A DNA stretch of 64,000 nt from the NCBI GenBank assembly GCA_011364965.1, contig RDOB01000005.1:32001-96000 (forward strand), read 5' to 3'. This DNA comes from Candidatus Heimdallarchaeota archaeon. Its GTDB lineage: Archaea; Asgardarchaeota; Heimdallarchaeia; Hodarchaeales; Hodarchaeaceae. How positions within the stretch are numbered: the first letter of the stretch is position 1; the number at the start of each line of letters is the position of its first letter. The notes below the pieces were generated by a model. It was given only the letters and a program-made list of their open reading frames with translations. It was not told the DNA's origin and did no database searches. This document shows, one piece after another, positions 1-64,000 of this stretch. Position numbers and translations under genes: made by a program.

Positions 1-567
1 GAATTTCTCCTTGAAATATCTGATATTATTCGTGAATTTATGCCTGGTCAAGATTTGGATGTGCGATTATCAATTGCATTGGACTATAAATCGCAAGCTG
101 TAGCAATGAAGATTCCAAGAGCAGATATAATTTTATTAAATGAAGAACAGGACAAAAGAAAGAACTTCTATCGAGATCCTGTAATTCTTGCTGGAATGGG
201 GAAATCATCAAGGTATATCAACTATTCTCTCGACGTAAAAGCTGAAAAGGTAATAGAATCAATTTTAAAGAAAGCCCGTGATTTTAATGATGAAATGGTT
301 GCGAATCACTATTTAGAAGGTGAATTCCTTTCTTTATTCTCAAAAATGACAAATTTAAAGGATTATTGTCTTACTGGACGGCAGGGAAAACCCAAAGATG
401 TAGCAAAGAATTTTGATGTTGACGAGGACTACATTCTTTTGCTAGCAGAAGCTTTACGCACTCGGAAAGAGGCTTCTGCTCAAACTATTAACAAAATGTT
501 TCAAAATGAGACTGAATTTGCCAAAATGGACATTCGAAGTCCAAAGAATGTTGGCTTCATTCGATAA
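1..567 (+). CDS. Hypothetical protein, 5'-truncated by window edge
   Basis: Frame is open from base 1 (EFLLEISDIIREF-MPGQ...), so the 40..567 ORF is probably the C-terminus of a longer gene; no family recognised. Confidence 0.7.
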   Translation, partial: EFLLEISDIIREFMPGQDLDVRLSIALDYKSQAVAMKIPRADIILLNEEQDKRKNFYRDPVILAGMGKSSRYINYSLDVKAEKVIESILKKARDFNDEMVANHYLEGEFLSLFSKMTNLKDYCLTGRQGKPKDVAKNFDVDEDYILLLAEALRTRKEASAQTINKMFQNETEFAKMDIRSPKNVGFIR

Positions 568-596
568 GACAAAAAATATTCTGTGAGTAACAAAAT

Positions 597-1634
597 ATGT
601 CACAACGAGAAAAAGAAATAGAAAAGAAAATTGCTCTGTTAGAGGGAGAGAAAAAGATTCTTGAGGGTATTAAAGCTTATTACGAACAAGATTTATCTTA
701 TAATGAGCTAGAAGAAATCTCAGGAATCTCTATAAGAGAATTGAAGCGATATCAACAGGACAATGAGTATCCTTATCGTATTGGCGCTAATAAAAAAGCA
801 GTATTTGAAAAAATTAGCAATAAAGTTAATGAAATTGATAATGAAATAAAATCACTGCGTGGATCAGTTTTCGGAACATTAGATCAAATATTGTTTATTC
901 CGAGCTGGAGTAAATTAATTGGATCAACATTCAATGGTTTTTATTTAAATCAACCTGTAACAAAGATAAATCAAGATAACGTGGTCTTTCTTCCTGATCT
1001 TGCGTTAACAGGTTTTGAAGATACTACTGGAGAGCCATTTTTCCTGATTACAGGACTGGGGTTATATTGGGTTAAATTTGAATTAGGAGCAGGTTCAATT
1101 GTTACTGATTATAGAGAAATTACAGGGATCCTTCTGCCTCTTGATCTATATGAGAAAGCACAAGATGAAACAGGTTCTGTATTGAGCAGTGAATCAATTC
1201 GAATGACAGAGTATATGGTTTCCATTCCTTTCTCATTAATCATGGCTAAAAAAACGACTCAAATGTATTTACGGGGAGTATTAGCTAGAAATGTGTTTCA
1301 TCCGTATAAAGAATGCTTTGATCAACTTCTTTCATCTTGCCAAAATCCCAATAGCTTCAAACGGAGCGAAGGATTAAAGATCCTAAGTGGAGGACTTTCA
1401 ACACAACGGCCATTATATACAAATGAGCTCTTAACTGAAAAACATCTTCCAGGCTATACCTCCCTTGTAGCAGGAATAAAAAATACACAACCCAAACTCC
1501 AAAAAATTCTTGGTAATTTACAATTAGAAAGCACAGAAGACGCTTTCTTCGAAAAAATCGAAAGAATCAAAAGTGAATTTAGGGAAATTGGCCGTAAATA
1601 TCTTTTGGATTGGGTACCAAGTCAAATTAGTTAG
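597..1634 (+). CDS. Hypothetical protein with N-terminal coiled coil and UPF0175-like HTH
   Basis: 345-aa ORF; IKAYYEQDLSYNELEEISGISIRELKRY resembles a small HTH flanked by coiled-coil heptads. Confidence 0.7.
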   Translation: MSQREKEIEKKIALLEGEKKILEGIKAYYEQDLSYNELEEISGISIRELKRYQQDNEYPYRIGANKKAVFEKISNKVNEIDNEIKSLRGSVFGTLDQILFIPSWSKLIGSTFNGFYLNQPVTKINQDNVVFLPDLALTGFEDTTGEPFFLITGLGLYWVKFELGAGSIVTDYREITGILLPLDLYEKAQDETGSVLSSESIRMTEYMVSIPFSLIMAKKTTQMYLRGVLARNVFHPYKECFDQLLSSCQNPNSFKRSEGLKILSGGLSTQRPLYTNELLTEKHLPGYTSLVAGIKNTQPKLQKILGNLQLESTEDAFFEKIERIKSEFREIGRKYLLDWVPSQIS

Positions 1635-1647
1635 AAAAATCGATTTA

Positions 1648-2790
1648 CTATTCTTTAATAATTTCAACTAAGGCCTCTTGAATCATTTGAACATCTACCT
1701 CTGTAAGACCTGCATGAATGGGGATTTCAAAGTGCGTTGCAGCAATTAATTCAGTATTTGGCAAGCTCACTTTCGAGTAATCAGGATATGTAACAAATTT
1801 GCTCCATCTCCATTTCTTTATTCCATCTAAGTAAGTATGTTGTTGATGACATGGGATGGAATAAATCTGCCGTGATCCAATATTATAGTTTTTTAATTCA
1901 GAAATAATTTGATTTGGAGTAAATTTGGGGCTATCAACAACTGGAGCGCATATATAATGCCCATGAATAAATCCCTTCGGGATTTCTTGATTACGAATTC
2001 CACTTAAACTGTCGATCGTTTTCCTGATTTTTTTTGCGTTCTCTTCTCTTCTTTTCAACATTAGAGGAAGTTTTCTCAGCTGAACAAGTCCTATTGCTGC
2101 TAGTGGATCTGCTAATCGAAAATTATAAGCGACATATTCATGATGATATCCTCCTTGTGCGCCTCTCCCGTGATTTTTAAGACTACGCATTTTTAATGCT
2201 AATTCATCATTATCAGTCACAATCATTCCTCCTTCTCCAGAAATCATGTTTTTTGTTGCATAGAAGGAAAAACAACCAACCTCTCCAAAAGAACCAACAT
2301 GTTTTCCATCGATTGAGGCCCCATGAGCTTGGCAAGCATCCTCAATGACAATTAGATCATGATCAGTAGCTATGTCAAGAATAGCTTTCATATCTGCTGG
2401 TAAACCAAAAATATGAACTGGAAGAATTGCTTTTGTCTTCGGAGTAATCAGTTTTTCAATTTCCTCTGGATCTATATTATAAGTTTTTGGATCTAGATCT
2501 GCAAAGATTGGTACATTACCACCGAAGCTAATTGCGTTTGCAGATGCAATGAAGGTGAATGCAGGTGTGATAATTTCTGCTCCTGGAGGAATATCTAGAG
2601 CTTCCAAAGCTAAATGCAACGCTGATGTTCCATTGGTTGTACAAATTGCATTCTTTGCTCCTACAAAATTTGCAAACTCTTTTTCTAAGATTCGAGCGTT
2701 TTTTCCTTCAACAAGAGCTTTAGATCTAATAGTTTCAGTTACTAGGCTGATTTCTTCTTCAGTTATTTGCGGATCTGCGACATTAATCAT
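1648..2790 (-). CDS. DegT/DnrJ/EryC1/StrS family PLP-dependent sugar aminotransferase
   Basis: NGTSALHLAL, TFIASAN, PVHIFG, IEDACQAHG, SFYATKN (PLP lysine), GEGG motifs. Confidence 0.95.
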   Translation of the reverse strand: MINVADPQITEEEISLVTETIRSKALVEGKNARILEKEFANFVGAKNAICTTNGTSALHLALEALDIPPGAEIITPAFTFIASANAISFGGNVPIFADLDPKTYNIDPEEIEKLITPKTKAILPVHIFGLPADMKAILDIATDHDLIVIEDACQAHGASIDGKHVGSFGEVGCFSFYATKNMISGEGGMIVTDNDELALKMRSLKNHGRGAQGGYHHEYVAYNFRLADPLAAIGLVQLRKLPLMLKRREENAKKIRKTIDSLSGIRNQEIPKGFIHGHYICAPVVDSPKFTPNQIISELKNYNIGSRQIYSIPCHQQHTYLDGIKKWRWSKFVTYPDYSKVSLPNTELIAATHFEIPIHAGLTEVDVQMIQEALVEIIKE

Positions 2791-2919
2791 TCAATTATAT
2801 CTCCTATATTCATATAGGTTCAGTTTGCATATTGGAAGACTCTTTATTAGTTTTAGACTATTGCTTCATACGGAAGCTAACATGGTTAATTATAATCTCG
2901 AGAATTATCCTCGTATTTA

Positions 2920-3642
2920 TTGGGATTTGACTTGCTAAAGGAACAAGAAATGCATCAAATTGTAGAAAATTATAATAGAATACTCAATGAGTTGCAGATG
3001 TTTTCCCAAAAGAACTTTGTTCCAAAAATCTGTGTCGTAACTAAGAAACAACCAATTGAAATCGTTAGAAATTTTCTTAGATATGTAAAAAATCCTATCT
3101 TAGGGGAAAATCGAGTTGATGAAGCTGTGGAAAAAATCGAATCCTGTGGTCAAAATAATGCTACTTGGCATTTTATCGGTCATCTGCAGCGTAACAAAGT
3201 AAAAAATATAATTGACAAGATAAAATTAATTGAATCTCTTGATCGAATTGAACTTGCAGAGGAACTTGAGAAACGTGCATGTCAGAAAAATCTCATGATA
3301 AATTGTTTAGTTCAAATTGATGTTACTCAAGATGGGACTAAGTATGGCGTTCCTCCTGATGAAAAGGCTTTATTAGATTTTCTAATTGCATTGGAAAATT
3401 ATGAACATATCCAAATAAAGGGTTTAATGACAATTGCTCCATTTGTGGCTCCAGAGAACACAAGATCATATTTTAAACGAGCTTCTCAACTATATTTGAA
3501 AATGAAGCAATGTGAGACTTTACCTTCAAATGTGGAAATGCAAATATTATCAATGGGAATGTCAAATGATTATCAGATCGCTCTTGAAGAAGGATCAACC
3601 CTGATTCGCTTAGGAACTGCAATATTTGGTCAATATATGTAA
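2920..3642 (+). CDS. yggS: YggS/PLPBP pyridoxal phosphate homeostasis protein
   Basis: VTKK (PLP Lys), GENR, WHFIGHLQRNKVK, GLMTIAP, LSMGMSNDY, GSTLIRLGTAIFG. Confidence 0.95.
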   Translation: MGFDLLKEQEMHQIVENYNRILNELQMFSQKNFVPKICVVTKKQPIEIVRNFLRYVKNPILGENRVDEAVEKIESCGQNNATWHFIGHLQRNKVKNIIDKIKLIESLDRIELAEELEKRACQKNLMINCLVQIDVTQDGTKYGVPPDEKALLDFLIALENYEHIQIKGLMTIAPFVAPENTRSYFKRASQLYLKMKQCETLPSNVEMQILSMGMSNDYQIALEEGSTLIRLGTAIFGQYM

Positions 3643-3687
3643 TTATTCAGTAAATCAAAAAAAATTTATTATATTTATACGGGAAAT

Positions 3688-6600
3688 ATGAAAAATAGTG
3701 GTGTAGAATTAATGTCTATCAGTGAAGAGGAGTTTTCTTTAACTAAACAGGAATTAAGGTTATATTCTTTATTAATAAAGTTTGGCCCAAAGACGAAAAA
3801 GGAATTAATTCTTTCCCTAGATCTTCAAGAGAAGGGGGATAAATTTGAAGAGATTTTGGGGAAATTAATTCAAAAAGGGCTTATAACAAGCTCGGATGAA
3901 TTTTATTATCCCAGTATCCCAATAGAGAATATTATCAATATTTTAAACTTAAATTTAACTACTCTAAAAGATAATCAGAAGAATGTAAATGATTCTTTCA
4001 GTCTCCAGAAAAAGATTTTGGATGAGAATTTAAAGATACTTAAGAATTCGCTAGAAAATCAGTTGAATGAATCAAAATCTATCAATTCAGAATTAAATAA
4101 GTCATTAAAATCAGAAATTTCGGAGATTGAGAAGACACATGTGGGTAAAGCCGAAGAACTCACAGAGAATTTTATTGGAGAATTAAAAACGCGATATATT
4201 GAGAAATTCTCTGAAACTCAATCGAAATTATCAACTGAAGAAGCCCAACTTGAAAAAAATTGGGCCACAGCTGTAGAAGGATTTTATTCTCTTCCAGCAT
4301 CAGGAACCCGCAATATACGCGAATCTGTTTCTCATTACGAAAAAGAGCTCTCAAATATTATAGATACAACAACTACTCGAATTGAAGAAATTCAGAGTCA
4401 AATGGGTGATATTCTCACGGTTCTTGAAACCGAATCTGCTTCACAATTAAATGAATTTTTTTCAAACACACAAACAGCCTCCAATGAGTTCAAAACAAAC
4501 CTACTGACTGAAATAGGAGAGACACGCAAACATGAGAAGGATTTTATTTCCGATGTTCGAAAGAATATCCAAGTCAATTTTGTAGAAAAGATCGATCGGG
4601 TGTTGAAAAAGGTATCTGATGGTTTGATTAAAGAAATTGATGAAGAAATTGATAAAACTCTCGTTAACATAAGGAAAGAAACGTTAGATGCAATCTCAGA
4701 CAGTTCCAGTAAGCTTAAAGCTGAATTTCAAGAGTTTAAAGACAATGCTTCTGAATTAATCCTAGAACAAAAATCTTATCTTGAAGTACTTGACTCTGAG
4801 CTCTCTGATTTCTCCAATGAACAAAAATTACCAAATAAAAAAGAGCTTTTCATTAAACAGCTTCAAGCTCATTTATCCACTGATATTACGTCTTTAGAAA
4901 CGAATTATCTTCGCATACAAAAAACTGTTACAGAAATAATGGAGTCAATTAGACGAACTGCAAAAAATAAGTTAATAGAACAAACTGCTGAATTTGATGT
5001 CCTTCTTAATAAATTTTCTGATGTTACAGAGAAACATCTTTCGAGAAAAGATACTGATATAATTCGACTCCAGCAGTTGTCTCAATCAATTGACCAGTTT
5101 CTAAGAAACCTTTTGGTTTCTATACCTGGAAGGGCAAATCAATTCAAAACTTCTTTGAAAGATTCATTTGATAGTTCCATTAATGAAGTACAAAATCAGA
5201 TGGGAGATTCAACTTACAGTTCTATTCAAGAAATTAACACCATTCTTCAGGGTTCGCAAAAACGAGTTCAGGGGTCATTCAAAGAATCCATTGATGACAG
5301 TAAAAGAGAGATTGCAAATGTTATCGCTTCTCTTGATCAGTTTGCAACCACTATTACAAATCTACAATCAAATTATTCGGAAAAAATTGAACCAAGGTTT
5401 GATCAAAGAGCAAAAATAATGAATACAGAACTCGAAGCAGTTGCTCGTAATTTTCAACAGGTTTTAAATGGAATGGAGTCTGGATATGCCGATATAAATG
5501 AAAAACTTGCTTCAGAGCATTATATAAACGTAACCAATATTCAATCATCCTTCCAAAGCTCATCTTCGCAGCTTAAAGGGGAAATCGACTCGATTTTTTC
5601 ACAAAATCGCGCGAAAAATCAAGAATATCTTTCTCAATTGGATTCAACTCTTCAAGTTCATCTAGATCGCACTATTGAAGCAATAAAAGAGGGTTTTAGT
5701 CAAATTAAAGATGAATTCAATACAGAACTTGAAAACCAAGTTAAAGAATTGAATGGTTTTAATGAAGAACAGCAAGCTAATCTTAGTACAACAGTTGAGT
5801 CATTTATTCAACAGGGAGAGAAATATCTTGAGGATTTTAGAACCAATCTTGGTAAAAACCTAGATGAAAATCAAAAGAAGGTATCTGAATTCATCACAGA
5901 AACTCGTAAGTCAACAAATGAAGTTGTTTCCCTTCATAAATCAAATATTTCAAAATATCAGGAAAAAGGCCCAACTGATATTTTATCCTTCATAAAACAA
6001 ATTGAATCAGAGATTTCTAATCAAACTAAAAACGTTAGAGAAGCCATGGAAGAACTTGAGGTATATTATAATGAGTTATCAGATTCAACTCAAGGGGAAA
6101 TTTCTAGGTTACTACTTCAAGTTCAAGAGAGCGGTGATAAACTCAAGGCATTGGTTAAAGATTCCCTTCATGTTATCACTAATAGTTTAGAGAGGGCAAA
6201 TGAGTCAATTGACACTTACTTTTCAGATTCCCTCACAGATCTTGAAAATCAGGTCGGAGTGGCCTCTGGGTTCATAACATCAGAAGTTGAGACCTCTGCT
6301 TTATCAATCCAAGAGGAAGTTGAAGTTCTAAAAAAGGATCTGAAGGATAATATTGATAAACTTAGTTCAGGAGTGAAAGAAATCATCGAAAGCCAAGATC
6401 AAGATTTCCAAATTAAAATTCCAGAATTTTCAAAGGAATTTGATCAAACATTCCAAAATATGATTGGAGATAGGAAGCAACAACACCAGGATCTTGAACA
6501 GAAAACACAGGAATCTTTAGAATCCTTAATAGTATCGTGGAATAAACAAATGTCAAGTGGAAAAGAAAAATTAGTAGATGTTTCCACACAGCTTGATAAA

Positions 6601-7884
6601 GCAATTGGAAATAATCTTGAAAACTTAAGAGTTATTCTAGATTCCAATATTGAATCAACGTTGAAACAAATCAATACAATTTATCATATTGAGGATTCAA
6701 AAGATATTTTTGGATTAAAAGAGATTCAAGCTACAATTAAACAAACTAATAAGCGAATTCAATCTGCTATCTCTGAAATGTTGAAATCTCATATTGAAGA
6801 ATTTGACAGTAACATTCCTGATATTGTTAATTCATATGAAGCTATACACGCACAGACTGAAGAAGATCTAAATAAGTATCTAGAAGATTTAGGAGATCTA
6901 ATTTCGAGTTATCAAACTTCTGTGACAAATCAATTTCGTAATTACTTAAAGGATGAAAGAGAAAATATAGACTTTAAAGAAACAAATGAAGAACTAAAAG
7001 CTGTAGTACGTAATTTCAGCCAATCAACCTCTCAGAACATAGAATCGTTATCTAAAGATCTGGAAGATAATATTAAATTATCTCTTGATCAAATAAATAA
7101 ATCAAAAACGGCCATTGAAGCTCTTTTCAACAATTTAAATCAAATTAAATCAGAAGAAAATGAGAAATTAAGCGAGGAACTGACAAAATTCAAAAATACA
7201 GTTTTAACGTCGCTAGAACAGAACACAGAAGAAATTGTGAATCAAGTGAGTGCTAATATTGATCGTCATTATAACGAACTCGAGAAAAGTTCGTTAGCTC
7301 AATCTGGAAACGTAACAAATTTAATTCAAAGAATAAATGATGAAATTGAAAAACAGATATTGAGTATTCAGACTGAAACCACTAATAATTTCACTCAAAT
7401 GAGTCAAAATCAAGATTCCTTACAAGTAATATTAGAGAAAATTCAAGAGGAACTCTCTCAAACAAAACCTCTTGAGACGATAAGAACAGTTAATCTCGAT
7501 TCAGATGAGAGTAAAAGTACTTACATACTTGATATACTGAAATCGGCCGAGAAAAATGTCACGATCTTCTCATCAAATCCCACTTTTTTACCAGTTGCTG
7601 ATTTGAAGTCGATACCCTCTCAAAAACGAATTTGGATATTCACGAGTTTCGATTTCACTAAAAAAGGGAAAAAATGGTTTACAGACCTAAGCGAGCAAGT
7701 AAATATCAACTTGAGAGAAGCTAAAGCAAAGAAGATTAACGGGATTTTCGTGATCCAAGATGAGAAGCTTGCTTTAGTACTTCCTGAGAATTTAGGTTTA
7801 CTTATCGCAGATCCTAAATTTGTAACGAATCTTTCAGCACTTTTAGGTACTTTAAAGGGATCCACAATACGTGGATCCTCTTAA
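3688..7884 (+). CDS. Giant TrmB-like wHTH + long (hendecad) coiled coil + C-terminal PLD-like domain protein
   Basis: N-term LTKQELRLYSLLIKFGPKT...LGKLIQKGLI (TrmB-type wHTH); >1100 aa helical rod; C-term ILDILKSAEKNVTIF...IFVIQDEKLALV (TrmB effector/PLD-like, no HKD); start may be 3712. Confidence 0.8.
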   Translation: MKNSGVELMSISEEEFSLTKQELRLYSLLIKFGPKTKKELILSLDLQEKGDKFEEILGKLIQKGLITSSDEFYYPSIPIENIINILNLNLTTLKDNQKNVNDSFSLQKKILDENLKILKNSLENQLNESKSINSELNKSLKSEISEIEKTHVGKAEELTENFIGELKTRYIEKFSETQSKLSTEEAQLEKNWATAVEGFYSLPASGTRNIRESVSHYEKELSNIIDTTTTRIEEIQSQMGDILTVLETESASQLNEFFSNTQTASNEFKTNLLTEIGETRKHEKDFISDVRKNIQVNFVEKIDRVLKKVSDGLIKEIDEEIDKTLVNIRKETLDAISDSSSKLKAEFQEFKDNASELILEQKSYLEVLDSELSDFSNEQKLPNKKELFIKQLQAHLSTDITSLETNYLRIQKTVTEIMESIRRTAKNKLIEQTAEFDVLLNKFSDVTEKHLSRKDTDIIRLQQLSQSIDQFLRNLLVSIPGRANQFKTSLKDSFDSSINEVQNQMGDSTYSSIQEINTILQGSQKRVQGSFKESIDDSKREIANVIASLDQFATTITNLQSNYSEKIEPRFDQRAKIMNTELEAVARNFQQVLNGMESGYADINEKLASEHYINVTNIQSSFQSSSSQLKGEIDSIFSQNRAKNQEYLSQLDSTLQVHLDRTIEAIKEGFSQIKDEFNTELENQVKELNGFNEEQQANLSTTVESFIQQGEKYLEDFRTNLGKNLDENQKKVSEFITETRKSTNEVVSLHKSNISKYQEKGPTDILSFIKQIESEISNQTKNVREAMEELEVYYNELSDSTQGEISRLLLQVQESGDKLKALVKDSLHVITNSLERANESIDTYFSDSLTDLENQVGVASGFITSEVETSALSIQEEVEVLKKDLKDNIDKLSSGVKEIIESQDQDFQIKIPEFSKEFDQTFQNMIGDRKQQHQDLEQKTQESLESLIVSWNKQMSSGKEKLVDVSTQLDKAIGNNLENLRVILDSNIESTLKQINTIYHIEDSKDIFGLKEIQATIKQTNKRIQSAISEMLKSHIEEFDSNIPDIVNSYEAIHAQTEEDLNKYLEDLGDLISSYQTSVTNQFRNYLKDERENIDFKETNEELKAVVRNFSQSTSQNIESLSKDLEDNIKLSLDQINKSKTAIEALFNNLNQIKSEENEKLSEELTKFKNTVLTSLEQNTEEIVNQVSANIDRHYNELEKSSLAQSGNVTNLIQRINDEIEKQILSIQTETTNNFTQMSQNQDSLQVILEKIQEELSQTKPLETIRTVNLDSDESKSTYILDILKSAEKNVTIFSSNPTFLPVADLKSIPSQKRIWIFTSFDFTKKGKKWFTDLSEQVNINLREAKAKKINGIFVIQDEKLALVLPENLGLLIADPKFVTNLSALLGTLKGSTIRGSS

Positions 7885-7887
7885 CTA

Positions 7888-9723
7888 CTATACCGTAACT
7901 AACCCAATTAACCTACTTTTTTCTAGGGTTTGTTTACTTGGAAGCCCTGAACCTGTAAGGCCTTTTATTATATAATAATTATACAAGAGTGATCTGTACT
8001 TATTGAAAAAGTCTTTTCGCTTAGGTAAAAATAAAGAGAAAGTATCATCATAGTGTGTTTGGCCAGTTCTCGTGTTAAAAAGTCTTTCTAGAAGTGTAAT
8101 TCGATTTCCAACTTCAAAAAGATCATTAGGACGGAAATTTGATTTTAATGATTTATTAATAATTGATGTGAGGAGTAGAAGGTTTATTCCATATCGATTA
8201 AGAAAAAGTTTCGGAACAAAATGAAATAATAGCGCTTGAATAGCAGGCGGGATCATTTGGATCCATTTTTTTGATTTAAAGAGTAATGGTAGATATAAGG
8301 GACAAATAACTAAGGAATCTAAAACAGCACCCATGTTTTCCAACATAATTACTAATTCTGATTTTCCTTTTGATGATTTCGGTTTAGATTTAAATGGCAT
8401 TCCAAGTAGTTCAGAGTAAACAATGGAATCTGTTCTAAAATTATCTCCTTTAAAAGAGGAAATTCCAGTCATCAAACTTACTCCCAATATATTCGGATAA
8501 TAAAACATATTTCCAATTTGATTTTTGGTTATAGAAGATGCTTCACTGGTTTGATGATAAAAGAAATTCTCACCTCGCGAAAATTGATCCCCTATCCCCT
8601 CTTTATTTTCTATTTTGTCAATTAAAGAATACAGCTGTGATTCTCCCCAATTCATTCCCAAATTTATATCCAATAATTTTCTTTGATCCTCCTGAATGTT
8701 GAAAAGCGAAGCAATTGTCGCGCCTGTTGAAATAGGATCTAAAGCGTCATTATCACATTTTTCTATTGCTTTTTGAATATCTTCGTTGTTACCAATCATT
8801 AAATTTGGACCTAAAGAAGTAAAAGCTCCATAAGAGTTGCGATTACATTTGATTGAACATGAAAGACAATCTAGGGAATCCTTATACCCCTCGAATGAAT
8901 TTAATTTATTTGGATCTAATTTTACCTTCCTTGTGATATTTTTAGCTGGTAAGGTATCGTGTTCTAATGCTAGATAAGCGATAGAGAATGTTCCCCTAGA
9001 CTTTAACATTTCTGACCATTTAGAAAGATCAATCTCTTTCTGCAACTGTATTATTTCTTCTTCTAAGCTTTGATCCAATTGAGATAATTGGGGTGGTTCA
9101 GTAATTAAAATTGCTTTAATGTTTTTAGAAGCAAGAACTGCTCCTAATCCTCCTCTTCTGAAGTAATGCATTTGGTCAATACTAGCTCCAGCAAAAATTA
9201 CTTGTTTGGTAGCAGCTTTTCCAATTGAAATAATAGAAATATTATTCCCATGTTTTTCTCTCAAAAAAGCTTCAGTAGATGATGTATCAAAATCCCAGAA
9301 TTCAGATGCATCAAAAAAACCAAAATCTGCAAATTCATCAATGAGTATATATTGAGGAGCTTTCGCACATCCAGTTATCTGGAGGAAATCCAGATTTAAA
9401 TTACTCATATATGCACCGAATTTTCCAGTAGCAACTGATGTGCAAAGAGTATTTGAGTGAGGAGACTTAAATGTTGCAACAACGGTACCTGCAGATGGAA
9501 ATGTTGTACCTGTTAAGAAACCTGTTCCAAATATTATATTATTTTCAGGAGCTCTTGGACTAATGTCATGAGGGATTGTTTGATAAGCTAAGTATACTGT
9601 GATACCTCTTCCACCCAAAAATGCTTCAACAACGTTAGGTGGAATCTCCTCTTTTGGATAAATTTTATTTTCAGATAGATTTATCTTAGATACTTTCGGC
9701 TTCCACATAATTAAAAACACCAT
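7888..9723 (-). CDS. Aldehyde:ferredoxin oxidoreductase (AOR/WOR) family protein, divergent
   Basis: FLGGRG, FKSP, RGGLGAVLASKNIKAI, CLSCSIKC, DPIS, DSLVIC, LERLFN motifs. Confidence 0.88.
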   Translation of the reverse strand: MVFLIMWKPKVSKINLSENKIYPKEEIPPNVVEAFLGGRGITVYLAYQTIPHDISPRAPENNIIFGTGFLTGTTFPSAGTVVATFKSPHSNTLCTSVATGKFGAYMSNLNLDFLQITGCAKAPQYILIDEFADFGFFDASEFWDFDTSSTEAFLREKHGNNISIISIGKAATKQVIFAGASIDQMHYFRRGGLGAVLASKNIKAILITEPPQLSQLDQSLEEEIIQLQKEIDLSKWSEMLKSRGTFSIAYLALEHDTLPAKNITRKVKLDPNKLNSFEGYKDSLDCLSCSIKCNRNSYGAFTSLGPNLMIGNNEDIQKAIEKCDNDALDPISTGATIASLFNIQEDQRKLLDINLGMNWGESQLYSLIDKIENKEGIGDQFSRGENFFYHQTSEASSITKNQIGNMFYYPNILGVSLMTGISSFKGDNFRTDSIVYSELLGMPFKSKPKSSKGKSELVIMLENMGAVLDSLVICPLYLPLLFKSKKWIQMIPPAIQALLFHFVPKLFLNRYGINLLLLTSIINKSLKSNFRPNDLFEVGNRITLLERLFNTRTGQTHYDDTFSLFLPKRKDFFNKYRSLLYNYYIIKGLTGSGLPSKQTLEKSRLIGLVTV

Positions 9724-9749
9724 GACATCAATTATTGTTTTGAAGAAAA

Positions 9750-11201
9750 TTAGAGCTTAACATAATTTAAACTAATTTTCCGATTGGATACGTTTAGGAT
9801 TTTTGTATTTGATGCAACTTTTTCGTTATTATAAGTGAAAAGCTCTATTAATCTCGAGAAGACATCTTTGTCACATTCAGACTTTATTTTATCACGAAAA
9901 TCCCAGAGAGACAAAAACCATTTTTCTGAAAGAAATTTTTGCTTATCTAATTTTGAATCTTCTTTCTCCTGTTTAGATTTTGTTTTATAATCAAATTTAC
10001 CTTTTTGATAGATTAAAACCTCATAATACTCGTGTTGGAACACTACTGTTTCATTATTTTTTGTTTTAACCACCCAATTTTTATTATTTTTATACCAAAC
10101 CGTAATTTTATCTCTAAGCCTTATTCCTTGATTCATAATTTGATCATTTATGATATGTAATGGAATTTTTTCTATATTCTCTTGAATTGAATCATATAGT
10201 ACTATAAGAATACGACCATCCCGCAAATGCTTTAGTAGTTCGCTAAAATTTGGGTTCAAGCCAGATTCGTGTAAATTTCTCATATCTAATATTAATAAAT
10301 CGTATTTTGAGACACCTGAATGATTGAATTTTGGATTAAGTGCTAAGTTTATTAATGAAAGGTTCCCTGACTTTCCTTTCCTCTTTTTTTTAATTTGATA
10401 ATTATTAGATGATTTTAAAAACTTAAAAATTGAATTGTGAGTAGCATTGGTTGAAAATTTATGGCCAACTTTTTCTTCAATAATTGAAAGCAGTTCTTTC
10501 AGTTTCTCTATACCAATAGAATTTCGATTCAAGTCTCGTGCTACTTTCATTGTTGTACCAGAACCCAAAAAAGGATCGCATACCCACTCTTTTTCGCGAG
10601 TAAAGAGATTAATCAATTTTTTAGGTAATTCTTCTGGGAAAGCAGCAATATTTTCCTCTAATCGTCCTTTGATGGGAAGTACATTAGTCATCGGCCAGAT
10701 ATCTTGAGTAATTTTAAGTTCCGAATTGGATTTGCTTTCCATGAAATCCCCAGATTTTTGAAAAATCAAGATGTTTTCAATCAAATTGTCAGGATAGTAA
10801 TACATCGGATAGGGATGTTGTAAAAACACTCCGCTTCGCCTGCTAATGCGAATATAACCTTCAGGTTTTTTCCAGATAATTTGTCCTCTTAATTTAAATC
10901 CGATTTTCATTAAAATTTTAGTTAGATCTGCAATTATAGGATATTTGATCCCTTTTACAAGCATATCATCAATATTGAGAGAAATAATTCCTTTTGGAGC
11001 TATTCGAGCAAAAAATCTATTACCAAAATCCTCAATTAAGCTCAAAAATTCCTCATAATTTCTATAAAAATCTTCATAATCAAAAGGGGCATTAAAATAA
11101 GGTGGAGAAGTAATTAATAAGTCAATTAAAGGCAATCGATCTATTTCACTTGTTTTGGTACAATCTCCAAGGATAAGATAATGCGAAATACTATCGTTCA
11201 T
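9750..11201 (-). CDS. Beta-class N4C/N6A DNA methyltransferase with degenerate C-terminal duplicate domain (orphan)
   Basis: TSPPY (motif IV) precedes DPFLGSGTT (motif I); C-terminal ~200 aa repeats the fold without these motifs. Confidence 0.88.
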   Translation of the reverse strand: MNDSISHYLILGDCTKTSEIDRLPLIDLLITSPPYFNAPFDYEDFYRNYEEFLSLIEDFGNRFFARIAPKGIISLNIDDMLVKGIKYPIIADLTKILMKIGFKLRGQIIWKKPEGYIRISRRSGVFLQHPYPMYYYPDNLIENILIFQKSGDFMESKSNSELKITQDIWPMTNVLPIKGRLEENIAAFPEELPKKLINLFTREKEWVCDPFLGSGTTMKVARDLNRNSIGIEKLKELLSIIEEKVGHKFSTNATHNSIFKFLKSSNNYQIKKKRKGKSGNLSLINLALNPKFNHSGVSKYDLLILDMRNLHESGLNPNFSELLKHLRDGRILIVLYDSIQENIEKIPLHIINDQIMNQGIRLRDKITVWYKNNKNWVVKTKNNETVVFQHEYYEVLIYQKGKFDYKTKSKQEKEDSKLDKQKFLSEKWFLSLWDFRDKIKSECDKDVFSRLIELFTYNNEKVASNTKILNVSNRKISLNYVKL

Positions 11202-11354
11202 TCTTTATTCCCATATTAAGGATTCTAAAAACCAATCCAATACAGAATTGTCACATTTGACTCTGAGGATAATTCCAATAAAAAAAAACTGTAAAATCAT
11301 TTAACATAATACTGTAGCGAATCTTTATATATCTGCATATTATTACATAATCCG

Positions 11355-11376
11355 TCATAATTTACAACTATTATGA
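11355..11376. promoter_or_regulatory. 22-bp palindrome, candidate transcription-factor site upstream of the gdh operon
   Basis: TCATAAT-ttacaact-ATTATGA; same TCRTAA-N10-TTAYGA pattern as 16455-16476. Confidence 0.45.
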
Positions 11377-11615
11377 AATTTTTTACACTTATTCAAAGAA
11401 AAATTTTAACACGTTATTTTATGTCATTTTTTTTCCTTTCTTTGCTAATTAATATGTGTGATTTCTATTGATATTTTTTATCAAATTTATTTCTTTCGCT
11501 GCATAAAATGATACTTAGTGTGAAAGAGCGCGTTTTTTTGGGTATTTCTGCTCACAGTATTTATTAAGTTGGATTACGCAATGTTTCATAGGTTGCAATG
11601 AAAGGATTGGATTGA

Positions 11616-12803
11616 ATGACCGCTTCATTGAATGTTCAAAAGCTTATTCAAGAAACCTCCATACCCTTAGCTGATAATCTCAATATCATTTCTTTTTTGG
11701 ACAAATGGGGTCCAGAACAGATAGTACAAGTATATGATCCCGATGTTAAGATGCTTGGATTCCTTATTATTGATAATACCTTTCTAGGGCCATCAATTGG
11801 AGGATTACGTGTCTCAAATACAACGACTCCTTATGATGCTTTTCAATTAGCACGTACGATGACTTGGAAATCTGCGTTATATAATTACGGATATGGAGGA
11901 GGAATGGCTGTCATTCACTCAAATCCATTCGGGGTTGAAAAATCAAAGTTAATAAGGTCATTTGCTAAAAAAATCTCTCAATATGTACCAGAAAAATTCA
12001 TAGCTTCTCCAGACATGAATATAGATGAAGAGGATTTACTACTTTTTGCTGAAACAATTGGTGATATGAAATCTGTAACTGGAAAACCCTTAAAGAAGGG
12101 AGGTATTCCTTCCAAATTAGGTATGGTTGGTTTTGGAATAGGTGTGTCATTAGAATCCACAATAAAGCTATTAGAAGAATATAACCACGTAAAAAATAGT
12201 ATTGGTAATAAAGTGGTGATTCAAGGATTCGGAAGTGTCGGTTCAGGCTTAGCTAAATACCTTTATAGTAAAGGGTTTCAAATTGTGGGCATTTGTGATT
12301 ACTGGGGAGCTATTCACGATCCTAAAGGCATCGAAATTCCTAGTATAGAAAAGAACTCCTCTGCTCGCGAGGAGAAGTCATCATTAAAGAATTTAAAACG
12401 TCTATCAGTGATCAAAAGGGATGAAATATGTTCTATTGATTCTGACATTTTTATCCCTTGTGCTTGTGAAAGAACAGTAAACGAAGTTAATTATGCCCAA
12501 ATTAAAGGGAAAGTTATCATAGAGGGTGCCAATAAAGCAATTTCACCACTTGCAGAGATTCAGTTGATTAAAAATGGAAAAATAATTGTTCCTGATCTCA
12601 TTTCAAATATTGGGGGATTAATTTCTTCCTACTCCGAATATAAGCAAATTGGAGTTAATGAAACATTTTCAATAATTCAATCCTCAGTTGAATCAGTAAC
12701 AAAAGAAATTATGAAAAGCTCTTTGGAATCAGGACTCACTTTGCGAAGAATCGCAACTGAAATCGCGAAGGAGAGAATACTAACTTCTATGGAGGCGAAT
12801 TAA
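11616..12803 (+). CDS. Glu/Leu/Phe/Val dehydrogenase homologue, probably catalytically inactive (regulatory subunit?)
   Basis: GDH fold (LARTMTWK, PDMN, VTGKP..GG, IQGFGSVG, EGAN) but GPSIGG replaces GPxKGG and GGGMA replaces GGxKG. Confidence 0.85.
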   Translation: MTASLNVQKLIQETSIPLADNLNIISFLDKWGPEQIVQVYDPDVKMLGFLIIDNTFLGPSIGGLRVSNTTTPYDAFQLARTMTWKSALYNYGYGGGMAVIHSNPFGVEKSKLIRSFAKKISQYVPEKFIASPDMNIDEEDLLLFAETIGDMKSVTGKPLKKGGIPSKLGMVGFGIGVSLESTIKLLEEYNHVKNSIGNKVVIQGFGSVGSGLAKYLYSKGFQIVGICDYWGAIHDPKGIEIPSIEKNSSAREEKSSLKNLKRLSVIKRDEICSIDSDIFIPCACERTVNEVNYAQIKGKVIIEGANKAISPLAEIQLIKNGKIIVPDLISNIGGLISSYSEYKQIGVNETFSIIQSSVESVTKEIMKSSLESGLTLRRIATEIAKERILTSMEAN

Positions 12804-12808
12804 AGAAA

Positions 12809-13540
12809 ATGGAAGATGCTTTCGCTACATTTGATGAATCGTTTAACTATCTAGACCATATTAACACTCCATATCTCTCTAGTAAGATAAAAGGAAAATT
12901 TCCTGTGGAATCTTTTCATCCCTGTTATTTAGAGATGCCCAAAGATTCTTTAAAGATGAATTTATGCGGACGGAGTAATTATCAATCGAAAAATAAGAAA
13001 AAGAGTACTAATTGGATTAATAGACGGATAATAGAATTACCCATATATGATACCAATCGAAAGGATTCCTTTAATTGGAGGGAAATTACAAACTTTTGGT
13101 CTTCTTCCTCATCACTTGAAGATATCCCTTGTATCACGCTTGTGTTCAAAATAAGGGGATATTATTCCGCTTTTCGTGAAGCTCAGGTATTTACTGTCTT
13201 ACTTGTATGGCCTGGGTACTGTCGAATGCTTGAATTAGATTGGTATGAGGGGCCTGAAGATGATTGCATTACCCCTGAATGGTATATTCATTCACACAGG
13301 ATCCTAACGTTGGATAGAGCAATCAAACGGCTTAATTTGTCATATAAGAACGAACCTGGTTGGACAAATATAATTTACTCTATATATGTAAACCCGTACC
13401 AAATAGGAAATTCTCTGAAAGGAGATAAACAACATGGGGAGCCTGAACCCTGGATTTTTAAATGGAATTATAGTAAAGAGCAAGATTTCAGAGTGGAGAT
13501 GGATAATATGCTCTGCGAGATTTGTAAAATAATGGAGTAA
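12809..13540 (+). CDS. Hypothetical protein (Trp/Cys/Tyr-rich), within gdh operon
   Basis: 243-aa ORF, 5 nt after upstream stop and 6 nt before next start; GGAGG-like RBS upstream. Confidence 0.75.
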   Translation: MEDAFATFDESFNYLDHINTPYLSSKIKGKFPVESFHPCYLEMPKDSLKMNLCGRSNYQSKNKKKSTNWINRRIIELPIYDTNRKDSFNWREITNFWSSSSSLEDIPCITLVFKIRGYYSAFREAQVFTVLLVWPGYCRMLELDWYEGPEDDCITPEWYIHSHRILTLDRAIKRLNLSYKNEPGWTNIIYSIYVNPYQIGNSLKGDKQHGEPEPWIFKWNYSKEQDFRVEMDNMLCEICKIME

Positions 13541-13546
13541 GGAATT

Positions 13547-13942
13547 ATGGCAAATTTGTATTTAGGTTATGATATTAAAGACAAAGATCAATTCAACGTA
13601 CACGATTTGATAAGCCAGATCAAAGAAGAAGGTTTATTTGATCTAATCTTTACATCAGAGGATCTATTTGAAGATGAATCTTCTTCAAATGATGATTACT
13701 GGATGCAACAATCTGATTTTTGTATTTTCCTCTGTTCAAAGAACACTTCAAATTGTGCACGTCTATGTGATGATGTATATCAGGCTTTTTATGAAGGAAA
13801 AAAGATTATTCCCATATATAACAGTTTTGCAAATATATTTCCTCTCATAAGACATATTGAGGGGATCAAAATCGAAAGAAACGAGAGTTGTGTGAATAAA
13901 GTAGTGAAAAAACTCAATAAACTTATTGAAAGAGGTATGTGA
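13547..13942 (+). CDS. Standalone TIR-domain protein (catalytic Glu position appears to be Asp)
   Basis: LYLGY..KD (FxSY equivalent), SDFCIFLCSKNT, RLCDDVYQAF, KKIIPIY, PLI: TIR_2 secondary-structure pattern. Confidence 0.7.
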   Translation: MANLYLGYDIKDKDQFNVHDLISQIKEEGLFDLIFTSEDLFEDESSSNDDYWMQQSDFCIFLCSKNTSNCARLCDDVYQAFYEGKKIIPIYNSFANIFPLIRHIEGIKIERNESCVNKVVKKLNKLIERGM

Positions 13943-13943
13943 A

Positions 13944-15248
13944 ATGGAAATAACAAAACGAGAGATTTTCCACCAGAAAGAACTATCTGAGGATGAAACA
14001 AATCCATGGCAGAATGCATTAATACAGTTAAATGAGGCTGCAAAGGTAATAAACTTAGACAATAATATACTAAAGATTTTGGAAAGGCCCGCAACTACCC
14101 TTATCACTACTTTTCCAGTCACTATGGATGATGGAAGTATTGAAGTATTCGAGGGTTATCGTGTACAGCATAATATGTCACGGGGTCCTTGTAAAGGTGG
14201 TATTCGATTCTCCCCCTCGGTTAATATTGACGAAGTAAAAGCTCTAGCTGCTTGGATGACATGGAAAACAGCTGTCACTAATATTCCTTATGGTGGGGCA
14301 AAAGGTGGAGTAGTTGTCGATCCTAGCAAGCTTAGTCAATCAGAATTGCAGCGTCTTGTTAGAAGGTTTACTTATTCAATTATTTCCTTAATTGGTCCAA
14401 ACTCAGACATTCCCGCTCCTGATATCAATACAAATCCTGAGATAATGGCTGTAATGATGGATACGTATTCAATGATTAAAGGGCATACAGAGTTAGGAGT
14501 AGTGACAGGAAAACCAATAGAGGTTGGGGGTTCTCTTGGCCGGAAAGAAGCTACTGGTCGGGGTGTTTATATCACAATGGAAGAAGCACTCCATCAACAA
14601 AATAAGCAGTGTTGTGATGGGGTTAAAATAGCAATTCAGGGTTTTGGTAATGTAGGATCGCATTTCGCTAGAATTGCTTATGAAAATAAAGCAAAAATTA
14701 TAGGAGTTACTGACATATTTGGAGGGGTTTATAACCCAAATGGACTCGATATCCCCGATCTCATATCTTACGTTGAAAATTCAGGGAAGAGATCTGTAGT
14801 AGGCTATCCAGGTGCTGATCCGTTACCACAAGCTGACATTTTCTCCCTAGATGTCGATGTTCTTGCACCATGTGCTCTTGAAAATCAGATTACAACTTCT
14901 AATGCTGAAATTATTGAAGCGAGTTTAATTGTCGAAGGCGCAAATGGCCCTACTACTCCAAGAGCTGATAAAATTTTGAATGAAAGGGGAATTGTGGTAA
15001 TTCCTGATATTCTAGCTAATGCAGGTGGAGTAGTATGTAGTTACTTTGAATGGGTTCAATCTCTGCAATCTTTCTTCTGGTCTGATGATCAGGTAAATAA
15101 TGCGCTTTCAAACATCTTAATTAAATCATTCAAGGAAGTAAATCTCTATAAAAGTAGATATAATATCCAAGATCTCAGAACTGCTGCTATGTGTTTAGCG
15201 GTAAACAGAGTTGCTAAAGCTATTAAATTACGTGGTATATTCCCGTAA
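13944..15248 (+). CDS. gdhA: Glutamate dehydrogenase (NAD(P)-dependent), catalytically intact
   Basis: GYRVQH, GPCKGGIR, MTWKTA, GGAKGG, DIPAPD, GGSLGRKEATGRG, QGFGNVG, ANAGGV; ATG 13944 after AGAGGT preferred over TTG 13926. Confidence 0.96.
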   Translation: MEITKREIFHQKELSEDETNPWQNALIQLNEAAKVINLDNNILKILERPATTLITTFPVTMDDGSIEVFEGYRVQHNMSRGPCKGGIRFSPSVNIDEVKALAAWMTWKTAVTNIPYGGAKGGVVVDPSKLSQSELQRLVRRFTYSIISLIGPNSDIPAPDINTNPEIMAVMMDTYSMIKGHTELGVVTGKPIEVGGSLGRKEATGRGVYITMEEALHQQNKQCCDGVKIAIQGFGNVGSHFARIAYENKAKIIGVTDIFGGVYNPNGLDIPDLISYVENSGKRSVVGYPGADPLPQADIFSLDVDVLAPCALENQITTSNAEIIEASLIVEGANGPTTPRADKILNERGIVVIPDILANAGGVVCSYFEWVQSLQSFFWSDDQVNNALSNILIKSFKEVNLYKSRYNIQDLRTAAMCLAVNRVAKAIKLRGIFP

Positions 15249-15262
15249 TTTCCTTTCTTTTT
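15249..15262 (+). terminator. Oligo-T tract after gdh stop, candidate archaeal terminator
   Basis: tttcctttcttttt between the convergent gdh and regulator genes. Confidence 0.35.
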
Positions 15263-16339
15263 TTATATTCTTTCATCATCCTGCATTAATGAGACAATCT
15301 CTCTTCCATGAACACTGCGCAGCTTTTTTTCGATAAATTGTAAGGGAACATAATTCTGGTTGATGGAGAAAGCCATCGCTGAAGAGATATACGTATTTTT
15401 TACAGCACCTATGCTGTTTGGGAATCTATTCTGTAAATCTTCTTGCCATTGAAGGTGATCTTTTACATAATAAAATATTATTCCCATAAAATAGTTATAT
15501 CGACCTTCATTTATTTTTATAAGCATAGGGATGTGATCATCTTTTCTCAAATATTTTAATACAGCATCTTTCTGGTCATTTATCTCTACGAGTGATAGTA
15601 CAAAAAAATAATCTGGTGGAATAAATGCTCTTGGAAATCGTGCACTTGGACGTGTAATAATGTTTTCTTCTAACATTGAAACGAGTTTATTTTGAATGGT
15701 GCGACGATTTACACCCATCCTTCGAGCTAGTAAATTCTCATTTGTTTTTATACCCTTCCCTTTTAAAACATATTTAGCGATCTCTAATGAAAGGTTATCG
15801 AGTTCTAGGCCTTTTAATTTGTGGATTTTTCCAGTATTATAGTCATCAATTACAATGTTAATACCAATTGATGGTTTATACTTTAACATTCTTTTAGTGC
15901 TGAATAGCAAAGCTTCAGGTGGATTTTGATTCTCAAAGGTTGTGATAAGGCCTTCCTCAAACATAGCATCACACCAACTTTGATATTGGAATAAGTCCTC
16001 GTGAAATTGAATTGTTAGTGTGTTATAGACTCCCTCTTTAAAGAAGAAGGCAGCATAAATTTGTGGATCAAGCGCAACAAATTCATTAGTTTTCTCATCC
16101 CTCGCTAAATCATCCTTGGAAATCACAAGTAGAGGGTATTCAGTTAGAAGGCGTTCGAAGGAGTAAAAGGGTCTCGTAATTATCTCATTATCAATTAATA
16201 GTTTTAATCGGGTCTTAATTGTATTTCTATGCTTTTTAAAATGGTCCGATAAGTCACTTAGATTAAAATTCACCCCTATTCCTGAAGTTAAATACTTTAA
16301 TAACGTGAGGGAAATTTCATTCTCTAAATGGTATGCCAC
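15263..16339 (-). CDS. Tandem (two-repeat) Lrp/AsnC-like transcriptional regulator
   Basis: Two HTHs (NLSDLSDHFKKHRNTIKTRLKLLIDNEII; NENLLARRMGVNRRTIQNKLVSMLEENII), each followed by a RAM-like segment (EGVYNTL / EGRYNYF). Confidence 0.8.
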   Translation of the reverse strand: MAYHLENEISLTLLKYLTSGIGVNFNLSDLSDHFKKHRNTIKTRLKLLIDNEIITRPFYSFERLLTEYPLLVISKDDLARDEKTNEFVALDPQIYAAFFFKEGVYNTLTIQFHEDLFQYQSWCDAMFEEGLITTFENQNPPEALLFSTKRMLKYKPSIGINIVIDDYNTGKIHKLKGLELDNLSLEIAKYVLKGKGIKTNENLLARRMGVNRRTIQNKLVSMLEENIITRPSARFPRAFIPPDYFFVLSLVEINDQKDAVLKYLRKDDHIPMLIKINEGRYNYFMGIIFYYVKDHLQWQEDLQNRFPNSIGAVKNTYISSAMAFSINQNYVPLQFIEKKLRSVHGREIVSLMQDDERI

Positions 16340-16454
16340 GATTCTTCGAGAAAAAATTAAATTTCTCCTTTAAAGATTTTTTTGGGCCTTAGCACCAATC
16401 AACATTTTTAACTAGATATTCAGATAAAAAAGTCAAATCATATCATTTTTTTCG

Positions 16455-16476
16455 TCGTAAAAGGTATATTTTACGA
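16455..16476. promoter_or_regulatory. 22-bp perfect-arm palindrome upstream of the Lrp-like regulator
   Basis: TCGTAAAA-ggtata-TTTTACGA in the divergent intergenic region. Confidence 0.5.
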
Positions 16477-16548
16477 TGTTATTATTATTTTAATACCGCA
16501 TTACCAATTTATTAAAGGACATTCACTCCCACTAATATTGGACACTTA

Positions 16549-17082
16549 ATGAATTTTAATTTGAATCTGGTAAAGAAAGTGCAGAAAAGAAATTTTAGAC
16601 TGTTAGAGCTGGTAAATGTTACAATAATGAGTTTTGCCTATATTGCATTATTTTTCTCAGGTTTTCTTAGGCCTGATCAACCATATAACTATTTTATTGG
16701 ATCTTTTGGTTGGATTATATGGTTTCTGGGACTTATGTTGGCATTGTCACCCAATTTTGTATTAAAACAAAGAGGTGAGGTTCCTGAGGGAAAATCATAT
16801 ATTCACACTACCAAATTAGTAAAGGATGGGATTTATGGAGTAATGCGCCATCCTCAATATACTGGCGGGATTGTGATTGCTTTTGCTATGTGTTTAATAA
16901 TCCAAGCTATATTGACATACTTTTTAGCAGTAATTGCGTTAATAACAGCTTATCTTTCAATGGTTTTTGAGGAAGAGCGATTATTGATTAAATTTGGGCT
17001 TGATTATGAAAGTTATAAAGCGAAAGTTCCAAGAGCCAACTTTTTAATAGGCTTCCTCAGAAAAGTGAAAAATCTAAGGTAA
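16549..17082 (+). CDS. Isoprenylcysteine carboxyl methyltransferase / PEMT family membrane protein
   Basis: LVKDGIYGVMRHPQYTG, EEERLLIKFG.DY..YKAKVPR, TM helices. Confidence 0.9.
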   Translation: MNFNLNLVKKVQKRNFRLLELVNVTIMSFAYIALFFSGFLRPDQPYNYFIGSFGWIIWFLGLMLALSPNFVLKQRGEVPEGKSYIHTTKLVKDGIYGVMRHPQYTGGIVIAFAMCLIIQAILTYFLAVIALITAYLSMVFEEERLLIKFGLDYESYKAKVPRANFLIGFLRKVKNLR

Positions 17083-17100
17083 TAGATATCAGGATGTGGT

Positions 17101-17694
17101 TTGTTGTCTAAAAAAGTGCTTATTGCTTACGCTTCACGGTTTGGGAGCACAGAGGAAATTTCGATAAAATATAAACAAGTTCTTGAAGAAAAAGGATTCA
17201 TAGTTGATTTAATCAACTTGAAATCCCGTTCAACTAATCCCAAAAAGTTGAATGTGAATGATTATTCTGGTTTACTGATTGGAAGTGGAATTCGTGTGTC
17301 TAGATGGACAAAAGAAGCGAAATCCTTTTTAAAAGCCTATACCAAACAAATAAACAGTGGAAAGATTTTAGTTGGAGTTTATCTTAGTTCTGGTGAGGCA
17401 TCTGATCCTGAAAAGAGGCCTGAAGCCGTTGAAAAATATCTCCTAAATGTCTTTAATGAGTTTAATATCGACTTGGGAGATCATTTACTATATGATGCGT
17501 TTGGAGGGATATATGACTTATCCAAAGATACTAACTTAAATTGGCTAAATAAACGAATGTTAACAATGGCTGCAAATTATCCTGAACCTGATTCAAATCC
17601 AGCTTTTGGAATTGGACTTAATCAAAGAAAGGACTTGCGTGATTGGGATCAAATCAATAACTTTATTGAGATTTTTATTTCCAAATTTCAATAA
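17101..17694 (+). CDS. Flavodoxin-domain protein (HemG/Flavodoxin_5-like)
   Basis: LIAYASRFGSTEEI, IGSGI, FGG, DLRDWDQI. Confidence 0.88.
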   Translation: MLSKKVLIAYASRFGSTEEISIKYKQVLEEKGFIVDLINLKSRSTNPKKLNVNDYSGLLIGSGIRVSRWTKEAKSFLKAYTKQINSGKILVGVYLSSGEASDPEKRPEAVEKYLLNVFNEFNIDLGDHLLYDAFGGIYDLSKDTNLNWLNKRMLTMAANYPEPDSNPAFGIGLNQRKDLRDWDQINNFIEIFISKFQ

Positions 17695-17934
17695 AGTAGA
17701 ACTTCATCCTTTGGAAACACAAACCCCTATGATTAAATTTCGCTTCAGTTCTTTACCCTTAGTAATTATATACTCGTTTTCAGCAAATTCCTGACTTGGT
17801 TTGTATCACATAAAAGTAACTATGTATCCTGAGCGAGCTTCACCGTTCAAAACCTTCAAAAAATCAGAGTAGATGCCCGAATTATTGAATGTTTACACTT
17901 TATTTTTACTTTATTATTTTGGAGTGACTTTAAT

Positions 17935-19185
17935 ATGACTTCTGAAGTAATTGATGATTCAATAACACCTCCAGTTGAGCAAATTCCAGATTTTACACGC
18001 GATTTACTTGCTCTTGTTGGCACTACAATAATTGTATTTCTTATATGGCTTCTATTCTTTGATTTCTATTACGCTATCTTATCACTGGAACTCGTGGGGA
18101 TTATTATTCTCTTTGTAGTGATGATGTTATTGCTACCTTATTCAATGGCTCTCGTGGGAAAATGGTTTGAAATTTGGGCTTATCAGGCTGTATCATGGAA
18201 ATATGGTATGCAGTACATGAACTATAAAAAGAAATGTCCATTTTTGCAGAGAAAGCGTTTAACATTTTCCTGCAAAGCGGAACAGCTAGCCCCTTTTGAT
18301 GTTCCGGCCTTTGAAAAATGTCATAATAAGAAATTATGGGAATTATGCTGGCCTGACCGCGTACCATCTATTATAGAAACATTTGATTCAGTTCCACCTA
18401 AGAAGCAACAGGAATTGTCGTATTTATTAGGCGGTATGAAGGATAAAGCAAATCTTGCAAGTAATAAAATGAATGAAGTACTTTCAGACTTTAATCGAGA
18501 AATCGAAACTCGATTAGCTGCAGGATATTCGTTATCTGAGATGAAGGAAGAATCTGCAATCGCTTCTCTTATATCAATGCTTGGAAATTCTAATCAAAGA
18601 ACTGAGCAGACCATCCGTGCTATTATAGCGCGATATGGGGATCTTGCAAGTCCTTATTTGATTCAAGCAATGCAGGATTGCGATTCTGATCAAAGATGTG
18701 GAGCTATTATAGAAATCATGGGGAAAATCGGGAATGAGAACTTCTTACCAACTTTGGAAGGAGTTCTAAAAAACGAAAACACTGGAGAATATTCTAGGCT
18801 TACAGCCTACTTTGCACTCCAAGCTCTTGGTACCAAGGAATCGTATCAAATAATTGTGAATTCATTAGATTACGCGTCAGATGAAGATTGGTTAACCGCA
18901 AAACAAGTTTGCCATTCAAAAAAATTAATATCTTTCCCTTTATTGATAGATCTTCTCTCTAATCAAGAGATTTCACAGCAGTTCTATGAAAGAATCGGCG
19001 ATATTCTTGCTGATGTTGATGTTCCAACCTACAATAAATTATTCGCGAAGTTTTCCGAAACAGAAGGGATAGAGCGTACTCGAAATCTAGCTAGAATATT
19101 AAAGGAACATACTCCAGAGGAAGAAGAATTTCAAAAACTTCATAGCGTATTGAATAATATAATAAATTCCCCTTTAATTCCTTAA
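17935..19185 (+). CDS. Membrane-anchored HEAT-repeat protein with Cys cluster
   Basis: Two N-terminal TM helices, C..C..C..C segment, PBS-lyase-type HEAT repeats (RLAAGYSLSEM, AIIEIMGKIG, AYFALQALG). Confidence 0.75.
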   Translation: MTSEVIDDSITPPVEQIPDFTRDLLALVGTTIIVFLIWLLFFDFYYAILSLELVGIIILFVVMMLLLPYSMALVGKWFEIWAYQAVSWKYGMQYMNYKKKCPFLQRKRLTFSCKAEQLAPFDVPAFEKCHNKKLWELCWPDRVPSIIETFDSVPPKKQQELSYLLGGMKDKANLASNKMNEVLSDFNREIETRLAAGYSLSEMKEESAIASLISMLGNSNQRTEQTIRAIIARYGDLASPYLIQAMQDCDSDQRCGAIIEIMGKIGNENFLPTLEGVLKNENTGEYSRLTAYFALQALGTKESYQIIVNSLDYASDEDWLTAKQVCHSKKLISFPLLIDLLSNQEISQQFYERIGDILADVDVPTYNKLFAKFSETEGIERTRNLARILKEHTPEEEEFQKLHSVLNNIINSPLIP

Positions 19186-19192
19186 GGGGATT

Positions 19193-19390
19193 TTATTGTG
19201 TCATTAGCACTCTCCATCCTAATTCCTGTAAATTTATAATGAAGTCTAGGATGAAAGGTTGAATTATTGGTGAAACATCCTCAAAAGAATTAAGTTTTCT
19301 ATCATTTATCCAAATTTCAATAGAATGATTTGGGAATTGTATTGTTTTCAATTTAATTGGTAGATGATAATTTCGAAGCATTTTGTCCAC
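19193..19390 (-). CDS. Small hypothetical protein
   Basis: 65-aa ORF in an intergenic gap with no overlap; no motif. Confidence 0.35.
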   Translation of the reverse strand: MDKMLRNYHLPIKLKTIQFPNHSIEIWINDRKLNSFEDVSPIIQPFILDFIINLQELGWRVLMTQ

Positions 19391-19740
19391 TAAGAAGGAA
19401 GAAGAACTTAAATAAATATAAATATAAAGAAGACACTGCCTTTTAAAATTTAAATTCGTATCTTTATCTCATCTTAGCAATTGAACTCAAAAAATGAATT
19501 ATTTTTTATTTCCATTTCAGAGGAGATAAACTTTCTAAGGGAGGATTACAATCTTTGAGAATAAGACATTATAATATTTATATTGTCGGATATTTAAGGA
19601 TTTGACGAAGTATATTATTAACTCCAATCGATTTGCTTTAAAATGGTTTAATTACTAAAAAATGAAATCATTAGTCTAAAACAACTCTTTCATTCGCTTT
19701 AATAGTTAAATAAAATAAGTTTATGAAAAAGGGATCCAAT

Positions 19741-20448
19741 ATGACTGCTACCATAATTTTATTTGAATCAGCACTCGAATTAATACCAGAACACTTACGT
19801 TCTCATCCTCTCATAAAAAAAGAATGGAAAAAAGGAGTGAAAGAGAAAAATAAAGGAATACTGCTTGATGGTGCGATCCATCGTCCTTTGTTTGAATTAC
19901 TTGAAGATAAGAATAAAAGGGGTAGGCCTGATATAATCCATCAAACTTTGCTCAATGTTGTTTATTCTTCCTTATTTGCAACTTCCAAGCTAAAAGTGAT
20001 TGTTCATACAAGAAATAACCTCACTATTGAAATTCCTAATGATTGGCGTATTCCTGTTAATTATAATAGATTTTGTGGTCTTTTTTCCCAATTATTACTT
20101 AATAATCGAGTTCCATTAGACGGAATGCCCATCCTGGAAACTCAAAAGAACTCTCTTGGAAAATTATTAGATAGCTTAACGCCTACCCAGGTATACTTGT
20201 GTGAGCTTCAAACTACCAACAATTCTCTACCTCAAATCCATTCTTCCATTCGAAATCCGAAAGATTCAATATTCTTAATCGGAGGGTTTCAGGAGGGACA
20301 ACCGAGTGCAGAAACGTACAAAACACTTCATTCTTTCGATTCCATTAAGGTTTTATCGTTATATCCTGATATCAAGCCAACTTGGATAATTGCAGGGAAA
20401 TTGGTTTTTTTATTAGAATCAGGTGAGAATCAGTGGCAATTCTTGTGA
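19741..20448 (+). CDS. nep1: rRNA small subunit pseudouridine methyltransferase Nep1/Emg1
   Basis: ESALELIP, RGRPDIIHQTLL, RIPVNYNRFCGLFSQLL, IGGF; start 19741 or 19723. Confidence 0.92.
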   Translation: MTATIILFESALELIPEHLRSHPLIKKEWKKGVKEKNKGILLDGAIHRPLFELLEDKNKRGRPDIIHQTLLNVVYSSLFATSKLKVIVHTRNNLTIEIPNDWRIPVNYNRFCGLFSQLLLNNRVPLDGMPILETQKNSLGKLLDSLTPTQVYLCELQTTNNSLPQIHSSIRNPKDSIFLIGGFQEGQPSAETYKTLHSFDSIKVLSLYPDIKPTWIIAGKLVFLLESGENQWQFL

Positions 20449-20960
20449 TCATAACTAGCAAGAACCCAGTTAAAATCGAAGCAACTGAAAGAGCATTCTT
20501 GCATTTTTTTAAAGCAGTTGAATTTAAGTACTGTGACCCTAATATACTTTCACAGCCGATTGGGGAGAACGAGACTTATATTACATCAAGAAATCGTGTG
20601 AAACAAGCGCAACAGTTACTTCCAGGAGCTGATTTTTATGTTGGGATCGAAGGAGGTATTTCGTTAAATTTCTTTGATGTTCCTCGTATAATAGTATATT
20701 GTACTGTTGCCAACCATTCTCGCGTTGAAACAGTAAGAGGTTGTGAGATCCCCTTAGCTGAGAACTGGTATACCTCATTATTAAGAGGAAACCATAAAGA
20801 ACTTGGTGATTTGGTTGATGAGGTTGGTGGTTTTATCAACATAAAGCAAAAAGAAGGTGCAATTGGGTATTTAACTGGAAATTATGTGAAGAGAGTGGAT
20901 ATATTAACACACGGGGTTGCAGCTGCCCTAATCCCTTATGTAAATCCCGATATTTTTTGA
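20433..20960 (+). CDS. yjjX: Non-canonical purine NTP phosphatase (YjjX/NTPase_I-T)
   Basis: TSKNPVK, SQPIG, VGIEGG, ELG, KQKEGAIGYLT. Confidence 0.9.
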   Translation: MAILVIITSKNPVKIEATERAFLHFFKAVEFKYCDPNILSQPIGENETYITSRNRVKQAQQLLPGADFYVGIEGGISLNFFDVPRIIVYCTVANHSRVETVRGCEIPLAENWYTSLLRGNHKELGDLVDEVGGFINIKQKEGAIGYLTGNYVKRVDILTHGVAAALIPYVNPDIF

Positions 20961-21020
20961 GTTTAGCACAAATAAATCCAAGAAAAGAAGGATAGGGAGG
21001 TTTTTAAACTGAATCAATTC

Positions 21021-21575
21021 ATGTTTTTTTGTGAAGTGAATCACTTGATACCATCCATTCGACCATTCAAAGACCAAGTAGAGGCGCCTAAACAAATTGA
21101 GCAAATTAAACATTGGTTGGATTTATTAGGTCTAGAATATGTCATTTTAACGCATGAGGGTTATGGAGGATTTAATTTTCTTATACCCTTGAAAAATTGC
21201 CCCGATATTCATGTTGCATTGGACAGTAACCTGAACCACATCTCTTTCTTTTCTAATGGATTAACCCGCTTATCTGGAGAACCTCAGGAAACCCTTATTC
21301 CATTTTTATTAGATCTTTTAAGATTACAAGGGCAATATTTTACATCTAGACTCATAAGTACTGGTTCAAACGATGAGTTACGCTTATTTATTGGTTTCCG
21401 GTTTGATGAGATGTCAATGTACCGTTTTTCTCGTAAATTGCGGGAATTGATGCAATTTGTGAAAGAAATAGCAAAATTGATAGATCACCATAAAATGAAC
21501 GAACTTTGGCGTGATACAGAACAAGAGCCAAAATTCCCCGAAATTGACGTTCGTGAAAGAGTTAGATTTTTATAA
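21021..21575 (+). CDS. Hypothetical protein, possible YbjN/T3SS-chaperone-like fold
   Basis: Helix - 3 strands - helix (FLLDLLRL) - strands - helix pattern; weak. Confidence 0.6.
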   Translation: MFFCEVNHLIPSIRPFKDQVEAPKQIEQIKHWLDLLGLEYVILTHEGYGGFNFLIPLKNCPDIHVALDSNLNHISFFSNGLTRLSGEPQETLIPFLLDLLRLQGQYFTSRLISTGSNDELRLFIGFRFDEMSMYRFSRKLRELMQFVKEIAKLIDHHKMNELWRDTEQEPKFPEIDVRERVRFL

Positions 21576-21706
21576 ACGCTTTAATCTTTTCAGTAAGTCA
21601 CTTCTTTATTCTTATCAAATATCACGTAATCTTAAAAATAGTGTAGAGTAGAACACTTCCATTAGACCTTTGATTCTGAAGAAGATTAAAGGAGCATTAT
21701 GAGGAA

Positions 21707-22177
21707 ATGGTAAATAGATCTAATGAAGCAAAAAAGCCTGATTCGCTAAAAGAAATCCTTGCTTCTCTTGAAGTAACTGCACAGGTGAGACCCGAAATAG
21801 AAAAATATACCACTAGCCTATCAGAAAGGTTACTTAACCTCACACGAGATTATTACGCCTCGTTGATTTTTCTTTTCACCTCTCCTTTATCATTCCACAA
21901 AAGGTTGATACTCATGAAGTTAATTTCAATTTATCCTCAAGGAAGTTCGGGTATTGATTTAGCTAGAGCCCTGGGAATATCTGAAAAATCGAAATCCATC
22001 TATAAAGATTTGGCAGCATTGGAGGAGGAAGGATTAATCTCTCTTGATGAAATTCATGCTCGATTAAAATTAGCTTACGCAAATCCTAGTAATCGTCTTA
22101 TCAATAGACTTATTGAACTAGTGCAACTGCATGGAACTGATCTGCATCTGTTACTCTCGGAAAATGGAGGTTTATAG
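21707..22177 (+). CDS. Winged-helix DNA-binding protein
   Basis: KRLILMKL...SGIDLARALGIS..SIYKDLAALEEEGLI. Confidence 0.8.
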   Translation: MVNRSNEAKKPDSLKEILASLEVTAQVRPEIEKYTTSLSERLLNLTRDYYASLIFLFTSPLSFHKRLILMKLISIYPQGSSGIDLARALGISEKSKSIYKDLAALEEEGLISLDEIHARLKLAYANPSNRLINRLIELVQLHGTDLHLLLSENGGL

Positions 22178-22178
22178 T

Positions 22179-22793
22179 ATGTTATTATTGCCCTTGAAGA
22201 AAATCTGGTATATTCATGTAATCATCATAAGCTCCATTTTAGTCCTGATAGCTTCTATAGGTCTCATAACAATTCAACTCCTAGTTAATACAAATCCAGA
22301 TTTTAGATATGCTACAAGTGAGCAATTTATAGATGACCTTACTCATAAATCTTTGATTCATAGATTTATTATTTTTCCTCAAGAGGGAATCATTTTTCTT
22401 TTTATTGTTAGTTTGGTAATATTAGGAGGAATACTATTTATTTGGACCCCTAATCTAACAGCATTGGGAGTTAGAGGAGAAACAGTGAAAATGATATGGG
22501 ATTATAATCGGTTTCATATCCCAGAAAGACAACTTCTGATTGATACCCCAACTGGGAAAATCTGTGTCCGACGTAAACATTCTTCTTTAAAAGGCGTATT
22601 TTCTCAAGAATATATTCTAGAGCTTTCCATTGCTAAAGATGATTCTGTTTCATCCTTCATATCAGATTTTGGAGGAAAATTCGAATGTACGGAGACCTCG
22701 ACTCATATTATTTTGACATCAACGGTTAAATTTGAGTATTTGCCTTTGAAAATATTCCAAATCCGAGCTTTACTTGCTGCTTTCATTAAATAA
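22179..22793 (+). CDS. Hypothetical membrane protein (2 TM)
   Basis: ATG 22179 after GGAGG, 1 nt after the wHTH stop; two hydrophobic segments. Confidence 0.7.
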   Translation: MLLLPLKKIWYIHVIIISSILVLIASIGLITIQLLVNTNPDFRYATSEQFIDDLTHKSLIHRFIIFPQEGIIFLFIVSLVILGGILFIWTPNLTALGVRGETVKMIWDYNRFHIPERQLLIDTPTGKICVRRKHSSLKGVFSQEYILELSIAKDDSVSSFISDFGGKFECTETSTHIILTSTVKFEYLPLKIFQIRALLAAFIK

Positions 22794-22941
22794 ACCATCT
22801 ACTTTTACTTTGGCTGAATACGGCTACTAAATAATGTACTATTTGAAAATCATAAGTGTACACAGGTTGAATTTTTAAGCTTCCTGTGAAAGGGTTATAT
22901 AATGGTTTATTTTGAATTTTAAACGAAGTGTGAGTAACTAA

Positions 22942-23562
22942 TTGACACATATTACGGCCTATCAAGTTCAACAAGATGGAAATTGGGATCCAGTGAGTTT
23001 TTCTCAGAATGACCTTAGAGCTAGAGAGGTCTTCATCCTTGTGAACGAGGAAAGAAAAGAACTTTGGATTTGGATTGGCGATGGAGCTGATGTTCGAACC
23101 CGTTTTATCTCAAGTAATGTAGCAGCTGAAATTCGACGCTTATATGGTCTAACACTGCGTGTCCGGTCTGCAGATCAGAATTATGAACCTCAAGATTTTT
23201 GGAATTGCCTTGCTGAAATCCCCAAGGAGGGCTTGGGACCAGAAGTGAGTTCAGCTACCCCGAAATTATATTCTACTTTGACAACCGCGTCGAGAAAACC
23301 CCAAAAAGCTCCAACGAAGGAAAATAAGACGCCCACGTCCGCAAAACTAGACAAAAAAGTATCCTCTGAAAAACTAGAAGAAACTCCTTCTCCTTTAAAT
23401 GTAGCAAAATGTCCGAAATGTGTTGATGGATATCTTCTTCCTTATTCTCGAATAGTGAAAGTAACTGCAAGAAGATCAGAGATACTCCCGTATGCTTCCT
23501 GGCAATGCTCTTCTTGTGGATTTTCTCCCCAAAATCCTGAGGAAGAAAGCGAGTATGAATAA
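22942..23562 (+). CDS. Single-domain gelsolin-like protein with C-terminal Zn ribbon
   Basis: EVFILVNEERKELWIWIGDGA...DQNYEPQDFW (gelsolin signature); T/P/K linker; CPKC...CSSC; TTG start. Confidence 0.8.
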   Translation: MTHITAYQVQQDGNWDPVSFSQNDLRAREVFILVNEERKELWIWIGDGADVRTRFISSNVAAEIRRLYGLTLRVRSADQNYEPQDFWNCLAEIPKEGLGPEVSSATPKLYSTLTTASRKPQKAPTKENKTPTSAKLDKKVSSEKLEETPSPLNVAKCPKCVDGYLLPYSRIVKVTARRSEILPYASWQCSSCGFSPQNPEEESEYE

Positions 23563-23575
23563 TATTTCCGATTTA

Positions 23576-24235
23576 CTACTCTTTAGATGTTTTTAATAAC
23601 TCATCAAGCTGCTTACGCTTTTCTTCTGGCATCTCTTCCATAGCTTTTTGTTGTTGTTCTAGTAAGTTTTGCATAAATAAAGAATATAACAACGGTAAGG
23701 TCATTTGATTTTCTAGCCTAGCTTCCCAGTCCATTCGTGCCCAATCACGGTCTTGAATGAGTTTTTCTTTTGTCATTGTGCCATTTCCGAGACCAGGAAC
23801 GCTTTTATCTTTTATATAGTAATTCTGTCCGTTGTAACCTAGAGGAAAAGCTTTACATTCATGAGGCATCGAATGGTATATATTACATAATTTATTTTCA
23901 TTATCATACATTGGACATCCCTTTTCTTGTCCCACCAGACCCAGAGCTAACAATTCCTGAGGTTTATCTCCCTCTTTTCTTTGAATTGTGCGAAATTTAA
24001 GGTAAGGGAATACTGAATTAATAATACCTGAATGAGTCCAATTCCTAATATCTGATAAGGTTACTGGAACAATTTCTCGCTTTTCGCAACATTGGCCGCA
24101 CTTCGTGCAGTTGAAAACATACTTCTTTTTTTGTTCTCCCTTCTCTTCAGATGTAGTAGATTCTTGAGTTTTTTCTTCTTTGTTGTTCGATTCTGCTTCT
24201 CTTATCTCTTCGGGATTTTTCTCATTATCAGTCAT
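23576..24235 (-). CDS. YkgJ family cysteine-cluster (CxxCxxCC) protein
   Basis: FNCTKCGQCC, CPMYD, LCNIYHSMPHECKAFP. Confidence 0.9.
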   Translation of the reverse strand: MTDNEKNPEEIREAESNNKEEKTQESTTSEEKGEQKKKYVFNCTKCGQCCEKREIVPVTLSDIRNWTHSGIINSVFPYLKFRTIQRKEGDKPQELLALGLVGQEKGCPMYDNENKLCNIYHSMPHECKAFPLGYNGQNYYIKDKSVPGLGNGTMTKEKLIQDRDWARMDWEARLENQMTLPLLYSLFMQNLLEQQQKAMEEMPEEKRKQLDELLKTSKE

Positions 24236-24316
24236 ATGGGTACATCTCCATTGAGGCGGGAATTATTCATTATTTGATAGATTTTTCGAATTATATTCTC
24301 TTTCGTGGATTTCAAA

Positions 24317-25105
24317 TTACATGCTTTGTTTAGCAATAAGAGCTGCTGTTGCTCCTGCATTTATACCATTATCAATATTGACTACAACTAGTCCTGGGGA
24401 ACAGCTCTGAAGCATTGTCATCAAGGCTCCTACACCTTTTCCTCCGTATCCGTATCCTGTGGAAGAAGGGACGCCAATAACTGGTATATCAACAAGTCCT
24501 GAAACAATGGTTGGCAAGGCGCCTTCCATTCCAGCAATAACTACGATCGCACTTACTTTTTCAGTTATCATTTTTTTTAGCGGATTGAATAAACGATGAA
24601 CTCCTGCAACTCCGACATCATTAAACTGGACAACAGAAACTCCCATTAGCTTTGATATACCTTTTACTTCTTCTGCGATTGGAATATCCGATGTTCCTGC
24701 AGTTAAAAGACCGATTTTCTTTTCTGACATTGGAAATATATGACCTTTATTCGCAATTATTACAGTATATGGTTCAAATTTAGGAGCAATATGTAAATCA
24801 TATTTTTCGATTGGGAGATTGTTTTTAATCGCTTCGATATGTTCAGATAAAACACGTGAGAGTAGAACTGCAGGTTCTGTTGTTAATACTCTATTCACTA
24901 TATTTATTACAGTATTCGGAGGCTTTTTTTCTGCATATATGACTTCAGGAATACCTTTTCGAACAGATCGTGCAATATCGACTTGTGCTTCTTCCTCGAC
25001 GAATTCAAGTCTGAAAAGCCTCAGTTCTAACTTAGCTTCATCAAAACTAATTTTTCCTTCTTCGAGGTCTCTTAGGATTGATTCTAAATCACGCATTTTA
25101 CTCAT
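24317..25105 (-). CDS. larB: Nickel pincer cofactor biosynthesis protein LarB
   Basis: RKGIPEVIYAEKK, TAGTSDIPIAEE, DVGVAGVHRL, AGMEGALP, GVPSSTGYG, VVNIDNG. Confidence 0.94.
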   Translation of the reverse strand: MSKMRDLESILRDLEEGKISFDEAKLELRLFRLEFVEEEAQVDIARSVRKGIPEVIYAEKKPPNTVINIVNRVLTTEPAVLLSRVLSEHIEAIKNNLPIEKYDLHIAPKFEPYTVIIANKGHIFPMSEKKIGLLTAGTSDIPIAEEVKGISKLMGVSVVQFNDVGVAGVHRLFNPLKKMITEKVSAIVVIAGMEGALPTIVSGLVDIPVIGVPSSTGYGYGGKGVGALMTMLQSCSPGLVVVNIDNGINAGATAALIAKQSM

Positions 25106-26330
25106 CTCTATTACTAAGCTCAGAATAGATTAATTTCCTTGCCTCTTTTAATGTAAGCTTTTTTTTCTTGGCGATTCGTTTGATATCTTCGTATTCTACC
25201 TTTTCAGAGACAACATTCTTCCCTAAAAGGCCTAGTTTAAGATGAATCATTTCAGTTTTATTATCAATACTAACTGATTTTTTTTGGATGTCTCGGGGGA
25301 TTACATGTCGTGAACTAGTTGAAATCCTAATACCTAAAGTTCCAAGTTCTTCAACAAGCGTCCTGATTACTTTTTCAGCATTTTCGGGTAATACAATTGC
25401 TTTTATCAAAAAACCAGGCCGATTTTTCTTTGTTATGGTATTCACAATTGAGAGATCCAAAACTAGCTGTTTGTCATATAAAAGCTCGAATAAATATCCA
25501 AGTATCTCCCCATCAACATCATCTACGTTTGTTTCAATTATCTTTACTTCATCATGAATGAAAGATTCAGGAGGTTCCCCAATTAGTACTCGTAAACCTG
25601 AAACACCTTTATTATCAAAATATTTAGTTCCATAACTTAACCCAGATTGTTTTATTCGCATTATCGGTAAAAAAAGTTCAGATTTGCTATTTAATGTCGA
25701 TAGAATAGCAGCTCCTGTCGGAGTGAACAATTCATTCTCAATTGGACCTCCTTTAACATATAAATTGCTTTTTTTGAGAATCGAGATCGTCGCTGGTGTA
25801 GGAACTCCAGTTGCACCATGTGAAATTGTTATCGTCCCTCCTCCTACAGCTATTGGTAGAATTATTGTCTTAAATTTCACAAGGTCTAATTCTTGATAAA
25901 GATATGCGAAGCCTAATAGATCGAACATTGTATCTAAAGTCGCAAGTTCATGCAGATGAAGAGTAGAATTTTCGTTTTTAATATTGTGTACTTCTTTTTC
26001 GGCCTCTACAATGCAATTAAAGGCGGTTTCGGCGAGAGATTGACTATATGAATTAAGAGATAATTTCTGACTGAGTTCAGGGATAAATTCCTTTAATTTC
26101 TCAATAGAAAACCTTTTTTTAGCCTCTGTAATCATTTGTATTCCAGAAATGCCATTTTTTTCAACCAAATGCCATTCACAATTAAAATCTGGGTCTAATC
26201 TTGAAAGATGTTCATTAAAGGTATTACAAAAGTTATCACGAAAAGACATATTTTTAAAATTCAAAAAAGCAGCGATTAACATATCGCCTGCGACTCCTGA
26301 GGAGCTAGCGTCAATGACTAAAAAAGACAT
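25098..26330 (-). CDS. larC: Nickel insertion protein LarC
   Basis: SGVAGDM, AEKEVH, LHLHE, HGATGVPTPAT, ELFTPTGAAIL, ETNVDDVDGE, KKNRPG, GTLGIR, EYEDI. Confidence 0.94.
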   Translation of the reverse strand: MSFLVIDASSSGVAGDMLIAAFLNFKNMSFRDNFCNTFNEHLSRLDPDFNCEWHLVEKNGISGIQMITEAKKRFSIEKLKEFIPELSQKLSLNSYSQSLAETAFNCIVEAEKEVHNIKNENSTLHLHELATLDTMFDLLGFAYLYQELDLVKFKTIILPIAVGGGTITISHGATGVPTPATISILKKSNLYVKGGPIENELFTPTGAAILSTLNSKSELFLPIMRIKQSGLSYGTKYFDNKGVSGLRVLIGEPPESFIHDEVKIIETNVDDVDGEILGYLFELLYDKQLVLDLSIVNTITKKNRPGFLIKAIVLPENAEKVIRTLVEELGTLGIRISTSSRHVIPRDIQKKSVSIDNKTEMIHLKLGLLGKNVVSEKVEYEDIKRIAKKKKLTLKEARKLIYSELSNRDE

Positions 26331-26511
26331 ATGATAATCCCCTAATATAAGTTAGTTTTACGTCAGAATATCAATATTTATTATAGATCATGTTATAAAC
26401 ATTAAATGTTAATTTACTTTCAATATAAATGGGTTATTGATACGAATAAGTTAAAAAAACTGTAATTCTTTTATTAAGACATTATACAGGGATTAGAAGA
26501 GGAAGAAATAT

Positions 26512-27240
26512 TTGATTGGTATTAACATTATAACTAAGGAAGGATTACTCCTCTTCTCTCATTTCTTCATACCAGCTTTCTCTGATGTTGATGAAGACTT
26601 GCGTGCCGGATTGATGACTGCAGTTTTAAATGCAATGAAGGAAACACAGGGAGATAAAGGGATTAAAGTTATTGATCAGGGTGGTTACTTCGTTCATATT
26701 GTAGAAGGGAAATTGACATATGGTTTGCTTTTTTCTCAAGAGAATGCTCAAACAGAATACAGATTTGCTGATTCCATCGTTAAACGATTTGAAGCCCTTT
26801 TTGGCGATCGCGTAGCTAATCAAGTATCTTTTGTTGAAACAGAATTTACGGAATTCTCAAAATATGTTAAGACAGAATACAACAAATTAATGCAAATTGA
26901 TGTTGTTGCTCTCTCAGAAATGATAGCAACTATGAATTCCTCCTTCTTTACGGACTATATTATCTTAGAAAAGCCGAATCTGCATCAAGTTTTTACTACA
27001 ACGTCTTCTTATCCTGATATTCATCCCTATGCAAATCAAATTGGAACGATGTGTAAAAATCTTGTTGAATCGAGTATAGAGATCGGTCAGGAAGTTACTC
27101 AAATACAATTTAATCTTGGGGGGAAATATCTAGTTATTGTTGAACGATTCAGAAAATACCTCGTTATTTTGATTATTCTACGTAAAGATCATGAAAAAGC
27201 GTTAAAGGAGATTCTACGGATACGGAATAAAATTACTTAA
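26512..27240 (+). CDS. Longin-like domain protein, paralogue A
   Basis: INIITKEGLLLFSH / DEDLRAGLMTAV / KRFE longin pattern plus a second alpha/beta domain. Confidence 0.75.
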   Translation: MIGINIITKEGLLLFSHFFIPAFSDVDEDLRAGLMTAVLNAMKETQGDKGIKVIDQGGYFVHIVEGKLTYGLLFSQENAQTEYRFADSIVKRFEALFGDRVANQVSFVETEFTEFSKYVKTEYNKLMQIDVVALSEMIATMNSSFFTDYIILEKPNLHQVFTTTSSYPDIHPYANQIGTMCKNLVESSIEIGQEVTQIQFNLGGKYLVIVERFRKYLVILIILRKDHEKALKEILRIRNKIT

Positions 27241-27980
27241 GTTTGACATACTTCCATGATATTTTTCTGAATCCGTACAAGTTCTTTTTTCACTATATCC
27301 TTTTTGGATTGATTTTCTGGTAGAATTACTACGACGGAATGTGAGGCGGCTACTATTGCATGAAGATGGATTTCTTCAAAACTAATATCACTCAATATGT
27401 GCTCCTGGTTGATTTTTGAACCGAATTCAACTATTCCTCTAAAGATTTGAGTTAATTGATTTGCATATGAACTGATAACTGGATCAACAACACTCATGAA
27501 TACAGGATTAAAAAATTTGTCTTCATATATTATATAATCAGAAATAGAGGAGCGTTGCATTATCTCTAGGATTTTACCCACTTTAGAAATATCAATATTT
27601 AATAAAGCAGAATATTCCTTAGTTACAACTTCTCTAAAGTCTTCAAAATCTTTACGATTGAAAATTATTCCTTTGTGAAGTTCATATGTGTACATTAATT
27701 CGAATCTCAACACAATTTTGCGGATAAATCCATGAAGGGTAGGATCATCTTTAGTAGTTGTTAAAATCCCATATGTTAGAACTCCTTCATAAAGCACTAA
27801 ATGGTAATCTTTATGCTTAATAGAGCTGATTGATTCTCCTTGTGTTTCACGAAGTACATTTAATACTGCAGTGAGAAGCCCTGCTCGCATATCCCTATCT
27901 TCTTCTTGTAAATTAACTCCTGAGAATGGATGAGAAAAAACCAGAATTCCATTCTTCGTGATGATGTTTAATTCGAGCAC
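27237..27980 (-). CDS. Longin-like domain protein, paralogue B
   Basis: LNIITKNGILVFSH / DRDMRAGLLTAV / LRFE; colinear with paralogue A. Confidence 0.75.
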   Translation of the reverse strand: MLELNIITKNGILVFSHPFSGVNLQEEDRDMRAGLLTAVLNVLRETQGESISSIKHKDYHLVLYEGVLTYGILTTTKDDPTLHGFIRKIVLRFELMYTYELHKGIIFNRKDFEDFREVVTKEYSALLNIDISKVGKILEIMQRSSISDYIIYEDKFFNPVFMSVVDPVISSYANQLTQIFRGIVEFGSKINQEHILSDISFEEIHLHAIVAASHSVVVILPENQSKKDIVKKELVRIQKNIMEVCQT

Positions 27981-28269
27981 AATTATTTACCCTCTGCGAG
28001 AAGGTGGATATCAGGGATATAAATAGTGTAACTTTCAGAAAGTGGTGTGTGTTCAGTAATAGTACCATGGGATTAATGAGTCAAAACCTTTCTCAAATTA
28101 CAATATATCTCTCGATTTATTGTATCTTAAAGATTTCAGAATATATCAAATTGATTTTTAATGTAAAATTGCTTCAATTTTTGTTTTAATGTATCTTAAG
28201 GGTCTTTAATCCGACTTTTCACACATAAACCGCATTAATTTTGTATTGAATAAAAACTTACTAAATATC

Positions 28270-28932
28270 TCATATTTTTTCAAGAAATCCAATCCGTTGT
28301 CCATCTGTATTCCATTGTGTAGCTCTAATCAAGAATAAAAGGGAATAAATCACAATGGTCATAACAATCAAAAAAATAAACAGGTGAGGTTCAGAATTAA
28401 TCGGATTCAATTCTTCGTGGTAGGGAAAAAGTGGAAGAGTAGGTAATCCAAAAGGATTGAAGTAATCAAAAAACCAATCAGTAATTATTATAGAACTTCC
28501 AATCGCATAATTGGGTAAATCTAGATCCATGAAGAGCAGAATGATTAATGCTTCTGAAAACTCGAAAGTATGGGCTGCTAATGAAACTATACTGAAAAAA
28601 GAAGGCATCACAGTAAAAACTACAAGATATTGAAAAAATACTTTGACTAAACCAATGAAAGTGACAATATTTAGAATTTGTATATTTCTTTTTAAGCCTA
28701 ATGTTACAAATAAAAATATTCCGAAGAGAATGGCAAAAGTATACGAATCGGGTATGAAAATCCATTGAAGAGGATGATAATACTCAAATTGCCAGAAATA
28801 TAGGTAAAAATAAAACAGGGGAATCACAGTATTTATTAAAATCCAAATAAACAGAATAAACGGATTCAAATTCAATAGAAAAGAGCGAATTTCTTCCTGA
28901 TTTATTTTCTTCAGCATGAAATTACCTTCCAT
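28270..28932 (-). CDS. Multi-pass membrane protein, DUF1405-like
   Basis: WIFIPDS motif, GLVK, H..E, DWFFDY; several TM helices. Confidence 0.65.
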   Translation of the reverse strand: MEGNFMLKKINQEEIRSFLLNLNPFILFIWILINTVIPLFYFYLYFWQFEYYHPLQWIFIPDSYTFAILFGIFLFVTLGLKRNIQILNIVTFIGLVKVFFQYLVVFTVMPSFFSIVSLAAHTFEFSEALIILLFMDLDLPNYAIGSSIIITDWFFDYFNPFGLPTLPLFPYHEELNPINSEPHLFIFLIVMTIVIYSLLFLIRATQWNTDGQRIGFLEKI

Positions 28933-29020
28933 ATGGAATAAAGATAGTAACTAAGATTTTAAGAATCAATCTATTCATATACTTGAAAAGAGAAAAAAAA
29001 GAAATGAGTGTAAATTTCTT

Positions 29021-29875
29021 ATGCCTGAACTTCCTGAATTAGAAGCAATCAAAAGATATTTACTTGACGAGCTAGAGAACGTCAGAATTACCGAAATACA
29101 AACCCGACAACATACTGTTATTCGCTTCCCCACAGCACCCGAATTTAAAAGAATACTTCTAAATGCCTCCTTTGAAAATGTTGAGCGAATTGGTCGAATT
29201 TTGAAATTTAAATTAATGGGCGAATCAAGGAAATTATGTTTATACATAGATCATGGATTGACTGGACGATTAGGATGGGAATCTGATTATCAAAGAATAC
29301 CAACAAAAATAGTATTTAAATTAAGATTAGATAATGGTAAATGTTTAATTTATCATGATAGTCGTCTTCATGGCGCTATATGGTTATTTGAAGAATTTGA
29401 GGGTGTGATATGTAAAAATCCCCCCATAGTCAACCACTATGGCCCTGATATTCTCTCAATATCTGAGAAAGCATTCCTAATTAGGATTAAGAAGTTTAGA
29501 GCAGAAATAAAAAATGTGCTTACAAATCAGAGTTTTGTTACAGGAATTGGAAACGCATATTCTGACGAAATCCTCTTTGATGCCCAAATTCACCCTTTTA
29601 CAAAAAGAAATCAATTAAACGACCAAGAAATAAAACGAATTTACCATTCATCCCTAAAAATTCTTAAAACTGGATCTGATTTCATATTCAAATCCTTAAA
29701 AACAATAAATAAATTGGATAATGAATCTAGCTGGCGTAAAAACCTTTTTAAGGTGCATTTACGTGAAAACCAACCCTGTCATTCCTGCAATAAGAAACTT
29801 TCCACAATCAAAACCAAGAGAGTAACGAATTTTTGTCGGGAGTGCCAACCTTCAAAGAATAAGAATTTCTTCTAA
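29021..29875 (+). CDS. mutM: Fpg/Nei family DNA glycosylase / AP lyase
   Basis: N-terminal MPELPE, DSRLHG, GPD, GIGNAYSDEILF (H2TH), CHSC...CREC Zn finger. Confidence 0.92.
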   Translation: MPELPELEAIKRYLLDELENVRITEIQTRQHTVIRFPTAPEFKRILLNASFENVERIGRILKFKLMGESRKLCLYIDHGLTGRLGWESDYQRIPTKIVFKLRLDNGKCLIYHDSRLHGAIWLFEEFEGVICKNPPIVNHYGPDILSISEKAFLIRIKKFRAEIKNVLTNQSFVTGIGNAYSDEILFDAQIHPFTKRNQLNDQEIKRIYHSSLKILKTGSDFIFKSLKTINKLDNESSWRKNLFKVHLRENQPCHSCNKKLSTIKTKRVTNFCRECQPSKNKNFF

Positions 29876-30024
29876 AATTAAAAAATTTTAAAGAACTGAA
29901 TTAGTAGCTTAGTATAATGATTTAATACGGAATAACTAAGATCATACGATCTATTTCCATAAATAAAACCTTGAATTACTTGACCAAATCTTATATTTTC
30001 AACATTTTCCAGAAGGATTGAATT

Positions 30025-31407
30025 TTGCTAGATTATTTCTTCGAACCAAGGTCAGTAGCCATTATTGGGGCATCCTCTGACGAAACAAAATACGGAAGAC
30101 TGATCTTTAATCATTTTGTTGTGCCTTTTTACGGAAAAATTTTCCCAGTTAATCCCAAAGTTTCAGAAATCATGGGGATTAAATGCTACAAAAGTGTTTT
30201 TGAGATCCCCGTTGTTCCAGATTTAGCCATCGTAGTTCTTCCAACAAAATTGGCGATAAAAGCTGTTGAGGATTGCTCAAAACGGGGGATCTTAGGAATA
30301 GTATGTATAACTGCAGGATTTTCTGAAATAGGACGGTACGATCTGCAACAGGAGCTCCTCGCGGCATTGGGCGATTCTCGTTTAATAGGCCCTAATTGTT
30401 TGGGAATTATTGATACCCATGCCCATGTTAATACTCTTTTTCCAAATTTTGAACTACCAGAAAAAGGACATGTCTCTTTGATTTCACAGTCAGGATCTCT
30501 TGCCATCGATTTACTTTTAGCATTGCATCAGAATCGGATTGGATTGAGACGCTTTGTTTCTTATGGCAATGGAGCTGATTTAAATGAAACGGATTTTATT
30601 CAATATTTTGGACAGGATACTGATACGAATATTATCGGTGCATACATAGAAGGAGTAAAAGCTGGAAGGGAATTCATCAAGGTTTCCAAAGCTGTTGCTA
30701 GAAAGAAAGCGATCGTTGCATTGAAATTGCCATTAACAGAGGATGTTTCGATGGCTGCTAGGAGTCATACAGGAGCCATGGCTAGTAGGGTTGACATTTA
30801 CAAGGAAATTCTAAGTCAAGCTGGGATCATTCAATGTGATAGTACATCTCAGTTCATCAATTCGATAAAAGCTCTCTACAAACAACCTCCTGCTTTTGGA
30901 AACCAGATTGCACTTGTAACAAATACAGGGGGACCAGCAGCAATGGCTCTTTATCGAATGAATCGATATCCAATGGAACTAGCTCCGATATCGGAATATA
31001 CTGCTGGAAAAGCTTCAGAAATAATTCAAAAACATTTCGTGCAGACTTCTCTCTCCAAAGATAGAAATGGTATCCCCCTAGCTTTTGTGGATCTAACTGG
31101 TAGTGCTACAACTGAAGTGATAACCCAAATTTCAGAATTATTCTTGGAAGAGAAAGGAGTTTCAGGTTTAATAGTAGTTCCAAGATCCGATGCTCCTGTT
31201 GTTTCGAAAGATGCTCCAGCCCGAATTGCACTTTTGAAAAAGAAATTTCCAGATAAACCTATATTAGTATATAATCTGCCTGATCCTACTGTTAACTCTG
31301 AGTTTGAAAACTACGGAATACCTGTTTTTAAAACAGCGGAGGATGCAGTTGATGGAATGTACGCATTAGTTGAGCGAGGAAGAATTTTAAGAGAATATAT
31401 GTTCTAG
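30025..31407 (+). CDS. acdA: ADP-forming acetate/acyl-CoA ligase alpha subunit
   Basis: PRSVAIIGAS, PVNP, TAGFSE, GPNCLG, SQSG, SYGN..D, YIEG, SHTG (phospho-His), TNTGG. Confidence 0.92.
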   Translation: MLDYFFEPRSVAIIGASSDETKYGRLIFNHFVVPFYGKIFPVNPKVSEIMGIKCYKSVFEIPVVPDLAIVVLPTKLAIKAVEDCSKRGILGIVCITAGFSEIGRYDLQQELLAALGDSRLIGPNCLGIIDTHAHVNTLFPNFELPEKGHVSLISQSGSLAIDLLLALHQNRIGLRRFVSYGNGADLNETDFIQYFGQDTDTNIIGAYIEGVKAGREFIKVSKAVARKKAIVALKLPLTEDVSMAARSHTGAMASRVDIYKEILSQAGIIQCDSTSQFINSIKALYKQPPAFGNQIALVTNTGGPAAMALYRMNRYPMELAPISEYTAGKASEIIQKHFVQTSLSKDRNGIPLAFVDLTGSATTEVITQISELFLEEKGVSGLIVVPRSDAPVVSKDAPARIALLKKKFPDKPILVYNLPDPTVNSEFENYGIPVFKTAEDAVDGMYALVERGRILREYMF

Positions 31408-31418
31408 GAGAGCAATTA

Positions 31419-32468
31419 ATGTCTTATAGCGATACAGAAAGCAAAGAAAAACGGATTAATGAGCATGTTCGATCGTTGATTCTTCAATCCAAGGAAAAGA
31501 TTACGCGTAATTTACAGGTAGAAACTGGGAGAATTCTAGATACACGTATAAAAAAAATTGAGATATTTAATGGAGCAGGCGGGAAAACATATGTCATCGA
31601 GGCCGCGTTATTTACTGCTTTGGCTGGGGAAATAGATGGAGGAGTGGTTTTAAAATTTGCTAAAAATCTTGAAAATGAGGTAGAAAATGCAAATTTACTT
31701 TCTAAAATTTTAATCAGACGTCAGAATGATTGGGAGAACTGGAAAAAAAACAATGAGATTCCTAAATCTATTCGTAAATACCCTGATGTTGTTTTTGCTC
31801 CTGAGGTAATTCATGTAATCTCTGAAGTGAACACATTAATTTTGGAATTTTTAAGTGGCTTTATACCTCTTTTACAGGTTTTTACTGAACCCCCAGAAAG
31901 ATGGGGCTATGCAGGATATGCATTGGCTCGATTACATGGTCATGAGCGTCAGAAAGTGAATCTACAATTATACTCTCCTCTTTTCAATTTATTACAAAAT
32001 ACTATTGACCAAAAATTTCTAGATTATTGGACTCAGGTTTTAGAAACTAGTTTAGGAGGAGTAGATTTCATTCATGGGGATTCTCATCTTTCTAATATCT
32101 TGGTTTCTCCCATGCGAATAGCTTGGATTGATGCAATGATGTTACCCAGATTAGATAGGATGGATGATATTGGATACATACTCAGCCATGCAATTCAGGA
32201 ATTTGTAGCTATAAACATCAATTACAGATATGATGAAACCGATTTTCTCAATACTATAACTCGGTCGTGGGTTCCTCTTATTCTTACCACATACAAAAAT
32301 ACATATGATATTTCTCAACTGTACACTCGCTTGCCTCTAGATTTCTTCATAGGAACCCATTTGATAATTAGAGCGGAATTATGGGAATTAGAAATTGCAA
32401 AAGCATTAAAAAGATTAGGTCAAAGATTTATTTATGAAATGCCAATATCAAATCTAATACAAAGTTGA
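31419..32468 (+). CDS. APH/choline-kinase-like phosphotransferase
   Basis: GAGG loop, VVLKF, LARLH, HGDSHLSNIL, WIDA, DIG. Confidence 0.82.
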   Translation: MSYSDTESKEKRINEHVRSLILQSKEKITRNLQVETGRILDTRIKKIEIFNGAGGKTYVIEAALFTALAGEIDGGVVLKFAKNLENEVENANLLSKILIRRQNDWENWKKNNEIPKSIRKYPDVVFAPEVIHVISEVNTLILEFLSGFIPLLQVFTEPPERWGYAGYALARLHGHERQKVNLQLYSPLFNLLQNTIDQKFLDYWTQVLETSLGGVDFIHGDSHLSNILVSPMRIAWIDAMMLPRLDRMDDIGYILSHAIQEFVAININYRYDETDFLNTITRSWVPLILTTYKNTYDISQLYTRLPLDFFIGTHLIIRAELWELEIAKALKRLGQRFIYEMPISNLIQS

Positions 32469-32474
32469 AATTTG

Positions 32475-33464
32475 CTAGTTCTTGAAAATCGTACCAAGAG
32501 CGAAAGCAGCTGCTTGGGATGCACGTAATGGTTCTGATGATTTATTTCCGATTCTGAAGATGGGAATTTTTTCACGAATACTTAATGGTAATCCAGTTTC
32601 CTCATTCCCGAAAATGAAATAGAGATTCTGATTAGTTTTTAATGCCTTTTTTCTTAAGAAATAATCCTTTTCAAGCTCTTCAGTAGTTTTATTACCCCAA
32701 AGGGAAAATCCAAAACAATTTTCCAATTCTTTTTCAATATGATCCTCAATAGATGGAATAATACGGTAATTTACTTTCGAAATCCCTTTAAAGTATGTTT
32801 TTTCCACTTGATCAACTAGATTTTTTACACGATGATTTTCATCGGAGAATAAAATAGTTGTATTGAATACTAATCCCAATCGGAAAAAATCCGCTATTTC
32901 TTGAAGTGTAAAAGGAGAAAAGAGAACGAGGATTGGAACTTTTCCTAATTTTTCGTCTTGAATCATTTTAGGATGCTTTCTACCTAAACGGACGTATATT
33001 TTGCTGTTTTCACCCTGTCTAATTTCTATATAAAGAATGAAATCATTATCCTCTAAAACCTGAATTTTATTTCGTTGTAAACGGTCAATCACGGCCTTTC
33101 TATGTATGGGAATCTTACCAATTCTACGAAAATCAAGTGCACATCGCTCAGTTGAGTTATTCATTCTTAGATACCTAACAATCTCCTTTATAAGTGCTGA
33201 AAAAGATGATGATTCCCAATCGAAGAGACCATTTTCAAATGAAATTACAGAAATCACAGCAGGATGAGACAAAACTCGTTCAAGTAATTTTGAAGTCTGG
33301 GGTTTTTCTAATTTAATAAGAAAGCGATTCTTAGCTCTCCAATTATCAGTAAGTACTTTATTTTCGATAGAATATTTAATAAGGTTCTTATTAAAGATTT
33401 CTCTGACTTTTTCTTGTTCTTTGGGTGTGATAAACCTTGCTAGTTTAACCAAAAGGATTTGCAT
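32475..33464 (-). CDS. SPOUT-class RNA methyltransferase with N-terminal RNA-binding-like (THUMP-like) region
   Basis: FIFGNEETGLP and EPLRASQAAA knot motifs at the C-terminus. Confidence 0.78.
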   Translation of the reverse strand: MQILLVKLARFITPKEQEKVREIFNKNLIKYSIENKVLTDNWRAKNRFLIKLEKPQTSKLLERVLSHPAVISVISFENGLFDWESSSFSALIKEIVRYLRMNNSTERCALDFRRIGKIPIHRKAVIDRLQRNKIQVLEDNDFILYIEIRQGENSKIYVRLGRKHPKMIQDEKLGKVPILVLFSPFTLQEIADFFRLGLVFNTTILFSDENHRVKNLVDQVEKTYFKGISKVNYRIIPSIEDHIEKELENCFGFSLWGNKTTEELEKDYFLRKKALKTNQNLYFIFGNEETGLPLSIREKIPIFRIGNKSSEPLRASQAAAFALGTIFKN

Positions 33465-33661
33465 TGTGTTTCATACTACTTACTTCTCACATACATTAAT
33501 ACTCCATATTTAAAAATATGTTAGTGAAATTGTCTGTTAATTCTGTAAAAATTCATTTGGAGGTTTCCTGGGCCTTCGATTGCGTTATATTCATCTATAA
33601 TAGTCCCTCAAAAACAGGAAATCACTTAATTACATCAAACGCACTTCACGGGGTTATTCCA

Positions 33662-34153
33662 TTGGATGTTACAAGCGAACTGCATCGATTGATACTCAAA
33701 ACGGTAAAAACGACCCCTGGTATTAGACAAATGATTCTTTCTGATACCACAGGTTTAATACTTACTACAATATCGAAGGAACGACCTAAGGGTGAAGAAG
33801 CATTCGTTGATTTTGAGGGAGTAGCTGCAATATCTAGTGCAATGTATTTGGGACTAGGGTCAAAGGAATTAGATTTAGGAGACCTTGGTTTTTCAATAAC
33901 AGAATTTAGCTATGGGAGACTTTTCTTGTTAGGAATCAGCAAGGATTATGTTTTATCATGTATAACCAATTCTGATGCTTCACCTCAAAGTATAAAAGTA
34001 TCTATGAGGGCATTGAGTAGATCTTTGTCAGAAAAGCTTGATTTATTGAAAGCATCAAAGAGAATAAAGCAACACGAAGATGAATTTTTTGAGAAAGCAA
34101 AAATCCTTTCTGATGAAGAATTTAATAAATTATTGGATGATTTTTCTTTTTAA
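33662..34153 (+). CDS. Roadblock/LC7 domain protein
   Basis: LHRLIL...PGIRQMILSDTTGLIL, VAAISSAM, LDLGDL..SITEFSYGRLFL; TTG 33662 preferred over 33518. Confidence 0.85.
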   Translation: MDVTSELHRLILKTVKTTPGIRQMILSDTTGLILTTISKERPKGEEAFVDFEGVAAISSAMYLGLGSKELDLGDLGFSITEFSYGRLFLLGISKDYVLSCITNSDASPQSIKVSMRALSRSLSEKLDLLKASKRIKQHEDEFFEKAKILSDEEFNKLLDDFSF

Positions 34154-34185
34154 ACAAGTGAAAAAGTACGAATTATCCTTTTCTG

Positions 34186-35280
34186 GTGTTTTCAAGGTGT
34201 TTAATTGTGAAACTTAACATCAATGGTCAAATTATAGATAAACATGCTGTATGGTGGGATGAAGAAATAAATAAGGTGAAATTGATAGATCAAACGAAGA
34301 TCCCTTTCGTCGTTGAAATCCTAACGTGCAATACATATCGTGATACTGCTGATGCAATAAAAAATATGAATATTCGTGGAGCTCCTGCCATAGGTGCAGC
34401 AGCTGCATATGGATTTGTCCAAGCTATTTGGGAATTCTGGGGCGATAAGGATTATGAATCCAAATTAAAATACGCTTATAAGACCTTACTTGCCGCAAGA
34501 CCGACCGCGATTGATTTAAAAAATGGATTAGACTATATTCAATCTTTTTTTCCTATTGATCCAGAAAATGCTTTAAAAAAGGCCAAACGATTAGCAGATG
34601 AAATTGCTGCAGAGGGGAAAAAAATTGGACAGATCGGGAAAGAATTAATACATGATGAAATGAATATTCTTACACACTGTCATACTGGAGCTTTAGCTCT
34701 TGTTGATTTTGGTAGTGCAATTGCCCCTATAATAGCAGCATGGGAAGATGGAAAACAGTTTCATGTTTATGTGGATGAAACGCGACCTAGAATCCAAGGA
34801 CGAATGACAGCATGGGAATTATACCAATATAAAATAAACCATACCGTAATTTGTGACTCGGTAAGCGGGTACTTGATGTCTAAAGGTAAAATAGACATGG
34901 TTATTTTGGGAGCTGATCGGGTAGTTCAAAATGGTGATATTGCTAATAAAATTGGTACTTACAACATAGCAGTTTTAGCAAAGCATCATCAGGTTCCTTT
35001 TTATACTGCTTTCCCGAAATCCACATATGATCCTAGAACAAAGTCTGGAAAAGATATAAAAATAGAAACTAGAAGTAATGAAGAGATAACTCATGTAATT
35101 GGTTACTCTAGTGAAGAAAAAAGATTAACAAGAATAGAATTATACGGTTCTGGGTCTAAATTTTATAATCCAGCCTTTGATGTAACTCCTGCTGATTTGA
35201 TTACTGGTTACATCACTCCTTACGGAATATTAACTTCTAGTCAAGAACTGAAAACCTTTTTTCAACCAAGGACCGAATAA
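34186..35280 (+). CDS. mtnA: S-methyl-5-thioribose-1-phosphate isomerase
   Basis: IDQTKIP, IRGAPAIG, RPTAIDL, LTHCHTG, DETRPR.QG, GADR, NKIGT, NPAFDVTP; start may be 34207. Confidence 0.93.
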   Translation: MFSRCLIVKLNINGQIIDKHAVWWDEEINKVKLIDQTKIPFVVEILTCNTYRDTADAIKNMNIRGAPAIGAAAAYGFVQAIWEFWGDKDYESKLKYAYKTLLAARPTAIDLKNGLDYIQSFFPIDPENALKKAKRLADEIAAEGKKIGQIGKELIHDEMNILTHCHTGALALVDFGSAIAPIIAAWEDGKQFHVYVDETRPRIQGRMTAWELYQYKINHTVICDSVSGYLMSKGKIDMVILGADRVVQNGDIANKIGTYNIAVLAKHHQVPFYTAFPKSTYDPRTKSGKDIKIETRSNEEITHVIGYSSEEKRLTRIELYGSGSKFYNPAFDVTPADLITGYITPYGILTSSQELKTFFQPRTE

Positions 35281-35392
35281 GAATTGCTGATAAATTAATT
35301 AGAATACTTTTAAATTGAGACCATAAAGACTAGTACCGTTATATTTTATCGATTCTTTAGTTCTAAGATGGTCTGTGAAGGATACTTGAGAA

Positions 35393-35701
35393 ATGAGAGA
35401 ACTAGTAAGCCAAATCCGTTCAATTGTCACATTTTGTGGTTATGAAGTAGAAACAATTAATTCTCACCCTAAATATATCGAAATGAATTTAAGATCCAAA
35501 AGTAGATTTAGAAAACGAAATTATCATCTTGCTTTATCAAAAAGCCTTACAGGAATATTAGCTGCAGAGAGAGAGATGAGTCGAACTTTTAAAAAGAATA
35601 TTATTATATACGATCCTACTAACAACCTACCTGCTCCTACGTTCAATAATGTCGAATTATTCCACGATTTAGATCTTCTACAGGAGTTCTTGTCCAATTA
35701 A
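35393..35701 (+). CDS. Small hypothetical protein
   Basis: 102-aa non-overlapping ORF with an alpha/beta pattern. Confidence 0.6.
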   Translation: MRELVSQIRSIVTFCGYEVETINSHPKYIEMNLRSKSRFRKRNYHLALSKSLTGILAAEREMSRTFKKNIIIYDPTNNLPAPTFNNVELFHDLDLLQEFLSN

Positions 35702-35753
35702 ATACTAATCTTAATAATCTAGGATTGACTCGTATTGGTTGATTAATATTTAA

Positions 35754-37184
35754 ATGAAATACGAGTGTTCTAAGATGGCAAAAAAACGGGGGAATCTACC
35801 TCTGGAATTCCCAGATCTAGGGGTTTCAGATAAAGGATATTCCATACTTATTAAAGGTCTACCAGGAACAGGCAAAACCAGTTTGGCCTTAGAATTAACG
35901 TCTCATCTACCAAATGCGTTTTTTATAAGTACTCGTATAAGCCCTGACGTAATAATAAATGATTCACCCTGGATCACTGATGAATTTCCTAAAAACCGCA
36001 AAAAACCATTTTTTGTTGATGCTACTGGGACAAGTTCAACATCATCGTCTCATTATGTTAATTTATCTTTCGAAACTATGCCAGAGTTTGTGCAACAACT
36101 ATTCGCTATTGGTAATGACTTCGAGAATAAAGTAATGATTATTGATAGCTGGAATGCATTGATCTCCAATTTAACAAAGAGTCAATCAAATCATTGGGAA
36201 TCAGCAATTGTACAACATTTCAGGTCTGAGAATTCCACTATCATATTTGTTATGGAAGGAGATCATGAATCGACGTTGGATTGGATTGTGGATGGAATAG
36301 TTGTTTTAAGTAAGAAATCTGTTGTTTCTCCAAATGGTATTCCTCGTAGGATTCGCGAATTGAGTTTTCATAAAATGAGAGGGATAGAAATAAGCAACGA
36401 AGCCTATTTAGCAACATTAAATCAAGGTAGAATGAAAACCTTCGATCCATTTAAGTATCGATTCCCTGCAATCATTCTGAAATCAAAAACAATTCCCGAT
36501 TCAGATGATGATCACATTTCTAGTGGTTCTTTAAGTTTTGATGAATTATTAGGAGGAGGTTTTCAGAAAGGGTCTTGGAATTTATTTGAAATTTCAACAA
36601 CAATTGGAGATGCTTTAGATATAATATATTATCCTCTTCTCACGAACCATCTTAACAACCGAAGACCAGCAATCATGATTTTTAGAGAAGGAGTTACAAT
36701 TGATTCCAAACGACAATTTCTAGATGTATTTACTGGTTCTGAAAAATGGATTGAGCAAACCATTAATTTTGAGAGATATGTTCCTGAAGATACAACTAAT
36801 AGATATGAGCTACCCGAGACAGTGGAAGAGTTAATTAACTTAATAGAGAGCTCGAGAAGTAAATTGCGATCTAAGTTTGGAGGACCGTTTTTGATTAGCT
36901 TGGGATTGGACGTTATTGAAAATAAGTATGGTATCCCGTCATTGAATAAACTTATTGCAATTATAGTCTCAAAAGCCCGCATTGAAGGAGATATTGTAGT
37001 TGGATGGCTCAAAGAACAACAAAATTTTCGTGGGGGTACAACAGCAGCAAATTCACATTGGAAAATTGATTTAATTGACCGGGCGCTGGTATTAGAAGGA
37101 GTGATACCCGCAACAGAATATTATGCCATTGAATCAATACTAGTGAAAGGATATATTGATTACCTTCTTATTCCTGTTATATAG
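35754..37184 (+). CDS. GvpD/KaiC-like RecA-superfamily ATPase (active N-domain, degenerate C-domain)
   Basis: LIKGLPGTGKT Walker A, VMIIDSW Walker B, VDGIV, KMRG; second domain ISSG..FDELLGGG lacks Walker A. Confidence 0.85.
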   Translation: MKYECSKMAKKRGNLPLEFPDLGVSDKGYSILIKGLPGTGKTSLALELTSHLPNAFFISTRISPDVIINDSPWITDEFPKNRKKPFFVDATGTSSTSSSHYVNLSFETMPEFVQQLFAIGNDFENKVMIIDSWNALISNLTKSQSNHWESAIVQHFRSENSTIIFVMEGDHESTLDWIVDGIVVLSKKSVVSPNGIPRRIRELSFHKMRGIEISNEAYLATLNQGRMKTFDPFKYRFPAIILKSKTIPDSDDDHISSGSLSFDELLGGGFQKGSWNLFEISTTIGDALDIIYYPLLTNHLNNRRPAIMIFREGVTIDSKRQFLDVFTGSEKWIEQTINFERYVPEDTTNRYELPETVEELINLIESSRSKLRSKFGGPFLISLGLDVIENKYGIPSLNKLIAIIVSKARIEGDIVVGWLKEQQNFRGGTTAANSHWKIDLIDRALVLEGVIPATEYYAIESILVKGYIDYLLIPVI

Positions 37185-37216
37185 CTTCTTATTGAAGAAT
37201 AACCGCTTATTTTCTG

Positions 37217-39406
37217 GTGAAGTTACATATGGTTACAGATAGAAACAAAGTTGACGAGCTATTTAATCAAATTAAATCAATGGACGATTCTGGTAAGTTT
37301 GATGAAGTTAATAAAAAAATAAGTAATTTAACCGAAGAATCTCGTCTTCTCCTTTTTCTGACGCTGGCAAATGAGCAAATAAACCTTTTAAATATATTTA
37401 ATCTTGAAACTGAACTCTGGAAACAAATTAAATTGCTATTCAAGGGAAGTTTCAAAGAATCACTAGATTTGACAATGAATTATAACCTCTCTTTATCAAT
37501 AGGAGAAGTAGCTTTAATCAATTCAATCATTGATCTCGAAGAATATCGTACATTAATACGATTTTTATACACTAGCACTTCTGAATCCGAGAAAATCATA
37601 ACGGCTTTAAACATTTCAATATTGCGGTATTTGAAAGCTCAGTCAATAGATAAAGAAATATTGTTCTTTTTTAGTCGAATGTTGAGATTTATTGGAATAC
37701 CTTTAGCCCAAGTTGAGGATATTAAGGATTTTCTCCAATCAAATTTTCTCGAAGCAAAAGTAAGTATAGCAAATTTCTTGGAGCTTCCTATTTCAACTGT
37801 ACAACGATATCCCCAGTATATTGAGGAAATGGGTGAAAATTTCAATTATGATAACATCGTACCTTCCTTAAAACAGTGGCTCGATAATTCTTCATTATCT
37901 CAAATTGAAACATCAAATTTTCTTCAATTGTCGGAATCTTTAAATTTCAGCAATGTAGACTCTCCTGAAGAATTATTAAGAAGGATGAAAAAAGAATTAG
38001 AAGAAAAGTGTTTGACAAGTCTCCCAATATCTTACCAAACAGTCATTAAACCATATATCCAAACTCTTATACCAAAACAAATTAAACAGAATGAATTAAG
38101 CTCAAACATTCCAAAAGAAATTCTACCCTCATATGTTGAAAAACTAGCTTACTCGTATTCTAGTTCTAAAGATCACGAAATAAAGGTATTTTTCTTAGGT
38201 GGAGCACAAATTGGTTCAACAGGAATCATTATCTCAACCCCAAATTCAAATATACTAATCGATTTTGGAATATCGGTTGCTAATTATCAACTACCTATTT
38301 GGAATGAGAGATTAAATCATTTAGATGCAATTTTAGTGTCTCACGCGCATTTAGACCATTCAGGTGGATTACCATATTTATATGCTCATGGTTACAACGG
38401 TTATGTTTTTGGAAGTGGAATAACAAAGACACTTATTGGTTTATTGATAAAAGATAACATGGAATTAATGAATAAGAATATAACTGAATCAATAAGAACT
38501 TCAGATCATCGATTCCGTTATCTTAGTCAATCCCGTTACTTTTATCAGATGCTGGAAAGCTATCTACCTATTTCTCAAAGTGTGGAGCTCCAAATTACTC
38601 CCGATATTGTAGTAAAAGCATTTAATGCTAATCATATACAAGGATCATTAAGTTATTTGATTGAAACTCACGGTAAAAGTATCTTCTTTAGCGGGGATGT
38701 TAATCTTGGATCATCAGTGTTATTTGGAAATAATAAACTTCATTTACCAACCGATTCTGATTTAACAATAATTGATTCAACATATTATGGACATAAACCA
38801 ATTAATTATTCTAAAAGGGATGAATTATTACAAAGAACCATAAGAGAAGAAAAAAGAGTCATTATCCCAGCATTCAGTGTCGGACGCGCTCAAGAGCTCA
38901 TGATCAAATTAGATGAAATGGGACTTACAAGTCAACGGAAAGTTTCAATGATAGGTATGGCTACTAAAGTAGCAAGAGCAACTGGACTTACCACCAAGGG
39001 CTTTTTAAGTGATTTTCTTGATTCAACATTTGAAGACGAGATCATCATTACTGGAGGAGGAATGTTAAATGGTGGATTTGCAAGAGAACTTGCTGAACAA
39101 ACTAAAGACGATCCTTCAACAGCAATTGTGCTTTGTGGGTATCTAGCCAAAACGACATTAGGTTATCGATTATTAAATAAGCTAGAACCTGAGTACAGGC
39201 AAAAAATCGTTTATACTCGATTTAGTGGCCATTCTTCACATGAGGAATTGTTTAATTATCTGAAGTCGGTATCTGGCCAGAAAGTTCTAGTACATATGGG
39301 TGAATTGACAAAAGGGCCTTTTGAAGAGGATAAAAAACTTCATTCCAAAGCTTTTAAGAATTCTCCAGGATATATTCCACCAATCGGATCATCTATAAGT
39401 ATTTAG
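37217..39406 (+). CDS. Beta-CASP metallo-beta-lactamase ribonuclease with ~320-aa N-terminal extension
   Basis: FLGGA.IG, IDFG, SHAHLDHSG, NHIQGS, FSGD, DSTY, PAFSVGRAQE, FSGH, LVH.GE. Confidence 0.88.
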   Translation: MKLHMVTDRNKVDELFNQIKSMDDSGKFDEVNKKISNLTEESRLLLFLTLANEQINLLNIFNLETELWKQIKLLFKGSFKESLDLTMNYNLSLSIGEVALINSIIDLEEYRTLIRFLYTSTSESEKIITALNISILRYLKAQSIDKEILFFFSRMLRFIGIPLAQVEDIKDFLQSNFLEAKVSIANFLELPISTVQRYPQYIEEMGENFNYDNIVPSLKQWLDNSSLSQIETSNFLQLSESLNFSNVDSPEELLRRMKKELEEKCLTSLPISYQTVIKPYIQTLIPKQIKQNELSSNIPKEILPSYVEKLAYSYSSSKDHEIKVFFLGGAQIGSTGIIISTPNSNILIDFGISVANYQLPIWNERLNHLDAILVSHAHLDHSGGLPYLYAHGYNGYVFGSGITKTLIGLLIKDNMELMNKNITESIRTSDHRFRYLSQSRYFYQMLESYLPISQSVELQITPDIVVKAFNANHIQGSLSYLIETHGKSIFFSGDVNLGSSVLFGNNKLHLPTDSDLTIIDSTYYGHKPINYSKRDELLQRTIREEKRVIIPAFSVGRAQELMIKLDEMGLTSQRKVSMIGMATKVARATGLTTKGFLSDFLDSTFEDEIIITGGGMLNGGFARELAEQTKDDPSTAIVLCGYLAKTTLGYRLLNKLEPEYRQKIVYTRFSGHSSHEELFNYLKSVSGQKVLVHMGELTKGPFEEDKKLHSKAFKNSPGYIPPIGSSISI

Positions 39407-39410
39407 TACA

Positions 39411-40238
39411 TTAGTAATAATGATGCTCTTTCCTATGTTTCAATGAATCGAAACTTTTTTTTGCTTCATCTAAGCTTTCTGGGTCTAATGCCATATGTAG
39501 AACCGATTCAGACTCATCTCCTTCAATAAGGATGTTACCACTTGGATCAATGATTCTTGAATAACCAAAAAATTTCGCTCCTCCCCCTGATTTGGGATCT
39601 TTTCCGACTCTATTTACTCCGCATATGTAAATTTGATTCTCTATTGCTCTTGCTTGTAATAAACACTTCCATGCTATCCTACGTGGGTCTGGAAATTCTG
39701 CTAAATAAAAGAGGATTTCTGCACCAGATTTAGCCAGAAGACGACTGATCTCAGGGAATCTTATATCAAAGCATATTAAAACTCCAATTTTCCCCCATTC
39801 TAATTCAAATATTGGTTTTTCAGATAAAAATCCTCCTTCAGTGAGTACTTTTGTTTCATCTAAAGGATTTAGAGGAAAAAGATGAATTTTCCTGTATTTT
39901 CCAATAAATTCCCCCTTACGGTTTATAATTACAGCAGTATTATAATAAAATCCAGTTTCGTGTTCGATATAGCTAGCAACCACCGCAGCGTCAAACTTTA
40001 TGGCCAATTTTTTGAGATAATCCGTTGTGAGTCCCTTTGGGATATTTTCTGCATGTTTTTTATGATTTTGGAGATCGTAGCCTGTTGAAAATAATTCTGG
40101 GAGTGCAATAACTCGAAAAACATCAGGATTTGCCTTTAAATTAGCTTCTGTTAATAAATTAACAACTTTCTGGTAATTCGCGGCCTTATTTCCAAATTTC
40201 ACAAACATTTGCACAAGAAAAACATCAAGAGATTTCAT
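39411..40238 (-). CDS. Carbon-nitrogen hydrolase (nitrilase family)
   Basis: LPELF, YRKIHLF, ICFDIRFPE (E-K-C triad), ARAIENQ; ATG 40238 avoids overlap with the upstream gene. Confidence 0.92.
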   Translation of the reverse strand: MKSLDVFLVQMFVKFGNKAANYQKVVNLLTEANLKANPDVFRVIALPELFSTGYDLQNHKKHAENIPKGLTTDYLKKLAIKFDAAVVASYIEHETGFYYNTAVIINRKGEFIGKYRKIHLFPLNPLDETKVLTEGGFLSEKPIFELEWGKIGVLICFDIRFPEISRLLAKSGAEILFYLAEFPDPRRIAWKCLLQARAIENQIYICGVNRVGKDPKSGGGAKFFGYSRIIDPSGNILIEGDESESVLHMALDPESLDEAKKSFDSLKHRKEHHYY

Positions 40239-40248
40239 TTCTAATGCA

Positions 40249-41139
40249 TTACTGAGTCTCTTCGATTGGACCCTTTCTTTTCTGGTATTCATAAACTAGA
40301 TAAAAGATAACACCTGCTCCTGCAACTGAGGCCAGAATCTCCATCAATGCTTGTGATAAAGTTTCGTATACAAATTCGGCCTGAAAAACGAAGAGGAAAA
40401 AATCCCAAAAGCCATGGATAGAAATCGGCAAGATTAAATTATATTTTGTAATTTTGAAAGTATAAGAAAGGCTAAGTCCAATAGAGAAAGCACTAAAAAG
40501 GATAGCTACCATGCTAAATAGATTTCCTCCTGGAGCGAAAAGCGAAAAATGGAGCAATCCAAAGAGGAAAGCTGAGATGACCGCAGAAGTTTGAAATGAA
40601 TAAGAAGTTTGTAAAATTCTTTGTATATAACCTCGGAAGAGTAATTCTTCGCCCATTCCGATAGCTATTACTGTCACAAAGAGAGTTAGAACTATTCCGA
40701 TAAGGTCTAAAAGCCCTGAAAAAGTTACTATTCCGAACAATAATTCTAAAATTACTGTTGGTATTAAAGCTACGAAAGCAATGGGAATTCCGATTAAGAG
40801 CCATTCAATTCCCTTTTTTTCGTCCCATTCGAGGCCCACAGCTTTCATTTGCAAGCGATCGAACCTTAGAAAGAAATATACCAATCCCACTCCTACTACC
40901 CCATTCATAGCTCGGATGATATTGTTACTTAGGGTTTCAGGGAGAGATGTACCATTGAAAAATACGGTTTCTATTAATGGAAGAACAAATGATTGTAAAG
41001 AGAAGATCAAAACAGTGCAAATTGCAAAGAACAAGATTATACGTATCCATAAATCGCTTAATGCGTATTTTCTCATATTTACAGCCTCTGATTGTTGTTT
41101 GTAATGGTTTAATCGTGTTGACAGTGAGAACAAGTTCAT
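40249..41139 (-). CDS. CPBP family intramembrane glutamic endopeptidase (CAAX protease-like)
   Basis: EELLFRG, FGLLH, HGFWD; multi-TM; start may be downstream at MRKY. Confidence 0.9.
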   Translation of the reverse strand: MNLFSLSTRLNHYKQQSEAVNMRKYALSDLWIRIILFFAICTVLIFSLQSFVLPLIETVFFNGTSLPETLSNNIIRAMNGVVGVGLVYFFLRFDRLQMKAVGLEWDEKKGIEWLLIGIPIAFVALIPTVILELLFGIVTFSGLLDLIGIVLTLFVTVIAIGMGEELLFRGYIQRILQTSYSFQTSAVISAFLFGLLHFSLFAPGGNLFSMVAILFSAFSIGLSLSYTFKITKYNLILPISIHGFWDFFLFVFQAEFVYETLSQALMEILASVAGAGVIFYLVYEYQKRKGPIEETQ

Positions 41140-41428
41140 TATGATGAATTCTGTTTCAAATTTGATAGCAACAGTGGATTGGAACTAGGAATATTAAAGG
41201 GTAACTAGGAAAACTCACAGCTTATATTAAACATTTCCTGTTTAATCAGCTGGATTTTTGACGATTTAGGAGTGTTTAGTATATTTCAAAAGGAAATCAA
41301 ACAAACATTCTGTGATTTTGATCCAAATTGGAATGAATGGACTTAGGGGTTAGATCTGAAGTGATTTTCACTGTCAGTTTCGATAGATTTTAAAAGAAGC
41401 AGAGTAATAGAGAATGTAGTGAAAGGTT

Positions 41429-43000
41429 GTGGTCGCAACATTCCTTCCTTTTATCGGTTTAACAATTGGTGCTCTAATAAAACAAGTCTTAGCGGATTAT
41501 ACTGCTGACATAGCAAAGAAGAAACTTGCAAATTCGTTTTTGATTGAAAGAATAGATGATAAACTCGAGAAAAAGCTTGGAAAAGATTATTTAAAGAAGA
41601 GGCTCTCTGATCATAATTTGGAACTGGTAAGAAAAGTTTTACATGAAGAATTAAGCGCATTTTCACCTCGAAAAGATATTGATCAACTAGTAGTTAATAG
41701 TTTGAGAGCCCTATCAGATGAGCATCAAGAAATATTATTACGATTGGATAATGTGGAATCACTGCTTGAGAAAATTGCAATCCCTTTGTCTTATACTGCA
41801 CGTAAAGAATTTGGCGATGAAGTACCAGAGGAATTACTATCAGGACTATTGGAAGGAAGTTTGAAGGGAACTGAGTCTTCAAAAAGAGTTTTATCGGAGT
41901 TAACGGAAAAGCAGAAAATTCCCGAAACATTAATGAATACGATTTCTGAATATCAATTTCTCTCTCGCATCACACAAGAGAACGAAACTGAAATCTCCAG
42001 ACTAGCAAAGAAATTTTCCAAATCTCCTGATGAGATAAATAACTTAAGTACCCTGATGGAAATTTCCACTCTATTAACAGGATCCGAGGAGAAAATCGAT
42101 AATATTGTCTCTGAATTTGTGTTCAAGTTAATAGCGGACGGGCTAGATAATGCATTAATTGAGGATTCCGTCATTTCTTTTTGTTTTCTTGTTCATCGAC
42201 TTGGAAAGATTGATTTACTCTCCCAAAGTGATAAATTGATTCTAAATTCATTTTTAAGGAAATCTTTAACGCATATCGATGACCCCACTCGAATGTTAGA
42301 AGCATATTTTCTCTTATCCTCAATGAATATGGTTTTTGATATTGACCAAGATTTCATTATAGATGTAGTAAAGGAGCACCAAAGACGAGGATTCGATTCT
42401 AGCCTACAGATGAAAGGACAGCTTAAAATCAACAATAAACTTGCAAGATTTCTAAAGAAAATTGGATTTAAATCCGCCTATAAAGCAGAAACATCCTTTA
42501 AGACGGTGAATTACCTCATTCGGAAACTAGAAAAACGGAAGTTTGCAAGGAGTACTCAACTACTTAAATTCCAGCTTGAAAGATTAACAAGTGAAATTAA
42601 CCTACTAATAATATTCTTTGAGAAACAGGAACCGACTAAAATTGATCTGACCGAGCTAATTGAGCTTCTTCAAACTCTTTTAGAGATATTAAATCAACCT
42701 AATATTTATAAACTCGATCTAGAGACCCAAAAACGAGTAGTTGAGACGATGGATGCTACTTGTTATCTTTATGATTTATGTGCAATACGAAATTCTTGGA
42801 ATTTACTAACAAATTACGAAATGAATGTTAAATCTGTTTATTCACCGACATTAGGTGAATATAAGCGAGTAACGAAAGATGAAGCGGCTTTTAATCTTTC
42901 ACTTAATGAGTACTCTCGTGATCGATTAAAAAAGATCGAACAAGATTTACCAAGCCCTCCTAAGAAGCCTATTAAGCAGAAAGTGAAAAGATCAGGGTAA
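41429..43000 (+). CDS. Hypothetical alpha-helical protein
   Basis: 523-aa ORF, Leu/Glu/Lys-rich, hydrophobic N-terminal helix; no family recognised. Confidence 0.7.
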   Translation: MVATFLPFIGLTIGALIKQVLADYTADIAKKKLANSFLIERIDDKLEKKLGKDYLKKRLSDHNLELVRKVLHEELSAFSPRKDIDQLVVNSLRALSDEHQEILLRLDNVESLLEKIAIPLSYTARKEFGDEVPEELLSGLLEGSLKGTESSKRVLSELTEKQKIPETLMNTISEYQFLSRITQENETEISRLAKKFSKSPDEINNLSTLMEISTLLTGSEEKIDNIVSEFVFKLIADGLDNALIEDSVISFCFLVHRLGKIDLLSQSDKLILNSFLRKSLTHIDDPTRMLEAYFLLSSMNMVFDIDQDFIIDVVKEHQRRGFDSSLQMKGQLKINNKLARFLKKIGFKSAYKAETSFKTVNYLIRKLEKRKFARSTQLLKFQLERLTSEINLLIIFFEKQEPTKIDLTELIELLQTLLEILNQPNIYKLDLETQKRVVETMDATCYLYDLCAIRNSWNLLTNYEMNVKSVYSPTLGEYKRVTKDEAAFNLSLNEYSRDRLKKIEQDLPSPPKKPIKQKVKRSG

Positions 43001-43269
43001 AATCGCTTGATTTTTCCAAAATCAGCAATTTAGAGGAAATGATTTCTTAAGCTTGATTTTTAGAGCATTCTTGATATTTGATCTCATCAAAATGAATATA
43101 TTTTTAACAACCATTATAGGAAAAAAACGTAAACGAAATTTATTATCTTCTCTCTAATAAAACTGAAATACCAAAATTGTTAAACCATCGGGGCGATGCC
43201 TTCTTCAAAATCATTGAGAAAAGTGTAATCGTTACACCTGAAGATATTTTCCCAGCTCGGTGTGAATCA

Positions 43270-44295
43270 ATGCTAATTAATGGAATCGTATTGTCAGTAA
43301 TGGCTGATACAGGTCCTGTAACTGAGATAAATCTTTCAAAGTTAGATGAAACAAGTACGATGAAGCTTTCGATAAGTTTAATGACTGCTCTTGGTCTCGG
43401 GGAAAGCCAAGATCAGCTAAATCAACTTCATGGATCATTTCCAGTTCCAGGTAGAAAAGAATTAGCATTAGCATTCCCTTTCACAGTTGCGGGTGAAACT
43501 TCTAGCGATCCCCGTATTCAAGCGTCAGGAAGATACTGTACATTATTCCTCTTATTCACAAGAGAAAATAAGACTCGTATTTTATCATTCCATGGATTAA
43601 TCGAACAGATACTCGGAAATAGATTAAGATCGGTAAGAAAACAAGAAGAATTAGATATTAATTTAATGAAAGAAATATATACAGAGCTTGAGAGTCTAAT
43701 AAAGACTCGTGAGGGACAAAGTCCCCCTATTGCTATCAAGCAATCATCAGCAAATCTAGAACAACTTCGTGTCGACCAAGAAAAGCAACAGATATTATCT
43801 AGCCTTATAAGAGACATAACCCAGGTACAGACTTCACTCACAAGACTCTTAGACGAATTAATGGTCTTTACTGATACTCCAGTTCTTGAAGGTGCTTTTT
43901 ATATGCGTCCAAATATCCGGCCCGAGGAATTTCTAAAAATCTTACCTCTCATTGTACGATATGAGAAAATCCTCAGTCGTTTGGATGGGGAAGATCTCGG
44001 AACTGTTAGAGAGATTGTAGAGATATCAACTCTTGTACGAGTTGGAAATCTCTTTTATTGGAAAGCAATAAGCTCTCAACAGACTTTAGAATATGAGAAG
44101 GCAATAGAGTTTTATATACGAGCTAATCAATTAAAAGATGATTCTATATTATATTTAACAATAGGATCTATCTATAGAAAACTTTCTCGGTCCGAGGAAG
44201 CAAAAGATTGGATTGAAGGGGGATTCTCGCGAATGAGGAAAAGAGGAGAATCTATTAGAATTTCAAGAAATATGCTCTTTGGCGATATTAAATAA
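43270..44295 (+). CDS. uDENN/longin-like domain + coiled coil + TPR protein
   Basis: GIVLSVMADTGP and DPRIQASGR..LFLLF motifs; C-term YEKAIEFYIRA...LYLTIGSIYRKL..EEAKDW TPR; ATG 43270 after GGTG (ORF track start 43177). Confidence 0.65.
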   Translation: MLINGIVLSVMADTGPVTEINLSKLDETSTMKLSISLMTALGLGESQDQLNQLHGSFPVPGRKELALAFPFTVAGETSSDPRIQASGRYCTLFLLFTRENKTRILSFHGLIEQILGNRLRSVRKQEELDINLMKEIYTELESLIKTREGQSPPIAIKQSSANLEQLRVDQEKQQILSSLIRDITQVQTSLTRLLDELMVFTDTPVLEGAFYMRPNIRPEEFLKILPLIVRYEKILSRLDGEDLGTVREIVEISTLVRVGNLFYWKAISSQQTLEYEKAIEFYIRANQLKDDSILYLTIGSIYRKLSRSEEAKDWIEGGFSRMRKRGESIRISRNMLFGDIK

Positions 44296-44316
44296 AAAAG
44301 TGATAGAGAAGTTATT

Positions 44317-45558
44317 TCAATCTCTATTTCGTTTTTGGGGTAAGCTGTTCTCATTGGGTTTTGCAAAACCCATTTCTTTTGCCAGTTCCATGAAAGGGAG
44401 AACCATTTGCGCAATAGATCGATAAGCATCCTGTCCTTCTCCAAGAAGAATCATTTTGTCAACATCGATATTCTTAAATATTTCAGGAAGTATATCAATA
44501 GTTTTAAGTTGAATATACTTTTCATCAGCTTGACTGAGAGCTTTTGCTTGTTCTAAAATACCTTCGGCCAACGCTATCTGTGTTTGTCTAATTTTAGCTG
44601 CTTCTCCTTCTGCTTCCGCCAACAGTCGATCCTTTCGGGCTAATGCTTCTTGCCGTATTCGCTCTGCTTCTACTCCTACTTCCTGTGTTACCCGCAAGAA
44701 CTTCTCTGCTTCTGCTTGTATTTGTTTTTGCTTTCTTTCAGTTTCTGCTGCAATAACTGCTCGTTCTTGCTCTAATTCCGCTATTTTTATTTCACGATCT
44801 TTGGCTTTTCTTTCAATAGATAACTTTACTTCTTGATCAGATTGTCCAGTTTTTTGTTTTACTTCCAAATTTCGTAGTTGAACTAGTTCTTCCATCTCAG
44901 CTTGACGTAACTGGGCTCTCTGTGATTCCTCAATTTTTTTAACTGCCTCTAAATTATCTTTAAGTCGTCTATCAAGAACCTCAACATCTCTGATTTCTAC
45001 TGATTCTACTGTAATACCCCAATCACCTGCAAGAGCATGTAGTTCACTTGTAACGTTTTTTATAATTTCTATACGATTACGGATAATCTGCTCGATTTTC
45101 ATATTTGCACATGTTGTCCTGATAATGGCTTCAGTTGCATTTTTTATTGCTTTTTCTATATAATCAGATCTTTGTGGATTCCAACTTACTTTAGAAAACG
45201 ATACTTCAGGATCGGAGACTCTCCAGTAAACAAAAGCAGTAAGTGCCACATCCTGGTACTCATATGATACTACTTTCTCTTTTGCTTCCAGTAAAGTTTG
45301 TTGAACGGTGGTGGGAATGACAATGACTTCATCAAATATTGGCCACAAAATAACAGTACCACCAGTGCCTGCTCGTTTAATTTTACCGCGCCTAAAGTGT
45401 ATCACATATTCATTAGTTTTGTATTTTCGATAACGCGAAACATAGAAAATTATAAACATTAAAACTAGCACAAATACTAGTACAAAAGCTAACCAAAGGC
45501 TATCCAGTAGGATATTGCCCGTTTGTAGGAAAATAAAATTTTGCACTTTATCTTTCAC
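44317..45558 (-). CDS. SPFH/flotillin-like protein
   Basis: N-terminal TM, SPFH core (EAIIRT, WGITVESVEIRDV), Ala/Glu-rich coiled-coil tail (AEAEGEA). Confidence 0.92.
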   Translation of the reverse strand: MKDKVQNFIFLQTGNILLDSLWLAFVLVFVLVLMFIIFYVSRYRKYKTNEYVIHFRRGKIKRAGTGGTVILWPIFDEVIVIPTTVQQTLLEAKEKVVSYEYQDVALTAFVYWRVSDPEVSFSKVSWNPQRSDYIEKAIKNATEAIIRTTCANMKIEQIIRNRIEIIKNVTSELHALAGDWGITVESVEIRDVEVLDRRLKDNLEAVKKIEESQRAQLRQAEMEELVQLRNLEVKQKTGQSDQEVKLSIERKAKDREIKIAELEQERAVIAAETERKQKQIQAEAEKFLRVTQEVGVEAERIRQEALARKDRLLAEAEGEAAKIRQTQIALAEGILEQAKALSQADEKYIQLKTIDILPEIFKNIDVDKMILLGEGQDAYRSIAQMVLPFMELAKEMGFAKPNENSLPQKRNRD

Positions 45559-45578
45559 CTTTTAAATAATATTACATT

Positions 45579-46364
45579 TTAGTCCCATTTTATGCTACCT
45601 TCGGGAATAGGCCTTTCTTTACTATCCGAGGACGGCCATTCATCGATAATTAGAATATTTCCTTTGATATCTGCAACATAGGCAGTCATATCTTTTGCAA
45701 TTACTCCATATTTAGTTTTAGCAGCCATTTTGCTTGGCCCATGAATCGAGGAAGTCTTTATTAATACTAGTCCCCCTTGAATGTCAACATTCGTTAAAGT
45801 TTTTACTTGGTCATCAACTTTAATGGTTTGTAGAGCAGTTTCATATATTTCTTCAACTGCAAGTTTACCCCAAGCCTTTGAAGTAACGTATGTAACCCCA
45901 ATAGGTAGGATTATTATTATTACGATTGATAAGATTGGGTTTAAACCAGAATCAAGAAAAATCATGCCAGATCCTCCAAAAGTGATCATAAATGTTCCCA
46001 AGAGGAGCATGAGAGGAGTAGGAGTGGTTGAACTAATATCGTGACTGATATCTTTATCAATCCCAACATCTTTATCGATATGAAAACTTAAATCTTTATC
46101 CAGTCCAATGCTAACATCACTATCAACATCTACATCCATATCGGCATCAATATCAACATCTGAATCGATTTCTATTCCAGCATGGTCAATTGAGACATCA
46201 TGACCTAGATCATGATCAAAGTCAGCATCATGATCAAATAAGTGGCTACCTTGTACAAACAATGTAAGAAAGAATATGATTAGACCAGAAATAAGACTTC
46301 CAAAGCAAATTTGCTTCAAGATATAGATAAATAACTCTAAATTGACCATTGCCATGACTCTCAA
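45579..46364 (-). CDS. NfeD-like (YuaF/YqiJ-type) membrane partner of flotillin with Asp/His-rich insert
   Basis: TM, D/H-rich loop, TM pair (FGGSG), OB-fold-like C-terminus; directly upstream of the SPFH gene. Confidence 0.8.
   Translation of the reverse strand: MRVMAMVNLELFIYILKQICFGSLISGLIIFFLTLFVQGSHLFDHDADFDHDLGHDVSIDHAGIEIDSDVDIDADMDVDVDSDVSIGLDKDLSFHIDKDVGIDKDISHDISSTTPTPLMLLLGTFMITFGGSGMIFLDSGLNPILSIVIIIILPIGVTYVTSKAWGKLAVEEIYETALQTIKVDDQVKTLTNVDIQGGLVLIKTSSIHGPSKMAAKTKYGVIAKDMTAYVADIKGNILIIDEWPSSDSKERPIPEGSIKWD
46032..46235 (-). repeat. Low-complexity (D-x)n / DHD / DKD coding repeat
   Basis: DHDADFDHDLGHDVSIDH...DSDVDIDADMDVDVDSD...DKDLSFHIDKDVGIDKDISHD. Confidence 0.8.
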
Positions 46365-46858
46365 GCTTTAAGTAACCTTTGTACTTTTTATATATTATGA
46401 TGTCAGAACCTTAACGACAATCTTCTAAGGAGAATAAGGCGCATTTTAAAAATATATAAGGGTAAGTAAGTTTATTACGAAAAAATCAATAAATTATTGA
46501 AATATATTATTCAAAATATCTTAGTTTCATACTAAGTAGGATCTGGAAAAGACTGAACAACGCTTTCGTGAAATAGTGGGAGATTTTAGTATTATAGAAA
46601 TTTTTAAGACTTAATTATTGAAGTTTTGTCAAATAAAGGTGATTGAGAAGATATAATGACCTACCCATCTAGATCATAGGGGTGAACGTTATTTTCCCGA
46701 TACCTTCTTAAAGGAGGAAATAAACCTATTATACCGGCAATAAGCTAAAAATCTTTATTATTCGAAGGTAAATCTACGTAGGTTGGTAAAAAAGCAACAT
46801 TTCTATGTGAGTTAGGATACTCTCTGTAACAGATAGATGTCCAGAATCAGGGATCATT

Positions 46859-48550
46859 ATGTTTAAACGAATCCTCATCGCAAATAGAGGAGAAATTGCG
46901 AACCGTATTATTGCTGCAGCTCAAGAGATGGGCATTGAAACTGTCGCAATCTATTCTGATGTCGATGAGGATGCTGTACATGTACATGCAGCTGATTTTT
47001 CATATCCACTAAAGGGAAATACTCCATCTGATAGTTATCTCAATATGGAGAAGATTATTAAGATAGCAAAAGAAAGTAAATCCGAAGCAATCCATCCTGG
47101 ATACGGATTTCTTTCTGAGAACTCTGTTTTTGCACAAAAGGTATGGGATGCTGGAATAGTCTTCATTGGTCCTACTCCTAAAGCGATATATGCTGTTGGA
47201 GATAAAATTCAAGCTAAACGAACGATGAAAGCTGCAGGCATACCTGTAATTCCTGGTTACCATAAAGGATCTCGTAATAAAAAATTTCTTCTGAAAAAAG
47301 CTCAAGAAATTGGATTTCCTATAATAATTAAGGCAACAGCTGGAGGAGGAGGAAGAGGAATGAGAATCGTAAATTCTGAAGAAGAGTTCCCTTCCGCGTA
47401 TGAAAGTGCCAAGCGTGAAGCAAAAGGGGCCTTTGGTAAAGGGGATGTCTTCCTCGAAAAGTATTTTTCCCATATTAGGCATATCGAATTTCAGATATTA
47501 GGAGATAGCTTTGGAAATATTATCCATCTAAATGAACGTGAATGTTCTATTCAACGAAGACACCAGAAAATCATTGAAGAAACCCCATCAACGGCTTTAA
47601 CAGGTGAATTGAGACAAAAAATGGGCGAAACCGCCATTGCTGCCGCTAAAGCCGTGAATTATTCTAATGCTGGTTCAGTTGAATTTGTATTAGATGATAG
47701 AAATAATTACTACTTTTTAGAAATCAATGCCCGACTCCAAGTAGAACATGCAATAACTGAAGCTACAACAGGAATCGATCTTGTTAAATGGCAAATTAAA
47801 ATCGCAGCTGGTCAAGAGCTTACTATTAACCAAGAAGATGTTGTTGGAAGGGGTCATGCTTTTGAATTTCGGATTTATGCTGAGAGTCCTGAAAATCAAT
47901 TTATGCCAGCTGCAGGGAAAATTTATCAAGTTCAGGTACCAGTTGGGGTAAATATAAGGAACGATCTGGGAATTCCTACATCTGGAGGTAATGTTTCAAC
48001 CTACTATGACCCAATGATTGCGAAGCTTATCGTTCATGCCGAAACACGCGATGAAGCTATACAAAAAATGCAATGGGCATTAAGAAATTATACTGCTCAA
48101 GGAATTCCCACAAATATTAACTTCTTAAAAGAAATTTTACTGCACAAAGAATTTCTCAATGGTAATACTCATACAAATTTTGTAGAACAATACTTTTCTG
48201 AGTGGAAAGGAGAAGAAAAGGAAACTCCTTATCAAGTATTACTTGCTGCGGCTCTTTTTGAAGTAATGGAGCCATTTATGAGTGCAGGTTCGGAATTTTC
48301 GGCAATGGTTGCACCTAATAGTATTGATCCCCATTCTCCATGGCAAAAGGTCGGGATGTGGGGACGTGAAAGTCTTGATGTTGTATCTGGTAAACTTTCT
48401 GGTACTTTAGGAAAGGGTAAGAAGGCATTCAAGAAAATTTTACCCAAAGTTGACGATATTCATTCATCGTTTCTTCCTGAAGATCCCTATTCCCCTTGGC
48501 GGAGTATTGGTTTTTGGGAACATGGAAAAACCCCGAAACGAAAACTCTAG
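46859..48550 (+). CDS. Biotin carboxylase subunit (3-methylcrotonyl-CoA carboxylase alpha, N-part)
   Basis: ILIANRGEIA, HPGYGFLSEN, GGGGRGMR, RECSIQRRHQK, FLEINARLQVEH, YYDPMIAK. Confidence 0.94.
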   Translation: MFKRILIANRGEIANRIIAAAQEMGIETVAIYSDVDEDAVHVHAADFSYPLKGNTPSDSYLNMEKIIKIAKESKSEAIHPGYGFLSENSVFAQKVWDAGIVFIGPTPKAIYAVGDKIQAKRTMKAAGIPVIPGYHKGSRNKKFLLKKAQEIGFPIIIKATAGGGGRGMRIVNSEEEFPSAYESAKREAKGAFGKGDVFLEKYFSHIRHIEFQILGDSFGNIIHLNERECSIQRRHQKIIEETPSTALTGELRQKMGETAIAAAKAVNYSNAGSVEFVLDDRNNYYFLEINARLQVEHAITEATTGIDLVKWQIKIAAGQELTINQEDVVGRGHAFEFRIYAESPENQFMPAAGKIYQVQVPVGVNIRNDLGIPTSGGNVSTYYDPMIAKLIVHAETRDEAIQKMQWALRNYTAQGIPTNINFLKEILLHKEFLNGNTHTNFVEQYFSEWKGEEKETPYQVLLAAALFEVMEPFMSAGSEFSAMVAPNSIDPHSPWQKVGMWGRESLDVVSGKLSGTLGKGKKAFKKILPKVDDIHSSFLPEDPYSPWRSIGFWEHGKTPKRKL

Positions 48551-48567
48551 TCTGACTGGGAAATAAT

Positions 48568-49095
48568 ATGAGTGAAAATTTCACCTTTGAAAAAGGTAAT
48601 CGCCGATTTATGGTTCGCTTACGTCGCGATGAAGAAACTAATTCATATTTTGCCATTATTCAAGAAGAAGATGGGTCAGAGAAAGAGATACAGGTCACTG
48701 CTAAAGTTTTAGGTGTTGGTCAATTTCAATTTACACTTGAAAATATTATCTACAAGTGTTCTGTAGCTAAAGACGGGAATATTAGGTTTATTCATCTAGA
48801 TGGCCATGATTATCAATTAACTCGCGTTACAGATCTAACAGAAGATTTTGAAGAAACTATAGAGGAAGGAGGACTTACCAGTCCAATGCCAGGACGAATT
48901 ATCAAATTATTGGTAAAAGTGGGCGATAAAATCAAGAAAGGACAGGAACTTTTGGTAATCGAAGCCATGAAAATGGAAAATAAGGTATCAGCTCCATTTG
49001 ATGGATTTATTGAGGCTATTTATTATAAGAATGGGGATCAGGTAGAAGCAAACGTTCCATTAATGGAAATCATTCAGTCAGATAATCCCAAATAA
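48568..49095 (+). CDS. BT domain + biotin carboxyl carrier protein
   Basis: SPMPG, EAMKME biotinylation motif. Confidence 0.93.
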   Translation: MSENFTFEKGNRRFMVRLRRDEETNSYFAIIQEEDGSEKEIQVTAKVLGVGQFQFTLENIIYKCSVAKDGNIRFIHLDGHDYQLTRVTDLTEDFEETIEEGGLTSPMPGRIIKLLVKVGDKIKKGQELLVIEAMKMENKVSAPFDGFIEAIYYKNGDQVEANVPLMEIIQSDNPK

Positions 49096-49233
49096 CAAAT
49101 AGAAGGAAATTAGAACCTTCTGCCTTCTCATAATCAATTTTTATTGCATTGACTTTATTTTTTCAGAGAAGAAAAATCCATAAATTATCATATGAAACTC
49201 TCTAAACTGCGTTGTTAAGATGAGGATGTTCTG

Positions 49234-50838
49234 ATGGCTATTTTAAAATCCAAAGTCGATGTAAAATCGAAAGAATATATGGAGAATTGGGAGTATTATC
49301 AGACAGTGTTGAAACAGCTTCGCGAAACACTTGAAAGAGTGCGGGAGGGTAATCCAAAAGCTCTGGAAAAACATCTAGAAAGAGGAAAAATTCCCGCTAG
49401 ACAACGAATTAAAATGGTTTTAGATCCAGACACTCCATTCATGGAATTAAGTCCATTAGCTGCATTAGGGTTATATAATGATGATGCTCCCTATGCTGGC
49501 ATTGTTACAGGGCTTGGTATGGTATCTGGAAGGGAAGTGATGTTCATTGCTAATGATGCTACAATTAAGGGTGGAACTTATTTTCCTATGACCGTTAAAA
49601 AGCATCTTAGGGCACAAGAGATAGCAGAAGAGAATTACTTACCCTGTGTATATCTAGTTGACTCTGGTGGAGCTTTTCTCCCTCTTCAAGCTGAAGTGTT
49701 TCCTGATAGAGAGCATTTTGGCCGAATTTTTTATAATCAGGCACAAATGTCAGCTAAGTCTATTCCTCAAATAAGTGTTGTAATGGGGTCATGTACAGCG
49801 GGTGGCGCATATGTTCCTGCTATGAGTGACGAAACAGTTATAGTCAAGGGTACAGGAACTATTTTCCTAGGCGGACCACCATTAGTGAAAGCAGCTACAG
49901 GGGAGGAAGTCTCAGCTGAGGATTTAGGAGGGGCAGATGTACACTGCCGTACTTCTGGTGTAGCAGATCACTATGCTACGAATGATGACCATGCTTTACG
50001 AATTACTCGGAATATAATTGAGCATCTAAATCTTCCTCCCAAAACAAAGGTAGATGTCCGTAATCCGGAATCACCTTTGTATGAAATCAGCGAAATTTAT
50101 GGAATCCTCCCTAAAGATCCAAAACAAGCTTATGATGTCCATGAAATTATTGCTCGGTTGGTCGATGGTTCACGTTTTCATGAATTCAAAGCTTTATATG
50201 GAGCTACACTAGTCTGTGGTTTTGGCTGGATTATGGGATATCCTGTGGGAATATTAGCAAATAATGGAGTTCTTTTTTCTGAAAGCGCACTGAAGGGTAC
50301 TCATTTCATAAATTTATGCACCCAGCGTAAACTTCCTTTGATCTTCCTTCAAAATATTACTGGCTTTATCGTAGGTAAAGATGCTGAATCCGGAGGTATA
50401 GCAAAAGATGGAGCAAAATTAGTAATGGCTGTAAGTAATGCCCAAGTACCAAAAATCACAATTATAATTGGAGGTAGTTTTGGAGCTGGCAATTATGGTA
50501 TGGCTGGTCGTGCTTATTCACCTCGCTTTTTGTTTATGTGGCCAAACGCTCGAATCTCCGTTATGGGAGGAGAACAGGCAGCAAATGTACTTGCTACCGT
50601 TAAGGAAGCTCAATTAGAATTGCAAGGAGAACAAATAACACCAGAATTGAGGGAGAAAATAATGGCCCCTATTCTTAGAAAATATGATGAAGAATCAAGT
50701 GCATATTATTCTACTGCAAGATTATGGGATGATGGAATAATTGATCCTGTAGATACTCGAATAATTTTGGCTTTGTGCATATCTGCGACCTTGAATGCAC
50801 CGATACCTGAAACAAAATATGGTGTATTTCGTATGTAG
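49234..50838 (+). CDS. liuB: 3-methylcrotonyl-CoA carboxylase beta (carboxyltransferase) subunit
   Basis: [62 protein letters not shown]. Confidence 0.92.
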
Positions 50839-50856
50839 AAAGGGACCGAGATTCAA

Positions 50857-51654
50857 ATGGAAAATTATGACACAATTTTAACTGAGCAGATAAATCATAT
50901 AGCTCGAATCACTCTAAATAGAGTACAGGTACATAATGCCTTCAATCCAACAATGATTGAGGAGCTAACCTCTGTTTTTAAACAACTGGGAAATGATTTA
51001 TCTATACGGGCGATAATTTTAACTGGAGCAGGAAAATCATTTTCTGCAGGCGCTGATCTAAACTACATGAAATCAACCAAAGATTATTCTTTGGAAGAAA
51101 ACCAAGAGGATGCATTTCGATTAGAACAATTATTTTACACGATTTATACCACTCCTAAACCAGTTATTGCGAGGATAAATGGAGCAGCGTTTGGAGGGGG
51201 AGTGGGACTTATTTGTGCATCTGATATAGCAATATCGGTTGAAACAGCCAAAATGGCATTTTCCGAGGTCAATTTGGGTATTATGCCTGCAGTGATATCT
51301 CCTTATGTAATTCCGAAGATAGGTATGGCCAATACTACGAGATACTTCCTAACCGGAGAAATTTTTAATGCGATAAAAGCTAAAACCATGGGATTAATTC
51401 ATGAAACAACAAAGGATCATTCAGAGCTTGATAAAAAGATTCAGGAGATCATCAACCATATATTTTCCAGTAGCCCTTTGGCAATGACTGCTATAAAGCA
51501 ATTACTAGTAAAAAATCGTGATAGTGACTTTCAAACAGTCAGGAAATATTGTATTGAAAAAATTGCTGAAATTCGAACCTCTGATGAAGGTAAGGAAGGA
51601 TTGAATGCGTTTTTAGAGAAACGCTCTCCCAAATGGAAAATAGAGAATTGGTAA
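50857..51654 (+). CDS. liuC: Enoyl-CoA hydratase, probable methylglutaconyl-CoA hydratase
   Basis: HNAFN, FSAGADLNYM, GGGVG, FSEVNLGIMPAVISPYV, EGKEGLNAFLEKR; next to MCC. Confidence 0.85.
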   Translation: MENYDTILTEQINHIARITLNRVQVHNAFNPTMIEELTSVFKQLGNDLSIRAIILTGAGKSFSAGADLNYMKSTKDYSLEENQEDAFRLEQLFYTIYTTPKPVIARINGAAFGGGVGLICASDIAISVETAKMAFSEVNLGIMPAVISPYVIPKIGMANTTRYFLTGEIFNAIKAKTMGLIHETTKDHSELDKKIQEIINHIFSSSPLAMTAIKQLLVKNRDSDFQTVRKYCIEKIAEIRTSDEGKEGLNAFLEKRSPKWKIENW

Positions 51655-51683
51655 GATTAATCCCAAAGGTTTTGTTATAAAAG

Positions 51684-52439
51684 ATGATTAGAACAATCGA
51701 ATATGATTTTGAAGAACCCAAGAAGAAGAATATGCCATATATTGTATTTGTTCATGGTGCAGGAGGAAGTAAAGCGCAATGGAGAAAGCAAGTTGATTTT
51801 TTCAAATCATTAGGCTTTGGATTACTCGTTCCTAACCTTCCGGGTCATGGTTCTAGTAAACCCATAGAAATGACAAGTGTTTCTCATTTTGCAAAGACAA
51901 TAATTGATTTGATTACCGAGTTAAGAGTAGAACCATTTATTCTTTGTGGACATTCCATGGGAGGGGCTATTATTCTAGATATAACACTCAAATATTCAAT
52001 AAAAAACCTCAAAAAAGTTATTTTAATTGGTACTGGAGCAAAATTAAATGTTGCCCCTTTATTTTTCGAATTAATTGAAAATAATTTTGATCAAGCATTG
52101 GAAATGATGGAAAAATTCGCTTATGGAGAAGAAGTAGACCCTAATATAATAATAGAAAATAAGAAGATATTTCAAGGCAATGGAGCGCAAATATTGCTTC
52201 AAGATTTCAATTCTTGTACAAAGTTTGACATTCGTGGTCATATTTCCCAAAACATTTCAGTTCCTGTTCTTATAATCTGTGGTGAACAAGATCGTTTAAC
52301 GCCAGTAAAGTATTCAAAATATCTGCAAGAGAATATAAAGGGGTCAGAGTTAATAGTTATTCCTCGTGTTGGACATTTTGCTTTTCAAGAAGCTAAAGAT
52401 CAAGTAAATACAATAATAAATAAATTTATTCAAACTTAA
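51684..52439 (+). CDS. Alpha/beta hydrolase
   Basis: VFVHGAGG, LPGHG, GHSMGG nucleophile elbow, GEQD, GH. Confidence 0.92.
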   Translation: MIRTIEYDFEEPKKKNMPYIVFVHGAGGSKAQWRKQVDFFKSLGFGLLVPNLPGHGSSKPIEMTSVSHFAKTIIDLITELRVEPFILCGHSMGGAIILDITLKYSIKNLKKVILIGTGAKLNVAPLFFELIENNFDQALEMMEKFAYGEEVDPNIIIENKKIFQGNGAQILLQDFNSCTKFDIRGHISQNISVPVLIICGEQDRLTPVKYSKYLQENIKGSELIVIPRVGHFAFQEAKDQVNTIINKFIQT

Positions 52440-52459
52440 AATAAATCTTTAATCTTGGA

Positions 52460-53365
52460 ATGTGTATCGAAGTGTCAAAAGAATCTTTAATTGAGAAATT
52501 AGGTTTTAATGCAAGTGATAAGGTGATCATTTTTCATATTGATGACATGGGGTTTTCACATGCATCCAACGTTGCCTCATTTGAATGCTTGGATTTTGGG
52601 GTAGCAACTTGCGGATCCGTTATAGTTCCTTCTCCATGGTTCCTTGAAACTGCTAATATTTGTAAAAAAAATTCCCAATATGATGTCGGTGTACATTTGA
52701 CTTTAACTTGCGAATATGATCTGTATCGCTGGAGAGCTATCAGTAGTGTTGATCCCAAAACTGGATTATTAGATCACGAAGGTTGCCTTTGGAGAACATC
52801 AGAGGCTGCTGTAGAAAATATTTCTACCGAAGCTGCTGAATTTGAAATGCGAGCTCAGATTCAAAGAGCAATAAATCATGGTATAGATGTAACTCACATT
52901 GATACCCATATGGGTACAGTTATGAATCCCAAATACATTCAATCTTATTTAACGCTGTCTCAAGAATTTAAAGTTCCTGCTTTCATGCCTAGGGTGACAC
53001 GAGAGCAGTTAATAGAAATTGGTTTGGGTGAGTTTGCAGATATTTATCTTGGATTTCTCACACAGCTAGAAAATGATGGATTTCCTCTTATCGACCAAAT
53101 GATAATTGATACAGGAGGAGAGCAACCAAACAAGGTGGAATATTATTGTGATAGGTTAAAAGAAGTCAAGGAGGGATTAACCCACCTATTATTTCATCCT
53201 GCAAAGATGTCTGAAGAACTGAAAGCAATAACTCCTGAATCTTCAGGGTGGAGAAATCAGGATTATGAAGCTTTTACAAGCTCAGAATTGAAAGAATATA
53301 TAGAGGAATTAGGTTTCAAGATAATTGGATACCGTAAAATTAGAGATCTAATCCGTAAAGCTTGA
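52460..53365 (+). CDS. YdjC/ChbG-family carbohydrate deacetylase
   Basis: HIDDMG, GVHLTL, THIDTHMG, FHPA. Confidence 0.88.
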   Translation: MCIEVSKESLIEKLGFNASDKVIIFHIDDMGFSHASNVASFECLDFGVATCGSVIVPSPWFLETANICKKNSQYDVGVHLTLTCEYDLYRWRAISSVDPKTGLLDHEGCLWRTSEAAVENISTEAAEFEMRAQIQRAINHGIDVTHIDTHMGTVMNPKYIQSYLTLSQEFKVPAFMPRVTREQLIEIGLGEFADIYLGFLTQLENDGFPLIDQMIIDTGGEQPNKVEYYCDRLKEVKEGLTHLLFHPAKMSEELKAITPESSGWRNQDYEAFTSSELKEYIEELGFKIIGYRKIRDLIRKA

Positions 53366-53400
53366 ATAGCTAATGTCGCTAAAATATCGAGAGAAAAAAA

Positions 53401-54675
53401 ATGTATAACATCCTTGAGATTAGATTTGTTGACATAAATGGATCATTAAAAGCTATGAATGTACCCGTTGAAATAGAAGAGATTACTAATGCCTCTAATG
53501 ATCCGATATTTACAGAGGGTGCAAATATTGATGGGAGTTCAGTTGCTGGGTTCACCCCATTGGAGGACTCAGATCTTCATCTCATTCCAGATTTATCGAG
53601 TTTAACTGAAATCTCATACACTGAAGAGCCCAAGCTTGCTACTATGTGTACGATTTATCAAAGAGGGAAAATTTTTCCTGGTGATACACGTTCACGTTTG
53701 AAGTATATCATTAAAGAAAAACTAGAATCTAGAAATTGGACTTTAAAGGTTGGCCCTGAACCTGAATTTGTATTGTTGAAAGATTCTAAGCCTATCGATG
53801 AAGGTGACTATGCTGATATATACCCTAGAGCTATTGCAGAAGGAATGGTAAAGCGATTTCCACAGCATTTGTCAAAAGCCAAAATTAAAACCAAAGTTCA
53901 TCATCATGAGGTTGGACCTGGTCAATATGAAATAGAAATTGGCCATAATGAGGTTTTACTGCAAGCAGATGCTATACTTACTTATAAGGCGACAATAAGA
54001 GCACTTGCGGTAAAAATGGGGTACCTTGCTTCTTTTATGCCCAAACCCTTTGGAAACCAGCCTGGAAATGGAATGCATTTTCACATTTCACTATGGGAAG
54101 ACGAAAAAAACCTCTTTGCGACTAAAAATGTCAATGAAATATCAAAATTAGGTCAACACTTTATGGCCGGTATTTTGGAACATTCTCAAGCAATAACAGC
54201 ACTTGTTGCCCCAACAATTAACTCATATAAACGACTAGTACCTGGATTTGAGGCCCCGGTATATATTGCATGGGGTCCGCTCAATCGATCTGCTCTTATC
54301 CGTGTTCCCATGTACCAAATCCCTTCACTCGCACGATTTGAATACAGATGCCCCGATCCGAGCACTAATCCCTATATTGCATTTCTAGCTCTTATATCAG
54401 CAGGATTAGATGGTATTGATCGCGAGCTTGAGCTAGTGTCTCCCGTCACACAAAATATTTTCACGTTATCATCTGAGGAACGTGACAGATTAAATATCAA
54501 AACTCTTCCTGGGAATTTATTTGAAGCCCTGAGCTTCTTGAAATCCAATAGACTTCTGCGTCAAGCCTTGGGAGAACATATTTATTCGCAATTCCTCAAA
54601 ATTAAACAAGAAGAGTGGCTACAGTATTCCACCCAAGTAACAGACTGGGATTGGAAGAAATATCTGCATATATAA
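53401..54675 (+). CDS. glnA: Glutamine synthetase (type I) family protein
   Basis: DGSS, GPEPEF, HHEVGPGQYE, FMPKP, GNGMH, NSYKRL, NRSALIR, RFEYRCPD. Confidence 0.92.
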   Translation: MYNILEIRFVDINGSLKAMNVPVEIEEITNASNDPIFTEGANIDGSSVAGFTPLEDSDLHLIPDLSSLTEISYTEEPKLATMCTIYQRGKIFPGDTRSRLKYIIKEKLESRNWTLKVGPEPEFVLLKDSKPIDEGDYADIYPRAIAEGMVKRFPQHLSKAKIKTKVHHHEVGPGQYEIEIGHNEVLLQADAILTYKATIRALAVKMGYLASFMPKPFGNQPGNGMHFHISLWEDEKNLFATKNVNEISKLGQHFMAGILEHSQAITALVAPTINSYKRLVPGFEAPVYIAWGPLNRSALIRVPMYQIPSLARFEYRCPDPSTNPYIAFLALISAGLDGIDRELELVSPVTQNIFTLSSEERDRLNIKTLPGNLFEALSFLKSNRLLRQALGEHIYSQFLKIKQEEWLQYSTQVTDWDWKKYLHI

Positions 54676-54693
54676 TGTAATTTAGGTGATATA

Positions 54694-55524
54694 ATGAAAT
54701 TCCAAATTGCTTTAGCTCAAATTAAATCATTTCAAGCTGATCCCAAGAAAAATCTTGATCAGATTCAAAAAATATGTTCTAAATCCGAAATTGTATCCCA
54801 TTCGAACACCATTGTAGTCTTTCCCGAATTATCAGTTACTGGATATCTAATGCACGATGATATATTTGAGTTAGCTCAACCAACTCCACAGGGATCATAT
54901 TGTGAGAAGTTAGTGAAGATTGCAAGCCAAAATTCTTGCTTTATTGTAGCGGGGATGCCAGAGTCATCACTACCTGGACTTATCTACAATACAGCAATAT
55001 TAGTAGGACCAGAAGGATTCTTAGGCAAAGCAAGGAAGATAATGATTCCAAATCATTCCGTATTTAATGAACGAAGATATTTCCGTAGTGCTACTCAGAT
55101 TGGCATTTTAGATACCCCGTTTGGGAAACTTGGATTACAAATATGTTATGATATTTTCAGTCCAGAAGTGACTCGCGCCCACGCTTTTTTAGGCGCCCAT
55201 ACATCCATTTGCATTTCAGCGTCTCCAGGGATACGAAGACACTATTTCGAAGCATTCATTCCCTCTAGAGCAATGGAAAACACTATAAATTTGGTTTATG
55301 TTAACCAAGCTGGTATTCAAGATGATTTAATTTTTTGGGGTGGATCAGAGGCTAGAAATGCTGCAGGGAAGCAAATTGTGAAATTGAAGTATAATGAACC
55401 AGATTTTGGTGTTATTACATTAGATACCGAGGTAGTGAGACAATCAAAACACTTTGTTCCAACTTTGAGAGATGTTCCGCCTTGGATGTATTCAAAACTA
55501 GAATTAGAAAGTCGTGAGTTATAG
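54694..55524 (+). CDS. Carbon-nitrogen hydrolase, probable glutaminase partner of NadE
   Basis: ALAQ, FPEL..TGY, RK..IPN...FNERRYF, ICYD, SASP; 14 nt upstream of nadE. Confidence 0.88.
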   Translation: MKFQIALAQIKSFQADPKKNLDQIQKICSKSEIVSHSNTIVVFPELSVTGYLMHDDIFELAQPTPQGSYCEKLVKIASQNSCFIVAGMPESSLPGLIYNTAILVGPEGFLGKARKIMIPNHSVFNERRYFRSATQIGILDTPFGKLGLQICYDIFSPEVTRAHAFLGAHTSICISASPGIRRHYFEAFIPSRAMENTINLVYVNQAGIQDDLIFWGGSEARNAAGKQIVKLKYNEPDFGVITLDTEVVRQSKHFVPTLRDVPPWMYSKLELESREL

Positions 55525-55538
55525 ATGGTGATGAAGTA

Positions 55539-56378
55539 ATGAAAACCATTCCCCCGATTGATGTGGAGCAAATAACTAAACTGATTGAGGAATTCATTCG
55601 CATCCGAGTGAAAGAATCTGGATTAAATGGAGTAGTGATTGGTGTTAGCGGAGGGATTGATTCAGCTGTTGTTACTACTTTGGCTGTCCGTGCATTGGGC
55701 CCTGAAAGGGTTTTTGCGCTTTTTCTTCCCAGTGGTACCACACCTTCAGAAGATTTAGCTGATGTCACTAATTTATGTAAAATTCTTGGGATTAATCTAA
55801 AGGTAATTGATATCCAGAACATTATTCATTCAGTTTCAACCGAAATAAAGGAAAAAGAAGATTCTAATCGACTAGAATGGATGAATTTAAAACCTAGAAT
55901 TCGGCAAACAATCTGGTATTTTTATGCAAATAAGATGAACTGCCTTATATGTGGAGGAGGCAATAAAAGCGAATTAATGATAGGGTATTATACCAAATAT
56001 GGCGATGGAGCAGTTGATCTTTTACCAATTGGAGATATCTATAAAACGCATGTCTACCAACTAGCAAAATATCTTAAAATTCCTAAAAAGATTCTTATGA
56101 AAGCCCCTTCCGCAGGATTATCAGAAAATCAAACTGATGAAACAGAAATTGGCATGAGCTACGATTTATTAGATGCAATACTATTTGGACTTGAACATTT
56201 CCAAACCGAATCCGATATTGCTAATTTACTTGAAATTTCCATCGAAAGAGTAAAAGAGGTAAAATCAATGCTCTATTCAAGTGAACATAAACGAAGGGGG
56301 CCAATTTTGTTAAAATTAGGTGTGAGAACTCCAAATATTGACTGGCGGATACCTCTAGTTGAACCAAGTGAGTTCTAA
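55539..56378 (+). CDS. nadE: NAD+ synthetase (single-domain)
   Basis: GVSGGIDS, NLKPRIR, NKSE...GYYTKYGDG, KAPSAGL, QTDE. Confidence 0.95.
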   Translation: MKTIPPIDVEQITKLIEEFIRIRVKESGLNGVVIGVSGGIDSAVVTTLAVRALGPERVFALFLPSGTTPSEDLADVTNLCKILGINLKVIDIQNIIHSVSTEIKEKEDSNRLEWMNLKPRIRQTIWYFYANKMNCLICGGGNKSELMIGYYTKYGDGAVDLLPIGDIYKTHVYQLAKYLKIPKKILMKAPSAGLSENQTDETEIGMSYDLLDAILFGLEHFQTESDIANLLEISIERVKEVKSMLYSSEHKRRGPILLKLGVRTPNIDWRIPLVEPSEF

Positions 56379-56416
56379 TATAAAATTAAATTGAATTAAT
56401 TCATGCAGGGAACGAA

Positions 56417-57178
56417 ATGTGTCGACTTCTAGGAATTTTTCGAGAAAATCCAATTTGGCAAGAAATAGCTTTAGAATTTCAAAAGCAGGCTGAAGTTGGA
56501 AATGTTCCTCCAGAGGCAACAAGTTCAGGCCATAAAGATGGTTGGGGTATGGCATATTCAAAAAATAATGAAAAAATGATACTACTAGCTAAAGGTCTTG
56601 GTTCAGCTCTTGAGTCGGAGAGATATCTGGAATCTTTAAAGTCGTTAGAATTCTCCCCTCATGTTTTTCTTTGCCATTTACGAAAAGCGAGTCCTAAAAT
56701 CGCTGTATCTTATGCCAATACTCATCCATTTTTCTGGGAGTCTTGGGCATTTATACATAATGGAACCGTTCATGACGCGAATCAACTATCTTATGATATT
56801 AGTTACCCATTAAGTTCCGAAGGATCTGATTCCGAATATTTCTTTAGATATTTAATGAAATCAATTAATAAAAATCCCAAAATATCAGTTTTACAAAATT
56901 TAGTAAACTCTCTAGATAATTTGACCGTTCAATTCACAGCAATTAATTTTCTGTTAAGTAATGGTAAAATTTTATATTCTCTAAGGTGGGCAAAGCAAAA
57001 TCTAAATTATTATTCTCTCTATTTTCAGAAACATAACTCTTCTATAATTTTTTCTTCTGAACCTATTGGTTTTAAGGGCTCTAAAGAATATTCATGGGAG
57101 GAAATTCCAAATAAAACGCTCCTAGAAGTTTCAATGCCATCTAACGAAATTCGGATAGAATCCCATTCTTTCGATTAA
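56417..57178 (+). CDS. Class II (Ntn) glutamine amidotransferase, YafJ/EgtC-like
   Basis: MCRLLG (Cys2), HKDGWG, HLRKAS, NTHPF, HNG, DSE. Confidence 0.92.
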   Translation: MCRLLGIFRENPIWQEIALEFQKQAEVGNVPPEATSSGHKDGWGMAYSKNNEKMILLAKGLGSALESERYLESLKSLEFSPHVFLCHLRKASPKIAVSYANTHPFFWESWAFIHNGTVHDANQLSYDISYPLSSEGSDSEYFFRYLMKSINKNPKISVLQNLVNSLDNLTVQFTAINFLLSNGKILYSLRWAKQNLNYYSLYFQKHNSSIIFSSEPIGFKGSKEYSWEEIPNKTLLEVSMPSNEIRIESHSFD

Positions 57179-57183
57179 ATATA

Positions 57184-58953
57184 CTATTCTATTGTCGCTC
57201 GGATTCTTATTAAGCCTGTTCCGATATTCTGCTGCTTTTGAATTATAAAATGCTTAATTTCACTCGTATTTCTGACATGGGGTCCTGTACAAATTTCTTT
57301 GGAAAAATCTCCAACAGAATAAACAGATACATTTTCTTCATATCGATCATCAAAGAAACCTAAAGCTCCTTGTTTTTTGGCTTCTGAAGGCTTCATAATT
57401 ACTTTCTTAACTGGTAACGCTTCCTGTATTTTTTGGTTAACAAGATCTTCAACTGCTTTCAGTTCTTCCCTAGAGAGTTTCTGTGAATGAGTAAAGTCAA
57501 AGCGTGTCCTTTCTGATGTGATATTACTTCCTCTTTGCTGAACGTGTTCACCTAATACCTCTCTCAAAGCTTGCTGAAGTAAGTGAGTTGCTGTATGTAA
57601 TCTTGTAGTTCTTGATGAATGATCAGCTAATCCACTTTGAAAAGTTCCTTCAGTTGCTTTCCGTGAGAGATCTCTATGTCCTTCAAATTCCTGTTTAAAT
57701 TTATCAAGATCGATTTCTAGATTTTTTTCAGCAGCTAATTCAAGAGTAATTTCCAATGGGAATCCGAATGAAGTAAATAATAAAAAAGCATCCTTTGCTG
57801 TAATTGTACCAGTCTGCGAATAGATTTGATTAAATTTTCTCAATCCTTTTCTTAAGGCAGTAGAAAATTTCTGCTCTTCTTGAGTTAACTGCTCAATTAT
57901 AAAGCTTTTATTATTTTCAAGTTCTGGGTAAATATTTTTGTAGGTTTCTATGACTATCTGAGCAAGAACTGGAAGAAAGCGTTGTTTGATATTTAATAAA
58001 TTTCCCTGTCTAATAATCCTTCTTATTAAACGCCTTAAAACGTATCCTTGCCCCAAATTAGATGGTGTTAAATGTTTATCGTCTCCTAGAATGAAAGTTG
58101 CAGCACGAATATGATCTGCTATTATATGGACTGATTCTATTTGTTCTGGGTTAGGATGGTCTATTTTCGTGAAATCTACTATACGATCCACTATTGGTTT
58201 AATCGTATCAATTTCGAAAATTGTCTTCATATCATTTAATACTGCCACAGTCCGTTCAATCCCCATGCCTGTATCAACATTTTTCTGTTTTAATTTTTCG
58301 TATTTATTCTCTGAAACTTTATTATAACTCATAAATACGTCATTCCAGATTTCAAAATACTTACCACAATTACAACCTGGTTGACAGCTTGAAGAGCATT
58401 TTTTCTTTCCTGTATCGAAAAACATTTCAGTATCTGGACCACAAGGCCCTGTTTCCCCAGCTGGTCCCCACCAATTATCTTCACGAGGTAGATAATATAT
58501 TCTTTTTTCAGGAATACCCACTTTTTTCCAAATAGATGCAGATTCCTCATCACGAGGAACCTCTTCATCGCCTTCAAAAACGGTTACAGAGATTTTATTT
58601 GGATCTAGGCCTAGCCAACGTGGATCCGTTAAGAACTCCCAGCTCATCTCTATTGCTTCTTCTTTGAAATAATCCCCTAAAGACCAGTTACCAAGCATTT
58701 CAAAAAATGTTAAATGAGTCGAATCTCCAACATCTTCAATATCACCTGTACGGATGCATTTTTGACAATTTACTAGGCGTTTACCAGACGGATGGGGTTC
58801 TCCAAGTAAAAATGGTTGCAGAGGGTGCATGCCAGCGGTCGTGAAAAGGACTGTAGGATCATTTTCAGGTAGTAAAGAAGCTGAGCTAATGATAGAATGA
58901 TTTTTTTCTTCAAAAAATTTCAAGTACAATGTTCTAAGCATATCGGAGTCCAC
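57184..58953 (-). CDS. alaS: Alanine--tRNA ligase, short form (no C-Ala domain)
   Basis: LFTTAGM, QKCIR, TFFEMLGN, GPCGP, EIWNDVFM, DTGMGIER, ADHIR, editing HTATH...CTGPH. Confidence 0.93.
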   Translation of the reverse strand: MDSDMLRTLYLKFFEEKNHSIISSASLLPENDPTVLFTTAGMHPLQPFLLGEPHPSGKRLVNCQKCIRTGDIEDVGDSTHLTFFEMLGNWSLGDYFKEEAIEMSWEFLTDPRWLGLDPNKISVTVFEGDEEVPRDEESASIWKKVGIPEKRIYYLPREDNWWGPAGETGPCGPDTEMFFDTGKKKCSSSCQPGCNCGKYFEIWNDVFMSYNKVSENKYEKLKQKNVDTGMGIERTVAVLNDMKTIFEIDTIKPIVDRIVDFTKIDHPNPEQIESVHIIADHIRAATFILGDDKHLTPSNLGQGYVLRRLIRRIIRQGNLLNIKQRFLPVLAQIVIETYKNIYPELENNKSFIIEQLTQEEQKFSTALRKGLRKFNQIYSQTGTITAKDAFLLFTSFGFPLEITLELAAEKNLEIDLDKFKQEFEGHRDLSRKATEGTFQSGLADHSSRTTRLHTATHLLQQALREVLGEHVQQRGSNITSERTRFDFTHSQKLSREELKAVEDLVNQKIQEALPVKKVIMKPSEAKKQGALGFFDDRYEENVSVYSVGDFSKEICTGPHVRNTSEIKHFIIQKQQNIGTGLIRIRATIE

Positions 58954-59056
58954 TGGATGCCCACCTATTTAATTCATGCTCTAAGAAAACCCACTCTTGT
59001 AAATTAATAAACTATTATCTCTGGTATTTTGTATGATGGAGAAAATGATACCAAAT

Positions 59057-62000
59057 TTACTTATTCTTCACATTATTAATCGAAATCGTGAGCTCTCTAG
59101 TTTTACTGTAAGGATCTTGAATGACCCAGTTTTTAGTAAATCCTTTTACTGTAGAAAAATCGAGAGACAAAGCGAGGACTTCTTCTTTAATCAAGTTTAG
59201 ATAGCGTTGTATCATTTCTTGAGTTTCATTGGTAATATTACTTATTCCCACACATATTTCGTCGTCATATGCGAGCTCCATATCTTTTCGCATTGATTGG
59301 ATTCGTCTAATTAAATCACGTACGAACCCTTCTTGTAGAAGTTCCTCACTAGGATTCATATTGAGGAATAGATCTCCATGAGTGAAAGAAGCCCCGCTAT
59401 ATCCTTCTCGTTCTGTAATTCGAATTTCTAAATCTTCTTTAGAAATTGTAACAATTTGTCCATTGATCTCAATTTCAAGTGTACCGTTTGCATTTAAGAT
59501 TTCAGCAATATCTTTTGCAGTTTGCCCTTTTTGTCCCCTCATCCAAGAAGCAACATCATTTGCATTCTTTTTAAATTTAGGGCCTAATTGTTTGAAATTT
59601 GGTGCAAAAGAAATCTCCTGAAATTCAACAGGATTATCAGAAAAAAGCATCTCTTTTACGTTCAACTCTTGAAGTAATAAATCTTTAAATGCAATTAATG
59701 CTTCTTTTCCTTGCGAATTAGTGACAAAGATAACCTGGGGAAGAGGCCAACGAGCTTTAAAGTCTTTTCTTGCTCTAATGGCCCTTCCGGTAGTTATCGC
59801 GTCACGTGAGATACTCACCAATGATTCTAGTTCTGGTTTTATAGCCTGTTCATTGACGTGGGGATAGGTTTCAAGATGTACACTTAATTTTCCATGACCT
59901 TGGCTTACAACAAGGTCTTGGTAAATTTTTTCACTAAGAAATGGTAAAATTGGAGCGATTACTTTGGATAAAGATTCTAATATCTCATATAAGGTAGAGT
60001 ACGCTGATTTTTTTGAAACAGTTAATTTTTTTTCCCAAAATCTCCTTCGAGACTGTCTGATCCATAAATTGGAAAGGTCTGCGTTCAAGAAATTTTTAAG
60101 AGCTTTTATAGCAAAATGAATTGATAAATCGTCATACCCTTGTTCTATTTCCTTTAATGTGGTATTATAACGAGAGAGTATCCATTGGTCAAGCAATGGT
60201 CTTTTAGATGGTGCAATTTGATATTTTTTTAGCTCTGGAGAGTAATTATCTAGATTTGCATAAGTGACAAAGAAAGATAATACATTCCAAAGCGGTAAAA
60301 TGAATTCTTTGAGACTTTCCTCTACAAGATTGTCACCAAATCGAACATCATTCCAAGTAGGTGTGCTAAAGAGAAGCCATCTGGAAGGATCAGCTCCATA
60401 TTCACTGAAAATATGCTGTGGATCACTGTAGTTTCCTTTTGATTTGGACATCTTCTTACCGTCTTCATCTTGAACATGCCCCATAGTTAAACACGTTAGA
60501 TATGCAGGTTTATCAAATACAACTGTAGAGATCGCTAAGAGAGAGTAGAACCATCCTCGGGTTTGATCGATAGCTTCAGTAATAAAATCAATTGGAAAAT
60601 GCTTTTCAAATTCTTCCTTGTTTTCAAAGGGATAGTGCCATTGAGCGAATGGTGCTGATCCAGAGTCATACCAGCAATCTATTACATACTCTTCTCGTTT
60701 CGCTAAAGATTTACATTTAGGGCATGTGACTTGTATTTTATCAACATCTGGTTTATGAAGAGAGAATCCTTTAGGTAAACCTCCTTTAGTCAAATTATGA
60801 AGCTCTTTACGGCTTCCCACAATGAATTCATGTCCCTTTTTGCAGGTCCAAATTGGAAGAGGAGTACCCCAATAGCGCGAGCGGGATAAAGACCAGTCTT
60901 TTAATTCATCTAGGAAATTACCAAATCGGCCATCTTTAAGGTGCTTGGGTTGCCATCTGATTTGTTGATTTAATTCTCGGATGCGATCACGGACTTGGCT
61001 CATACCAATAAACCAAGATTCCATGGCATAATAAAGAAGAGGGGAATCACATCTCCAGCAAAACGGATATGTATGGGTTATCTCTTCAACTCGAAGTAGT
61101 TTATTCTCTTCCTCTAATTTGTTTATAATAAGGGGGTCTGCTTTTTTGACATGTAAACCACCAAAATCAGGCATATCTGGATCAAAAGTTCCATTTTCAC
61201 GAACAGGATTTAGCATATCTACTCCTATTGCTTGACATAGCTCATAGTCTTCCACACCAAACGCAGGTGCACAATGAACTATCCCTGTTCCTTCTTCCAT
61301 TGAAACAAAATCCGCTGCAACAATGAAATGAGCTTTACCAGTCTTTTTGTTGGCTGTATAAGGGAAAAGAGCTTCATATTCTAAATCGAGGAGTGTTTCG
61401 CCAGGATATTCCTTGAGGATATCTTTTTTCTCATGAAAAACCCGTGGTAAGAGTTCTTTTGCAAATATGAGGATTTCACCTTCGTGATCGACTTCAATGT
61501 ATGCAGCTTCTTTATTAACAGCTAATACTAAATTGGAAAGTAAAGTCCAAGGAGTTGTAGTCCAAGCTAAGGCGTACTTATTTGTTTCTCCTTTTAATTT
61601 GAACTTGATGAATATACTCGGATCTTGGGTTTCCTGATATCCCTGGGCAACTTCATGAGAGGAAATAGGAGTTCCACATCTAGTACAGTAGGGGACAACT
61701 TTATACCCTTTGAATAATAATTTTTTATCATAAATCTGTTTTAACGACCACCAAACCGATTCAATATAATCTTCAGACATTGTGATGTAGGATTTGGAGA
61801 GATCAAGATGAAAACCAATTCTTTCAGACAGCTCTTCCCATTCTTTGACATAACGCATCACAGACTCTGGACACTTAGTAATGAACTTATCAATGCCATA
61901 TTCGATAATATCCTCTTTGCTTTCCAGACCAAGCTCCTTTTCAACTTCAATCTCGACAGGGAGTCCATGACAATCCCAGCCTCCTATTCTTGGTGTTACA

Positions 62001-62236
62001 TAGTGGCCTGTCATGGTTTTGTATCGTAGATAAATATCCTTTATTGCTCGAGTTAACGCATGGCCCATATGGGGGTGTCCATTTGCTGTCGGGGGTCCTT
62101 CCAAAAAAACAAAAGGTTTTTTGTCTTTAGATGCCTCCTGTATCTTGTTATAAATATCATTTTGTTTCCAAAATTCCAGTATGTGCATCTCTTCTTTCGG
62201 AAGGTTTGGTTTGGTTGGTAGATTCGGGAATTTCAC
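59057..62236 (-). CDS. ileS: Isoleucine--tRNA ligase (type 2)
   Basis: EGPPTANG, HMGH, GWDCHGLPVE, WTTTPWTL, GTGIVH, SRSRYWGTP, DQTRGWFY, KMSKS. Confidence 0.97.
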   Translation of the reverse strand: MKFPNLPTKPNLPKEEMHILEFWKQNDIYNKIQEASKDKKPFVFLEGPPTANGHPHMGHALTRAIKDIYLRYKTMTGHYVTPRIGGWDCHGLPVEIEVEKELGLESKEDIIEYGIDKFITKCPESVMRYVKEWEELSERIGFHLDLSKSYITMSEDYIESVWWSLKQIYDKKLLFKGYKVVPYCTRCGTPISSHEVAQGYQETQDPSIFIKFKLKGETNKYALAWTTTPWTLLSNLVLAVNKEAAYIEVDHEGEILIFAKELLPRVFHEKKDILKEYPGETLLDLEYEALFPYTANKKTGKAHFIVAADFVSMEEGTGIVHCAPAFGVEDYELCQAIGVDMLNPVRENGTFDPDMPDFGGLHVKKADPLIINKLEEENKLLRVEEITHTYPFCWRCDSPLLYYAMESWFIGMSQVRDRIRELNQQIRWQPKHLKDGRFGNFLDELKDWSLSRSRYWGTPLPIWTCKKGHEFIVGSRKELHNLTKGGLPKGFSLHKPDVDKIQVTCPKCKSLAKREEYVIDCWYDSGSAPFAQWHYPFENKEEFEKHFPIDFITEAIDQTRGWFYSLLAISTVVFDKPAYLTCLTMGHVQDEDGKKMSKSKGNYSDPQHIFSEYGADPSRWLLFSTPTWNDVRFGDNLVEESLKEFILPLWNVLSFFVTYANLDNYSPELKKYQIAPSKRPLLDQWILSRYNTTLKEIEQGYDDLSIHFAIKALKNFLNADLSNLWIRQSRRRFWEKKLTVSKKSAYSTLYEILESLSKVIAPILPFLSEKIYQDLVVSQGHGKLSVHLETYPHVNEQAIKPELESLVSISRDAITTGRAIRARKDFKARWPLPQVIFVTNSQGKEALIAFKDLLLQELNVKEMLFSDNPVEFQEISFAPNFKQLGPKFKKNANDVASWMRGQKGQTAKDIAEILNANGTLEIEINGQIVTISKEDLEIRITEREGYSGASFTHGDLFLNMNPSEELLQEGFVRDLIRRIQSMRKDMELAYDDEICVGISNITNETQEMIQRYLNLIKEEVLALSLDFSTVKGFTKNWVIQDPYSKTRELTISINNVKNK

Positions 62237-62718
62237 AATTTACGCCTCTTTATGTCTTTAGACGGAGAATTGCATGCATTCTTACTTCAAAGATCTTTCC
62301 CAAAAAACGTTTGGCTAGTTTTGGAGGAAATTTCCTTATGTGATTACAAAAGGGAATCTGAATGTCAAAAATACAGCAATCTAAATATCCGTTCAAACTC
62401 TCAAACTCCCAGGAAAAGTTGAGAAAATACTTTTTAAGCAAAAATAATTTGTGCGACAATAATAATGGCTCCTATGAGCTCATTGAAATTAGATTTGTCT
62501 AATTGCATATTGTCACATCATTTTAACAACTAGAGTTTCCTGGCCTCCGGTTGATTGAACAAATTGTTCAAGCTCTTATAAGCTTTTGTTTTACGTCCAC
62601 AAAAATCCTTCCCAACATGATAAGCTATAGAAATATATGCACTAAAAAGAATATCTGAGAATTATAACCCAAATGTCTTGACATCATGCCTGATTCGGAG
62701 ACTCTATTCTATTTTTTA

Positions 62719-63717
62719 TTAAATGGCTCTCCATCCAATTCTTTGTTTAAAATCCAGATGTCTTACATTTTCAATTTTGAAATCGTACATTTTTTCAGCT
62801 TTTATACCCCACAATCCCAGTCTTCCATCAGTGGAGATGCGTATATCTTCTATAAAAGCTCTAAAAACATCCATTTTAGAAATTTGGTAAATCCCAGAGC
62901 TTAATACGAATGAAATACATCTTTGACTCGTTGAATCAACATCATAACGATAGAACCATTCATTTGCGATCAAAAAAGATAGAATATACCTTCCAGATGA
63001 TTCCAGTTCGAACGTTTCTGGATAAGCTTTTGGTAATAAGATTTTAAACCAATTTAAGTTTCTTTTTGCTAATGCAATAGAAATTAATTTAGCATTTTTC
63101 AAGGTAATGGCAGAGATCGCTTCAAAGTTGTTGCTAGCAGTCTCTAAGTCTCCATTCTGTAGAAATAATTCCCCCAGAAGGCAAAATTTTTCATCTTCTG
63201 AATTGAACTTATAATCACCAGCTTTAATTGCAGCAATTTCATCTTCTATATTTAGAATTACATCCCGTTCAAAAAATCTATTTTTCTTTTGAGAAACAAG
63301 CTTCTCTATTTGCGGATTTGCTTTCAAATCGGATTGACCTTGCGTATAAAAACTAAAAAGAATTTCTGCAAACGAATCAAATTCTTCTTCACTTAATTGC
63401 TCGGGTTTCTCATGTTTAATTTCAGTTAGATCATATACCTTTTCTCGCTCCATAATCTCCATGAAAAATAAGTCATTCTCCTCTAGCGATGTTTTTTCTA
63501 TTAAAAAAGCATGAATTCTCTTAACCTGAGTGAAATAGGTCGGAATAGATACTGTTCCCGCTCTAAACTTTGACTCTTGACTTAAAAACCAGTTTTTCCA
63601 TTCAACCCACTCATTTTCCGTAATATTTGGAATATCAGAAGATGAAAATAAATCTACTAAGATTTTACTTGCAATTTTCAATGATTCGAGGTCTTGTGTA
63701 ATGGTTATCGGATTCAT
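62719..63717 (-). CDS. Hypothetical protein with a TPR-like motif
   Basis: 332-aa ORF; FCLLGELFLQNGDLETASNNF resembles one TPR. Confidence 0.7.
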   Translation of the reverse strand: MNPITITQDLESLKIASKILVDLFSSSDIPNITENEWVEWKNWFLSQESKFRAGTVSIPTYFTQVKRIHAFLIEKTSLEENDLFFMEIMEREKVYDLTEIKHEKPEQLSEEEFDSFAEILFSFYTQGQSDLKANPQIEKLVSQKKNRFFERDVILNIEDEIAAIKAGDYKFNSEDEKFCLLGELFLQNGDLETASNNFEAISAITLKNAKLISIALAKRNLNWFKILLPKAYPETFELESSGRYILSFLIANEWFYRYDVDSTSQRCISFVLSSGIYQISKMDVFRAFIEDIRISTDGRLGLWGIKAEKMYDFKIENVRHLDFKQRIGWRAI

Positions 63718-64000
63718 GATCTCACTATCTGCAATAACGGCTAATTTCCAACAAAAGTTAAGTAGAAGAGTATCTTAAAGTATTTTTAGGAGATTAGCTT
63801 TAACCCCCTCGTACATCCTTTAATAACAAATGTTTTTCAAGGAGGACTGAATTCCTCTCTTCAGTAATTCCACCTTACGTATTAATTTATTTAGTAAGGG
63901 AAAATCTTGACCAGAATTTAGCTTAATGGTAGAAATAAGCATTTTAGGGTTATTTTTTTCTCAATGAGTTGTAAAACATGTCTGAAATAGCTCAAAAAGC

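Follow-up and report, generated by a model that had tools for sequence, protein, structure and literature searches.

A Dehydrogenase-like Protein and Its Predicted Orphan Partner in an Asgard Glutamate/Redox Cluster: A Possible NAD(H)-Sensing Accessory Module

The Locus and Its Genes

The window (the whole 64,000-nucleotide stretch of DNA analyzed) includes four co-oriented genes on the + strand, separated by gaps of only 5, 6, and 1 nt, as the open reading frame coordinates confirm, and a fifth gene on the − strand, which converges on them. The first-pass annotation interpreted this arrangement as an allosteric glutamate dehydrogenase (GDH) complex, in which an inactive GDH homologue, an orphan, and a degenerate TIR protein accompany an active enzyme. 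A scan for sigma-70 promoters and terminators, using a model unsuited to archaea, gave results at chance level.

Gene 1 (11616..12803, + strand, 395 aa) is a member of the Glu/Leu/Phe/Val dehydrogenase superfamily, based on its matches to ELFV_dehydrog_N and ELFV_dehydrog, of 60.6 and 126.8 bits (Pfam cut-offs 25.3 and 23.4), and belongs to the clade referred to here as DH1. Alignment confirms that it is missing two of the three active-site lysines which, together with the catalytic Asp, characterize an active GDH. The first and third are replaced by Ile61 and Met97, and Lys85, Asp133, the Rossmann motif (204–209), and Asp228 are retained, which leaves a pseudoenzyme-like protein with its putative NAD(H)-binding motifs in place.

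Gene 2 (12809..13540, + strand, 243 aa) encodes a conserved orphan with an alpha/beta fold, in which the N-terminal LIWGxLRN motif of its family is absent. Foldseek recovered no match at E ≤ 0.001, nothing clear emerged from VIA (best Z 4.9, rmsd 3.1 over 93 residues) or the Atlas (best TM 0.42), and the Atlas feature search was blank. The modeled fold is possibly new, given that absent matches do not prove novelty.

Gene 3 (13547..13942, + strand, 131 aa) encodes a stand-alone TIR-fold protein, assigned on a structure model (TIR/NDT-type domain, pLDDT 83), with the Pfam TIR_2 match falling below its cut-off. The Foldseek matches to RPS4, AbTir, and the SPARTA TIR have a probability of 1.0 and TM of 0.6–0.74, and the DNPH1/NDT hydrolases score similarly. 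Sequence and profile searches found no relative in the PDB; the protein is related to TIR domains expanded in other Asgard lineages. The alignment bears out the reported Asp (Asp76) in the column of the catalytic Glu, located in helix C of the TIR NADases.

Gene 4 (13944..15248, + strand, 434 aa from the ATG) is, by sequence criteria, an intact hexamer-type GDH, as annotated. It retains Lys84, Lys108, Lys120, Asp160, the GGSxGR Arg (Arg200), the GxGxxG motif, and the RGIFP end, and matches solved GDHs over its full length, the nearest being of the Thermotoga type (1b3b/1b26, E ~1e-148), with scores under the NCBIfam equivalog cut-offs. It shares approximately 30% identity with gene 1.

Gene 5 (15263..16339, − strand, 358 aa) encodes a single-chain tandem wHTH regulator of a putative Lrp/AsnC-like type. 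Its convergence on the operon and its internal duplication (halves aligned by hhalign, probability 98.4, E 5e-15) both stand, and the Lrp/AsnC label is drawn from HTH matches below the cut-off and from Atlas features that point to AsnC-type clusters, with no Pfam match to a RAM domain. An inverted repeat, TCRTAA-N10-TTAYGA, found 261 nt upstream of gene 1 (11355..11376), is a candidate operator for this regulator, and a second copy, 137 nt upstream of gene 5 (16455..16476), may be a site of autoregulation. The 2.97-Mb genome contains four exact copies, including these two. Such a repeat is shared by 47 of 2000 shuffles of the two upstream regions, for a pattern defined after the fact, and the window repeat has at least two mismatches in all relatives. 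A palindromic motif fitted to the relatives scores 69, versus 33–47 in shuffles, and the region upstream of the window's gene 5 scores poorly against it.

The Cluster in Related Genomes

The four-gene order was not found elsewhere in the 400 Asgard and 251 Bathyarchaeia-class genomes searched; the genes themselves are linked elsewhere, so that the proposed linkage holds in part, and the regulator does belong with the cluster. The conserved core consists of the regulator, DH1, and the orphan, and is found in Hodarchaeales-like, Thor-, and Loki- genomes, and in one Bathyarchaeia genome. A GDH usually accompanies this core, and often also an FMN subunit of glutamate synthase that is connected to Hdr or Nuo. 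The amidotransferase of this subunit was not found, and none of the three genomes checked gave a GATase_2 match. The orphan was considered as the missing component, a class II glutamine amidotransferase, and showed no N-terminal Cys, no Pfam or NCBIfam match, and no Ntn-hydrolase structure among the fold-search matches listed; it may yet belong to a family outside these listings. The subunit is absent from the assembly of the window lineage, and the window locus is a reduced, rearranged copy of this Asgard glutamate/redox cluster.

A strong orphan match was obtained in 19 of the 400 Asgard genomes, 18 of which also carry DH1; the orphan was also found in two of the 251 Bathyarchaeia-class genomes. 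The orphan lies immediately 3' of DH1 in 12 of these Asgard genomes and at two other loci. It is located 8–10 kb downstream, within the cluster and on the same strand, in G008, G011, G014, one Bathyarchaeia genome, and a JGI contig. The regulator and DH1 are the most constant pair, and are divergently oriented at almost all loci for which upstream DNA is available, among them nine second-tier DH1 loci that have a 94-aa protein instead of the orphan. The window regulator is convergent, and shares 50% identity with a paralogue linked to malic enzyme, versus 39–42% with the divergent copies.

The TIR gene looks like a local, genus-limited passenger, judging from its distribution. As a stand-alone gene, it is limited to seven genomes of one genus (dN/dS 0.20–0.29) and one metagenome contig, and none of the Thor, Loki, Bathy, or other Heimdall clusters contains it. 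It lies between DH1 and hdrA in all the relatives, and adjoins the GDH only in the window. The conserved column contains Glu in 21 of 21 relatives, and also in the distant Asgard TIRs aligned, which makes Asp76 private to the window lineage. PADLOC returned no match for gene 3, with stray weak matches in three of 22 family members, and the neighbors are metabolic genes, unlike those of TIR-based defense systems (Thoeris, SPARTA, CBASS, Pycsar).

A recent low-GC insertion of the middle genes was also considered and rejected, as their GC content matches the rest of the window and their orthologues are conserved. The copies in the window evolve fast, and their function may be partly lost.

DH1 and Its Predicted Partner

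In a quick tree search, DH1 forms a clade apart from the gene-4-type GDH (support 100, branch 2.3), and gene 1 and DH1 have neither an RGIFP-like end nor hexamer-type termini. The dN/dS of gene 1 is 0.14 in comparison with a 72%-identical relative, and values of 0.09–0.14 across DH1 indicate purifying selection, in agreement with the annotation of gene 1 as a conserved pseudoenzyme-like protein. All three lysines are present in 91 of 120 DH1 homologues, together with the catalytic Asp and the glutamate-pocket Ala/Val/Ser, and the GGSxGR Arg position is occupied by Glu in these intact copies. All nine of the Thorarchaeia-group DH1 copies that adjoin an orphan appear, like most others, to be catalytically intact. 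The remaining homologues have many different lysine replacements, on separate branches. The alignment and tree show that lysines were lost repeatedly within the DH1 clade, in proteins that are under purifying selection.

The orphan, which was given too little weight in the earlier reading, is a conserved partner predicted to bind gene 1. The predicted complex of genes 1 and 2 scored 0.68, and the best of three controls 0.00. Of the solved pairs, 58 of 80 scored at least this high, as did two of 110 mismatched pairs; these counts are rough, and own alignments were used. The runs agree on at least 62% of the contacts, with a partner pLDDT of at least 73, and one of the three runs reached only 0.44. 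Recall of a solved pair is unlikely because the searches turned up no solved structure related to the orphan. The docking site is placed on the exterior of DH1 (residues 26–30, 76–80, and 310–315, and the C-terminal helices, 372–393), with no involvement of the substrate-pocket residues. Overall, the prediction supports the binding of DH1 to the orphan.

Arg73 of the orphan is invariant in 50 close homologues and missing from 17 distant ones, and DH1 was absent at the five loci of these distant orphans that were examined. Position 382 of DH1 is acidic in 16 of 17 orphan-linked copies versus none of nine copies without an orphan, and position 390 in 13 of 17 versus one of nine; this acidic/basic contrast amounts to one comparison rather than many, because two clades are compared. 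On average, the predicted interface of the orphan is less conserved (0.48) than the protein as a whole (0.56). The distant orphans precede pntAB or NiFe hydrogenase genes, and two are divergent from the same kind of regulator. Given their occurrence without DH1, the binding of DH1 would not be the only role of the family.

A Putative Sensor Module and Its Alternatives

In the favored reading, which we consider about equally likely to be right or wrong, the uncharacterized DH1–orphan pair would sense NAD(H) and serve as an accessory module to the redox flux through glutamate. In such a module, DH1 would be retained chiefly for binding, and less for catalysis. It would read NAD(H), and in the intact lineages probably glutamate/2-oxoglutarate as well, and would act with the orphan as an accessory sensor that tunes glutamate-linked electron flow. 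Candidate targets are the regulator, the GDH of the cluster, or the complex of the glutamate synthase FMN subunit with Hdr/Nuo. The TIR gene would be a later, genus-limited insertion, and its Asp would reflect a drift that affects all of the first three genes in the window lineage.

As most DH1 copies look catalytically intact, DH1 may simply be an enzyme. It would be a second amino-acid dehydrogenase of the ordinary kind, perhaps acting on a different substrate, and the orphan would be a structural subunit or assembly factor, with which the predicted complex is equally consistent, and the lysine-less copies would be weakened enzymes or scaffolds, with no sensing. This credible, if unlikely, explanation is favored by the residues kept in 91 of the 120 homologues, and by four Thorarchaeia-group genomes with DH1 and the orphan, in which a gene-4-type GDH was not found. 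The many independent losses of catalytic residues, with the rest of the protein under purifying selection, are unexpected for a plain enzyme.

The constancy of the regulator–DH1 pair, maintained even where the 94-aa protein replaces the orphan, and the regulators divergent from distant orphans would suit a trigger-enzyme-like co-regulator, in which DH1, with the orphan, signals to the tandem Lrp-like factor, by analogy with the action of GDH on GltC in Bacillus subtilis (PMC6794564). Ordinary operon control already accounts for a divergent Lrp-like gene, however, and the window regulator is a different paralogue, placed downstream, which leaves this role decidedly improbable.

The first-pass analogy with Thermus, read as a heterohexamer in which gene 1 is a GdhA-type regulatory subunit of gene 4, draws on the shared operon, the inactive GDH homologue, the presence of a gene-4-type GDH in most clusters, and a known precedent (PMC9570180), but is very improbable. 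The alignment of GdhA (3aoe_E) with gene 4 spans the full length (325 bits), and that with gene 1 only residues 47–388 (111 bits), and DH1 differs in both clade and termini. Nor was the partner always found, as no gene-4-type GDH was recovered in the incomplete assemblies of the DH1-carrying genomes G011 (96% complete), G017 (93%), G389 (98%), G347, G351, and G352, of which G011 retains a lysine-less DH1.

The TIR fold, the 1-nt gap to gene 4, the retention of the gene in seven congeneric genomes, and the lack of a PADLOC match leave room for some metabolic role, but the annotated function, a catalytically dead TIR recruited to GDH as a scaffold or as an NAD+/ADP-ribose sensor, is most improbable of all, considering the Glu in every relative, the confinement to one genus, the GDH neighbor peculiar to the window, and the presence of the TIR in G011 and G017, where no such GDH was recovered.

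Beyond the accessory sensor module itself, a broader and rather improbable extension may be envisaged. Here, the GDH-fold pseudoenzyme and its possibly-new-fold partner would link the state of NAD(H) and glutamate to a glutamate synthase–Hdr/Nuo electron hub that has no amidotransferase, and to the transcription of this hub, and one genus would have added a Glu-intact TIR, acting on NAD+ in this metabolic circuit rather than in defense.

Significance and Comparison with Known Systems

The Asgard archaea include the lineage thought to be closest to the eukaryotes, and the control of their carbon/nitrogen branch point, on which this module would bear, is essentially uncharacterized. Literature searches found no paper on the DH1–orphan module or on metabolic TIRs in Asgard archaea. 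The module offers a small, testable two-protein complex, as predicted, and the series from intact to lysine-less DH1 shows the formation of a pseudoenzyme several times over. The orphan family, for which no fold match was obtained, also occupies the first position in operons for transhydrogenase and hydrogenase. The relatives of the locus suggest, in addition, a glutamate synthase of unusual type, in which an FMN subunit is connected to Hdr or Nuo and the amidotransferase was not found.

The principle of pseudoenzyme control of GDH is not new, because it is already known from Thermus thermophilus, and the novelty lies in the parts and wiring of the Asgard module. In the GdhA–GdhB–APRTh system, as here, an inactive GDH-fold protein is encoded alongside an active GDH and an additional accessory protein (PDB 3AOE; PMC9570180; bioRxiv 10.1101/2025.10.31.685773). 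GdhA is a full-length paralogue of the hexamer clade, whereas gene 1 belongs to a distinct clade with other termini, DH1 is often intact elsewhere and does not require a gene-4-type GDH in the genome, and the partner has an APRT fold in Thermus versus no known fold in the orphan, the predicted partner.

In B. subtilis, GDH and glutamate synthase are joined with a transcription factor in a single control unit, through the GudB–GltAB counter-enzyme complex (bioRxiv 10.1101/2021.04.12.439528) and the RocG–GltC trigger-enzyme circuit (PMC6794564), and the Asgard relatives likewise encode a regulator alongside a GDH and the FMN subunit of a glutamate synthase. The Asgard clusters differ in that the FMN subunit is split and has Hdr/Mvh/Frh or Nuo as partners, in the additional DH1 and orphan, and in a regulator that is tandem Lrp-like rather than LysR. 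Gene 3 resembles the prokaryotic TIR NADases (AbTir, BtpA/TcpB, ThsB, and the SPARTA TIR) and the multi-domain Asgard TIRs in its fold and in the conserved column, Glu in its relatives, but is a stand-alone protein in a metabolic operon, unmatched by PADLOC, with Asp at this position in the window genome only.

The best working analogy for gene 1 is ADLP of T. thermophilus, a dead alanine-dehydrogenase-like pseudoenzyme that keeps NAD(H) binding and acts via a protein partner, which provides a precedent for a sensor (bioRxiv 10.1101/2025.10.31.685773), although its fold family and its target, a CoA transferase, are different, and the binding of NAD(H) by gene 1 is putative.

Organization of the Gene Cluster

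The five open reading frames and the gaps of 5, 6, and 1 nt described in the first-pass annotation are confirmed. Gene 1 (11616-12803, +), which belongs to a separate clade of Glu/Leu/Phe/Val dehydrogenases (DH1), carries both ELFV dehydrogenase domains and, as had been noted, is short of two lysines, with Ile61 and Met97 at the first and the catalytic lysine positions, while Lys85, Asp133, the Rossmann glycine motif, and Asp228 are retained. It is followed by an orphan (gene 2; 12809-13540, +), a TIR gene with a TIR/NDT-type fold and the reported Asp (Asp76) in the Glu column (gene 3; 13547-13942, +), and an intact glutamate dehydrogenase (GDH), which has all the catalytic residues and a full-length match to solved hexameric GDHs (gene 4; 13944-15248, +). 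The tandem duplication of gene 5 (15263-16339, -) is also upheld, and its label as an Lrp/AsnC regulator is likely, if weakly supported. Overall, the earlier observations stand, and their interpretation is supported in part.

Directly upstream of the operon lies an N6/N4 DNA methylase gene (9750-11201, -) with two Pfam stretches, the C-terminal half of which resembles a degenerate repeat. Elsewhere in the window, a 1398-aa protein (3688-7884, +) combines a weak TrmB HTH with long apolipoprotein-like helical repeats, and two overlapping, convergent paralogues with no Pfam match (26512-27240, +, and 27237-27980, -) have N-termini that appear longin-like by eye. Outside the window, the source genome, which is 87% complete, has a third GDH (C11:427037-428233) of the larger, NADP-like type, also found in most congeners.

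Conservation of the Dehydrogenase and the Orphan

A strong orphan match is found in 19 of the 400 Asgard genomes, 18 of which have DH1, and the sole exception is a gapped genome that is 70% complete. The orphan lies directly after DH1 in 12 of the 19 (the window's own, one other Heimdallarchaeia, one Loki-group, and nine Thor-group genomes), as well as at two further loci. These genomes are kin, so the counts represent conservation rather than a statistical test. Two DH1 genomes have no orphan match, and both contigs end inside the cluster. In a second DH1 tier of nine genomes, the divergent regulator is kept and a 94-aa protein takes the place of the orphan; at these loci (L140-L148, L151; e.g., L141:2692-2976), DH1 is intact, and the conserved downstream protein has Cys and no Pfam match.

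Within the genus of the window, orthologues of gene 1 are found in eight of 21 congeners, those of the TIR in six, and those of the orphan in seven to eight. The gene order is unlike that of the window, with a divergent regulator, gene 1, the TIR, an hdrA-mvhD fusion, an frhB-like gene, GXGXG, and the glutamate synthase FMN subunit, followed by optional frhB/hdrC/hdrB, the orphan, and GDH. The window's cluster appears to be a rearranged, reduced copy of this arrangement, given that the glutamate synthase subunit is not found in its genome assembly, and that gene 5, placed downstream rather than divergently, is another paralogue, with 50% identity to a malic-enzyme-linked regulator versus 39-42% to the divergent copies. 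This closest relative lies upstream of the malic enzyme gene at L044:3673-7289 and L032:3968-6659. In another genome (G010), the regulator and a strongly degenerate DH1, which has also lost the Asp133 column, are duplicated 11 kb apart with their flanking genes (L033:4546-6633 and 15458-16999), and the orphan-GDH pair lies some 33 kb away; the assembly is gapped in this region.

Other versions of the cluster include a long Hdr/GltB form without the TIR in a Bathyarchaeia genome, and a Heimdall form with the order DH1, orphan, nuoE/F, Fe-S, GltB, and GDH. In two Heimdallarchaeia genomes (L069:10789-15671, L098:898-5773), nuoE, nuoF, an Fe-S protein, and a divergent 525-aa Glu_synthase-domain protein separate the orphan from GDH. 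At five loci (L031:6977-13893, L032, L038, L068, L071), the glutamate synthase FMN subunit, GXGXG, FrhB-like, and HdrA-MvhD (+HdrBC) genes form a single operon, possibly for an enzyme that consumes ammonia or oxidises glutamate and is coupled to electron bifurcation. As no GATase_2 match was found in three cluster-bearing genomes (G008, G011, G014), the FMN subunit might draw on free ammonia or operate in the oxidative direction. The coupling of GDH to glutamate synthase has a precedent in GudB-GltAB of B. subtilis (bioRxiv 10.1101/2021.04.12.439528).

The Orphan and its Predicted Complex

The orphan belongs to a genuine family, with 54 close matches and 63 by profile, and has a confident model (pLDDT 83), but no Pfam or NCBIfam match and no clear fold match in structure searches. 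Distant members stand ahead of the pntAB transhydrogenase, or diverge from a tandem regulator ahead of NiFe hydrogenase. From these gene neighborhoods, the family has a wider association with redox operons. The pntAB operons are headed by orphans at L072:129-929, L074:3032-3784, and L156:6001-6747, two of which also have an aminotransferase and a HisKA_3/GerE two-component pair. At L162:1399-2154 and L157:7077-7817, the orphan diverges from a tandem-HTH regulator without DH1, followed in L162 by genes resembling the small and large NiFe hydrogenase subunits.

The predicted complex of genes 1 and 2 scores 0.68 versus 0.00 for the best control, with a mark that 58 of 80 solved pairs and two of 110 mismatched ones attain, and that is roughly applicable here, where own alignments were used. 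At least 62% of the contacts are common between runs, and the partner pLDDT is at least 73, which supports binding at the level of a model. The putative interface involves residues 26-30, 76-80, 310-315, and 372-393 of DH1, and those around 45, 70-73, 95-105, 135-137, and 165-170 of the orphan. Arg73 of the orphan, which ranks with the best-placed contacts, is found in all of 50 close homologues and in none of 17 distant ones. Positions 382 and 390 of DH1 are mostly acidic in orphan-linked copies, whereas their second-tier counterparts are basic or hydrophobic. The conservation of the orphan interface as a whole (0.48) is not above the average (0.56), which counts against the predicted binding.

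Functional Interpretation and Alternatives

The linkage, the repeated loss of catalytic residues, the selection, and the retained nucleotide-binding motifs are shown. There is an even chance that DH1 and the orphan form an NAD(H)-sensing accessory regulator of glutamate-linked electron flow. DH1 would bind the orphan, as predicted, and sense NAD(H), probably together with glutamate or 2-oxoglutarate in the intact lineages, and the pair would then adjust the flow. No published account of this module was found in the literature covered, which takes in a minority of the subscription journals.

All three lysines are kept in 91 of 120 DH1 homologues, and the remainder have many different replacements on separate branches. 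The dN/dS of DH1 is 0.09-0.14, including the comparison of the window's lineage with a 72%-identical relative that shares both losses. It is rather unlikely that DH1 is a plain second enzyme, with the orphan as its structural subunit.

By analogy with B. subtilis (PMC6794564), the pair might instead engage in trigger-type signalling to the regulator, although this is improbable.

A TCRTAA-N10-TTAYGA repeat, with four exact copies in the genome, is found in the upstream regions of gene 1 (at 11355) and gene 5 (at 16455); a shared repeat of this type arises in 47 of 2000 shuffles of both upstream regions, and the exact repeat is not conserved in relatives. This provides moderate support for a single regulon.

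A heterohexamer of genes 1 and 4, with gene 1 in the role of GdhA, would parallel the Thermus GDH, a heterohexamer that combines inactive GdhA with an AMP-sensing accessory protein (PMC9570180; bioRxiv 10.1101/2025.10.31.685773). This is very improbable, given that the alignment of GdhA spans the full length of gene 4 (325 bits) but only part of gene 1 (111 bits), and that DH1 is placed in a clade of its own (support 100, branch length 2.3, in a quick tree), with a shorter N-terminus and no RGIFP end. A GDH of the gene 4 type was not found in six DH1-bearing genomes, including G011, which is 96% complete and has a lysine-less DH1.

The proposal of a dead TIR as a sensor of GDH is likewise very improbable, since position 76 is Glu in all 21 close relatives, and the TIR adjoins GDH in the window only, lying between DH1 and hdrA in every relative. 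The stand-alone gene is found by profile search in seven genomes of the genus, two of which have no detectable gene-4-type GDH, while TIR domains in approximately 75 other Asgard genomes score far lower and are mostly within long proteins. Purifying selection (dN/dS 0.20-0.29) and the lack of a PADLOC match make a non-defence role possible within the genus. Asp76 would fit a general drift of genes 1-3 in the window's lineage, because gene 1 is a long branch and the orphan has lost the N-terminal motif of its family. Gene 1 shares 45% identity with its congeners, and these share 58% with the copies from Thor and Loki; for gene 4, the identity is 66-69% throughout.

If any member of the operon senses NAD, gene 1 is a better candidate than the TIR, and Thermus provides a known example of a dehydrogenase pseudoenzyme that senses NAD (bioRxiv 10.1101/2025.10.31.685773). 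In comparison with the GdhA/GdhB/APRTh system of Thermus, the module of the window would function like the known pseudoenzyme accessory systems, yet is not a member of that family.
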